Assembly (NCBI GenBank): GCA_017499595.2
Contig: CM039002.1
Location: 1,550,001 to 1,614,000 of the forward strand
Source of the DNA: Psilocybe cubensis
Taxonomy: Eukaryota
Length of the DNA: 64,000 nt
Direction: 5' to 3'
In this document: in pieces, positions 1 to 64,000 of the stretch
How positions within the stretch are numbered: the stretch's first letter is position 1
How the letters are laid out: each line of letters opens with the position of its first letter
The notes under the pieces: generated by a model
What the model saw: only the letters and a program-made list of their open reading frames with translations
Database searches by the model: none
What the model was told of the DNA's origin: nothing
Position numbers and translations under genes: made by a program

Positions 1-782
1 GAGGAATATGAAGCTCAGGTCAAGTCCTGGCGCGCCCGCTCAGCTGAGGAGCGCGAAAAGGCCGAAAAAGAGCGCTTGAGATGGGAAGCCATTCGCGCTA
101 TTGAGAAGGAAGAAGCGGCGAAAAGGAAAGCTGCAGGAATTGTCGACGAACCGGTAGTAGCCCCCACTCAACCTCCAGAAGAAAAGTGGGAGGACGTCAA
201 AACTTCCAGTGAGACCACACCCGAAACCCCTGCTTCCAAAGTCGAAACAGCGCCCTCAAATATAAAAGAGGCATCAGAGCTGGTACATAATCATTTTCAT
301 TGCTATTTTTCTTTTCTAATTTCTTGTTACAGAAAGTTCCCTCTTCACCCACACCACCATTACCCCGCACAGTCTCGCATCAAGACACCGCTACCACCAC
401 GGACGATTCACAGAAATGGGAGGATGTACCTTCCGTGACTTCATCCTTCCCTTCAATGTCCTTCCCGGAAAACATAGAGGCATCCACTCCCGCCAACCGT
501 GAACAACCTGCTCCTGCCCCCGCCCCTGTGTCTGTGTCCCTAGCCATCTTCGATTCGTCGCTCTCAACACGCACCCGGGTAACGGCTTTAATCTCTTCCC
601 TGGCTGTCAACTTGTTCCTCCCATTCGTTAACGGTGTTATGCTTGGGTTCGGTGAAATCTTTGCTAAAGATGTCGTCATGCGATGGCTGGGCTGGAAACC
701 CTCTGGACCAGCGTCAACCGTGACGAATGTTGGTTTGAGGTCAAGTTCTCGTGAAGAACGCCAAAGGAACGCTTTCCGGTGA
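1..782 (+). CDS. Mim1/Tom13-like mitochondrial outer-membrane import protein with charged N-terminal extension (5' end outside window)
   Basis: Open frame from base 1; GT-AG intron 283-332 joins it in frame to the 333-782 exon; C-terminal SSLAVNLFLPFVNGVMLGFGEIFA resembles the Mim1 TM signature. Confidence 0.75.
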
Positions 783-924
783 CAAAATCGGACGAATTAA
801 AACCCATTCGTATTCTTGTATAGGCGCCAAAATATACATAATGCTAATAATTTGCATGCTAGTCGTCCGGGATATTATATTATGAAATTACAGTAATTAA
901 TGGTTCGATACACCATGAGGGAAA

Positions 925-3557
925 CTATAGTCTCGAGTTTTTGGGAATTCCACGGATTGCCTGTCGGACGCCGAGGTCTCCCAACACATCTTCAGCTCCT
1001 CCAAGGATACTGAGAGAGAGAGAGAGGGAAAGAATCAGCAAGCTGCTCCATTAATTACTTGATGTAAAAACTTACGCATCGAATGGAACAGTGCGGTGGT
1101 ACTGGTGACATGAGTATAGTTAATCAAACATATGGCAATGAAAACTTACGTGTTCAATGAACTCTCCCATCCCTATTATTTGTTGTGGTGAGTTTCAAAT
1201 CAAAAACAGGATGTGTAAACCTAGCCTCACCTGTCCTGGTAATACCACGGCCACCGAAGATCTGGACAGCATCCGCAGCGGTTTCCTGAGCAGTGCGAGT
1301 GGCTTGCATCTTCAAAATACCGATGGGACTGTATCATCACATTAGTCAACGCGGTACGCAGCTATACAGTGCGAAAATTTATACCCAGCCAATTTGGCAG
1401 CTTGCTGCTTGTATGACTGTTATGCAAAGAAAAAAGCATCAGGGGCGTAAGAATGGAAAGACGCGGAAGATCATCTTACCATGTTGTTCATCTGGTAAGT
1501 GATGTTTTCGAGCCAGTTTTGGATGGTTTCCACTCGGGCAATCATTCCCGCAAGTTTGTGACGGATGACGGCTTGCGAGTGAAGAGGCTTGCCGAATGCC
1601 TTGCGCTGGTTGGTCCACCTATGCGGAAAATGTTAGGAGGAGAAAAACAACGGTGACTATCCCTTACTTGAGGCATTCCTCGACGACCAGACGCTGACTT
1701 CTGGCAGACGAGCAGATCATGACCCATCGCTCGTGGTTGAAGTTGCTGAGCATGACGAAGATTCCTCCGCCCTCAGGGCCGAGAGTGTTTTCAACAGGAA
1801 CCTTGACATTGTCGAAGGAAATGAAGGCTGTTCCAGCGGTAGGAGACTGTCCTAAAATCAGTATTACGAAACTACTGATAAAAATTAATTTAACTCACGT
1901 AGCTCGTTTTAATGGGCTTTGTCTCTACACCCTCTCCTCTCTCAACGAGGATAACAGTGAAACCATCCTACAACGCTGTAAATAACACTGCATAAATGTG
2001 GGAAATACGACATACATCTGTCTTGCATCCAACAGTGAAGCTAGAAATATGATAAGTACTCCAATTAGCATGCGAAAGAAAAAACCATACTAGTGAGCGA
2101 ATCTGTGGCGAACTGTACTTAGCAAAATCATTCAGCGCAAAACAATACAAAGGCACTTACGTTCCGTTGGTGATCCATTTCTTGGTACCGTTGATAATCC
2201 AGTGCTTTCCATCCTGGGTCTTGGTAGCAGTGGTTCGCAGACCAGCAACATCACTTCCTGCGAATGCCTCTGAAATGGCCAAGCAAATGGGTTTCTCTCC
2301 CGACAACACCTCGGGAACGACCTTGTCTCTGATAGCAGGGCTAGCGAAGTTGAGGACAGGAGGAAGTCCGATGACGGAACCAGCCATCAAGCCTGAGGGG
2401 TTGTATGAGAATTATGGACAACATGGAAATTAACAATGCTCACCATCTCCGTAGCCGCGCTTACCACAGCGGGCAAATTCTTGGGTAATGATCATCTGTG
2501 TATCGAGGTTCACTTTTTCTGTTCGGTGCATGGCCATGGATAAATACCTCGTGGAAGTAGTCGAACTAAGATAAGAGGTGTTCAGCATGTTTGGCAGTAT
2601 AAATGGTGTTGGATGGTTTCTCACCTCCTCGGGTTTGACAATGCCTCCCATGAGCTCAAGTCCTTTCAGGTGTTTTCCAGGACCCATACGCATGGCATGC
2701 AGGTTGAGTTTGCTGTAAGATATCCGTTAGGAAAACTAGTTTCAACAGTGATTGTAAATAGACGCCTTACGCCATAGCCTCAATGACGCTCTTGCTAGGC
2801 GGTTTGCCATCTTCTTCATGGAGCTAAGGGAGAGAGAATGGGGTTATTCTCTCGTCGAAATGATGCAATGTTGATGAAAAGGACTCACGGCAGCGTCAGG
2901 AGAGATAACTTCATCGATGAATTTGCGGACGGCTTTCTGGAATTTACGATGGTTCTAAAGTCACAGATATCAGAAAGGACTACTCGACCCCTGATAATTC
3001 AGTAAATTCTCACCTCGGTGTAATAGGGGGATTTGTAGCCCTCGGACAACCATGTAGGCTCAGCATAAGGAACTTTGCTGAGTTCGCCGGGAACCTTGCC
3101 GGTAATCACACTTTGTTCACCCTCGACGACACCGACTTGGAGGCGGGCGTATTGAGGCCTGAGGATGACCTCGTGCTTATGGAGACCATAGAAAGCCTCG
3201 GTAGCGTCCTTTCCGGCTAAATTTCATCCGTCAAATTAACTGAACGCACGCGGGCGATGAATAAGAAATATTCCGCACCGATTTCATCGTCGACGAGGAC
3301 GGAGGCACCTCCGGGGTGCATGTTCTTGAAGCGCGTCAAGTCATAGACTTTTCCGTCAATGATAACCCACTATGTAAAGCCATGTAAGATAAGCGACGTA
3401 TAGAACAGTTGTTGAGAAGACTCACGAGGTCTGTGTCTTTGTTGTGCTAATAAACAACATCACGGTTAGATCGGGTATTAAACAGGTTGAGGACAGGAGA
3501 CCAACGAACCTTCGCAACCTCCTCGTGCGTATAGGTCTTGAATTCTTTGGTGGCCAT
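925..3557 (-). CDS. Acyl-CoA dehydrogenase with N-terminal cytochrome b5 domain, copy 1, predicted peroxisomal (multi-exon)
   Basis: ATG at 3557 ([16 protein letters not shown]); b5 motifs [11 protein letters not shown] and HPGG; ACAD motifs [31 protein letters not shown]; ends PKNSRL* (PTS1). Confidence 0.9.
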
Positions 3558-4660
3558 TGTAATAGTACGAAGAGATGTGCGGGGTATTGGTTAAGAAAAA
3601 CTCGGAGTGGTCGAATTGCGGAGTGGTAGATAAAAAGCGGGGCTGCTGGGCATGTGATTTCGGGCTGGCAAAGTTGTAGCCATGAGACAAGTCTTAGTGA
3701 CGGCAACTATAACGGATCGGAGCCACCAATCGCGTTTACCGCATTGAACAAGCATATCTCATTTTATATTCTCCGAAAGAAACACAAGCAAATGCTGCTA
3801 CTCTGTGCTTTTTTACATCTCCTATTGTGTACCCCGCAAACATAACCTGTATAAATACCGTAACACGCGGTGTTCATCATGAGGGGCCTGATTTCGCTAC
3901 TCTTGCTGCCCAGTGCCTTCCAGCAGATGTCCATTGGCCACAGGTATACCTTGACGAGAATGGTATTGCTTTCACGGACCCACTGATTTATTTTTGGCAT
4001 ATTCTTATAGGCACCGTGACGCAGGACCGCTTGATTTTGACACGGCGTTAAAGATAATCTGAGAGAACGCAATCTCATCAAAAGGCTGGTTCGTCTCAAA
4101 ATCAATGACACAACTTTACTGATGGAAAGCGCCAGGTGTCAGCCATACTATCAATAACTCACCCATACCATCAAGTTTGACATTCTGAACTCAACTAGGT
4201 GATGCGAGCAAATAACCCTCGTATTTGCTTTGGTTCGCGTGATATATCATTAAATGATGCGCGCGTCGTAGCAAAAAGATACAATCGTGTCGAATGGATC
4301 CAGGCTGCATGACAGTAAATAAACAAACAAGTGCAAGGAAATGTGGAATGGCCGCCATCTGGGCTCAGAAGTTGCGTTCTACACAAACGGAAGGTCGCGG
4401 ACAGTTAAAACATTAGGACGGAAAGGCCGACCATAGTAGATCCAAGTGATCTATGGTTCCGGAATGAAGTTGAAAGGCTACCGTGAGCCTGAAAATAGGG
4501 TGTTGGTTTTAAACCGGTGATACGAAAGGGCGAATCGCAACAGACAGCAGATAAGGAAAAAAGGAAACGTAAGATGGGCCGGGGTATGAGCGGTGTACAA
4601 GGGAAGGATGGATATGTGAAGGGGAAGGTGTGTATTTGGGTTGGTGAGTGGTCGTGTTCA

Positions 4661-5626
4661 TCAGAAATTGGACCATGTTAAGATGGAATGTCGCGACGGG
4701 CCAGATTCTTCTAGGTTGATGGTAATGCCCAGACTGGTACTTCTGACGGGTCTCTCTGCTCGCAAACCTTTCACAGGTTTCATGAAGCACCATGCCGGTA
4801 CTACACCGAGCTCAGTAGTTTCAGCCTCCGCAGCCGGAGCTGATTTGAAGAGGGATTTGGCGGTGGGGAATAGAGACTTGTTCTCGCGTCCGACCACGCA
4901 CCATCCATCGTCAAAGGACTGGACGACCGTCAGTTGTTCGTTTACGCTGATAAGCAATTCGTCGGGAAGAACGGGATCAAACGTCTGGCGGACTTTACGC
5001 GTCGACCCTGTGGTCGCGCTAATGTTGGAGGAGGCGGTTGAAAGCACGGAGGAGCGGTTGCTGGGGAAGCGGTTACTGCCCAAAAAGCTTACCCACGAAT
5101 TGCGGGCACTTGATGGGGCGTCTAGAGTGCTGGCTGGGAACGCCGGCATTTCCAATGCTGGTTTTGCGGCGAAGGGTTTGGGTATCGAGCCAGTTCTGCG
5201 GTGGTAATCGATAACCGCATCTCGAGTAGCAGGAGGGGACAGCGCCTTGTCTGGGAAGACAATCGTTGGAGAGTTGATATCACTCAAAAAGCCTTTAGCA
5301 ACGCGCCTAAAATGCGATGAGGTTGAAATGGTCAGATTAATTAATTAATTTTTTCCAAGGGAGTTTTCCAGATGCACTGACTGTTCAAAGCCCTCTTTTT
5401 CTCCCTCCTGGTTCGGGTCGTCGCGCACGAGCCCTTTGACTGAGAGGAATGCTGCTCCTGTCTTTTCCTGTCGTTTGGCAGCCATACGCTTTCGGAAGAA
5501 GCGCAGACCCATCCAGAGTCCAGCACCTACGAGAATTACAATGGCTACAATGAGACCTGCGAGGTAGATAGGATTCGCGAGTGTAGGCCCATCCGAGTCC
5601 TCTGCTCTGGCGACAAGAACAGGCAT
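4661..5626 (-). CDS. Single-pass membrane protein with C-terminal SH3 domain
   Basis: TM IYLAGLIVAIVILVGAGLWMGL followed by RFFRKR; in-frame 75-nt intron 5307-5381; SH3 motifs FDPVLPDEL, DDGWC, GVVPAWC. Confidence 0.8.
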
Positions 5627-6473
5627 TTTTCAAAAGCGCACGAAAGGGGTAGTGTTGCAAGACGTGAATGTTTAAAGAATGTGAGCGGACGCGGAGTCCA
5701 ATGTGATGCCGTGGGGGCGTGAAGAGGGAAAAAGGATCGTAACGTCTAAACGAACAATGAAGAGCGAAGTAAGAAAAGGACGATAAGTATATTAATATCC
5801 GCGCACAAAATGAACCAAGAACCAGCACAATTCCCGACCCTGGAAAAAGTTGGCAGTCCATTTCCACTTTTGGCCATGAACTGGATATATCGGGCATGCT
5901 TGGCGTTCGTTGGTAACCACAGCCGTTGCAACGTAGCGTGGCAACTCAAAAATAGAATCAATTGTGTCAACATCCGCATTCAGCTTCGTATGTTGCGCGT
6001 TCACTGTGAAGTAGAGCGAGGCCGAACTAAAACTTTTCTTTACTGCAACGTATTTCTTCTAGTGAATATAATGCGCAACTTTTAGGGTTCGACATGCAAA
6101 TTGAATTTTGTTTGGCAACAGTCGTGAAGTTGAATGGTGGATATTGTGGAGTTGGCGTGGGTGGCGAAAAGGCAACGAACATTAATTTGATGTATCCGGA
6201 TAATTGAAGGATCAGCACCGTATAATGAATATTAAATGATGGAATTTACGCAGAATTTATACCTTTTCTTTGGCGAAGGCATTTCTCCGATTAGCGCCCA
6301 TGTAGTACTCTTCCATGCCTTTGCGAGAGGCATAAATAGACGCCAAGAAAGAGGCTCGGATACTACATGGAAAATGTAATTCATTAGTACATATTTTACA
6401 GCAATTGAACCGCAACAAGGTAAGTACAATGGTATATATCTACGGTGTATATCAAACGTTTTACTATATCAAC

Positions 6474-7928
6474 TCAGTGTTTAAATTCAGCCTTGATACT
6501 CGCCAACATATCCTTCGTGGTCTTCTTGGGCTTCCATCCAAGCTCCCGGCCTCTGTCTGCTCTGCAACGGGAGTTCGTTCCCATCATAGTGCCATTAGGG
6601 AAATATTTCTTGGTCTCTTCCTCGGTGAATGGAGTTGGATTCGCGTCTTTACTTTTTCCAAGGGATACCATGACCTTTCCAATGGCCAAACCGACATCGT
6701 AGAGCGTATGCTCCCCGTTCTCGCCAAAGTAGAAACCAGATGGGCCATGTGCCAGGTCGGGATGCGGGGTTATTGCGCGGTGTGGGTGAGAATGGGTGTC
6801 ACTTCTGTGAGGCACGATGCTGTCGATGAGTACGACGTAGAGGTCGACAACTTTACGATGGCAAAAATGTAAGAGGAGAGTACAGAGGACGAATGTTAAA
6901 CCGATCTCACCGTCGTGAATATGGACATTGGGCCAAATGTTCTTTCCTAGGCCAACCATGCCCGCCTGTCCGCGGTCAAGACTCAATTCTACAAGCTGAG
7001 GAATCTGTTGCGAGTGTGCGTTCTGAAGGCCGGCGTCTACAAGCGGGCCTGTGGCAATTCCGTAGATAGTACTCGGAAGCACAATATATGTTCTCACGTA
7101 GCCTGCCATTCGAAAAGATGATGTCATTTAACGACATTGCATAATTTCGAACTGAAGCTATTAGATATCGTACCTTCCTTGTCTGCGTCAACTATAGCCA
7201 AATCGACAGAACGGTGAGGCTGAGTTATAGGTATGGACTCCATTTGCTCGATGTTGAGGTCGGAGTATATCACGTCGGTTGCCTTCATTCCTTGTGCGTC
7301 GTCTACCAATACACCTTGGACGCTAACGATAAATTCGTGCTGCAATCAGAAATAGATGGTATTTACACACCAGTTCCAGACTAAAATGTAACTTCGCATC
7401 AGTCATATCAGTTGGAGCATCTCTAGGAATAGGTACTGACGGTATGAATGAGCGATGGTACTTTTCCCGTCTTTTCAAACCGTCTCTTGAGGCCCCGCAA
7501 GATTGCCTTTGCCGCACCTTCGTCATCCGCATCAGCCTAACCATCAAGATGTAAGCAATCCGTGCACAGAAAACATTGCAAAAAATGGTACTCGCACAAG
7601 CGATAACGAGATCCGCATCCGCCGCCGTATCCTCGAGCAGTTGCAGGTCAGAGTGTGAGCCAACGACGGTATGGATGCCCATCATCCGGAACTGGGATGC
7701 CTTCGCTGCATCCCTAACGAGAATTGTGAGGCGGAATGTGTCTGACAGGGGGTGCTTTAACAGGGAGGCGAGAACGCTGCCCCCGATATAACCTGCAACA
7801 TCCATGAACTGAGGTCAGCGAGAACTTTGGTAGGCCGTTGACCTAGCAGTTCATCTCGTTCAAAGACTGCTCGTACCTGTCGCTCCGGTCAGAAATATGT
7901 GAGTCTTGATTGTGAGATGGCCGTGCAT
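6474..7928 (-). CDS. NAD(P)-binding Rossmann-fold protein (NmrA/epimerase-like atypical SDR), multi-exon
   Basis: Spliced IFLTGATG-YIGG nucleotide-binding motif; later IVLPSTIYG, WPNVHIHD, ELGWKP. Confidence 0.85.
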
Positions 7929-10269
7929 GATTCAGTTCGCGCCTTGTTGCAGTTGGGTTAATTGCAAGTGTTGTCAATGGCAAGTGTAGAATGCAGGCTA
8001 GTAGAATGAATTTCAAATGGACTTATTCTACGAGGTGAGTGAAGAATTAGAGAACGAAATCGAATGTACTGGAGGTGGTGGAAAGAGTGCAAGTCTGTCA
8101 ACTATAAAAAGGGGTGAGTGACGTGATATTCACTTTGTCCGTTGTGATTCAAGTTGGACGATGTGCGCGGGTCAGAAAACAAAGATAGAATCGTTCGCGA
8201 GCTGATATGAATGGCATGTCTTCCTCCGAAGATTTGGGAATGGATGCACTGTTCCTCTATAGCAAGGATATCGGGGATGGCATTATTGGCGTCATAATCG
8301 CTGTTGCTTCAATGTCTCTTCCTTCGAGGTGGCAACTCCGAAGGCCGCACCCGAGGGGGATGACCGGAACTACCGGCACTCGGCTACCATTTACCCGGAT
8401 CGGCGCTACCTTGTATCTTGGCACCGATCCTTATAGTCCGGTCTTGCGAGGCAGTGAAGACACTCAGTGCAATTTTGATGCAGCAGAGAGTGGTTCTACA
8501 CTTTATGGAAGATGGAAAACAGAAAAAAAGCTAGGTGGCTCTAATAATCTGATAACGTTCGGTTTAAGATTGTCTCGCTGTAGTGCGAATGAGATGCCGG
8601 CGAGCACAACCACTTAATGCACTAGGGCCACAGGCGCCTAATTTTGAGGGCATCATTGGTCGACATCTATAACTTCGAGATAGTAAACTCTCCAAATTTC
8701 TTCTCTACGGAGGTAATAGCTCATCATCTACGTAGAATAAATATCCGCTTTTTATAACGTTTCTGGCAAACACCATTGGATGACCAACTCCTTTGTCAGA
8801 GTAACTGCCAAATTATTATTGGATATTTGATGGTCTAGAGAAATATTATAAGTCCCAGACAAGCTATCAGAACACCGTGGACATCCGATGAGATGATGCA
8901 GCAAAAACATATCTTCCTTTAATTTTCCCAGTGGGTCTGTTAATTGATGTAGACATTATTGATTTCAATGAGACCACCATGTGGCATGCTCATCGCATCT
9001 ATCAATGTTCTGTCTAAACCCAGGGCCTTGATAGATTGGGTCACGGGGCAAGCGGATTGAGCATTGCTATTCATAGTACGTTGGATAATGTTAGAATATT
9101 GCGGACCTGTACCTGGAGTAGGAATAGAATAGTAAAAAAAATTGCTGTACTGCCAGTTAGTTGAAGGGGTAAATGTTCAAATAGTAAATGGGACCTGCTA
9201 TTTGACATCGCAAAGTCATTCCAAAAACAAGAGGTGTCTTGGGCTGTTTATGTACAGAAAAGGTGCTCCTTGAAGTGTGACATGATGGTTATAGCAGGAG
9301 AAGAGCATATCATCCTATGGACCCACGTAGTATGTCAAATCTCCAGAAAAAGGCAAAAATTTGAACATTAGGGATGAATTTTTTATATGAGAAAATTTGG
9401 CCAGGATATGTGGTGATGCGTCTCTGGGAGCCTTTGTGAACCAAATACAAGGAAGAACATGGTAGTAATTCCAATCAACGAGCAAGAAGTGCTCCTTTCT
9501 GGTGAATGATAAATGAATTGTGTATCCATCACAGTTTGTGGAGGTGGCGGTGGAGAAAGGTGGACTAGGATGGAGTGCGTTGCGAGTTCCAAGCGCGCTA
9601 ATGGTCTAACCGATCATTCCTCAGAAACGTACTAACGGCGCCCGACCAGGCGGCGAAACATGAACATGAACGCAAAGGATGGGGTCAAAAAATTGGCGAG
9701 CGCTCACAATACGAGCATAATGTGGGGCATATATGTCGTTTACAAAGGAGATGGGGGCGAATAGTTTTGGAACAGTGATGATCAACGACAGGGATGATGG
9801 CAGGAGGCTTTCCCCCAAAGCGATTATCAGCAGCAGAATCTGAAGCTAGGCGTTTTGAGCAAGCCGGATTATCAGCAAATATGCAGCCGCGCTGAAACGC
9901 GGGGTGTCCGGAGGTTTATTTTTAAATATGAGCGTGATCTCACGGGAGTCACAGTGTGACAAATGGAATTTGGACGCTCTTGACAACGGATCCATTCGTT
10001 GACCCAGAACACCTACGAGTGCACTCCGTCCGACGCTCAGCTTCTTCTTTGCAGTATTTGGATGTTCTAGTCCACTGGGTTTCGTTCGTATTTTATCTCA
10101 TTTCACTGCCATGTCCGTATCTGACATATGTTTGCATCAATTCACATCCCTGCCTCATCTCTACTTGTTTTAGATTCAATTACAGCCTTCATCACGGCCC
10201 CTTCCATTCTTTTATTCTGCATACAAGCCCGCTCTTTTTTCCTTCTCTGTCCACTTGCTCACGCTCGTC

Positions 10270-11706
10270 ATGGTCGCCCACGAACGTCCTATTCACCTTG
10301 CGAAGCGGCAAGGTCCAGATCCGCTCAGTGTCTCCGACGCTATAGGCGTCAACCCATCGTCTACACTTGTGGTCGATACTGCAGCGGCGACATCCGTAAC
10401 AAACCTTGCTTTCAATCCCACTGCTTCGAGTAATCCCGGTGCTACAGCACCTCCCCTGAACCCCGCAAACCCATTCTCAACGCCGGTGGTTACTAGCTCA
10501 GTGACGCAGATAAGCGCTGCATCTTCTACATCGGAACCTGTTCCTACAGCAGCAGATGCCTCTTCGGGCGACTCTTCGCCATCCTCTCTCTCTGCAAGCG
10601 CGAAACCCACTATAGCCATGGGCACAGTAATTGGCTCTTGCGTCGGTGCCTTCGTTGGTGCCAGCTTACTCATTCTCATTGCGCTGTGGTATTACAAACG
10701 CTATTCCAAGTCCCTCAAAGCCCGTGTAAATGCACGCGGGCCGCTCTCGCACAGTCGCAATCTTAATGCGGGCGAGCAGCGGAGATCGCGTCTCGAGCCA
10801 TGGAACAAGCTCGAAGATAGCGACGACAAATGGGAGGACATGTACCAGACAAAGGAAATGAAGGAAACCGAACAAGTGGCGCCAATGGAGAAGCTAACGA
10901 TGTTCAAGAAGACACCTAGCGTGCGTACGGCATACACGCACAAGTCGACCAATATTGCCTCTTTTGACTTCCCTCAGACTTATTCGGATATCGGCGCGAC
11001 CCAGGCTCAGGCGACTCCTATGCCAGTTCCCCGCCCGTTCCTTGATCGAATTGACGTCAACCCGGAGATGACATCGAGCTGGGAGACACAGACAGGCAAT
11101 GGATCATATCTCTCTGTCCACTCACAAGCCGATGGAGGGAGGATGTCACCTACAACCGCTATGGCAATTCCCACCCCACATCCCGTTGCCTCAGAAGCAC
11201 ACAAATGGGAGTCTGCCGAAGTGGTGCACTACACGGACGCCGCTCCTATCGCAGACGCCGCCAGCGACCCGGAAGCCAACAACAGAAGGAGCATCCATAA
11301 TCCATTCTTCAATGCTCAGGACACCGATTTCCAGCCGCGATCGCGCTCTAACTCAGTCGTCAAGTCGGCCAAGTCGAAAGGCAAAGAGAAAATGCGCTAC
11401 TCGAACGTGTCGACTGTCTCAGCCGCGCACTCGGTGAATCCATTTGAGGACATTAACACAGAACTACCTCCGCGCCCTACGTTTGTGCAGCATGCGGCGA
11501 CAGCTTCGTCGTCGTCGACGGAGAGCAAGGAGCGCGCGCTGCAGTCGCTGATTGCGGCGCTTGACGTATCGGAGGATGAAGTTAGAGACCGTTTGCGGAT
11601 TGCGTCGATGCAGCCGTCGGTCATCTCACAAACGTCAACTGCTGGGTATGACGAGGAAGCCGACGTAACGAAGGAGTTCCCGCTCCCACCTCCCAGGGCC
11701 GCATAA
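10270..11706 (+). CDS. Intronless Ser/Thr-rich single-pass membrane protein with disordered cytoplasmic tail
   Basis: ~478-aa ORF from ATG 10270; S/T/P-rich N-terminus, TM VIGSCVGAFVGASLLILIALWYY then KR, NPF motifs in the tail. Confidence 0.8.
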   Translation: MVAHERPIHLAKRQGPDPLSVSDAIGVNPSSTLVVDTAAATSVTNLAFNPTASSNPGATAPPLNPANPFSTPVVTSSVTQISAASSTSEPVPTAADASSGDSSPSSLSASAKPTIAMGTVIGSCVGAFVGASLLILIALWYYKRYSKSLKARVNARGPLSHSRNLNAGEQRRSRLEPWNKLEDSDDKWEDMYQTKEMKETEQVAPMEKLTMFKKTPSVRTAYTHKSTNIASFDFPQTYSDIGATQAQATPMPVPRPFLDRIDVNPEMTSSWETQTGNGSYLSVHSQADGGRMSPTTAMAIPTPHPVASEAHKWESAEVVHYTDAAPIADAASDPEANNRRSIHNPFFNAQDTDFQPRSRSNSVVKSAKSKGKEKMRYSNVSTVSAAHSVNPFEDINTELPPRPTFVQHAATASSSSTESKERALQSLIAALDVSEDEVRDRLRIASMQPSVISQTSTAGYDEEADVTKEFPLPPPRAA

Positions 11707-14627
11707 ACTAAAGAAAGAAGCCAATTGAAACTCACTCTTCCCCAAGTTTAAACTCTGTTACAACACCAATACGTCTTGCTGCCCTCTTGTCTATATTTCT
11801 ATTGAACTCTCGCCCAGTGCCTAATCACCTTCGATCGTTCTTTTTGCGTATTCTACTCATAACTGGCGATAAGTACAGTCCGTCCTATTATCCATTCCCC
11901 TCACGCACCAGCCCCATGTGCACCCACCCTCACAAGGATTCTTTTTCTCTCCTAATTCCCCCCATCAATGGCCTGTCACGCTATCAATCGCGCCTTCTTT
12001 ACCTTGATTTTGCTTTGACTTATGTTATTTATTTTTCATACAATTTTTAGTCGTTAGTCGTCAGCACTGTTTTCCAGTGCATGGTGCTGACGCATGTTAC
12101 CACCACGAACTCGGGCACATTGACGAGTTTGTTACTTGTTACCCCCAGCCTCTTGCAAGGCCCAGTGGCTTGTTCAATTCTTGTTCTTTACATTGTTTCC
12201 CAAGGCAAGCCGGGCTTTTTTGATCTGGTCATCGAAGAATCGCAACAATATCACCATCCATCCATCACCTTGCGTCCCCTCCCTCTTCCCTCGCTTCGCC
12301 CCCCAAACGTTCACCATCTGTATCATATTCGACTCGACTTCTCACTCAATGCGCCCTAATCTCTGCTCTGCAGCTGTCTGTATTCCCAGTCTCCTCTGAC
12401 CCTATACGCTAAGTGCACGACTATGGACGACCCCGCTGACAATCCCGAGACGCGATGACATTCACATCACCAGTGGGAAGGGGTGAGAGTGCGCTTTTTC
12501 GCTGTTGATTGATGATCCTCTTTTACCCATAATTTGCTGCCTCCGCCACTGCTCGCCATCTGTTTTTCCCCTTTTCTTCCTTTCCCTTCTTCCATGATGA
12601 GCTTTTTTTGTATTTTTTCCCTTTTCACTTCTCCCATGGTTTTATGCTCGTCATGCGATTGTCATTTTATGTTTTTTTTTTTTGAAATATTTGTTTTAGA
12701 TCGTCTGCATTGGTCTGTGTTTTAGTATGTCTTTTTTTCTTCATATTTTTTATTCTTGTCGTCATCTTGGTCAGTCTTGTTATTTAGCATTTCAGCCCAA
12801 AAAGAATAACCAATTTTTGCTTGCTTTCTGATTACACCTTGCTGGTGTTGATTGACCTTTGACTGCTTCTGATTGGTGACTTTCTGATTTCTGATTTATG
12901 ATTTGTGAGTGTACCTTTCATCTTGTTGGTGGGGATGAACACCTGGAGGAATAACATGGGTGGGTGATGTGAAGGGTGATGGTTTGTCATCGAGAATTGA
13001 TGTTGATATCGTTGGTCTCGAACCTGTCTGTGCAACTCTACTGACACGTTACTGAGCTTTGTGTGTCATGAGAAAGTAGGTCTGAAAGGGTGTAGATGTG
13101 GGAGGTGGCCGCGGATAGACTTGGACCGACGGCGTGACAAGTTGATATAGTTCAGCCTTGCCGACATCGCGAGTCTGCGTCGTGGGTTCTGCCTTTGATT
13201 TGATGCGACTGTGCTATGAGCCTATGGCCCATCTACGTATATACTTAAACTCAATCTGACGGTACCGGTGTTCAAGAAACAAGCTTCAATCCTTTCGTAT
13301 GTTTTTATAGGGATGTCGTAATAACTTGAAAGTGAAGGCGCTCACTACGGTAGTAACTGTAAGATATACTTAATACAATGCAGGTCGGATACACGAATCC
13401 CGAATGGCCGGTTGTGGTTTTACTGACCACATATTCTTTCATTAAGATAGCTTGAGGCATTCATCACATAAAGCAAGAATTTCCATATTCAGTGAGAGAT
13501 ATGCCTCCGCACTCTCGGCGTTTTGCCTCCGTTTCGAATTTCGAATGCCGCGTGGGTTGGCGGCTGTTGGCAGCTGTTGGCGCGCATGAAGTTTGGCGTG
13601 TGTGGGGGTGATTCAGGGGTAAGTCTGGTAAGCTCTGGATGACTGAATAGTAAGCACCGATGTGTTATTTCCGACCTTGACTCTGATACGAAAGGTTCTT
13701 TTGGTGTTTATTGGCCTTATAGGGTGGGGCAGCCGCGGATCGCTGTCGAGGGTATTAACCAGAAGACGGCGGTGACTTCAAGTAGCGAGGGCTGAGATGA
13801 AGATGACGATGGTGGGTGTTCTCAATATGACTGGGTTCACAATTACCGTCGAGCCGCATGCTGGCAGCGACGCGTGTTTCGTGAAAAGAACGGTGATTTG
13901 ATGGAAATGATATGCATATACGCGCTTAGATTGTTTTTTTTGGATGAGTCAGACATTGTTCTGCCCGGAATGCTGATGGCGTAGGGTTACAGTCATCTTC
14001 TCCTCGTATGTTTTTCTTCCTCATCATGTGCATAGCGACGAGTAAACTGTTAAAAGAGCTTGGAAGTTGCAGGATTTCGGGCCGGGGATGCTCCAGCGCT
14101 AATGTAATAAGCCGTCGCTGGTGGATGTAAGAACAGAAAGGTGAAATGTTGCAAAAATACGGCCGGTGGGAGAGACAGCGACTCGGTGAGGCACCGATGT
14201 GCATGTGTATGAGGATCTTCAGCTTTTTTATTACATTATTTCCAGTGGCTGTGAATAAGCCACGCACAGCCCAATCCGGAAATACAAGTCCGTTGCACAC
14301 TTGCTCGTCCATCTTATAATCCACCCATAACCGTTCTCGGCGATCCAGCTTTGTGCTCAACGCCCAGCAGTCTTCGTCGTCGTCGTCTCGCGTCCCAGAG
14401 CGACCTTCAGAAAGCTAGGCATTCTCTCTCCGTTTATGGTGAGCACACATATCTATCATTCAACCCCTTGCCCCATGTCCTTTTGTTGTCATTAGCCGTC
14501 TTCTCACTCGCACTTGCCCCCCTGTCAGATCCAAGGCGATATCTTGGCCCGACCTTCCTTTTTCCCGTGCTGTTCGGATTATCACCACCCCAACACGTTC
14601 TATCTACAGACGCCAAAATAACAGATC

Positions 14628-17600
14628 ATGTCCAACTCTTACAATATGGGCCAACAGTGGAACCAGTCCCAGCTCAACTTTTCGTCCCTTCAGCTCGAGC
14701 AGGACTACGAGTTTGCTGCTAACGAATCTCGCCAGCAGCAGCAGCAGCAGCAGATGCTTCATCAGCAACAGCAGCAGGCGTATGCCTCCAGCAATGCATA
14801 TCACAATCAGTATTCCCAGCAGCAGCAACAGCAACAGCAACAACAGGTCCAAAATCCAAATGCCCACTCATCGTCTCTCATGGGTGCCTTCTCCAACCCA
14901 CTCAGCCAGCAGCATTCGCACAGCCGTTCATCGTCCTTTGGCGCTGCCCAATCGGGCCAAAATTCAATGAGCGGTGCGTACGCTGGTCTCTACGGTGCCC
15001 AAGCTACTGGCCCGCCTTCTAATGGCGCCAACGGACCTTATCGCCAGCCTACCTCTTCGGCCTTTACCTTCTCACCCCCAAGCGGCATCCCGATGTCGCT
15101 GCAGAATAATTTATCGGATGTCAGCCAAGGAGGCAGCCCGAGTTATCTAACTTCGTCCCCCGGTCCGCTGCACGAGTCCTTTTCCCCGCCTTCATCCTCC
15201 TCTCAACTCCAGCAAACCTATTTCAACGCAAACGATACCTCTGGGGCTCCTCAACCTAAAAGGCATCACGGATCAGCTTTCAAAGACGAGTCAGCGATCG
15301 AAGACCCAGACTCGGAGGTTGGCCAATCAGATACTAAGGATAAGCAGTCCAAATTGTCAGTGTTACTTCTATCTTGCTGTATTATCTTATTGATGGAAGG
15401 AAATATAGGTCCAGGGCGTGTGCGCGGTGCAAAAACCTCAAAGTTAGATGAGATGTGAAGCTAAGACGGAGACCGAGCCTTGCAAGCGCTGCTTCAATGG
15501 TGGGCATGAGTGTGTTATTCCCGGGAGGAAGATTCGTCGTACGCCACCGTGAGTTCCACCTTGATCCCTGCATTCTCTCGTTTTCTAAAGGATTCATACA
15601 ATGCAAACGTAAAAACTCGATACTGTAGGAAACGGGAGCATCTCCTCAACCAGATCCAGGCCCAGGCAAAGGAGATCGAAAGGTTAATGCACCAGCTCGA
15701 AAAGGTCACCATTTCATCCAATCAGCCTCGTAATGCCGGTATGGATACTTCTACGGGCGTAAACCTCTCCTCCCCCGTGTTAACTCCCTCGTCCAACTCC
15801 GGCTCCTTCTTTGGTTCGGATGTGCCCGGGGACGAAGCAGGCGGTGACGAGCACGGTGGTGCGAATGGGAACGGCAGCAACAATGTCGTAATGAACAAGG
15901 CCGTCGAGGAGTGGATCGCCAAAGCGCGCGAAAGTTTGCATGAATTTGGCGCGTTCATCGGCATTGGCGGCGCGGGTATGCCGAAGCGCTATCTTGTCGA
16001 GGAGGACTATGAGGGTGGTGACGACTCAGATGACGATGAGGAGTATGTTGATGCCTCGGACGAGGCACTGGCCGAAGCCTTCGGGAACGGCGATGAAAGA
16101 TACGAAGTTACGGTGGACAACGCGCCCGGAGACGCCTCTGGCTCGTCTAATCCCGAACAGGGAGGCAGAATATTGAATCACAAGAGCTCTAGCTCTAGCA
16201 TCGGCACAGTTGCGACGGCAAATACACAACAGCGCAAGAAGAATTCTGGTGAGAATGCAAAACCGGTCAATTTGCCTGTTGGCGCTGCGCCGTTTGGCCT
16301 TTTTGGAGAACTCAGTTTGAAGAACCCTGTAAGCCGCGCGGGTAGCGCGGAACCTGAAGACGAGGATCGAGGATCGGGCATTGCGAACGCCAATTTCTTC
16401 AAGTCGAGTGAGTTTGTTTTACTGTTTCTTTACGTTTCAATAATTCTGATTACAATGAAGCTCTTGCACCTCAGGCTTTGGGGCGTAGGCTGGAAGTTGC
16501 CCAGCACCAAGCACCATCCATTCTTACTCGGGGAATCATCACACCTTTGGAGGCCGAGAAATTGTTCAAAATGTACGGGCTTTACTCCACAGAGATTAAA
16601 GAATCTGGCTAAAAATGTCTTATCACTTTTTCTAGCTATTTTGACAACATGAATCTTTCCGTGTCACTGCTCGACCCAGTCCTGTACACTGCGCAGCGTA
16701 CATTCTATCGAAGCCCCTTTTTGTTTACAGTTAGTGAGTATTCGGCTCTCCGTATGTTTTTATCTTCCCAGTGCTAATCTATTTGTGGGCAATCAGTTTG
16801 TGCTGTGGCCTCCAGGTTCTATTTTGAGCGTCCCGATCTCTACGCGAAGTGCATGCACTATGCACAGTGGGCTGCCGGTACAGCTCTCATTGGCGGAAAC
16901 AAAAATGTGGAGATGTGTTCTGCATACATCCTGCTGAGTTTGTACCCCGTACCTGCGAAGAAATGGGAGGACCAACGCAGTTGGCTGTACCTTGGGCTGG
17001 CTATTCGGTACGGATTTTTTTAAAATTTCTCTCTGTCTTTTTTTTTTATCATTAATGGCGGTACTATCTCTGTTTCTTTTTTCCAGTGTGGCTACCGACA
17101 TTAATTTGCACGTTCCCACATCTGCGAAACCTCTCAATGAGAATCACGCGCGGGAGATGCTGAACCGCACCCGTGTTTGGCTGAACTGCTTCAACCTTGA
17201 CCGGTCCACGGGTTCGCAGTATGGTAAACCACCCATCATCAGCTCATCGGATTATATCGCGAACAATTCACCGAAATGGTGGAACTCGTCGCCGCACAAT
17301 ATGCCAAACTTTGATATCCACATTTCGGCGTATAATGCAGAGTTGCGGGTCATGTCGAGCTTTATTGCGAAAGTTTACAGTGATCCGTTACACCCTACTA
17401 ACTTGAACAAGGTATATTTTTTCTTTGCTTAATTTTCTTTCTTGTATTTGACTGACTTTTGTTTAGAACATCGACTTCGAAAAAATTGCCATTGAGACAG
17501 ATGACGAGCTACAGGTTCTACGTGATCAATGGTTCTCAGTGCTCGAGACGACCGACATGAACGACCCACACAATCGCTTCAGGACTGGGCTGCTGCGATT

Positions 17601-18789
17601 GGCGTACAGCTATGCCAGGTTGATCGCCTTGTCATATGGCTTCCAGCATGCGTTTGGAAAGACAGATAGGGTCAACGAGAACCCATTCCTTGAGCGGGTC
17701 AGCATTTTTTACGCATAGCCGGTTGGTTTTTCTTGGTCGCTGACTTACTGTTATCTTTTGATAGTGCTTGCGAGCTGCTTTCGACGTTGTTGACGCTCTC
17801 GTCAGCGATATTTGCCGGCCGGGACAGCGTATGTTCACCTTGACATTTTTTCGCATTAGGCTTTGGGTTGCTGATGAGCTCTAATCAGTCCATTTCGTGA
17901 AACATGGACCGGAAGCTCAGAGCGTCTTTGTCACTTTTGCGTCTGCTTTCCTTGTCAAGGTGCGATATGGCGCAATGTTACCCCCTCGCTCGCCCATTCA
18001 TTGTCTTTTAGCTTCTCCAACCAAGATTTACCACCTATCTTACACCGGAGACTCGAGCAAAGATTCGTAGTCAGGTACAAAAAGTCGCCGACCTCCTTGG
18101 CTCGCCCGAAGTTGCTATCGATGAGCGACACGGTCCCAAGTTGTACTCTCGTTTCCTCGAGAAGCTCCTAGCCAAACCCATGGCCAGCCTCGATCCCATG
18201 TCCCCCGGATCCACCGCCAGCTCGACCGTTCCTCTTCCCCGCCAGAAATCGCGCACATATAGGTCACCACCCCCGGCCACAACATCCACTAACATGGCCA
18301 CCCACTCGGGCTACGCATCCAACTATGACGCCCCTTCAAACGTGTTCACTCACCCTTCGCCGTCGACGAGCAACTCGCTCTCGCCGCCACCCACCGAGTC
18401 CGCGCTGTCATTCGACAACTTTGCGCCGGCGGGACCGATTGACCCGTATGTGCCCCAGACGGGGCCGATGAACGCGCTGAACGTCAATCCGACGGATAGC
18501 GTGGTGACTGGAGGGAATGTGATGATGAACGAGTTCTTCCAGCCGCCGTTGCCGTTTGATGATCATATCATGCAGAGTATGCAGTCCCTGACTGATCCTA
18601 GTGGATGGCAGGATATTTCCTTGCCTGGTAAGTTGTCGAGGCTTTTTGATTGTGATTCTTTTCACTCATCGAACCTTATCTGTAGTTGGATTCAACTGGA
18701 TGGCACAGTTCCAGGAAAACCTTGGTCTTGATCTTCAAGGAATGGCTTATGATCAAAGCATGGATTATATGACCGGGCCTAGCAACTAA
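14628..18789 (+). pseudogene. Zn(II)2Cys6 fungal transcription factor with middle-homology region; frame disrupted inside the zinc cluster in this sequence
   Basis: Poly-Q N-terminus; CARCKNLKVR/CEAKTETEPCKRCFNGGHEC cluster; later NRTRVWLNCFNLDRS motif; AGATG duplication at 15446-15455 creates TGA at 15449-15451; the remaining exons look intact. Confidence 0.75.
14733..14846 (+). repeat. CAG/CAA trinucleotide tracts encoding poly-glutamine
   Basis: Three runs of CAG/CAA in the first exon of the TF. Confidence 0.9.
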
Positions 18790-19127
18790 TTGTCTTTTTC
18801 TCTCTTCTCTCCATCTTTCCTATTTTCTTTTGTGTACGTGGTATGGTCAATGTCCCCCTTTTTTGTTCATTAATTTATGCACAACCTCCAGATAACTGTC
18901 ATGGATGACTGCCGCTGGATCTCTTTCTTATATCTCATCTGTTTCCACTACCATCTCTTCTGCTTGATACCTTATATCTTCTCTTCGGCGGATACTACCC
19001 ATATATCACTTCAATGTATGTATGCCTTGTAAATCTCTCGAAAGTAAAGACTAGAAAAAAGCTTGTATTCCCCCCAAAAGTCAGAAGTTGCTTAACTTGA
19101 CAATAAAAAAAAGATATATTATGGTTC

Positions 19128-20600
19128 GATGTTCTCACGCACTAACCACCACCATCAACATGGTCAGCGTGCCAGCTCACCGGCCCCGCTGCTGGGTACA
19201 CGGCGACAGCGCTCTCCAGACTCAACCCCAGGCCCAACAGAGTCAGAGAGTGATGGCCGAAAGCTGCTACAGACCAAGAGGTCACCCCATACGAAGCGCC
19301 TTATAAAGAAAGGCAGAACTCACCCTCGGAAATCAGTGGATGCCCCTCTGGGTCCCTCTCCACAGCACTCTGTCAACACACCCATACCATTGGCGGACCC
19401 ACACAGTGCCCCAAACACCGATGCTGCACCCCCATCTACTCTGCCCCCGCCAGCTGTGTCTTCGGACATTGTTGCCGGACAGGTTGCTCACCTCGAGACT
19501 CTGCTGGACTCCATTCTGGCAACGGTCGCGATTATACAGAGCATTTCTCACGGTACCGTCACACTCAGTGACCGAACGATGCACGCCGCTCTGCTGCTAC
19601 ACTCAACCTTATTCCCGGCAGACCCGGAATGTCACCCCCAAAACCCTGAAAGGGTTACTGAGCCCCGGTCATATGCTACGGTGGCCAAAACTACACTAGT
19701 GGCTCAGCCAGCCCACACGCCGCAGAGGACATCCCCAGCCCCAATTGCTGGAGGCCCTGTTAAGACCCGCCCTCACGTCACTCGTCCAACCCGCCATTAT
19801 TCCTCAAATAATCGCCTTATTGCATCCTGGGATGACTTTCCACTTACACAGCCATCTGGTCCACTCACTGATTTTGTGGAGCGACTCAATAGCGAGCTCT
19901 CGCCAATGTCACGGGACCCCCCTCGTCATGTTCTCGGAGCTAATGTCTCAAAATCAGGAAGGCTCATTATCCACACTGCAAACGACACTAGAACTGCTAG
20001 AATAAAAGCTCGCCCGATGACCATTCTTCAAGCAGCTCAGGCCTCCGATTGCTTTCCTAATTTTGATTCAACTATTGGTGACCCACCCACAGTTCACTCG
20101 GATGTGCCATGGCATGGTATAGTGGTCCATGATCTCCCAGCTGATTCACTTCGCGACTCTTTTGACTCCGCCACTCCAAAAAACAGCATATGGTCATTAC
20201 TTGAAAATGAGGCAGGGGTATCTAGGCAGGATATCCGAGGGCAAATACGGGCTCTTTGTCGCGATGGGGAGGAGTTCCAGAAGGACCGACTTTCTATTCT
20301 CATTAGGTTTGAAGACAAGAACATCACAGAACGGCTCTATCACTCTGGCATTTTTCTCTTTGGCTCCTGGTGTCGAGTCTCTCGATATCGGGAGCGGAAG
20401 AGGAAACCTCAACCTTCAACTCCAACACCCCACGCAGAAAACACCATGCCGCAATAAATGTTAGTAATCTCTCATAAGCAACACTTCTTATTCCTTTACA
20501 CAGTACACATGGAACAGTAGGATTACAACCTATATAGAGAAACTGTAATGGTAGTACTAAGCCAAGGGAGGGGCCCACCCCTCAGAGGCTATAACATAAA

Positions 20601-20634
<34 letters not shown>
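19128..20634 (+). mobile_element. Non-autonomous non-LTR retroelement carrying only an ORF1-like gene
   Basis: Direct repeat ATATTATGGTTC at 19116-19127 and 20635-20646; A run 20603-20635; intronless ORF inside; no RT or endonuclease coding sequence. Confidence 0.9.
19129..20457 (+). CDS. LINE ORF1/gag-like nucleic-acid-binding protein, 442 aa
   Basis: Intronless ORF in an intron-rich genome; basic disordered N-terminus; SKSGRLIIHT, PWHGIVVHDLP and GIFLFGSWCRVSRY resemble fungal LINE ORF1 segments; no CCHC knuckle. Confidence 0.65.
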   Translation: MFSRTNHHHQHGQRASSPAPLLGTRRQRSPDSTPGPTESESDGRKLLQTKRSPHTKRLIKKGRTHPRKSVDAPLGPSPQHSVNTPIPLADPHSAPNTDAAPPSTLPPPAVSSDIVAGQVAHLETLLDSILATVAIIQSISHGTVTLSDRTMHAALLLHSTLFPADPECHPQNPERVTEPRSYATVAKTTLVAQPAHTPQRTSPAPIAGGPVKTRPHVTRPTRHYSSNNRLIASWDDFPLTQPSGPLTDFVERLNSELSPMSRDPPRHVLGANVSKSGRLIIHTANDTRTARIKARPMTILQAAQASDCFPNFDSTIGDPPTVHSDVPWHGIVVHDLPADSLRDSFDSATPKNSIWSLLENEAGVSRQDIRGQIRALCRDGEEFQKDRLSILIRFEDKNITERLYHSGIFLFGSWCRVSRYRERKRKPQPSTPTPHAENTMPQ

Positions 20635-20638
<4 letters not shown>

Positions 20639-20738
20639 TATGGTTCCTTGGAACTGGTACATGAAAATGCAAGTGCCGATAATCAATAGCATATAAAATT
20701 ATGTTACATCTTGGAAGTTGTCGACACTAATCAAGACT

Positions 20739-23319
20739 TTACAGTCTCACGTCCTTGGGCATTGCCCTAAGTGCTTGCCGCACACCGAGATCTGCAAGAA
20801 CGTCTTCGGCACCTCCCAGCAGTGCGTCGAAGGGAATTGTGCGGTGATACTAAATTCAGTAAAGGTCAGTCCAATAGGAAAAACCCATAAGTCGGAAGCA
20901 AAGTGCACGAACGTGTTCAATGAATTTGCCCATTCCCGTTTGAGTGATTCCACGCCCGCCAAAGACCTGGACAGCATCTCTTGCAGTGTCTTGCCCACAG
21001 CTTGTGGAGTAGCTCTTCAATAAAGCGATTTGGCTAAAAATGGACAGTCATCAGTGATTGTGCTCAACAATTCGCGGTAGTTGTATTTACCCGGCAAGCT
21101 TTCCAGCTTGTTGTTTGTACGACTAGAAATAGGGTGGAGCGTGAGGAAATATCCTGGGTCGCCCTGAATACAGCTTTGACGTACCATATTGCACATCTGA
21201 TACGTGATATTCTCGAGCCAACTTTGGACACCTGGGAATAGGTATAGTTCAAAAAATGACATGTGAAGATATCGGTGAAAAGTCTTACTTTCTGCCCGCG
21301 ATATCATCCCCGCGAGCTTCGAGCGAATGACGGCCTGCGAGTGCAGGGGCTTTCCGAAGACTTTGCGCTGCGTGGTCCACCTGAAACGTAGATGAGACGT
21401 AATCCCCGTTGAACTCTGACATCGGCGACTCACTTCAGACACTCCTCGACTAGAAAAAGAATAAGAGGATACATTTTAGGCAGACTTCGATGCAAATGAG
21501 ATAAAGAGAACGCACTGATGCCCCTCTGGCTCCTTGCAGAAGCGCAACACATGACCCATCGCTCGTGGTTGAAGTTGCTGTGAGCCAATAGATCAGCAAC
21601 TTCTCAACTACAGTGAGGCAATGCCATGGATGGACTGGTACATACCTGAGGATGACAAAAATACCTCCGCCTTCTTCACCCAGTGTGTTGCCAATTGGCG
21701 CTCTTACGTTATCGAAGGTGATGTATGCAGTACCAGCAGTTGTCGAATAGCTGGTTTTAATCTGCTTGGTTTCAACACCTGGACCACGCTCTACCAGAAT
21801 GACGGTAAATCCGTCCTCAGTCTTGCAGCCCACAGTGAAGTAATCGGCAAATCTAATTTTGCATATGGGTCAACATTTGGTAAAGTGTTGAAAAGATAAA
21901 ATAGAACTTACGTTCCGTTAGTGATCCACTTCTTAGTTCCTAAGTTGAAATGTGGATCAGAAGACTACACCAGAACCACAACAGAAACCCGTACCGTTGA
22001 TAATCCACTCCTTTCCATCTTCTGATTTAACAGCAGTTGTTTGCAAGCCCATAACATCGCTTCCTGCGTGTGCCTCTGAGATAGCAAGACAGATGAACTT
22101 CTTGCCGCTCAAAACTTCGGGTACGACTTTCGCTTTAAGCTCTTCGCTGCCAAAATTGAGGACTGGAGGAAGCCCAATAACCTTGCCACCCATGAGACCT
22201 ACACTACGTGAGAACAAATAACACGGTATGGGGAAAGATAGCAGCGCACCATCACCGTAGCCTCGTAGACTTGATCTTGCGAATTCTTGGGTAATGATCA
22301 ACTAGTAGGATGTGGGCAACGGTGAGTGTGGTGGGTTGGTGGCAACCGAGAAAATCCGTACCTCGTGGAAGTAGTCGAATGTCTCAGGCGTTACAAGACC
22401 GTCCATTAGAATGCGACCTTGGAGGTGTTTACCAGGCCCTAGACGCATGGCATGGATGTTCAGAGCACTAGGGAAAAGGTGGAATTGACGCTCAGTTTAT
22501 TATTACATTGACTTTCGAAGACAGGATTGGCGACATACGTCATTTTGTCAATAACGCTCTGCGATGGTCGTTTCCCATCTGCTTCACGGTCCTGTGGTGG
22601 TGGTGGTAAGCCTCTTTGCTACAAAAAATTGTATGCGAAAACACTAACGAGAGCATCCTGATACACAACTTCATCGAAGAACCGCCGAACGGCCTTCTGG
22701 AAGATCCTATGTCCCTAAAAACAGGAACCACGGATTTAACTTCGCGCAAGCATCAAGGGGTAAGGATGTTAAGGACCTCAGTGTAGTAAGGGCTATGATA
22801 ACCATCAGAGAGCCACGTAGGCTCAGCATAAGGAACTTTGCTGAGCTCCCCTGCAACCCGACCGTGGATATGAGGCTCCTCTCCGTCGATCTGACCGATG
22901 CGCAATCGTTGATATTGAGGTCTCTGGAGGACTTCGTAACGATGAAGGCTGAAGAATGCCTCGGTGGCGTCTTGTCCAGCTAATTGAAAGTGCCCACTTC
23001 AGATCAAGCTACGACCTTCAATAGACGAGTTGACTGACCGATTTCTGGGTCCAAGAGCACGGAAAGACCTCCGGGATGCATGGCTTTGAACTTGCTTAGG
23101 TCGTAGACCACCGCATCGATGATAATCCACTGAATAACCGACTGTGAGTGTATGTTTCAGAAACCGGTTCACCGAGGCGACACTTGCCAAATCATCGGGT
23201 TGGTTGTGCTGTACATTGAACACAGAAATTTAGAAACCTAGGCAGACATGATCCGGAAGTGTCTGACGTACCTTGCCAACCTCTTCCTTTGAGATTCGTT
23301 TGAGTTGTGTAGAGGCCAT
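20739..23319 (-). CDS. Acyl-CoA dehydrogenase with N-terminal cytochrome b5 domain, copy 2 (multi-exon)
   Basis: ATG at 23319 (MASTQLKRISKEEVGK); [46 protein letters not shown]; ends MPKDVRL*. Confidence 0.9.
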
Positions 23320-23602
23320 TCGATGTGATGAAGTAGTGTGGTGTCGCAAAAGTAGCAGCCGAGCCGAGAGAAGACAAATGTTTTGAATAAATGTAAAAGG
23401 ATTGAACGTTACATGTGATAAGAGCTCCGGGGTAGTGCAATCACTATCACCACGAACCATGATGGTATCCCCATGCGTCTTATTTGCAGTGCCAATCAGC
23501 AGCCTCACATTTCATCCTTATTTTGTCTTAGTACCTTATTAACTTGAGCATTTGGGAGTTACAGCATTCTGGAAAGCATTTGACAAATGTTTATGAAAAC
23601 AA

Positions 23603-25106
23603 CTACAATTTGGAAGGGGGTAGGGATTTGTTTCCCAGTACACCGGCATTGTCTAATTCGCGTATACGACTTTCATCAAGACCATACTCGCGCAAAACAG
23701 CATACGTGTGAGTTCCCGGCTGTAGAATCACATTCTTCGAATCACAAGGTTTTCCCTGATCTATATGACTAGTAAGCTGGGGGTGGAAGGCCGGGATATT
23801 GGAAGTTTGTTTGCCAGCTTCTTGCGGTGTCAGAATTGGTACCGTACAAGCGTCAGTTCCTGTAATTGAAATCGGAATGGGTATTCCATGACCTCCCCGA
23901 ACACGAATAAACACTGACCATGAAACAAGTCCGTCCAGAAATCTCTAGACCTTGTTAGAAAACCTTTGGTTAGATATTCTTGAAGCATTGGCCACTCGTC
24001 CTTCTGGAACTGTGTTGAAGGATTCGGCTTCCAACCATTCAAAGGGTTGAAATCTTTTGGAACGTGATCCGTAAAGGCCTCGATGAAAATCTTGAAAAAT
24101 TGTGGCTCTAGGCAGCCAACCGACATCCAACCTCCGCCTTGACACGAGTATATGTTGTAAAAGGGTGATCCACCGTCCAAAATGTTGGTCCCTCGAGGTC
24201 CACCTACGATTCCAGTCTTGAGATAGTTTTGAATAAGGGGGAAGGACGAAAGATAACGCGTCCCAGAAACCTATCGAGAAAATAAATACTGTGAGGGAAG
24301 TGCAAGAAAAGCAGACTTACCATATCTGAATTCACCACTTGGCCTCGACCTGTTCTTCCTCTTTCAATGAGTGCCAGAAGGATCCCATTTGCGCATGTAA
24401 GTCCTCCCCCAGCAAAGTCGGCAAGAATATTTATCGGAAACGCGGGCTTTTCAGCAGTTCCGGGAAGCATCTATTGATATATCTGAGGTTATTGAAAGTT
24501 GCTTTAACATTGTGTCGCTGCTTACAGCCAAAACACCGCTCAATGCAAGATAATTAATATCGTGTCCCGCCATATTTTTGTGGGGTCCTAATGCTCCTTA
24601 AGTACGAAGGCAAATACAATGCATTGAATGAAGTATTCACACCTGTTCTTGGGAATCTAAGAACAAGGTTATCAACATATATCTGTGAAATGAAAGTTTT
24701 ACGGCCTACCCAACAATCCTTGCATAGATAAGTTTCTCATTTAAACCCTTCCGTTGTCCATCTCCCAAAAACAGTTCAGGCCCAAGTCCGAGCCTTTCTA
24801 GAACACCAGGTCTGAAAGGGTCTATGAGAACATCTGTAGAGGCGATGAGTTCCTGGAGTAGCTGACGTCCACTGGGTTTCTTGGAGTCCACAATGATAGA
24901 GCGCTTTCCACGGCATAAAACATCATTGGAGGTAGAAGATGGCCGGTCGATGCGCGTTACAGAAGCACCATTGTCTGCCAAAATCATCCCAGCAAAGGGA
25001 CCCGGTGCAAGACCTGCAAACTAACATCGCACATGTTTTTAGTAGGCTGAACATCCGGGTGTTGACACATTGGTACCTCGATAACTTTCAACCCAGAGAG
25101 AGCCAT
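23603..25106 (-). CDS. CoA-transferase family III / alpha-methylacyl-CoA racemase-like, predicted peroxisomal
   Basis: [62 protein letters not shown]; ends PPSKL*. Confidence 0.9.
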
Positions 25107-25626
25107 TAGTGAGAGCGAATAACAGCGTCGGGCATGATATTGTCAAGAATGATTCGCTTATATGTAGCCGGAGATGTTAGGTTCTGTTTTGAGCACTTTC
25201 TTGGACGCATGACCTGGGAACGATTATCAGAGGCGTTCAGGAGCCTCGGCACTGAAAACCATACGTAATTGCTTGCGATTTGACGATGGGGACGGAGCTA
25301 TTTAATGCGAATCTGAGCGTTACTTGAATCGCTTTCGTTGAAGATGTCGGTGGGATGTGGCAGACGACGTCAAGAACGTACAAGGTTGACCGGAAACCAG
25401 CCACGGGCCGCGGGCAAACAAGCGCAACTATGAAGACGGTCTTGTGATCACCCAGCGACGCGCTTGAACTTCTTCTGGCACATCACTTCAACATATATAC
25501 ACATCTTCCAATGTTGTTCAAGTTTAACGGCCCGCAGGTGGCTTCTATGTCGATGTGGCAGGCTCCTCAGTGGAATAATAAAAGACACAACAGGAGTGGA
25601 GCAAACAGAACGACACATCGAGCACA

Positions 25627-27804
25627 ATGATTCCTCTTACTCTGTTCTGTATATTGGCTGGAATTTTGAAACCAGCACTATCATTGTCACCTTTGAGACT
25701 TCAGGGACCGCCGACGCTCCCTGAAGATGCTTCGCATCCTTTAAACCCAGCCTTAGCAAGCTTTAGCATTGAAACTGCCTTTTTCGAGGAATTCTTTGGC
25801 AATGCTTCTGCTCCCAATCAGCTTTCGCTCAATCTATTGGAAAATATCAAGTCCCGGACTGGAGTACCTCCTGAAATAAGGATCGGCGGGATAACGGCAG
25901 ATTCGACACATTGGGATCCTAACCAAAAGGTTGCGCTGTCCAATTTCATAGATTCAACTGGCGCTCTACACAACACTACCCTTGGGCCCCAGTTTTGGAA
26001 ATCTGTTGGCCTCTTGCCTCAGGGAACGAAAATCATCATGACTCTGGTGAATCTCTTAACAAATTATTCTGTAATTACACTGATGTCCGTTTTACAGGAC
26101 CTGCATGATCTGGATTTTGAAGGCGCATTGAGTATGGCTGAGGCCACAGTGAAGGGACTTTCTCCAAGCCAATTTTTATCATTCGAGAGTCAGTACATTC
26201 CTCATTGCTCATTATTCAATACTTCTAGAAACAAAATTTATCATCGTTGCAGTTGGAAACGAACCAGACCATTACCTCTCCTTCACCCCTCAGAATTACA
26301 CGAGTATCTGGGCGGTATGTAATTTTGCATCTTTAATTGTCTACATTACACCAATCTATTTTACTGTTGCTACAGACTTGGGCCAAGAATATCTCAGCTG
26401 CCCTGAATATAAAAACACCCAAATTCCAGATAGCCGCGACTGTTGAAGATCCAATTTGGCCCTATGATACCCCTGGAGCCTCTTCAGCTCTTGACTGCGT
26501 TAGTGCTCTTGCAGCCGGCTCGAACAAGGACAATGTTGTTGCAACATGTAGCGAGCACACCTACCAGTATAGTGTAAACCGCTTAAAATCTCTGTTTCTA
26601 TATCATTGTCATTCAACCAACGTGATAGGTTTGCGACCCCCCTAGAATTGCAGTTGCCACCTTACCGAACTTGGTACGCGCTTGCCTTCCTCTACAGACG
26701 AAGGGATAATCACCATACATGTCTGAAAGGTCAATCACACACGTCTAGCAGAGTAGGGCATTCACACGCGGTCTTTCGTTATCAACTAATTTCAGCTTCC
26801 AGATATCTTGATCTCTGGCAGCCTCGTATCAAATCTGTCAGAGCTCAGCTTGGGGACGATAGCTTTGTAATAGGTAGGAGTATACTCGTGCGTATTTCGA
26901 GCCAGTAAAAAGTTTAACGGCATGTTTGTCAGGGGAGTATAATTCAGTTTCTTGCTCGGGGAAGGATGGCGTTAGCAACACATTTGGTCAGGCTTTGTGG
27001 CTGGTGAGTTAATAAGAGCACTTAGTTGGACCTGAATGTTAAAAGCGATGATCAGCTGGATACAACATTATATGCTGCGTCTTTAAACGTCTCAAGGTAA
27101 CAGTGTCCACCGTATCTCAATGAATAATACACTTAATATAAATCCTTTTAGATTGTATCTACATCAAGGAGGACCTCTCGCGCTACAAAGTAGCACACAG
27201 CTAAATCATGGCGGCCTGAGTTTTTACGACATGTGGTATGGGACAGCGGCTTATCGTTTATTCTTAAGAATTTCATTAATTCTCTTTCAGGTATCCTGTT
27301 CAAAATCAAAATGGCGCCATACAAGTCTTCCCTTCCTATTCCTCGTATCTATTTATCGCAGAAGCCCTCGGACGTTCTACATCCCTTCGTATTTCCAATA
27401 TCTTCCCCAGTAGACAAGCAAACGGGTCGAGCATCACTACCGCGTTGGGCGACGAGTCGGCTGGTCAACTCGTTGCATACGGCTTCTGGGACACCTCCAA
27501 GCCAAATGCGCATTCATTCCCAACCAAATTAGCCTTGATAAATCTACAAATATTCAACCAAACCGAGATAGGCCAGAGACCGTCCGCAGAATTTGATATA
27601 ACTGAATACCGTCAAAACAAGAATAGGCCGGTGACCATCAGGAGACTTCAAGCCCCTGGCGCAGATGTAAAAGCTGCAAATCTAACGACATGGGCCGGAC
27701 AGAACTTTGCCAGTGGTGAGGCTGCTGGGGCATTGAAAGAAGAGAAACAAAGTAGCAGCAAAATATCTGTGCAAGCTTCTGAAGCTGTTTTAGTTGTTCT
27801 GTAA
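25627..27804 (+). CDS. Secreted glycoside hydrolase family 79 (beta-glucuronidase-like), many exons
   Basis: Signal peptide; SFSIE, IRIGGITAD, GNEPD (acid/base), GEYNSVSCSG (nucleophile), C-terminal TWAGQ...VQASEAVLV. Confidence 0.85.
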
Positions 27805-28199
27805 TCCTTTTATCGAATAATAACCCATTGTCCCAAAATTGATGTATCTCGACGATTAGAAGACGCACTATGCTGCTAATTCTCTACCAACTATGATATC
27901 TGTTAGAGCAAGGGTTGGTTTTACGCAAAGATCCGACGTGATGTCCCTTCTCCGAAATGCCTGTTGCAGCCGAGATAAAGGTACATGGTCCAGGGGATCC
28001 AACCGTTTTTCTCGTTCCAGGATTGGAAGTTAAGATGATTCCTCATCTACAAAAATGTTGCTGATTTTCTGGATATTACATTATATTGATGATTTGAGTT
28101 ATTCAACTTGCTTTCTTTTTAAATGAAATCGGTTTATAACCTTTGTTTAAAAATACATCGATGAATTAGGTACCTGTGTGTTCAAGGGTTGGCCAAGGT

Positions 28200-29400
28200 T
28201 TAGCAATACCCGCATGAACACGCATTGGCTTTTGAAAGCCAAGTATGTCTTAGGGCTTCCTTTGCAGTCAGTCGATTACTGGGATCAGCACGAAGACAAT
28301 CCTTGATAAAACCTGATGCAGCAGAGACGTCGTCCTTGTGGAGAGATGTCACAAGAGCCGCGTGGATTAAATTCAAGCCTTCGTCTTCATCCACAAAACC
28401 GGGAAGATTAGATCCAGTCAAGATTTTGAATGTCTAATGGCGATCGTCATAAGAAAGAGAATTAGCACAAGCAATAGAATGACCCACTAAAGCTCCCAGC
28501 TGCCAAATATCGGTTTGAAGTGAGCATGAAGGATTTTGTGATATGGTTTCCGGTGCAGATGCATAATCCCACGAGCTTTCTGGCTTGTATGTAGATCGTT
28601 GAGCTATCAGCTCAACGTTAGAAAAAGTACATGGTATAAAAGCGGAAATTAAATACCATGTCCAAGATTCAAAAGATAGAGTGGCCATTCAGATACAATA
28701 GCCTTCTTATGTTTCCATCCCCTCAAAGAATGTTTTATCGGTTGGGACTCTACAGCCTCAAAGTTCCCGATCGGGATGGTTAACGGCTCTTCTTCTTCTT
28801 CCAGTTGGGGCCTAAGCACATCAGCTTGAGTTCCTGTTGCGAAGTATATGTTTCCAGCATTGACAGCTAAATGAATACAATTATCAGACGCCATTACCAA
28901 AGAAGTATAGTCAAAAACATACCCCCATGCATGATTTCGGCAGAATGCAATCCCTCAAGTGCAAGCGTTGTACAGTAGATGATTCGTTGTACAACATGAA
29001 CTGGAAGTTTTTTGGCTTCCTCTTCCAAACGAAGAGCTTCAACTGTGGTCGATAAAGGATTGGTCACGATGCAAAAGTGCGATCCATGATATCCCGTCTC
29101 CCAAAAGCTGTCTTGATACCAAGGAAGCGGCAAGGTCGAACTGAGGTTTTTCACAGATCGTAGGATCGGAAGCTCTATTTCTTCAGCGCGTTTGCTCTCT
29201 GCGACCGTGTAGATCTTGACTGAAAAGTATGCGTCGTCGTATTCGCACCATACGAGCCAGGTTGAGGAACGAGGACCGTATCCTAGCTTGCGAATGATTT
29301 CGTATTTGTCCTTGTTGAGCTTTTGACCGATGGTTGCGACAAAGTAACCGGGGCCACCACTGGCTGGGGAAAGATTGAGAGGTTCTTCGGGGAATGACAT
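28200..29400 (-). CDS. SRPK-like (CMGC) kinase-fold protein, predicted pseudokinase
   Basis: EEPL...YEIIRKLGYGPRSSTWL, VKI, APE, DIWQLG, RLTAKEALRHTWL; catalytic loop spliced as HGAVNAGN, NLG in place of DFG. Confidence 0.8.
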
Positions 29401-30250
29401 GGCGGTGATGTATGGGATCAAAGGCGTGAAAAGTTATGAACTATAGGGTGTTCTTTGGCTCTTCTTGAATCTTTAAGAGTTCAGATAGAGGCGTTGGAGT
29501 GTGATCTGGAGTTGGCTTTCGTGATGGTGCCACGACCACAGCCTTGTTAGCCATGGTGATAAAACGCAATTCCTTCGTTATAGATCTAGACTGATACCGC
29601 GAGTATCGGATTGAAGAGCGTCGAAAAAGTTGGCAGATGACAATGAACAAAACCTCTGCATGTCTCCTGAATGTCCTAGACGGGGCGCCGATCATCAAGC
29701 ATGCTGACAGCTTCTCCATATGGTAGGTTCTATCATTGTATCAGATTTCATGCAAATCACTTGAAAAGATTTGCAAAATCATGAAACGATCAAATGCCTT
29801 CTCGTAGTATATATTGCTATAGTACATACTACATATGGTCATAAAAGGTCAAACTACAATGTTAGATACACAAGCTCAGGCCGCAGTGGTCAAAGAACGG
29901 TCTCCAACTTCAGGCTATTACATTCTAGGGGTCTTTAGCATTGACAGCCCCATCACCGGGTCCTCTCATGCAAACTTTATACAATACAGATAAAACGCCG
30001 TGTACCACCGTAAACCCAAAATATACGCACAGCCTTTTCAATCTGAGGTTATCCCATGTGCCATGCCAACATAAACCGCACCGAGAGTCGGGACTCTGAG
30101 ATCACGTTCAAACCTCAGGTTTCTCGTATAAATTGACCATTGGACGAATAGATGCTCTCTACGGCTGGCCCGACAACTCAATCCTAGGTGCTGAGCATCT
30201 TCCACGCTTCCCAAACACATCCATACCACACATCCATTTATCACCTTATA

Positions 30251-31202
30251 ATGTACTTCTCGCTTAAAACCTTGCTCCCCACTGTCGCTGCTCTTGTCCT
30301 CCTCAAAGGAGTTGTCGCAGCACCCGTATTGTACGTTTCCGTTATACTCTGCTGCACACAGCAAATTCACGCGAGGACGATTCGTGCAGTTCTGACTTTA
30401 GCGATGACCTCGTCGAGCGCAATGATTTTGACGATGCGTCTTTGCTGGAACGCGATGCAGTCCTCGATGCCGTCTTGGAGGCGCGCATGGACGATATTCT
30501 GCATGAAATTGATAGCGCCGCTGGCAAGCACAAATACACGCATGGTCCGACGCGTCTCTCTATCAGCGATAATGCAAAGGCGGAGCTCAACCGCCTGAAT
30601 ATCCACGGAAAAGAACGGAAGAACGCGATAAAGTGGAACAAGAACAAGGTTAAGAAGGAGATGAGGAAGAACCCTGAACTGAAGGGTGCCCATACTGGTG
30701 TGATCGAGTAGGTGTTTTGCAACGCGATAGCGTGGAAGAGGAATATTTTCTGACTTGATATGCTTCGGTCAAAAGACATCTTGCACACAAGGGTGGAAGC
30801 CAGCCCAAGGAGAAAAACCACATCACCGCATCGTTCAAGGATAAGCACGGCCAGCAAATCCACAACAGCTACAACGGCGGGGTGTGTATTCCGTCACAGC
30901 TTTCTTATGCTAAGGCTGACAGGAAATTTTTACTTCTCTTTAAATAGCCAAATCACCACTTGTATATCAACAAGAATAACGCTGGTGCTGGACGTCAGGC
31001 AAAGGGCGGGTACAAGAAGAACAACAACGAGATCAAAGGCAAGAACACCGGTCACAAATCAGCTGTTAACAGGAACCCCGAGAGCCGACACGGAAAAAGC
31101 AGCCAAAAGAACGGCGGGAAAGGAAAAGGCCAGCAGCGCCAGGGCGGAGCATCCAAGAACCAGAACAAGGGTCCCCAGGTAAAGAAGGGAGGCAGGAAGT
31201 AA
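30251..31202 (+). CDS. Secreted protein with acidic pro-region and Lys/His/Asn-rich mature part (4 exons)
   Basis: Signal MYFSLKTLLPTVAALVLLKGVVAAP; introns 30331-30389, 30708-30775 and ~30882-30947 give one continuous frame. Confidence 0.75.
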
Positions 31203-31645
31203 ATTCTTGTCGCACTGGTCTTAGTCTCTGTGATTCTCCCATGTGGAATGGTTAATACATTGGGAAATTTGAGGAATTTTGAATTCGGATTTGACACTGC
31301 GGAACTGCCTCAAGATTTGGAGAGTTGGACGTACATGAGCGTGCCGTAGAAGGACTTCAAAGTATTCCCTGGCACTGCATGCCATTATTCTAAGAAAGCA
31401 GTCTAGACCCAAGCAACTTGCTTTAGTGGTTTTCTGTCAAAAATGCTCGCACGATGCAGAGTGCAAGATGAAAGTATCGAATTTGATGAGATGTAGAGTG
31501 TTCTTGGAGTGTTCTCTGGTACGACCCGATCAAAAAAAAATCACATGAGCGAGATTCGGCAATATACGATTCGGCGCTCGAATATAAAATGGACTTGATT
31601 GAATTCCAAAAAAAATACTTCTCCAGACAGTGGTACCGTCAAGCA

Positions 31646-32833
31646 CTATAGAACCTCGACTGACCAATTCATGACAAAATAAGGCTTTGCATCGTTATCC
31701 ACAAGGTCGGCGTCCCACCTCTCAACCTGTTTCAACTCCGCTTCGACCTTGATTTTCATCTCTTCCGGCCGCTGCCAACCCGACTCCCCCGGCCCAAAAA
31801 TATCCTCCTCCCACATCTTCTTCCAGGTCTCAGGCGAGTGACAAAACATTGCAGCTTGTCTGACCTCAAACAATGGGTCAGTGCTGCGTTTCTTCTCGAC
31901 ACGGAAGCCCTTTTCAAGCATGGCGCCATGCTGGCCGAAGATGATAGAGCCTTTCTCGGGAAGGAGGAGGGACGCGAGGCGGCGCGCGAGTTCGCGTTGG
32001 CCTTCTTCTGGGAAGAGGTGGAATAATGCAGAAGCATGGATAGCAGATACTTGGTGCTTTAGAGGGGTGAGTGAGGTGAGTCCTCGAAGGGGACGGATGG
32101 AAGGCGGTTGCTTGGCCTCTGCGTCTGCTTGAATGTCCGACATATCAAGCATGGATGAGTCGAAGACATCTCCCGCAATAAATGTAGCCGGAAAGCTTTC
32201 TGGAGTGGACTTGAAAAGCTCATGTCCGCAGTCCCAGAATTCTAGTTCAACATTTTAAATTCATTCTGTCATTCTGGGAAAAGTTTCGACATTACCTCCA
32301 CGAAGGTCAGACGCAACAATGTTCTCAGCTGGCCAGCCGTCCACAGCCACCTTTCTTGTGTCGTTTCCAACTTATGGGAGTGGAGAGTAAGTGACATTCT
32401 TAAGAATACTAAATGAAAAGTACCGACAACAACAGCCGATATCTAGAAAAATAGGATCCCTGTGCTGTTCAAGAAGCTTCAAGGCCTTTGGATAAGCCGG
32501 TATCCCCGCAATCTTGAGCCTAGCCGATGTGAGTACTGAACATGTAATTAGCGAAATGCCCAGATAGCGCGTGTACCTGATAAACCATAATTGGCGAATA
32601 CAAGGGTACCTATAAACCTTCGAGAGAGCTAATCAGTAGCTTATAGACATTTTATTCGCCATTTGTATACGCACTTGATATGCTTTTGCTTGCACAGCTA
32701 ATACATGCTTCTTTAATTCATCATCATCATATATGCCTGTAAGAAGCTCGAGGAATTGACGTTCATGATCTTGAAGACTATAACGAGCTGGATCAAGGAT
32801 GGGACGTGCGGTTGACTGTACATTTACGGACAT
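31646..32833 (-). CDS. SAM-dependent methyltransferase (fungal secondary-metabolism type), tandem copy A
   Basis: YPCIR, FLDIGCC-FGND motif I, ASDL, FIAGDVFD, AIHASALFHLF, MFCHSPETW. Confidence 0.85.
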
Positions 32834-33317
32834 CGCAGCTGATAGTAGAAACTTGAAAGCAGGGTTGGGACAAAGATGGTGGAGCGCAAATACAAGCTTA
32901 TCGGCCCGTTGTTTTCCCAGGTAACGCTGAAGGTGGGCAATGTGAGGTTTCTGTTCATTTTTTGGGACCTTGTTCCCTAATATGGACCGTTTGAGAGCGT
33001 GGTGGTTTCCGGGAAGGTTGTTCACCGATGGATCAAGATAGTCCAGTTAGTTTCAGGACACTAGAGAGATACCTTAAAAATCAAGAAGTTTGCATTAAAG
33101 GAACTCTCAAAATTAGGTTTCAAAGTTAAAGAGTGTTCTTTAGTATCAAAACCACCGTTCGGCAATCTACGGTTCGGAGCTCGAATACAACATGGACTTC
33201 AATATCACGAAATAACCGGCTGAAAACTAGCTACGTCCAAAACAATATAGGTAAGGTCGAGGGGCGGACTTGAGCTGCTTGTGCCACATCCAAAGCAATA
33301 CGAATGGGTTGACGATG

Positions 33318-34505
33318 CTAAAGCACCTCGACTGACCAATCCATGAAATAAAACTTCGTGTTTGTATTCACAAAGTCCCAGCGTTCAATCAGCTTAAGCT
33401 TCGCCTCGACCTTGACCCTCACCTCTCCCTCTGAATCTCCACTGGCCCGGTGGCGCAGCGACCCCGGACCGAAAATATCCTCCTCCCACAACTTTTTCCA
33501 GCTCTCAGGGGAATGGCAAAACATAGTGTGCTGTCCTATCTCGGAATCTGTGCCGTCCATGCGTACGATCTCGAGACGCGTTCCCATTTCAGGCTGCGCA
33601 CCGTGCTGGCCGAATATGATGGAGCCCTTTTCGAGAAGCAGTAGGGACGCGAGGCGGTGTGCAAGGTCGCGCTGATGGTCTTCGTCGAATAGATGGAAGA
33701 GTGCGGAGACGTGGATGGCGGATACTTTGTGTTTTAGGGGTGAAAGCGAGGTGAGGTTTCTGAGGGGACGGATGGAATCTGGGTCTGCTTGGGTGTCTGA
33801 TTCCATGTCGAGCATGGAAGAGTCGAATACATCTCCTGCAATAAATGCAACGGGAAAGCTAGCTGGGGTGGACTTGAAAAGCTCATGTCCGCACTCCCAG
33901 AATTCTTGTTGGACATGTCAGATCAATTCTACCATTCAGAGCGAGTCTTTCAATAAAGTTACCTTGACGAAGGTCGGATGCTACAATGTTCTCAATCGGC
34001 CAACCATCAATCATCGCCTTTCTGGAGTCATTGCCAACTTATGGGTAAAGAAATTGAGCGATGTTAATAGGATAGGAATACCAAATGAAAGGACTGACAA
34101 CAACAACCAAGATCTAGAAGTATGGGATCTTTACGCTGTTCAAGAAGTTTCAAGACCTTTGGATACGCGGAGAGCCGTGCAATAGTGAGCCTAGTTCATC
34201 AGGTTACTACATATACGGTAAAGAAGACAAAGAAGCCTTCGTGCCTCATAAACGAGAACAGCCGGATACAAGGGTACCCGAAGACCTTGAAGAGGACAGT
34301 TCTATCACTATCCGATAGGCATTTTGTTGAATTTTTAGGGACGTACTTGATAGGCCTTTGCCTGTACAGCTACAATATGCGCCTTGAGTTCCTCTTCGTC
34401 ATGTATGCCCGTAAGCAGTTCATAAAATTGTCGTTCATCCTCTTGAATGCTATAACGAGAAGGATCTAGTTTTGGACGTGTATTTGGGTGCGCGTATATC
34501 ATCAT
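33318..34505 (-). CDS. SAM-dependent methyltransferase, tandem copy B
   Basis: Same exon layout and motifs as copy A (LLDLGCC-FGND, FIAGDVFD, SALFHLF); second intron has a GC donor at 34244. Confidence 0.8.
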
Positions 34506-35363
34506 GGTGGTTAAGCAAGCCTGGTTGATGATATGAAACTTTCAGAGTTGTTGTTGTTGTTGTTGTTAACTTGAAACAAGGCGGTGGGTGGTTAAATATT
34601 TCACAATTGAAACTCCTTTGCCTCATTGGCAAAAAATCCAAATGTACATCAGCGAGATTATTCACATCTATGAAAACAGATAGTAATTGATGACCATTCC
34701 TGTCTTTTTTATTTTTATGCCTGGATTTCCTTTGCATGGGAAAAGGCTTTCGGCACCCGTCTCAACCAATTTTTGGTTCATAGTTGGGAACGAGTTTGAG
34801 CAAGATTGGGTACTCAAGATATACCCGATGCCCTTGTCCCAAAACTTAGCTCAACTCAAAGATTTGTTAGCCACATACTTGTAAGATGGTTTTAGAAACA
34901 AGATAGACAAAGCGGAGGACGTTAAGTAAACTGCTGTGTATGTTACCTGTGTTTGACAATGTAAACACAATGATAATAGCATGCATCAAGGAATGCCATG
35001 GAATATTGTCGACATTGCATAACGCAAATAATGATACGGGGAGAAGTAGATAGATGTAGAGTCTGGGACAAGTTATGGGATGGGGATGTACTGGAAGTCA
35101 GAAAGCAACACCGTGATTCGGTAGATTTCGAAGGATCACTAGGGAGAAGGGGGAAAGAGGTAGGCTGGTTCACGTCGAAGTTAGGAAACAAGAAACAAAA
35201 AAGAGTAGAAGGAATTCTTCGGAATTGAAAAGAGATGGTCCACTGCGAATCGGAGAGTCATCGATTTAATTTGCCTTGGCTGTGATCGGCGCCTCTTCAA
35301 TTTGATCCATGTACTTTTGTACAAATTACCAAGGTCGACGATGGCCGAAAAATCGAGATCAAA

Positions 35364-36545
35364 TCAAACCACCTCTATGGACCAATTCAACAGGTAAATT
35401 GTGGGTTCCAAATCACGGTAATCCCAGAGCTCAACCTCCTGTAGCTCCGCGTCTACTTTGACTTTGACATCTTGATGCGGACCGAAAATATCTTCCTCCC
35501 ACAACTTCTTCCAGCTCTCAGGTGAGTGGCAGAACATCGCGCGCAGTCTGATCTCAGATGCAACTGCGGTTCCGTCATTATCCTTGCGTACAGTTTCAAA
35601 ACGGAAGCCCTTTTCAGGCCGCGCAACTGGCCAAAAATAATGGAACCTTTCTCGGGCAGCAGGAGGAATGCAAGACGGCGCGCAAGCTCGCGCTGGCTGT
35701 CTTCCGGGAAGAGGTGAAAGAACGAGGAGGCATGGATGGCAGACAATCGGTGCTTTAGCGGGGTCAGTGAGGTGAGGTCTCGGAGTGGATGGATTGGTGG
35801 TGGTTGCTTGACCTCTGTGGTGGAATTGGAATTGGGCGATGGTTGAGTGTCTGAGATGTCGAGTGTGGCAGGGGAGAAAACATCTCCTGCGATGAATGTA
35901 GCGGGGAAGCTTTTTGGAGTGGACTTGAAAAGCTCATGTCCGAAGTTCCAGAATTCTAGTTGTGCATATCAGATTGGTTCTACCATTTCGAAAGAATTTT
36001 TAGTAACCTGGGCGAAGGTCGGACGCTACGACATTCTCAGCTGGCCACCCATCCACAACAGCCTTTCTGGCATCATTACCAACTTATGGGAGTGGAAATT
36101 GAGCAAATTGATTAAAGAAAGTATGCAGGCAAGACTGACAACAACAACCGATATCTAGAAGGATAGGATCCTTGCGTTGCTCAAGAAGTTTCAAGGCCTT
36201 TGGATATCCAGGGAGCCGTGCAATTTTGAGCCTAGTTTATGTGAGTACTAGTATGTTCAGCGAAATATCCATGCAGTATGCGTACTTTGCAAACGAAAAT
36301 CGGCGAATGCAAGGGTATCCATAAACCTTGAGGGATAGTTTCACTTCTTAGTCAAGAGGTACTTTGTTCGATATTTGGAGACGCACTTGATAAGCCTTTT
36401 CCTGTACAGCCAATATATGCTTCTTCAGCTCCTCTTCGTCGTTTATGCCTGTAAGGAGTGCAAAGAATTGTCGTTCGTCCTCTTCAAGGCTATAGCGAGA
36501 GGGATCTAGACTCGGGCGTGTAGCTGGGTCTCCGTATCGGGTCAT
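35364..36545 (-). pseudogene. SAM-dependent methyltransferase, tandem copy C, frameshifted in last exon
   Basis: Same motifs; after SIIFGQ only 'TT' (35625-35626) replaces the two codons (HG) of the paralogs; homologous sequence MFCHSPESW...NWSIEVV* continues in another frame. Confidence 0.75.
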
Positions 36546-37106
36546 GGCGTCTGAGAAAAGGGAATGATATTAGAAAGCCAAGTTGGTGCAGACTGGGAAT
36601 AAATGATGAAAGTCTTTTGTACCATTGACCCAACCCAAATTTACACAAATAAGAATGGGAGACTCGGTGCAGACCATTCACGTATACGAGAATATTCTGT
36701 TTATCTTTATGCATCAGAATATTTCCTCTAGTGGATGTTCCATGATGTCAGAACAGATATATGCGCTTTGAAGGAATACTAGAGAGATGAGAGCGGCTCG
36801 CTGTTGAGTTGAAAGTGACGTTGAACATTGAGCTTGTGGGGGGGAAATTGACATCCATTTCTCTGTGACATCTCCTTGAAGGAGAAAATACGGTTAGCAA
36901 CAGCAAAGTATGTCGTGGGAGGGTCTGCCGGAGTGTGCGTCGAATATGCGGCAGGATGAGTGCAACTTTTGCTCTCGTAAGTCATCCGTAAATTTGCAAC
37001 CGGATCAACGCTTTCCCCGGTCCGAGGTAGGAAAGTGACGAAGTTGATTGCTCCTGCCTTTCCTCTGCCGAGCCGTGCGCTCTCTCCCTCTCCCCACCAC
37101 ATTCCT

Positions 37107-39312
37107 ATGCATAGACTCCCCCTCAAACATAGCCAACGGTCATTTCAGCTAACAAGATACAATACTTCTTCCAGGCGACATATCAACTCTCTTCCACCGA
37201 AACCTCCACCTCTATCTCGACCATCCCGGTCCCTCAAATATGCGCGTAGAACAGGCTACCTCGTCGCTGGTCTAGGAGCGGCCTATGCTGTCGATAGATA
37301 TTACAATGCATCCTCTATCTTTAGAAATTTACGTACTTTATGGACAGTGAGTACCTCTGGTTCTACATATTACAGACATCTCTGACTGGTGTTTCTTCTT
37401 CAGTGCGCTTTAATCACCTTAGACTACAAATGGAACTTTACACCCGAGAAAAGCGACTTGATTCCTCAATTGCATGAGCGAGTCGCACAGCGAGTCTATG
37501 ACTTGATGACATCTAATGGAGGATTGTACATCAAAATTGGGTCCGTCTTAACTTTTTTTCTTCGACATCAAATAATTGTGTTCATTGAATATCATTTAGT
37601 CAAGCTATCGGCGCGAACGCTGCGGTTTTGCCCAAGCCTATGCAAGTTAAATTTGCGTCCTTGTTCGACGATGCACCTCAAATCCCGTACTCGGTGGTGC
37701 ATGACGTCTGTATGCGTGAGCTTGGTCGGCCGCCTAGCGGACCTGGTGGAGTGTTCGAGATATTCGAAGAGAAGGCGGTGGCTAGTGCCAGCATCGCGCA
37801 GGTGCACAAAGCCAAGTTATGGCCGCGTGTCCTTCCAGATGGTACCTTGGAAAAGGAAGAGAGGTGGGTCGCCGTCAAGGTTCAAAAGCCGGATGTAGCG
37901 AAGCAAATGGTTTGGGATTTGGGAGCCTATCGCGCTGTCATGTGGATGTTTGAAAATTGGGCGTTCGACCTTCCTGTATATTTCGCTGTTGGTGCGTATA
38001 ATATGTGTTGCCTTAATTTTTTTTTTGCATATGTTTATTTGATTTGAACAGACTTTGTGTCGGAACATCTCAAACAAGAACTCGATTTTGTACGCGAGGC
38101 TGATAACGCTCGACAGACAGCCGAGTTCATCGCTAGCGAACCGACACTCCGCGACAAAGTCTACATACCCGTCGTATATCCCGAGCTTTCTACGAAGCGC
38201 ATCATGGTTGCCGAGTGGATAGACGGGGTGCGTCTTTCGGATAAGCCGGGTGTGTACAGACTTATGGGCGAGAAATATCCATCCTTGTCAGCATCCACCA
38301 TCGACCCAGCGTCTGCGACATCTCTCGTTGCATCCCCATCTTCAGAGTTATCAGCTTTGCCAAACTCACCGACATCCGTTTCCTCGCTTCAATTCCCTTC
38401 CAAACCTCTGAAGGGCGGTTTAGATGCCGTCCTTCTCCCCCTGGTCCAGCTGTTTTGCGCTCAAATGTTTGATTGGGGTTGGGTACATTGCGATCCCCAT
38501 CCCGGAAATATCCTTGTGCGTCCCAACCCTGTCAAACCTTCAGTACCACAGATTGTGCTCTTGGACCATGGATTGTATGTACGCGTACCAGATGGATTCA
38601 AGCATGATTGGGTCAAATTATGGCGAGCGCTTCTGGCCAAGGATTTCCATGGGGTAGAAGAGGTAACGAAGGTGTGGGGGTTCGGAGTACCTGATCTAAT
38701 GGCAAGCTTCATGTTGATGCGGCCTACGGTGTTGAAGAAGGACAACAGGAAGGGTCCACAACCTCCTAGGAAGCCTTTGACACAATACGAGATCAGCGTC
38801 AAAATGAAGCAGAAACTGAAGGAGTTTTTAATGGATACGGATCGTATGCCCAAGGTTCTTATTTTCCTTACAAGGAATATGCGGATGGTGCAAGGTGAGC
38901 AAATTCGCGTTTCCTGTAACGTCGGTTCAGAGCTAATCGCTGTCTGTGTTTGAAAGGCAATAATCAATCATTTGGCTCACCTGTAAATCGCATCAAGGTC
39001 ACCGGCCTTTGGGCATCCCGTTCTTTATCGCGCGACACTGCTTTGCCATTTTCTCTGCGCGTGCGAGAGTATATCTATCACCTCCGGTTCCGTTTCTTGA
39101 TCTTTGGATTGGACGTCCTGTTTTGGAGAGCAAAGGCCACGGCGTTCATTGGGAGTTGGGTAGAACGGATCGTCAATGCCTTGGGCATTCGGCGGTGGGG
39201 TCTTGGGTGGGTGCGCAGAGGTAACTTTGAAGAAGAGCTGGAGAAGACAATGAGGGGGTTCGCCAAGGACAGTTTAGGTTTCGATGTGGGATCTGGGGCT
39301 TTTGAGGGTTAA
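37107..39312 (+). CDS. ABC1/UbiB-family atypical kinase (ADCK1/Mcp2-like), probably mitochondrial
   Basis: Basic presequence-like N-terminus; NGGLYIKIGQ, ASASIAQVHKA, VAVKVQ, ELDF, HCDPHPGN, LLDHG. Confidence 0.9.
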
Positions 39313-40477
39313 TGTATTTTGTTGCTTGTAATGTAATTGGTTGTATACTACTCGAAACTTATTGGTTATTTGTATCATGGTCCTGATATCGAACCTCGAG
39401 TTGTCCTTCGCGGTGGAATGAAGCGCAACAAACATTTCGCTGCCCCGGACTGTTCCTATCGGCATCCTTTGCCAAAGAGCCTAATATTAATGACGCAACT
39501 TGAATTTCTTTGGGAGTTCGTCTATTCTTTGGACGGATCCAGGCTCCCCGAGTCAAGTCTTTGTTAACTTTCCTTGTCGTAATTGAACCAAAGATATAGC
39601 GGAGCCTCATGACATGCGTGTAACCAAAATTTCCGACAATGTCGTTAGGAGGATCCACGTCGTGTAATCGCCTTAAAGACTTGGTGAACATGCGTAGAGG
39701 AGGAGGAACTTTCGTTGGGATGGTCGTTTATGAACGTAAAGTCTATTTTGGCTCCGCTTCATTTCGTCTCGGCGATATTTCGATCATGATCGAGCACGTG
39801 CTGCCATCCCGAGTAATGACCGTGTTTAATTTGTTCCTCAGACCTTCACCGCCATTGGAATCGTCAGCTATACGACGGATTCGTGAAATTTCACTGAAAT
39901 GACGCGTAAAAATCTTGCATATACTCTGATCATCTAATTTAGAAGTGAATGCGACGCGTTTTCTCGGCTATTGAAGAGACAACTTGAAGATGTCAACAGT
40001 GGCACCTAACTAACTGGACTCTCTCCGTATGTGCTACACAATGGACGCCAGGACGTCGGGTGAGCGTTCCACCATATCTCTTTCTATTCTAAATCCGTGC
40101 TAAACAGGTATAAATGGGGAAGAATAATGTGATGTCATTGAATTGGTATAGCCTCGGGCCCAGATATGCTGGCCCTCTCTTTGTCATGTCAGTCAAACAA
40201 TGCGCGTTGATTGTGGTTTTTCGTGGCCCATCTCTCCAACTTCGACTAGTCCCGTATGACCGGGGGTCCACCAAAGATCCTGGCCGCCAGATATGTCACG
40301 GACGCGGTCACTGGTATAAAGACGGGCCCAAGATAAGTTTTGTGCCACTATCGTTCTCGGGTCATCGCCCTCCCATTCTGGTTTCGTGTCTCCACATTTT
40401 TTCTTCTTCTAAGTTTTAAGTCGCTGGTCGTCTCTTTTTCTTTACTTTACACGTTTTGAACTCGCTAGATTTTTAAT

Positions 40478-41713
40478 ATGACTTCGTACGCGTCGTATAT
40501 TCCTATGGGCACAATTCCTGTCGATGGTCCCAGCCCCTACAACAGGCAATTTACTGGTGAAATTGCCTCTCCTTCTGGCCTCACCCGTGGGCCGAACTTT
40601 TTTACACCCTTAACTTATGACGGATACACTGGGCAAGGCACGGCATGGGTTGTAGAAGAACAACACGACTTGTATCATGGGGTGAGTATCTGTTCAATGT
40701 ACGACTGCCCTAGTTATTCATATAGATTCCCGGCCCCAGAATCCACAGACCCCTTCCAAGCGAAGGAGTGTACCCAAAACACACCCCTACCATTACGCCC
40801 ATGACACGGCGCGTTCGCCTACCCGCGCCAAGTTCTCCATTCCGGAGCCACCTCCTGGGTATTTCCCCTTCTATTCTGAAGGTTCGCATTTGATAACGCG
40901 TCCCAGGAGAGTATACGCGGTGTCTCAGGCCACAGACGCGTATAGTGACGCGTCTTACTCGCCTTCACCTCCGATACAGATGCGCCTGCCTGATCCCTCA
41001 CTGATTCCGAAGAGGAGATCCCCCTCGGAGGAGTCGGTAGAGAGCCTCAGCAGGATGCAGCGGGATGCGTTCACGACTCAGCGTGGACCTTCTAACTGTG
41101 AACGCGTGCCGCAGGCCGTGTTCAGAGCTCCCGCGTCGTCTGGCTCGTTCCGGTACCAGGACATTGCGTTCCATAAGGAAGGGTTCCCCGAGCCTGGCAT
41201 CCGTGTAGGGGAGATTGGGCAGCCAACGTTTTTGTTGGAAGGTGCGACCGAGTGCACCCTCCCCAATACCGGAGATAGTTTTTTGAGCATCCAGATCATG
41301 GTCAGTAAAACCTGTTTACTTCTTCAGAAAGATATTAACGTGATTGTTTTCCATTTTCTAGTGGCCTGGGTACGAGCCGTACAAGTTTAAGCTCAAGGCG
41401 TTTATGGGAGAGGGCCGCGCGAAGGTTCCAATCACGCACGAAACTATTGCCAACAGACTTTGTGCGGAGCTTCTCGAGTTCAAGAAGTGCCTGAAGGTGT
41501 GTGTATACTGTGGGTCATTGATATTCTCAATTCTGAGTCTTTCCTCTTTTTTAGGTTGTTGACCCTATGCTGGCCCACTCCTGGTGGATCTCTAGACACT
41601 ACGGTGACGCTGGTATCGACATCAATCAGCTCTTCCTCTCGCACATGGTGCACCGTGGTGGTTCTCACTGGCAGGTAGAGTTGTGGGCTCCCAGACGTCA
41701 GCGTCACTCATAA
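40478..41713 (+). CDS. Hypothetical basidiomycete protein (resembles the DUF6741-type WPGY...IT...IA family)
   Basis: Four exons splice to IQIM-WPGYEPYKFKL...PITHETIANRL...HWQVELW; family assignment from memory only. Confidence 0.6.
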
Positions 41714-42118
41714 GGGTTGGAGTTTGTTTGCATCTTCATGGTTGTTTTGCTTCATTTTCTCCAGTTGCGTTGATTGCACTTTTTTTCTTTTTCACTTGTT
41801 TGCTAGGCGCTCTTGAAGAGCTGTACGACTGTTCTTTTGCTTATTTTTATTTTTTTTCGGACTTTTTACGACTCCACGATTTTTACGCACTTTCCTCCAC
41901 AAATATCCCCACCCCCCTCCCCCTTTTCTAATCTTGCCTTCACACATTTTTACGCATCATATCACACATCCCTTTACGACATTCATTTGACGATCTATTT
42001 TTCCTCTTTCACATTCTTCAGGGACAATTAAACATAAATACAAACATATGTAGCATATCATTTGCATTAGGATCATACCATTTAGCGTAGTACATTTTTA
42101 ATAATATAAACACCATGA

Positions 42119-43046
42119 TTATTGCAGACTAGATCCAGTGATATTCCCGTTTCTACTATTTCCGCTATTATTCGACGAAGGTCTATTTGTGGTCGGATGT
42201 TCTATGGACACCTCAGCGGTAAGCCGTGATATTTCTGAAAATGCAGCTCGAAGGAGGTCAAGGTCGCTGTCAAGGCTTTCTGCTCTCGTCTTCATCTACC
42301 AGGGAAGTATGCATCAGCAATCATATTCCAAACACAGAGAAGCGGCAGGCGTACCGCTGATATTGTGTCGCTTGCTGCTATCAGTTCGTGGTGGTGGTTG
42401 TACACTAGTGACTGTCGTTCACTATCCAGTTGCCGGATTTCTGAGAGGTGAATGTCAAGTCAATACATATATCAATAAGCCTGCCGTGACACAAAACGTA
42501 CCTGACAGAAGCTCATTCTCTCTCTTCAGCAGCGCAGGTAGCGACGACGTTGTAATCAGCTGCTCATAATAACTCTTTGCATCAAACGCAGTAGAATCTA
42601 CAAACAGAAGTTTGAGTCACAATATCCAACTAATAACCAGAGTACGCACTCAGATCCATAGGGTCCTGCGAGTTGCCCCCAGGGCGCGGCGGCGGCGGGC
42701 CAACGCCCAGCCCATAATGCTTCCTCAGCAGATCCCTCGCGCGCGTCTTCTGTCCCTGAGGCGGTGGGGTGGTCGTCACAGAGCGCCGAGGTGCGCTGGC
42801 TCCGGCTTGGGCCTGGGGCGCCGGAGACGAATGCGCGCTGCTCGGTGTGCTGTGTGACGGTGTTTGCTGTTGCTGTTGATGTTGCTGCGCTGCGCTGGGA
42901 CGCGGGGTGGGCATGGCGAGGGGTGTGGTAGCGGTGGCTAGGGAGGCAGATGTGGAAGAGGAGACTGAGGCTGCGGACGACGAGCGTAGGGGAGAAGGAG
43001 GCGGGCGGGGAATGGATGCGACGCGTGGGGTGGATGGAGAGGACAT
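42119..43046 (-). CDS. VPS51: Vps51/Vps67 GARP complex subunit
   Basis: RARDLLRKHYGL, FDAKSYYEQL, EIRQLDSERQSLVYNHHHELIAASDTI. Confidence 0.85.
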
Positions 43047-43607
43047 CGCTGACTTGGGTATTGTCAGAATAGATGGGGATAGATGTAGAGAGACTTGCGA
43101 TGGTGGTAAGTTGTTGGCTCAAGTCAAGAAGAGGAATCAATTATAGCACACATCCTCTCGGGAGCATTTACTATCACTATGTCCACATACTATTTATCAA
43201 TTCTAGTCCATCAAAGCAAAAAACAAGATGAATAAGATTAATATACTTTACATACCCAGCCTCCGAATTTTTCAGGTTTTCAATTACGGTGAAGATACAA
43301 CAGTCATATAAACAAAAACAACGTTCGTGAAACAGTGTTCCACGATGGAAATGAAGAGATATCTCCATGGCATGATAGTTCGTCGTAAACGGTAAAGTAC
43401 TCATGCGAAGAAAAATATAAGTAACGCAGATAAGTAGGAAGAAAAGGCAAGGCAAAACAGAAATAAGAACACCGTATAAGCAGGGCACAAAACGAGCGTG
43501 CTGGGAATCACAGAAGAAAAGAATGGAATATATAACACAATGTAGCACATGTGTCAAAAGGTTGGAGAAATGCTATCGCCAACTACAGAGGAGGCCAAAT
43601 GGCGCCT

Positions 43608-45616
43608 TCATTTCCCGTTCTCTTTGGGTCGCATGCCCTGGCCATTCGAAGGATACATCGTATACTGGTGAGATGCGGGCTGCTGTGGAGGTATAATCGG
43701 CTGCTTAGGCGCTTGGTCCGTTTGATTAGGGCGGGGTCGGTAATAGCTAGACCGCTGCTGTTGGTCGTGCGAAGGCGCCTGGATGACGGTGGGCGGTGTG
43801 CTAACCGCTACTGTTGGCATTGGCCACGGCAACTTAGCAGCTGGTGCTGCTGGTGCTGCCGCCGGGGGAGCAAGAGAACTAGGACCTTTAGAAGAGGACG
43901 GTCGCTGTTGATGTTGCAAGGCAGGTGAAGCCGCTGGAGTAGAGCCAGTCTGACTGGTACTGTGAGCGGGCGAAGAGATAGGCATGGCCATTGTTGCTGG
44001 GACAGAGGCACTAGATGTATTGGAATTAGATGTTTGTAATGAGGACATTGGGGCGTCTGGCTGGTCGTCTCCTCGTCTTCGTTTGGTTGCCCGTGTTGAA
44101 CTCTCCTTTAGCCCCAAAGCAGTGGCACGGATTAAGATCTGATGTCTAATGGCATTTCAACGTGAGTAAATGGCAAATATTTTTGAAATGCAGAATTTAA
44201 CTTGCCTTGTCCTACTGATTCCCCATTCTTGAACTACCCAGTCCCATTCAATGTCACCAGAAGGGCCTTTTGATCGACTTTCTTCCGTCAATTTCTTCAA
44301 CCTCTCATTCTCTTCCTCCGACCATGCACCCTGATTTCCTATTACAGTACCACCTGTTGCAGGTGTTGTCGTGATTTTGGCCGTGGGCTGGGCGGGTGTT
44401 CCAGCTGCAGGAGTTGACACCATGTGTTGGGGTGGCACGGGAGTTGGGTAGTATCCTCCAGGGGTGTATGCCGCATACTGATAATACGGTGTGGTTGTAT
44501 ATGCCCCTGCAGCATATACAGGATACTGCGGATGAGGATACCCAGGCTGCGCCCCTAAGGGTACAACAAACGACTGTGGGTTCGTTATAACCGGAGCGGG
44601 TGCTGTTGGTGTAGAGGTGGAGGGAGCGGGTGTTGAGGTTGAGGGCGCAGGTGTTGCCTGCGGGGTAACCACTGGAGGCTGATATATGGGAGTGATCACA
44701 GGATACATAGGGGGTGGCGGATTTGTAACGAGTTGCGATGGGTTGGCAAGCTGGATGAAAGAAAGGCAGTCAACAACGCGTCTGAGTTGACGTGTACTGA
44801 TGCACCTTACCAGCGTGTCACAAATACGTTTGGCTTCACCTAGCATCACTAAGGGATCAATCTTTGCGCTGGGTCCCATGTGGTAGCACTGAGCCACGAC
44901 AAGAGGCGAGGTTCCTTTCTAATAGCATTGTTATTGATAAAACAATGCCGACAGCGACTGGATCTCACCACAAGTTCCTCAGCCGCTCCGTAGAATTCTG
45001 CGCAAAGATTGAGAACACGCCACTGAAATTCGTAGTATTGCTGATTTGAAGGGCTGATGTTCGGATGCTGTGGCACGGCAGATGGTGTCGAGGTAGGTGC
45101 TTGAGATTGTCCAGGGTGATAGATCTGCGAATCGTGCTTTGCTGAACCTACTCTTGGGCGCCTATTTTTGGAACCTCTTGGCCTCCCCGGTCGGCGTTTT
45201 TGCTCGGGAGCAGGAGAGGAGGTTTCATCATGCGTCGGGATAGTGTGGGCGCTTTGGGGCGCGGTAGCACTGTGATCTTCAGTGGATCTGCGATTTTCAG
45301 GAGATAACTGCGTTTGGACTTACGTGGTCAATTTAGGAGACGACGGATCACTGCCGTGGATATCGTCGTTTTGGTTCAACTGCTCCTCCACGAGGCCTTC
45401 GTCGTCGTCATCTTCCTCCTCTTCCTCTTCCTCCTCCTCCTCCTCGGCAACGGGTCGTGCACCGGTTGTGGGCGTTGGCTCGGCCGGCTTTTGTGGTTGT
45501 GCATAGGACCCTAGATGACTATTTGGGGTGTAGTGGGATACAAGCGGTCGGCTAGAGCTGGTTGAAGGGGGATGTAGGGCATGAGATAGGGGCTGGTAGT
45601 GCTGGGGATTATCCAT
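43608..45616 (-). CDS. AT-hook plus SANT/Myb-like domain nuclear protein
   Basis: KRRPGRPRGSKNR AT-hook; acidic tract; WSEEENERLKKL...IEWDWVVQEWGISRTR Myb-like repeat. Confidence 0.7.
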
Positions 45617-46160
45617 AACGAATATCGAAAGGTAAGATGGGGAAGACAATGGGGGTTGGTGTGGTCAAGCAAAGGTGTTGAATTGATGTTGAGGGAACAA
45701 AGGAGACTAGGGTCACTAGACAAGACATTGTTATTAGATGGATCTTGGGTATTCTGAAAGGAAAGGGAACAGAAAAGGATCCGCATGAGTACCTGGAGCA
45801 CTAAACCGTCCTGAAAAATCGGGTGGATAAATCTTTTATTGGTTATGGATTAGGATTTCTCATCAAATATAAAAATGTTGCAAGATATGCAAGAAACCCA
45901 CCAGATTCCGAGATACGCCACAAAAAGGATAAGCTAGCAGCAGTTAGCTATTGATGTTGACTGACTGTTGATTGGCGAGTATGCTGTGAGCGTTGTCGAC
46001 TCTGTCCAGCAAGCGTTGCAACTCAACCAACTCGTCACACGTCACGTAAAATAACCTATGTTGTACTTTGTTTTCTTCCCAGGATCTTGCCCACCGACTT
46101 TATCGCCAATTTAGGCAATTGTATAAATAGTTCTCTCCTCTCTCTCCACATCTTCCATCC

Positions 46161-47349
46161 ATGCCTGTCCTCTCGCGTCTCGTCCCAACCATCGCCAGTG
46201 CCTATGGCCTGCAAGCAAGTCTGTGCTTGTCGTACATGTCATGTCGCTGTAGCCACTCACGACCGTCATCTCAACAGTCTTTGCACTCATCTTCGTCCCA
46301 CAGCAGAACGAAAAGTTCTATGACTTGGGTGGTGCCGTTGGATGGTTGACCACCACCTTTTTGTCCCTCTACTATCCCTCTCTCAAGGCAAAGTACTGGG
46401 ATGCCATTCCAGGGTCTCTCCCAGCGTTGTCGTCATTCGCGCCAAGACAATTGCTTATATCCGCTGCCGTTGGTATCTGGTCGGTGAGACTGGGCAGTTT
46501 CCTTGCAATGGTACATCGGTTCAGGTCCTCCTGCTCTGTCTGAGGACTTATCTCACCGCGTTAGCGAGCTATCAAAGCAGGGGGCGACTCCCGGTTCGAT
46601 GAAATTAAAAAAAGCCCACGCAAATTCACATACTATTGGATGGCGCAAGGTGCGCATATATTCACCTCCCAAGACATATCTGATTCCCCCTCAATAGCGA
46701 CGTGGATCACCCTTGTTGGCCTTCCGCTCTATCTTGTAAACACCTTTCCCAGCCGCATTCATCCCGCCTTAGGCGCGCGTGACTATCTTGCAGTTGGATT
46801 GTATGCGAGCGCTTTGTTGTTCGAGGTCATCGCCGACCGTCAGAAATCAGCTTGGAGGAAAGCCAAGAACAACAAGCAACACGACGAAGACTTTATATCT
46901 TCAGGATTGTGGGGAATCAGCAGGCATCCGAAGTAGGTCCTAACCTTGACTTTATATGTTATACTATTAATCTCGTGATTCTATTCTAGCTATCTCGGCG
47001 AAGTCGGAATCTGGACAGGGATTTGGGCACTTTCCACTTCGTCGATTCAGACTGCGGCATATCCCCGTGGTACCATTGCACTTGCAGCTTTGAGCCCCCT
47101 GTTTACTTGGTTTTTGATCCGCAATGTGAATCACTTTGTACTGCGTCATTTGTGAGACCTCTTTACTTACATATTGAATCCAGGTGTCGGGCGTTCCGCC
47201 ACTTGAGCGTGCTGGCGACAAGAAATTCGCCGGCAATGCTAAATGGCAACTGTACAAGGCGTACGTTTGCATTATTATTGTTTTTCCTATAGTCTAACGT
47301 CATGCAAAGCTCTGTCCCCATTTTCTGGCCCTGGGGGTCGACCAAATAA
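46161..47349 (+). CDS. DUF1295 / steroid 5-alpha-reductase-like membrane protein
   Basis: NEKFYDLGG, WSVRLGSFL, GDSRFD, EVIADRQKSAW, GLWGISRHPNYLGE, SGVPPLE. Confidence 0.85.
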
Positions 47350-47868
47350 TTGTTGTACCTGACAAAATTGTAACTTGTAATATCACCTGAAGAGCATAAT
47401 TATTTTCCTGAGATGCGCACATGTCATACACATTATTTTTGAGACGCCGGCTCTAAACTCCGTTGACCCTGAAAGCTATCTTTAGCAGACGATGTTGGCA
47501 TGCAGTTACGCAAATTGTTTGCTGGCACCAACATGCTCCAGGTCCCCAGGTATGACAATGGCTCAAGTGGACAACGCCCAGTCATCCGATACCTGAAATG
47601 AATAGCAAACAGCAGCGTTAAGACATGTACAGACCCGGACCAACCGAGAACAAGGATTTCGCAGGTAGGAAAGACCTAGGCAGAGTGATGAGTTGATGGC
47701 ATGGTTTATGTTGAAAATCTAATCATTTGAGGAAACACGTGATGCGGGAAAAAAGCAAGTGGCCTGATGTTGAACGTAAAAACAGAAAGCAATAAAAAGA
47801 CAGGTCAATGCTTCTAAACAATTTGTATACCCTCCCCGGTTCAGTGCATCCGTCCCATCTCCGCCCCC

Positions 47869-49144
47869 ATGGACCTCGTCCTCCACATAGCTGATGAATG
47901 GTTCCTCGACAAGGTTTATGCTCATCTCGTGCCCCTCTCTGCCTTCGGCGCTTCCCCAGAATTGGCTAAATCCCTGAACGCGACCACCAATTTATTTACC
48001 ACTTCTGCTGATTCTTCAACATGGTCACGACTTGTCTCCCATCTACCCCATCCTCCGCTATCCCATGAAATTGCATCCTCAATATACGCCAACTCTCAGT
48101 CAATATCAGCTTGGCCAAGAGACTATATTCCCCGGCAAATCGCGTCTTTGTCGATCCTTACTATGATTGGAATCCATATTCTGTACTTCCTGTTCGCTGG
48201 TCTATCATACCAGTTTATTTTCAATCATGAGATGATGCGGCACCCTCGGTTCCTCAAAAACCAGGTTGCACTGGAAATCCAGACCAGTCTCCGAGCCTTC
48301 CCCGTGATGATGCTCTTGACTCTTCCCTGGTTCCAAGCTGAAGTGCGAGGATACTCCAAATTGTATGACGGGTTGGACACATACGGCTATTTCTATCTTT
48401 TCGCATCGGTACCGCTGTATGTGATCTCCCTATTCAGTTGCTATTTGCGCCACACACACAGAGTTCTGACCATGTTCCTTTTCTCACCCAGATACCTATT
48501 ATTCACCGATTACGGTATCTATTGGATCCACAGGTGGCTTCATATCCCATTTTTCTACAAGCACCTGCATAAACCACACCATAAATGGATCAGTACGTGT
48601 TTTCGTGGGGTTGGAAAACCGCAACTAACTGTTTTTATTTTCATCCATTCCACCAGTCCCCACTCCGTTCGGATCACACGCATTCCACCCTGTGGATGGC
48701 TATCTCCAATCTGTCCCATACCACCTCTTTATTTTCATCTTCCCGCTGCATCGTGTAACCTATCTTGTTATGTTCGTTCTGGTCAACTTCTGGAGCATCT
48801 TCGTGAGTTTTATATGTGTTGTGGATGCTTATCAACAATGATCGCTTACTTACCATCTTATCTGTTTACTCGGTGTAGATCCACGACTCTGATATGATTA
48901 CGGGACATATCTTTGAAAAGGCCATTAATGGCCCCGCTCACCATACGCTCCACCATTTGTATTTCACTGTCAACTACGGTCAAGTGAGTGAATTTTTTGT
49001 TGTCATGTAGGCCTTTTAATTGTGATGCTAATCAATTTCTCTTTTTAGTACTTCACATGGGCAGACCGTGTAGGAGGATCATACCGACAGCCGGAATCCC
49101 ATCTTGACCCTCTCCTCGAAGTAAAAGCTTTGAAAGACGAGTAG
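47869..49144 (+). CDS. ERG3: C-5 sterol desaturase
   Basis: HPRFLKNQV; His boxes [40 protein letters not shown]. Confidence 0.93.
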
Positions 49145-51092
49145 AGAGTTGTTTGTTATGACCGTTATTAAAAGTTAATGCTGGATCTGTATAATTATTT
49201 GCTACACATACGCTTCAGTCGATTCTTCTATGATAATTGTAGAAAGTTAATCGTCTGTCTAATGAAAGGAGTGATGTCACTCACCGTGCATCCTTTTTTA
49301 TGAAGATTTTCTTGCCGCACATCGTATGGGAGCATACGTAGACGTTGGTGGTTGAGTGCAGGACTCAGAATGCGGTGGGGTGCTCACTATGACGGAAATT
49401 TGAAACTTGTTTCTGATGCGATTAAATCCATAACTCCTCGGAAATTCTACATTCTACTGCAGGACGTCGAGTTTTCCTTGCTCTCGGATATCATATAAAT
49501 CATCCAGGTGTCTGGGTTAATGTTTGTAATTGAATACTCTCTTGCAAGCGGAACGATCTAGCGGAGCGGACCCAATGTGCCTTCAATCATCAAGGCGCGG
49601 GTAATCTCATATTTGCTTCAATAAATCTGGAACATATTTGTAACCCAACTGTATGTCGGAGAAGGGCTGGGCGCGTTGTCTAGCGTCTTTATTTCCTCAT
49701 TGTTTCTCAGCGTCCAACGTGTTCCAGAAGCATTTGATACGAATCCTGACAGACTGATTTTTTTAATCGTTGAATATCAGCTTGTAATAGCAAAGGGGTT
49801 AATCCACAAGTTCATATCATACCTTGACGTCGTACGTCGCAGATATGCATGTCGACGCGCTAAATAGGAAAAGACTCGCGTAAATCATCTGCTTTAGGCC
49901 CGACACGTCCTCGAGAAGTCTATTCTTTTCTCCCAAGCCTTGACGCAAGTGGGTAAGAATTTTCGAAGGGGACAAGGACACATGGTGAGCGGAATCGTCA
50001 GATGAACCCGGCTGTTATCTCCCGACCAGCTCCCGACCTATGTATACCACTCTTTGACACATCTGACCATCTGAACAGTTGAGACCCAGTATTTCGCGTC
50101 TGCCACGGTGTGAAAAGATTGACTTGAATCTGTACCAGAATGAACCATTGAGCGCAAGGCTTGCGGAATCGAGAAACCTCCTCTTCTGCCTGTCGGAAAA
50201 AAAGGAAGACTTCGATCCGCGCACCTGAATGTTAATCGCGTACTATGTAAAAGTACGCTGATCATGCACGCAATGATAAGCTCGCTGCGCTAGCGGGCGA
50301 TTGGCGTTCCAAACCGTGAGTTTGCTCATGCCTATCGTTGTCTGGAGACTGGGGAAATTGATTGTAGGTGTCGGTTTTGACAGACAGGAGAGAGACGCGA
50401 TATTTGGCCTTCTGTGTCCTTAAGGCCAACTACGCCTTGCCTTTGGTCAATGGGACTGATCCCGTCATCTAGTCGCTGCGTCTCGTTACACGTCGAACAT
50501 ACATTGAAAATCCACCTTTCTTCCCTCCCCGAGACCGAGCTTCGCAAAGAAAACATATGCTATCTGCGAGTCAAAAGCCAGCTACGCTTATACTTACTTC
50601 TCCGCCTACAACCACAACCGCCTCCGTTCTGTGACGCAAACGGAAGGGTGTGAACGCGAGACACCGCTAAATGCCACCACGATTCGTATTAGCGACAACT
50701 CAGCTACTTGCTTCGGCCATGAGCTATTTATAACACAGATCACCGAAGTCTTAGACGCAATGCGGGATTAACTAGGAGTCACGGTCCTTGTTTGACAACG
50801 GTCCTTGCTGGATTTTCAACACCTCTTATCAAAAGTCCCCAGTTTCTTTCAATAATCAGGTCAATTCGATTACCGATCCTCCATTAGGAAAAGGTTAACC
50901 CCCGATGTTATCACACTCCGCGGTTAACTTGATGCTGATAATTTGGCATCTAAGACAGTATTATCCTTGAGCATAGGAGTATATAAACATCTGGGAGCGA
51001 CATATTCTTCAGTAACCTACTAACACTCCCCGCTCGGGATCTTGCGTCAAGCATATTTCCCGGGTTATACTGTTGGCCATATCTCTCCAGCC

Positions 51093-53322
51093 ATGGCTCC
51101 ATTGTCTTACACCGACACACTATTAGCAATCGTCGGCGCCAGTGTAGTATGTATCCAGCTTGATTATCCAAAACAGGCTTATCATCAATTATCTGCAGGC
51201 CGTGCATCTTACTTACAAGAAGTTTGAATCATACGAGCCCATTGTTGCCTTTGGTTTACTTGTCCTAGTCCCATCTGCACTTTCGGCTCTTTACCTACCG
51301 CACGCAGTCAGCTTGGCATGGGCGGCGCTTACCGTGTTTCCCCTCTTTTGGACCTCCCTGCTTACATCTATACTCATCTACCGTCTCTCTCCTTGGCACC
51401 CACTGGCTCAATATCCCGGACCACTGCTGTGCAAAGTGTCCAAATTCTACCTCGCGTTCCGTTCACTCAATGGAAAGCAGTATATCTATTATGATCAACT
51501 ACACGAGAAATATGGCAATGTCGTCAGAATTGGTTAGTCGAAGGGCTGCCGCGGCCCTGAATAATCTATTTACGTGAGCGCGCTTTTTACCCAGGTCCCA
51601 ATGAGCTTTCGATATGCGATGCAAACGCTATACAACCCCTCTTAGGCAACACTGGCTTGCCTAAAGGCCAATGTAAGCCATTCTGATTGACTGCGTTAAT
51701 GAGATACTTGTGTTTATTTTTTTTTGCATAGTTTGGGATGGGAGGATTCCCGAATCGGAGGTCGTGAAACCCTTGATTGCCATTCGCGACAAGACAGAGC
51801 ACACCCGTAGAAGGCGTCCATGGACCAGGGCTTTCAGCACTAATGCCTTGAAAGGATATGAAGAATTGGTCGTTAAAAGGTCAACACAGCTCGTAGACTC
51901 CCTAGCCGCCGAGAAAGGCGTCACGAACCTCGCCAAATGGATTTCTTTCTTCACGTATGTCGCTCTACTTGACAGTATATATATGTCTAATTTTGTTCGA
52001 CATACTTCTAGATATGATATTATGAGCGACCTCGCGTAAGTACCCTTTCCTGGGTATAAAAAATGATATTCATCTTCTGATATGTTTCTTCTGACTCAGT
52101 TTTGGAGGAGGATCAGAAATGATGGCGCAAGGTGATGTTACTGGACTTTGGCACTTGTTGGAAGGAGGTCAAAAGTAAAATCAGCCTTCCCGTTTTTATG
52201 TTTATTGTTCTCATCCATTTTCATCAGGAATGCAGTATTTATGAGCCACGTTCCATGGCTAGGCCGGCTCTTTTTCCGATACCCTAAATTTGCAGCGGAA
52301 CTCAAGGCCTTCCGTGCGCACGCTCGGTCTCGAGCTGTGGTAAGAAAAAATGAGGGGTCTGCATACAAGGATATTTTCCACCACTTGGTGCGCCAACCGC
52401 ATACACAAACGAATAATGATATTAATCGTGCACCTTATTTCTAGATGGACGAAGATGGCGTTGCTTCCGAGCGCCCCACCGCTGTTGAGGTGACCAGCGA
52501 TGGTACATCAATTCATTCATCTGGTAAAAGAATTTTTATTGACGGTTGTGCCAGGCGGTCTTGCCATCATTGCTGGATCTGACACGACATCAAGCGCCAT
52601 GACGCATTTGTTTTTCTTCCTGATGTGCAATCCGACGGCATACAAACGCTTGCAGGCTGAAGTCGATCAGCTCGGTAATGATGTCCTAGATACCACAAAA
52701 CATGCACATATGCCTTACCTAAACGCCGCAATGTATGTAAATTTAATTATACCTACAGTAGAAGATACTGATTTCGCGACAGCAATGAAGCCATGCGATT
52801 ACTTCCTCCAATTTTGGGAGGATCACAACGCACACCTGATAAAGGTAGTGGTGGCAGAATGCTTGGCTCATAGTGAGTGGACCTAAAATGTTATTCATGA
52901 TCATACTAAACATATCCAATAGTTTCCTGGCTGAAGGCAACAGCGCGTTTATTCCCACTTACAGCCTACACCGGGATCCTCGAAACTTTTCTCCTGCCAC
53001 CGACGCTTTCTACCCTGAGCGATGGTTCTCGGAAGAAAAGAGGATCAATCTTGAACCAAAAGTTTTCGGAAATCCGTCAGAGTTTATCCATAACTCAGCG
53101 GCTTTCATTCCCTTCTCACTGGGTCCCACCAATTGTGCGGGTAAAAATCTGGCATACATGGAGATGCGTATGGTAATTTGCATGATTATGCAACAACTAG
53201 ACTTGAGGTTTCAAGACGGTTACGACCCAAGTAACTGGCAAGTTGACATGCTGGACTACTTTGTTACGCTTAAAGGTGTGCTCCCCGTGATTGTCACCCC
53301 TCGTAAAGGGTCTAGATACTAG
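51093..53322 (+). CDS. Cytochrome P450 monooxygenase (multi-exon)
   Basis: HPLAQYPGP, VVRIGPNELS, I-helix AGSDTT, EAMR (ExxR), PERW, heme motif FSLGPTNCAG. Confidence 0.93.
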
Positions 53323-53534
53323 ACATTTATTTGTTGTAACCTTAATCTATTACCCAGATTTGCTTTGTCTTTTCGAATTTCCAGTAGTTGTGAAATGAAA
53401 ATGTATATCATTCTTGTTAGGATCATTAATATACACAACATATGCAACAGATCGCAAACAAGTAAAGCAAGAAAAAAAAATACGGGATATTTCAGGACAC
53501 ACAACAAAGAGAAACTACAAAACCAATTCCAATC

Positions 53535-55024
53535 CTATTTACGAGCGGCTCTCTTCCTAACTTCCTCATCTTTGCATGAATGCAACATAATTTTGTTAGG
53601 GGCCCCAGGAGTCATGCCCGAGTGGCCCTTAGACCAGTCGTAGGAAACGGCGTAGGCAAAGATGTTACCGTTTCTGTTGAAGGTCGTGGAAGAGATAGGA
53701 CCCGGAGCAGCATCGAATGCTAGAGAAAAATTTAGTCAAGGTAGACCAAAAGGCACAATTAACAGTTACTCTTTAGACGGGTACGGGCGTCCTTATCCCA
53801 GAAGTGGATGGTACCGTCAGATCCTAATATCTCCGTGAATAACGTTGGATAGAAATAAGAGATCTGAACGTACCACAAGTGGAAAATGTTCCATGAACTG
53901 GGTGGAAGGAGATATCGTTAACGGCGTAGACGAGTGCCTGGTCTTTTGCGTTTGGGGTAGAGTCGCGGCGGTGACACTTGAAAGAAAAGTTGCTCCTATT
54001 GAAAATGTATTAGAATTCGGTGTATGATGAATGGTTCTCACTCACTGCACATCCTTATCCTCAACGTATCTAATAAAAGATAAGCTTCTTTCCAAACATC
54101 AATGTCGCAGAACTCACTGAATAGCAACGCGACCTTCTACACTTCCAACGGCGAAGCCGCTGTTGGCAGGAGAGGTGGTGAAGCACGATACAACACGTGT
54201 TTGCCATTTCAAAGGAGACTGAATAGTCTGCTCCGAAAGTCAGTCATGAAAACGTCCAACAGGACAGATGAACTGCACCTTATACGCAGTGTTTGGGTTG
54301 GAAAGATTGAAAATCTGGATATGACGTTCTGCTGTGCCAACGACCATCAGAGGGTATTGAATGTCAAAAGTGTAGCATCGTTCTGGAAGGGTGACAGTCG
54401 CAACAGGGTTGGGGGTACGTAGATCCCAATACTGATAGACAAGGTTAAACACACACAATACAATGCAGAGAGGAAATGGACGCACCTTGATAGTTTTATC
54501 CCAACTTCCTGTTGCTAGAATACCCGCCCCTGGGACATCAACCCAGGAAATTACTTTTATCGGAGCATCGTGTTGGGCAACCTGCGTGGCTTGGCCAGTG
54601 GTCACGTCAAACATACGTCCGGCATTGTCTGCCCCTCCAGAAAAGATCTTGTTTCCCTCCTAAAGCACCACGTCAACGCGATCGCGCGTAAATTGAAGCA
54701 GATTATATACCTTGTTCCAGCAAACGTCCAGTACAGGGCCTTGATGTTGATACATTGCCTTCCCTTGAGTCTGGCCATTAGCGCCAACTTCGTAGATTCG
54801 AACCTAGATAGTGCGAGATGGGAACAAAGGCGTGTAGAAGTCGCCAAATTACGTACACTGTTATCCCAGCTTCCAACAGCCAAGTAGTCTGCTTGGCTGG
54901 AGAAGGACAAGGACGAAATGGAGTCCGAAGGGGGTTCAGCAACTTCAATATCCTTTTCTGCAGTAGCTGAAGTGTTTGCAGCCGCCCCCACAGTGGAGGA
55001 GGCCGTACTCCCAAAGAAAGACAT
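53535..55024 (-). CDS. RAE1: Poly(A)+ RNA export WD40 protein Rae1/Gle2
   Basis: PPSDSISSLSFS, GSWDKTIKYWDLR, VGSVEGRVAI, FSFKCHR, AYAVSYDWSKGH. Confidence 0.93.
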
Positions 55025-55646
55025 TATGCGTATAAGAAATGTGCACCAGTATCAAGAGGTTGTTCAAGGAGGACAAGAAGCGAAAGATGTAGGCAAAACC
55101 AAAACGCAAGTTGGGACCACAACAGTTTGAATTTGGGTTGAGGCACATGTCCATTTTTGGATGACATTTACGACATAACGTGACTCATGGTTGGATGCAA
55201 TCACGGATTTTGCACTGAGTTTTGTATTCGGGTTTCGTATTAATACACATGAAATAGTCGTGCTACAGTACATCTCTATCGTAAGGGTTTGCGACTCGCC
55301 CCTTTTCGAGGATGGCATAGACTAGAAAAGAAGAAGCTTGAGATGATGATGTGAAGAGTATGACGTCGAATCAAAAAAATGAAGAGGTCGTGATATCTAG
55401 TGAAGTGAGTGGGTGAACGAATCTAACTGAACGAACAATGCAATGAATTATGGCGAATGTTGATAAAAAAAGTTACTAGGCAAATATGCCTAGAGGAGAT
55501 CAAATACTGATTAATATAAGGTATCGAATTGGGGTATGTTGAAATAAAGTCAAATGCTGGCGGCCAGATGTGTTGATTGTCGATTTGATGTCGTTTGCTT
55601 CGGAGTATGCATAAAATAGACAAGTCATGGACGGAGCGATAATAAA

Positions 55647-58600
55647 TTAGGCTATGTTTTCTTTGCCAGCGAATTGGCGGTAGACGGGGTCATCTTTCGA
55701 TGTCTCGGGGTGTATCTGGAGCTTGCCCTCCCATAGAGCAGCAGAGGACCTCGAAGGATCAGCATGTGCTGGATCAGACAACGAACCAGCCTGAAGATAT
55801 GCTTGACCTGCAGCTACAGCGCCGATCATCAACGTCGGGGCCATCGTCAGAACAGATGATCTGAAGGAAAGTCAGTATCAGTTGATAGAGTAAACATACA
55901 GAAAGCCATACATTGTCATCTGGTCATTTTGGTTGCTGAGACGCGCGGACCGACTTTTGAGGACAAATGATGACGACCTAACACGACCGCCACGGATGTT
56001 GGCGAAAGTGCTAAGGTTGTCCCGAACAAGATTGATAGCGCCACTCCACCCATCCGTGTCTGGCTTGACAGTAGGAAGAACCTCTGGTTTACCGACCAGC
56101 CTGATAAACTTGAAGAAGGACTCGAACGGCTTGGTGGGCATACAGCGGATAACGGCACCCCAAGGAATGGAGACAAATCCAAGAGCAAGTGAAATTCCCC
56201 ATTCGCGTCCGCTGATTCGTGTCACCTGGAAAGCGGCACCGCCAACGAAAACAATGAGAACCTGGATGACGATTTCTATAACGACAAAGTTAGTATATAT
56301 GCGCTAAAGATGTTAACCTTTACATACCGAGCAACGTGATCCCAATGAAGAAGCGATTCTTTGTAATGCCCTCGAAGATATTGAGTTTGCTATCAAGTCG
56401 CCTACAGTTGACGGAGTTGAAGATTTGGGCAAATACGAAAGCGTTGAAAACAAGAGTCTTAATTTCAAGCTCCCGGTGCTCAGTATGCTCGAAACCAAGA
56501 ATGTCGATACCACGGAAGTGGAACAGAAGGATGATAGTAACTTGATAAATAGACTGCATCAGGATCATCTTGTACATCTCGACGCTGAACAAAGGAGCGG
56601 TTTTCTTATCCGGCTTGCGATCTAGGAGTTTTTCGGTAGCAGGATCGGTGGCAAGAGCCAATGCTGCAAAGGTATCCATAATGATGTTGATCCAAAGCAG
56701 TTGGACAGCCGACAAGACGGACTCCTCCTCAACAGACGCGACAGCGGATACGAAGGTGATAATAACGGCGGTGACGTTGGTGGAAATCTGGAACTGCAAG
56801 AATTTGCGGACAGCGTCATTGACGCAGCGACCCCACATGATAGCCTTGACGATCGACGAGAAATTGTCATCCATGAGGATGATATCGGACGCCTCTTTAG
56901 CCACTTCCGTTCCAGCGATACCCATAGAGAAACCAACATTGGCGGTTTTGAGGGCAGGGCCATCGTTGGTACCATCACCAGTGACACCAACGACTTCACC
57001 GATCTTCTTGAGAGTTTCGACGAGAATTTTCTTGTCTTCCGGTGATGAACGGGCAAGGACTTGTAGACGGGGAACGATCTCGATCATTTCGGCCTGACTC
57101 AGTTGACGAAAAACGGGTCCTTCCATGATGATACCGCCTTTGGTGAAGATACCGCACTGCGTAGCAATGGAACGAGCAGTGAGAACATTATCTCCAGTAC
57201 ACATCTTGACAGTGACACCGGCACGATGACATTTCATGACCGCATCCTGGACGCCATCACGGAGCGGATCTTCAATACCAGTTATACCGATGAGGGTCAA
57301 GTCACGGGCAAGATCCTCGAAAGGAACCTGAGTAATTGTCCATTAGTATCTGCTGAATGAAGGGATGAAATAAATCGAAACTAACCTCGTTGCTATCGTC
57401 GTAGGAGAGACCGGTGGGTGGCCAGCAGGTAAAGTCGCGATAACAAATAGCGATGGTGCGTAGAGACTGGTTAGCATAGAAGATGATAGTACGACTGATG
57501 TTGTCCTGAGCAAGTTCATCGATAGCCTCAGTTTCGACATCTTCAGAATGTTTACCATCTTTGTTGACAACAACGTGACGAGTAGACTTCTTCGCGAGAA
57601 TCTCACTAGCGCCCTTGAAATACGCACGATATCCGCCGTTGGGGAGCTTGACAACCACGCCCATCGCCTTGCGCTCGCTAGAGAAAGGAATCATTTGAAC
57701 AATTTCGGCTGCGTTGCGAGTCTGTTGGAAGGGAGGCCAGTTAAGTTCCTTGGCGAATTCAAGTAAAGCGGTCTCGGTCTTGCTCCCGACAAAGATAGTC
57801 TTCGAGGCAGGTGGTGCATTGTCATTGGCCTTCTTCTTCTTGCCCTGCAAATCGGCGAGTGTCAGATCCTCAGCAACGATATCCTCGAACGCAGTGGAGT
57901 TGACGGCGATGGCTTCATTAAGGAGATTCTGAAGTGCGGGTGATAGGACTTGGTTGAGATCAGCCAGCTCGATGGAGAAATCCTGCGGGTGTTTGCGCGT
58001 AACTTCGGTGCCAGATGCTGACTTTTCATCTGCGTTGGATCGCGCCGCGTTCTGGTCGAGATTACGAACAAATTTAGCGTGAATGCCAATGGAACCCGCA
58101 ACAACAGTCATGGAATTTTGAGTGAGAGTGCCAGTCTTGTCAGTGCAGATGACGGAGGCGTTGGCCATGGTCTCACATGAACCCAGAACGCGAACAAGAA
58201 GGTTCTCATATGTCATGCGTTTCGTCGCAAATGCTAGCGCAAGTGTTACAGCCAAAGGCAGGCCTAGAATGGCATGTTTAGGCAAGATCAAAAGGAACTA
58301 GATATGATGACAAACCTTCGGGGACAGCAACGACAACCAAAGTAACGGAGATGATCAAGATGTTGACAAAAGCAATTCCCTTTTCATTGGCATTACTGCA
58401 CGGGTATGTAAATTAGCATCACACAATCCAAAATAGAGGAAAAAATTACATACCGCACAGGTTCTCCTTGACCAAGCTGTACGAAGAATCGAATCATTAA
58501 AGAGAAGAATAGAATGGAACCGGCGACGGATCCAATCTTTGCAATAAGTTCAGCGAGTGCGTTCAACTTTAGCTGAAGAGGAGTGTTTTCGGTATCGCCA

Positions 58601-60396
58601 CGTAAAGCTGTGACAGGATAAATTATTGCCGCCAGGACCGCAAGGTGGAAATAACAACTTACCCATCATGATACGACCGTTGAAGCTTTTAGTACCGACA
58701 GCTACGACAACGTATTTGCCGACACCCTCCAAGACTTTGCTACCAGAAATCATGAAGCAGTCCGTATGTCCGGTGTGAGGGTCCTGGCCCGCAGCGAGAG
58801 CTTTACGATGATGTTCAAGGACTTCGTGGTACGAAAGCTTCTTGATGGCATCGGATTCACCGGTAGCACCGGACTCATCACATTTCACGTTGTGACCAGA
58901 AATGAATATGCCATCGCAAGGGATAATTTCTCCAGGTTCCACTAGAGCGATGTCGCCAACGAGAACTTCCTAAAATAGTTTATGGTCAGGCAGTGTAGTG
59001 ATATCATGATGATGGATACTAACCTTGATATCAATAACTTTTTCAATACCATCTCGAATGACTTTGACACCGCGTTCTTCCTTACGCTCATTGAGAGCTT
59101 TGAATTGACGCTCCTTTTGCCAATCATTAACTGACCCAACGATAACCTGCGCTAAATGAGCACATATTCTTACAATGGATAATGAAGATGTTACTTACGA
59201 CAATGCTGATAGCAATAATGATCGCTACGCCTTCTACCCAATCTACAGGAGGTTCACCAGGTTTACGCGGAGTTCCAAAGTCTTGGAAAAGACCAAGTGC
59301 AAGGGAAATAGCAGCAGCAATCGAGAGTAGTATCTAAGTTCAATCGAGTGAGAAACTGAGGTGAAGAGTCAATGCAAGAGATACGCACCAAAACTTTGTC
59401 CTTCAAAGCAGTCCACATGAGCTGTAGCAAAGTCTTGCTAACTCGGGTAGGAAGAAGATTAGTGCCAAAAACTCGTCTCCTGTCCTCCAGCGTGGCAGAG
59501 ATAGTGGTACCATCGTCACTTCCAGTGGGTGACGCGAGTTTGCCATTTGGTTCAGTCAAAACAATTTCAGGTAGGTTACCATGATCAGAGCTGGTACGCG
59601 CTTCTTGCTGATGAGATTCTTTGTGACCCAAGCTTGGACGATGACCATGATCGGCCCCAAGTGTCGATGCGTCTGTACTGGATAGACCCCGCTCTGCGTC
59701 CGTACCAAGCCCTCGGAGAAGTCCGTCAATTCCACCAAAGGATCTGAGAGCGTCTAGATTTTTAGGGTCGAGAATGTGGGCAAGCTGGTATGGTTTGAAG
59801 CGGAAAGGTGCAGGGTCAATAGCGTCGTCCTGAGACAGTTCAAGTTGATGAGCTGTTAAAGTAGGCTCGTCCTTGTCATCCTTTTTTCCCTTCTTTCCCT
59901 TCTTCCCCCCCTTCTCCGGCTTGCTGTTGTCGCTCTCTGACTCGGCAGGCTTTTTCTCACTATGAGAAGGCGAAGGAGAAAAAATGTCAACATGAGTAAC
60001 AGAAGTCGTCGTTGAGGGAACGTGCCGATAATCCGACTCTACGTCGGTCATTGAAGTAGCGTTGCTAGCCTTGCGGTTATGCGTCGCCAACCCAGGATTC
60101 AAAAGTCCGAGAGATGAAAGGCCAGACTTGTCTTCAGGCCTATTCTCGCGCAACTGGACGGTGGTAGGAAAGTTGCCAGAATGATTTGAAAGCGTAGGGG
60201 AAGGAGGGATGTAACTCGAGTCGGAAACGTCTGAAGGGGTAGGAGATGGGGGACCGTATGCATTTGATGGACTATGAGGGGAGAGTAAGCCTGAGGATGG
60301 GGGCAATGAGGACGCCACGTGTGGGTCTGTCGTAGCGGGGACGTCGACGGTTATGTTGATGGAAGGTATACTTCTGCTGTCCTCCCCGTGAGACAT
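55647..60396 (-). CDS. PMC1: P-type IIB Ca2+-transporting ATPase (vacuolar PMC1/PMCA)
   Basis: ATGESD, VPEGLPLAVT, ICTDKTGTLT, KGASE, TGDN, TGDGTNDGPALK, QLLWINIIMDTFAALALAT. Confidence 0.95.
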
Positions 60397-61757
60397 CGCG
60401 AAAGGTGGATGTGGGTGAGAAGGAATGAAATGTCTTTTGGTTGGGTCTTATTACAGTGCCAAGCCACGAGGCTGTGCATCCACAACTTTTAAAAGTTCCA
60501 GGGCAGGACCAATAGGGCGGTATCCTGGCTCTCAAAGTATTGAGCACTGGTATAATGGACTTGCTCTTGGCTGCCTCAACGCAGTGGTACAAGGCTATGG
60601 ATGAAGGCAGGTGAGCGAAGAGTTGCTTGCCCGAGTCCACCAGAAAACAGAGTTGCCTGATTGGGAAATCAACAAACAGAGTGCGCTGCCTGGCAAACGT
60701 GCTTTTATAGTCGTGCTTGGCCCTGCAACCGAGGCGCCTCCAACGGGAACGTTCATTGTCCCAAACTTGCCCAGCATTTTCTATTCTACTCCAATTCAGA
60801 AATTTAGAAATTGGAGTGCTGTTTGGTCCTGCGTCATTGCACCGAAACCGGAAATTCGAACTGTTCAAGTTGGAGCAAAATACACCCCTCTTGGCCTCCA
60901 TCATTAAATACGACAGGGAGGGGCTCCAGTTACCTATACCTGTATACAAATCAATCCAGAATGAACCTGTTCCTATTACAATGTGCGATCCTGCGATTCC
61001 CTGCCGAGACAAGTGTTCGTGGAACCTCATGGTTAGACACTGTGGTATTTAAAGGCTGTGCTTTCTAGATATCTCTGTTTTTTCATCCGCTCCAAAACGC
61101 TGAGCATGAAGCTTGCTTGCGACTCTTTCCATGCTTCTCTTGGGCACTTTTCGTTGCTGCATTGCATAAACGTTTGTGTTCCATCCTGATTGTCACCCCC
61201 ATCTCATTCCCATATCTAAGTATGTACTACTTTTAATTTCAGACTAATTGTATTCTTTCAGCTTCGCGGGATTGCATATGCCCTTCTGGAAATACTTGTG
61301 TGTAAATTATAGCTTGCCAGGTTCTCCATGCTGCTTCCTCGAAGTGCCACTAGAAGGTGCGATCATTTAAAGGAATGTCAGATGTGGACCATGATGTCTG
61401 AGGTCAGAACTGCATGCTCTGTCAATATGGACCATCTCCATGAATTCCGGTTACTCGCGATGGGAAGGTTTGGTTAATTGTTTTAAAAGTATGTGGAAAC
61501 CTTGAATGAATACCTCTTACATGCGTAGCTACCTTGGCGTACATATCCATATGCTTTGGCCACGAACGCTAATAAGTTGGCAAGTTGAAATTTCAACAAT
61601 CTACCAGCACAAAAATAGATCTGAATCTTGACAGTTTACCCCACAAAGCCTCCTAAGCGTGGCTCGCCTATCAAATCAAATTGAGTGTCTGAGGTACACA
61701 GGTAGGCACGTGACGCGTTTGTGGTATGTAAATGTCATTTTTTCAAAGAATATCGTT

Positions 61758-61842
61758 GGTGGATTGGCGTAATGGCAACGCGTCAGTTTCCGGTCGCTCG
61801 CCTGGTAGCTGAAGATTGCGAGTTCGAATCTCGCATTCATCG
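61758..61842 (+). tRNA. tRNA-Arg(CCG) with a 13-nt canonical intron (61794-61806)
   Basis: Acceptor GGTGGAT/ATTCATC, D stem GCGT/ACGC, anticodon stem TCAGT/GCTGA with CCG at 61790-61792, T arm GCGAG-TTCGAAT-CTCGC. Confidence 0.88.
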
Positions 61843-61847
61843 TTTTT
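61843..61847 (+). terminator. RNA polymerase III oligo-T terminator
   Basis: TTTTT immediately after the tRNA discriminator base. Confidence 0.7.
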
Positions 61848-64000
61848 GTTAGTAGGAATATCCTTTAGAACTAGCCTTTAAGAACGTTTTTACAAGCATA
61901 TGAGTCTTGGACAATTTTTTGAGCTTGACAGGATTGAAAAAAGCAACGGCAGGATGACATGAAGTTGAACTTAACACGACAAGTTTGATTCCCACACTCA
62001 GTGCTTTTATTAGAACAATTAAGGAAAACGAAAGGCGTCATACTCTGATTATAAAGAGCAACAGGTCTTTTCGTAGCCATGACTGTTCTCTGATTGTTTG
62101 CGGAGAAGAAAAAACAGCATTGCGACTGTTCACCACGCTGTGTTTTAAGTGGAGGTTAATACATGCAACTATTGTCCAGAAGCTCAAACATGAAGAAGCA
62201 AAAGTCCTGTAAAAAATCCAAAGATTGACGATATTTAATCCATGAGGAAGAGGAATCCCTGCCAATATTATTGAACACGGGGTTTTTGTTGCATAGAGGA
62301 AGACTACGGCGGAACTCTTCCACCTGCTATCCATTTGTGTGTTTGAGTCTTTCGAGCTGGTCGAGAAAAGCAGTGCAATCTGCGTAGCTCGGATTCGTAG
62401 TTTGAAATCTTGCGCGTGTGACAGAGAAGATTTGTTTTGCAATCGCAGGATTCTACAGTCATCATGGTAATTTCGAGGTACGTGTACTAGTCTACTCGTC
62501 AATGACGGAGGAATTACTGACATGAGAGCGAATATCTCCCTTTGTCGCCAGTTGTGTGTTTTTCATTTGTAAACGAGGTCTTTATTTACCGGGCGCTTCT
62601 TATAAGGTTGCGATCATCATGGAAAACTAAATGGGCAAGCCTGATTCTTAACATACATTTCAAACTACGTTGCGCTTCACCAGGTCGGGAAATATATTTT
62701 ATTTACATGTTATTCTGCAAAGCAGTCTATTATTTCTTCAAGACCTATCTATATATATACGCTCAAAAATAGAACATGATTTCCTGCAAACTTCATGTTC
62801 GATTCTCAAGGTAGTTGGAAGCATGCTGCTGCTCCACGACCGGACTCATTAGATAGAAACTGACTGTGCAAATCATATTGGGCAGAATGCACTGCCATGT
62901 TTACAGTGTCATTCATTACGTCGTCACGGTGCCCTGCACAGTAGTTCGAGACTAGATGCTGGAAAGCAGTCTAATTTGCAAAGCAAAATAAGTTCAGAAG
63001 ATCGATACGAGGCCAGTAGCCAACGGCCATTTTAGCTCTTATCTTTCCGTTTCAATGGCCCAAATTTTTTTAATTCATTCACTACATGTTCAAACTCGTG
63101 CAATGGAATAAACAGTTCACTGCCTCTCGGATCACAAGACACAAGAGTAGGCTCCGAGTCGGAAGGATTCTCTGCACGACCATTCTTCTAGTTTACGGGG
63201 TACAAACATTTTCAGAGTCACTGCCTTCAAGTTATTTCATTGCTTTGGAATGAATCGTAGGAGCTTGACTCAAGGACTCTTCTGATAGAACAAGCGTTCA
63301 TTCAAACTCCAATTCATTTGAACGTTTTTAAAGTTGCAAGTTCTTCAAGAAATTTCAAGTTGATGCACGTTCATCGCATAGAATTAAAATCACGTTGGCT
63401 GAATTTGTACTTGATTCCTTGGCTGGCTTGGACAAACTAATGCGGGTTTACAGCGGTTTTCGTGATGTGTTATGGCTGTACTTCATTGCATTTCAGTCGA
63501 CTTCATGTTTGGCCAAGAATGACCTTTGACATACCTGGCTATTGCCAGGCTGAAAGGTTGTGGAAGACCGACGTGTCGTATCAAATGCAGTGTCTCCGTT
63601 CTATTGGATGACACGCACCAGCTGAGCTTGTTTGTATAGTCAGCTTCCATTTTCGAAGGCGAGAGAGCAATGCGTAATGTCTAATACAGCTTTTGCGGCT
63701 TTTCTAAAAGTCTTAAGAAGAATTTGAGGGCAATACGATGTACTGGCAAGCATGGTTAGAGTGGCAGCAAGCCATGAGGTAAACCGATTCCAAAAACACG
63801 GACAATGCACAAAACTAATGGACGTGACATGCTCCAGAAAATTCAGCCAGAGTCCTCGTGTAATTATATTCCATGGTCATATCTCCTGAAGGTTCCAAAA
63901 CTGCGGCACGGTCAAGGCTGTGCTCATTGATCTTGCCGCAAAAACGGACCGTGCAAATGCCCGTTATAGCCTCTATTTCGCTCATTCCCCAGTCCGTCTG

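What the first reader, a model, noticed from the sequence alone, without database searches (positions are those of the whole stretch)
19116..20646. Candidate fungal 'half-LINE': ORF1-only retroelement with perfect TSD and poly(A)
Seen: a 1.5 kb unit flanked by identical ATATTATGGTTC repeats and ending in an uninterrupted 33-A run. It is filled by one intact intronless 442-aa ORF plus a ~145-nt 3' UTR, with no RT or endonuclease. Known: TSD plus poly(A) is the signature of target-primed reverse transcription. Ordinary LINE truncation removes the 5' end (ORF1) and keeps ORF2, the opposite of this structure. ORF1-only HAL1 elements are a precedent in animals. Inference: a recently active non-autonomous family that encodes its own RNP chaperone and borrows RT in trans.
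Basis: partly seen in the sequence, partly recalled or inferred. Interest (0 to 1): 0.85.

Follow-up and report, generated by a model that had tools for sequence, protein, structure and literature searches.

The report
Mushroom retroelement carrying only an RNA-binding gene
This is a real, recently inserted copy of a small mobile element of mushroom-forming fungi that carries one RNA-binding protein gene and no reverse transcriptase, so it must borrow its copying enzyme from another element that has not yet been found.

Summary
The 12-nt repeats, the 33-A run, the intact 442-aa ORF and the 145-nt 3' UTR are all as described.

The unit is a mobile element of Psilocybe cubensis:
- about 7 copies per genome by read depth;
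- gene models at 7 loci on 5 contigs;
- a precise empty site, with one repeat copy, in another strain.

It belongs to a large Pfam-less family: 420 clusters, named members all Agaricales. In 9 of 12 testable elements I found 10-13 nt target duplications (TSDs).

Shared features of the family:
- a poly(A) tail behind AATAAA;
- a covarying 3' stem-loop;
- a 27-nt 5' end that starts at the ATG and is conserved as nucleotides;
- an ORF under purifying selection (omega 0.2-0.4).

The protein models as a disordered N-terminus, helices and two RRM domains. No RT or endonuclease appears in the element, the window, 36 related loci or 148 relatives.

Not shown: homology to any LINE ORF1, where only fold and architecture agree, and the RT donor. 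Reads show that other P. cubensis sequences share only the last ~50 nt.

Verdict: an ORF1-only, non-autonomous poly(A) retroelement, a fungal analogue of HAL1 and HeT-A.

The parts
19116..19127 (+). 5' copy of the target-site duplication ATATTATGGTTC
   Evidence: The empty-site contig in run X8 keeps one copy (table 8, record 9).
19128..19128 (+). one extra G between the TSD and the ATG (5' junction base)
   Evidence: In the relatives, 0-6 mostly G-rich extra bases sit at the same place.
19129..19155 (+). 27-nt 5'-terminal motif starting with the ATG, conserved as nucleotide sequence (candidate internal initiator/promoter)
   Evidence: 20 of the first 26 alignment positions are invariant in 17 elements. 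Third-codon-position identity is 0.87 here against 0.43 downstream. L014 and L015 keep the bases after a +1 insertion that changes the peptide. Read loose ends at 19127/19128 show that the copies start here.
19129..20457 (+). single intronless ORF, 442 aa plus stop, with no Pfam family
   Evidence: Omega is 0.20-0.41. Among the listed copy variants, 16 are synonymous and 13 non-synonymous.
19459..19611 (+). codons 111-161: two predicted helices after a disordered N-terminus (aa 1-110)
   Evidence: helices 111-139 and 148-161, pLDDT 70-84
19801..20103 (+). codons 225-325: first RRM-like domain
   Evidence: U2AF65 RRM1, Z 8.5, rmsd 2.9, 80 aligned; tandem-RRM chains, E 5e-6
20104..20397 (+). codons 326-423: second RRM-like domain
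   Evidence: La and TRMT2A RRMs at Z 7.3-7.4. Human L1 ORF1p RRM 2w7a_B scores Z 6.3 at rank 43, which is not distinctive.
20458..20602 (+). 3' UTR, 145 nt
20551..20602 (+). terminal ~50 nt that other, otherwise unlike, P. cubensis sequences also carry (candidate RT-recognition tail)
   Evidence: table 7. Loose ends 'before' 20551/20552 number 46+38 reads in X13 and 51+53 in X14. In X1 they sit on 7 contigs (20551-20554), and in X8 on 1 contig.
20560..20590 (+). 3' stem-loop: AGCC/GGCT outer stem and GAGGGG/CCCCTC inner stem with loop CCCA
   Evidence: On 23 tails, 93.8% of cells pair against 40-53% with slid partners. 24 cells changed on both sides against 6.6 in shuffles (0 of 500). 4 of 8 pairs are compensatory.
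20600..20605 (+). AATAAA polyadenylation signal overlapping the start of the A-run
   Evidence: In relatives it lies about 9-14 nt before the poly(A).
20603..20634 (+). poly(A) tail, 32-33 A
20635..20646 (+). 3' copy of the target-site duplication

Best explanation
window:19128-20634 is one young, polymorphic copy of a non-autonomous non-LTR (poly(A)) retrotransposon family of Psilocybe cubensis and other Agaricales.

Shown:
- The unit is repeated about 7 times.
- The copies share the same first base and the same 3' end.
- The unit is flanked by a 12-nt TSD and is absent, leaving one TSD copy, in another strain.
- It encodes a single constrained protein predicted to carry two RRM domains, and no RT or endonuclease.
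- Relatives in other fungi have the same anatomy.

Inferred mechanism:
1. RNA polymerase II starts at, or one base before, the A of the ATG. It is directed by the 27-nt internal 5' motif, and the transcript is cleaved and polyadenylated behind AATAAA.
2. The protein binds its own RNA to form an RNP.
3. An endonuclease/RT made by an autonomous LINE in the same genome is recruited. Tad1, Inkcap, Deceiver and L1 clades are reported in Agaricales. Recruitment is probably through the conserved 3' stem-loop plus the poly(A).
4. That enzyme nicks the bottom strand at a T|A step.
5. The poly(A) is primed on the nicked strand, and the whole RNA is copied.
6. The second nick falls 10-13 bp away, which gives the TSD.
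For: TSD, poly(A) and ORF are as described.

Copy number:
- Element-to-flank depth is 261.5/36.9 = 7.1 in X13 and 239.2/34.6 = 6.9 in X14. These are my means of the table 2 bins.
- Gene models lie at 7 loci on 5 Mb-sized contigs, 84-99% identical to the window's protein.

Uniform 5' end: loose ends 'before' 19127/19128 number 37+110 reads in X13 and 27+100 in X14.

Empty site:
- X8 record 9 runs 18892-19127 and then 20647-20849 at adjacent record positions 1018/1017.
- The same record skips six introns with GT..AG or CT..AC ends, so it derives from RNA.
- X1 record 1 spans the filled junction 18400-19157 with 0 differences.

Family: 13 near-length homologues, 420 representative clusters at E<=1e-3 and 36 metagenome loci.

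TSDs of 10-13 nt were found in 9 of 12 testable elements: the window, L008, L013, L014, L015, L016, L021, L022 and L031. The ATG lies 0-6 nt after the TSD. The TSD is preceded by A or TA in most.

The 3' stem-loop covaries, and AATAAA sits before the poly(A).

Purifying selection: omega is 0.20-0.41 in the 10 pairs with dS 0.14-1.07. Among the 29 listed variants, 16 are synonymous and 13 non-synonymous, against a 1:2 transition expectation.

Fold: tandem RRMs.

No RT or endonuclease.

LINE clades in Agaricales: passages of PMC9674265 and PMC3411680.
Against: - No RT-bearing partner was identified, because no genome is held.
- The tail-sharing sequences in the reads could be diverged members of the same family rather than a LINE.
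- No sequence similarity to any LINE ORF1. Pfam is empty for the window's protein. 0 of 138 relatives have any family. Among 10 long relatives, only host-gene domains appear. The best PDB sequence match has E 0.24.
- The RRM fold is very common, and L1 ORF1p ranks only 43rd.
- An AUG at the very 5' end is hard to reconcile with cap-dependent scanning.
- Depth is flat along the element (300 in the first full bin, 296 in the last, X13). 5'-truncated copies, usual for LINE-driven insertion, are therefore rare among the young copies.
- TSDs were not found in L002 and L005, and only 6 nt in L006.
Confidence: 0.8

Rival explanations
1. By-product of a full LINE. Each copy is a retrotransposed, prematurely polyadenylated ORF1-only transcript of an autonomous LINE that carries the same ORF1. 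The copies would then not be a self-propagating lineage.
For: Premature polyadenylation of LINE transcripts is known (recalled). HAL1 arose from L1 several times (passage of PMC5753468). The P. cubensis genome could not be searched for a full-length element.
Against: - No locus with sequence downstream of the ORF has an ORF of 250 aa or more carrying RT. Examples are L005, L008, L015, L016, L028 and L031, with 2-10 kb of downstream sequence.
- All 23 conserved tails lie directly behind the ORF.
- The tail and the 5' motif are kept between lineages whose dS is saturated. This points to long independent propagation.
- No RT fusion appears among 148 scanned relatives or in the two 'longer' searches.
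Confidence: 0.08
2. Host gene family with retrocopies. A cellular RRM protein gene has mRNA that is occasionally retroposed by LINEs, giving processed pseudogenes or retrogenes.
For: The ORF is intact, constrained and transcribed. The X8 contig record 10 has word depth 128, against 92 for the neighbouring genes. Annotators call the copies 'hypothetical protein'.
Against: - No intron-bearing member was seen among 36 loci.
- 9 of 12 testable elements from different fungi have their own TSDs.
- The copies start at the same base, which is the ATG itself. This is not expected of host mRNAs.
- The 5' and 3' ends are conserved as nucleotides or as structure, which is typical of cis-acting transposition signals.
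- There are about 7 near-identical copies, with presence/absence polymorphism.
Confidence: 0.05
3. Endogenised gene of a polyadenylated RNA virus (for example a mycovirus nucleoprotein), copied into the genome by LINE machinery.
For: It is a single ORF with short UTRs. Several homologues sit on 1.2-1.9 kb contigs that could be transcripts.
Against: - No viral family or polymerase partner was found.
- The 3' motif scan of viral contigs gave 0 hits.
- Repeated independent insertions with TSDs occur in many fungi.
- AATAAA-driven polyadenylation and long-term purifying selection inside genomes fit a resident retroelement.
Confidence: 0.02

Closest known systems
HAL1 ('half-L1') of mammals
   Same: A non-autonomous LINE-type element that encodes only ORF1p and depends on an RT supplied in trans (passage of PMC5753468). 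Like this element it has poly(A) and TSD anatomy.
   Different: HAL1 ORF1 is recognisably L1 ORF1, and HAL1 arose repeatedly from L1. Here no parent LINE or ORF1 homology is shown. The protein has two RRM-like domains, with no match to the L1 ORF1 family in Pfam. The host is a basidiomycete. The family looks long-lived: 420 clusters, with saturated dS between lineages.
HeT-A and other ORF1-only telomeric Jockey-clade elements of Drosophila
   Same: These are ORF1-only lineages that persist and give rise to further ORF1-only lineages while using ORF2 proteins of other elements (passages of PMC13534243).
   Different: They are telomere-specialised, head-to-tail arrays, and their gag-like ORF1 has an MHR plus CCHC knuckles. 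Here the insertions are dispersed with TSDs in gene-rich DNA, and there is no CCHC. [quoted passage not shown]
LINE/SINE pairs of the 'stringent' type, which share a 3' stem-loop
   Same: A conserved, covarying stem-loop lies just before the tail. In P. cubensis only the last ~50 nt is shared with other repeats. Recognition of a 3' UTR stem-loop by the RT of stringent-type LINEs is stated in the abstract start of PMC5135761 (listing).
   Different: This element is 1.5 kb and protein-coding, and has a Pol II poly(A) signal. It is not a short Pol III SINE. The partner is unknown.
EKA (AVRk1/AVRa10) family of Blumeria graminis
   Same: A fungal multi-copy family made of LINE ORF1 sequence without ORF2 (passages of PMC4641428).
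   Different: EKA members are truncated ORF1 copies of known full LINEs (Satine, Kryze) with a CCHC-type domain in the parent. They are proposed to be co-opted as effectors. Here the ORF is whole, the unit has its own termini, and no parent LINE is known.
MarorLINE-6 of Marasmius oreades
   Same: An active Agaricales LINE-type element without an RT domain, thought to use the RT of a related family (passages of PMC9674265).
   Different: No protein domains were found in its insertions, and their 5' ends varied in length. No ORF1-only design is described.

Membership tests
Non-LTR (TPRT-type) retroelement insertion | 3' poly(A) directly abutting a target-site duplication of variable sequence | tested here: met
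   The same holds in 8 relatives, each with a different TSD.
Non-LTR (TPRT-type) retroelement insertion | an empty allele with exactly one TSD copy | tested here: met
   X8 record 9 joins 19127 to 20647 (table 8)
Non-LTR (TPRT-type) retroelement insertion | no long terminal direct repeats | tested here: met
   The direct-repeat scan of the window shows only the A-run at the element's ends. Inverted repeats were not scanned.
Autonomous LINE | encodes a reverse transcriptase, with or without an endonuclease | tested here: not met
   Pfam finds none in the ORF. There is no other long ORF in the unit. None lies in the flanks of the window or in the 36 loci.
ORF1-only LINE derivative (HAL1 / HeT-A kind) | a single ORF, multi-copy, each copy with its own TSD | tested here: met
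ORF1-only LINE derivative (HAL1 / HeT-A kind) | the ORF is homologous to the ORF1 of an autonomous LINE | tested here: inconclusive
   No sequence match was found. The fold is a tandem RRM. The nearest named language-model clusters are the arthropod families DUF4780, PRE_C2HC and zf-CCHC, at 0.76-0.89, which are leads only. No fungal LINE ORF1 was available to compare.
ORF1-only LINE derivative (HAL1 / HeT-A kind) | shares a terminus with its autonomous partner | tested here: inconclusive
   Other sequences in P. cubensis reads share only 20551-20602. Their nature is unknown because no genome is held.
LINE ORF1p type I (RRM plus CCHC; passage of PMC4120745) | at least one RRM | tested here: met
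   Two RRM-like domains, aa 225-325 and 326-423. This is a predicted structure.
LINE ORF1p type I (RRM plus CCHC; passage of PMC4120745) | a CCHC zinc knuckle directly after the RRM | tested here: not met
   zf-CCHC was not found in the window's protein or in 0 of 148 relatives. The protein ends about 20 residues after RRM2.
LINE ORF1p type II (L1-like: coiled coil, one RRM, CTD; passage of PMC4120745) | a match to the L1 ORF1 family (Transposase_22/PF02994, so named in PMC4120745) | tested here: not met
   No Pfam hit at E<=10. The L1 ORF1p RRM scores only Z 6.3 at rank 43.
LINE ORF1p type II (L1-like: coiled coil, one RRM, CTD; passage of PMC4120745) | an N-terminal coiled coil that multimerises | tested here: inconclusive
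   Helices 111-139 and 148-161 are predicted. Whether they multimerise is not known.
SINE | short, non-coding, with a Pol III head | tested here: not met
   The unit is 1.5 kb and coding. No tRNA, 5S or 7SL match came from Rfam. An AATAAA signal is present.
Processed pseudogene of a host gene | an intron-containing parent gene elsewhere in the genome | not testable with these tools
   No genome is held. None of the 36 related loci shows an interrupted member with introns.

The most novel reading that the evidence does not exclude
The element belongs to an old, self-sustaining lineage of ORF1-only retrotransposons spread through Agaricales, not to a recurrent by-product of a LINE. Its RNA would start at its own AUG, under a 27-nt internal initiator that overlaps the first nine codons, giving an effectively leaderless mRNA. 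It would capture a foreign RT through a covarying 3' stem-loop. The tail-sharing repeats seen in P. cubensis reads may be the RT-carrying half of a two-component system. That would make it the first dispersed, long-lived ORF1-only lineage described outside animals.
Probability: 0.4. Interest if true: 0.75.

Novelty: new variant of a known kind. Interest (0 to 1): 0.6.

Why it matters
ORF1-only LINE parasites are known from mammals (HAL1) and from Drosophila telomeres (HeT-A). My five literature searches found no fungal case. A widespread fungal family would matter in three ways:

- It would show that keeping the RNA-binding gene while outsourcing the RT is a recurrent, stable strategy.
- It would give a compact 1.5-kb system, with a defined 27-nt head and a 31-nt stem-loop, for asking what a LINE RT recognises. 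It would also test whether ORF1-type proteins act in cis.
- It raises a concrete question about translating an mRNA whose AUG sits at the 5' end.

In practice, these copies are annotated as 'hypothetical proteins' and are fused to host genes in gene models, so they contaminate mushroom proteomes. The insertion polymorphism also offers strain markers.

Tried and rejected
- **Own genome:** not held, so no BLASTN census and no partner search was possible. I used read depth and protein clusters instead.
- **Earlier findings of this scan:** nothing on this genome or this protein.
- **5' self-cleaving ribozyme, as in R2 or RTE (recalled):** Rfam gave only two chance-level rows, with no ribozyme. RNAalifold found no conserved 5' structure, just 4 invariant pairs at -1.6 kcal/mol. 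Rejected.
- **Trimer test of residues 105-165, three copies:** no verdict (score 0.02). Not used either way.
- **RNA holders:** 'no RNA holder listed' by the look-up of sequencing runs. X8 was treated as RNA only because its contig lacks six introns.
- **Stand-alone tails:** the covariance model found no tail outside the elements in the window and the 36 loci. All 23 of 23 hits lie behind the ORF.
- **Viral contigs:** the stem-loop pattern gave 0 hits.
- **Fused ORF1-RT forms:** the 'longer' searches gave 0 hits and then 1 hit, a Mycena PKS/P450 fusion model.
- **Profile against PDB chain sequences:** nothing, best E 0.24.
- **Language-model atlas:** DUF4780 and PRE_C2HC at 0.85-0.89, kept as leads only.
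- **5'-truncated relatives:** a TSD search in L019, L025, L027, L028, L034, L036 and L017 gave nothing convincing.
- **Whether X13/X14 carry this particular insertion:** could not be read. One joint row was dropped at the masked A-run.
Full report
**1. The observation**

ATATTATGGTTC stands at 19116-19127 and 20635-20646 and nowhere else in the window. Shuffles expect 0.01 matches, and 0 of 100 shuffles gave two. The run of 33 A is 20603-20635, and its last A is also the first base of the 3' repeat. The ORF is 19129-20457, 442 aa, and the 3' UTR is 145 nt. Pfam finds no RT or endonuclease. Only G19128 lies between the 5' repeat and the ATG, so the unit has no 5' UTR.

**2. It is a repeated, recently mobile unit**

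No genome is held for this window. I therefore used protein clusters and public reads.

*Protein clusters.* The protein tools name the organism Psilocybe cubensis. The 90% cluster holds 8 sequences, and a second cluster lies at 84% identity. Together they give gene models at 7 loci on 5 Mb-sized contigs, 84-99% identical to the window's protein.

*Read depth.* Laying two raw DNA runs on 18400-21400 gives element-to-flank depth of 261.5/36.9 = 7.1 (X13) and 239.2/34.6 = 6.9 (X14). These are my means of the table 2 bins, with reads at least 90% alike.

*Edges.* The edges of the repeat are sharp. Loose ends 'before' 19127/19128 number 37+110 reads in X13 and 27+100 in X14. The copies therefore begin at the same base. 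Depth is flat from the first full bin (300) to the last (296), so young copies are mostly full length.

*Empty site.* Contig record 9 of run X8 covers 18892-19127 and then 20647-20849 at adjacent record positions. That is the empty site with a single repeat copy. The same record lacks six introns with GT..AG or CT..AC ends, so it derives from RNA of a strain without this insertion. Run X1 has the filled junction, 18400-19157 with 0 differences, but X1 may be the window's own sample.

*Expression.* X8 also holds a 2804-nt contig of the element, 14 differences, word depth 128 against 92 for the neighbouring genes. The family is therefore very probably transcribed. The contig runs on 1346 nt upstream into unlike sequence.

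*This copy.* It differs from the majority of copies at about ten sites and by a 6-nt deletion behind 20416. It is young but not the newest.

**3. The family elsewhere**

- A near-length search found 13 homologues. The named ones are Cyclocybe aegerita at 43%, Flammula alnicola at 38% and Mycena galericulata at 26%.
- A profile search of all representatives found 420 clusters at E<=1e-3, 287 of them at <=1e-10.
- A metagenome scan gave 36 loci.
- Of the 12 elements, the window's included, that have both ends and flanks, 9 have TSDs of 10-13 nt: the window, L008, L013, L014, L015, L016, L021, L022 and L031.
- L006 has only 6 nt. L002 and L005 have none.
- In all nine, the ATG lies 0-6 nt after the TSD. 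The extra bases are g, gggga, a, gaact, none, gag, tg, gg and aggggc.
- Most TSDs are preceded by A or TA, which implies a bottom-strand nick at T|A.
- The elements are 1.07-1.69 kb from the ATG to the end of the A-run. Their ORFs are about 410-460 aa.

**4. Cis elements**

*3' end.* All tails carry a stem-loop of 4+4 pairs followed by AATAAA about 9-14 nt before the poly(A). A covariance model found 23 tails, every one directly behind its ORF and none elsewhere in 220 kb.

| Measure on the 23 tails | Observed | Control |
|---|---|---|
| Cells that pair | 93.8% | 40-53% with slid partners |
| Cells changed on both sides | 24 | 6.6 in shuffles (0 of 500 reach 24) |
| Pairs with compensatory change | 4 of 8 | - |

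The alignment was fitted to the model, which favours the structure.

*5' end.* 20 of the first 26 positions are invariant in 17 elements. Third-codon-position identity is 0.87 in codons 2-9 and 0.43 in the next 30 codons. L014 and L015 carry one extra C after the ATG. This turns MFSRSNHHH into MLLTVEPPP but keeps the bases. The constraint is therefore on nucleotides. Distant members still start with M[FI]S[RL]SNHHHQ-like peptides.

I read the head as an internal initiator or promoter, as recalled for jockey and the I factor. I read the G-rich junction bases as non-templated or cap-related additions, as recalled for L1. A 5' ribozyme is not supported. How an AUG at the 5' end is translated remains unexplained.

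**5. The protein**

- The model has mean pLDDT 66. Residues 1-110 and 165-224 are disordered, and helices span 111-139 and 148-161. Two alpha/beta domains span 225-420 with pLDDT of about 73-95.
- Foldseek matches tandem-RRM chains: IMP3 RRM12 at E 5e-6, then U2AF65, UP1, HuR and PABP.
- VIA-align gives U2AF65 RRM1 at Z 8.5 on 225-325, and RRMs at Z about 7 on 324-423. Human L1 ORF1p RRM scores Z 6.3 at rank 43, no better than other RRMs.
- Sequence methods find nothing: Pfam, the profile against PDB chains, and 0 of 138 relatives with any Pfam family.
- Ten long relatives are fusions to host genes (NmrA, F-box, NTPase-like) or have no domain.
- There is no CCHC knuckle and no match to the L1 ORF1 family. 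The protein therefore fits neither type I nor type II ORF1p, as those types are defined in a passage of PMC4120745.
- The nearest named language-model clusters are the arthropod families DUF4780, PRE_C2HC and zf-CCHC at 0.76-0.89. I recall these as insect retroelement gag-type domains. They are leads only.
- Selection: omega is 0.20-0.41 in the 10 pairs with dS 0.14-1.07. Among the 29 best-supported ORF variants between P. cubensis copies, 16 are synonymous and 13 non-synonymous. Transitions alone would give 1:2. 93 further variant places were not shown.

**6. No RT, and the partner**

- No ORF of 250 aa or more with RT or endonuclease lies in the window or in the 36 loci. Several of those loci have 2-10 kb downstream of the ORF.
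- The 'longer' searches gave 0 hits and then 1 hit, a PKS/P450 fusion model.
- The one lead is in the reads. Sequences that are unlike the element upstream join it at 20551/20552: 46+38 reads in X13, 51+53 in X14, 7 contigs in X1 and 1 in X8. Some other repeats in P. cubensis therefore share just the stem-loop tail.
- Those repeats may be the RT-bearing partner or diverged relatives. I could not tell which.
- Tad1, Inkcap, Deceiver and L1 LINEs are reported in Agaricales, and some are active (passages of PMC9674265 and PMC3411680).

**7. Comparison and novelty**

The closest kinds are these:
- HAL1, which is ORF1-only and arose repeatedly from L1 (passage of PMC5753468; Bao and Jurka 2010 seen only as its reference);
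- ORF1-only telomeric Jockey elements such as HeT-A (passages of PMC13534243);
- stringent LINE/SINE pairs that share a 3' stem-loop (abstract start of PMC5135761 in the listing);
- the Blumeria EKA family, derived from LINE ORF1 (passages of PMC4641428).

Five literature searches found no fungal ORF1-only retroelement. Repbase and Dfam could not be consulted, so prior cataloguing is not excluded.

I file it as a new variant of a known kind: an ORF1-only non-autonomous poly(A) retroelement. It works like HAL1 or HeT-A, but membership in 'LINE ORF1 derivatives' is unproven.

**8. Verdict**

The step from 'RNA-binding ORF in a poly(A) retroelement' to 'half of a LINE' is still inference, and the RT donor is still missing. 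Confidence in the non-autonomous retroelement reading is 0.8, and interest is 0.6.

Noticed in passing
window:19129-20457 compared with the other P. cubensis copies: Differences between copies are almost all transitions. In X13 the counts are C>T 41, G>A 42 and T>C 22, with every other type at 3 or fewer. By my reading of the contexts printed, 17 of the 29 listed ORF variants are CpG to TpG or CpA changes. This looks like deamination of methylated CpG in transposon copies.
   Followed up: partly
window:18970-20750: The element sits in the roughly 260-bp gap between two convergent genes. Upstream on the + strand is a gene with a weak Fungal_trans match (16938-17432, E 1e-4). Downstream on the - strand is an acyl-CoA dehydrogenase-like gene. 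An AATAAA at 19097-19102 lies just before the insertion point. In X8 a single RNA contig spans both genes across the empty site.
   Followed up: partly
window:1135-3095 and 20898-22858: Two stretches about 19.76 kb apart are 70-85% alike in pieces (D9-D20). They look like paralogous acyl-CoA dehydrogenase-like genes on the - strand.
   Followed up: partly
window:31646-36554: Three tandem units of about 1.7-2.0 kb are 68-85% alike (D1-D8), with ORFs on the - strand. No Pfam family was found for their longest ORFs.
   Followed up: partly
L014:62-211 and L015:7004-7153: This lineage has one extra C right after the ATG. Its N-terminal ~50 residues are read in another frame (MLLTVEPPPP...), and the protein rejoins the family sequence later. 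The ORF stays open.
   Followed up: partly
proteins P0017, P0020, P0036, P0143, P0161, P0169: Public gene models fuse the element's ORF to host genes: DUF6533, NmrA-like, F-box, NTPase-like and PKS/P450. These are annotation artefacts of insertions in or beside genes.
   Followed up: partly
window:19143-20585 as seen in run X8: The RNA-derived contig of the element (2804 nt) continues 1346 nt upstream into sequence unlike the window. At least one copy is therefore part of a longer, read-through or chimeric transcript (record 10).
   Followed up: no
window:19972-20186 and 20102 as seen in runs X13 and X14: A few reads show a joint that goes back 215 nt (20186 to 19972). In X13, 17 reads leave the element at 20102. 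Some copies therefore carry an internal duplication or an interruption (tables 5 and 7).
   Followed up: no
window:14732-14846: A CAG/CAA-rich (polyglutamine-type) repeat lies inside the upstream gene (D13).
   Followed up: no
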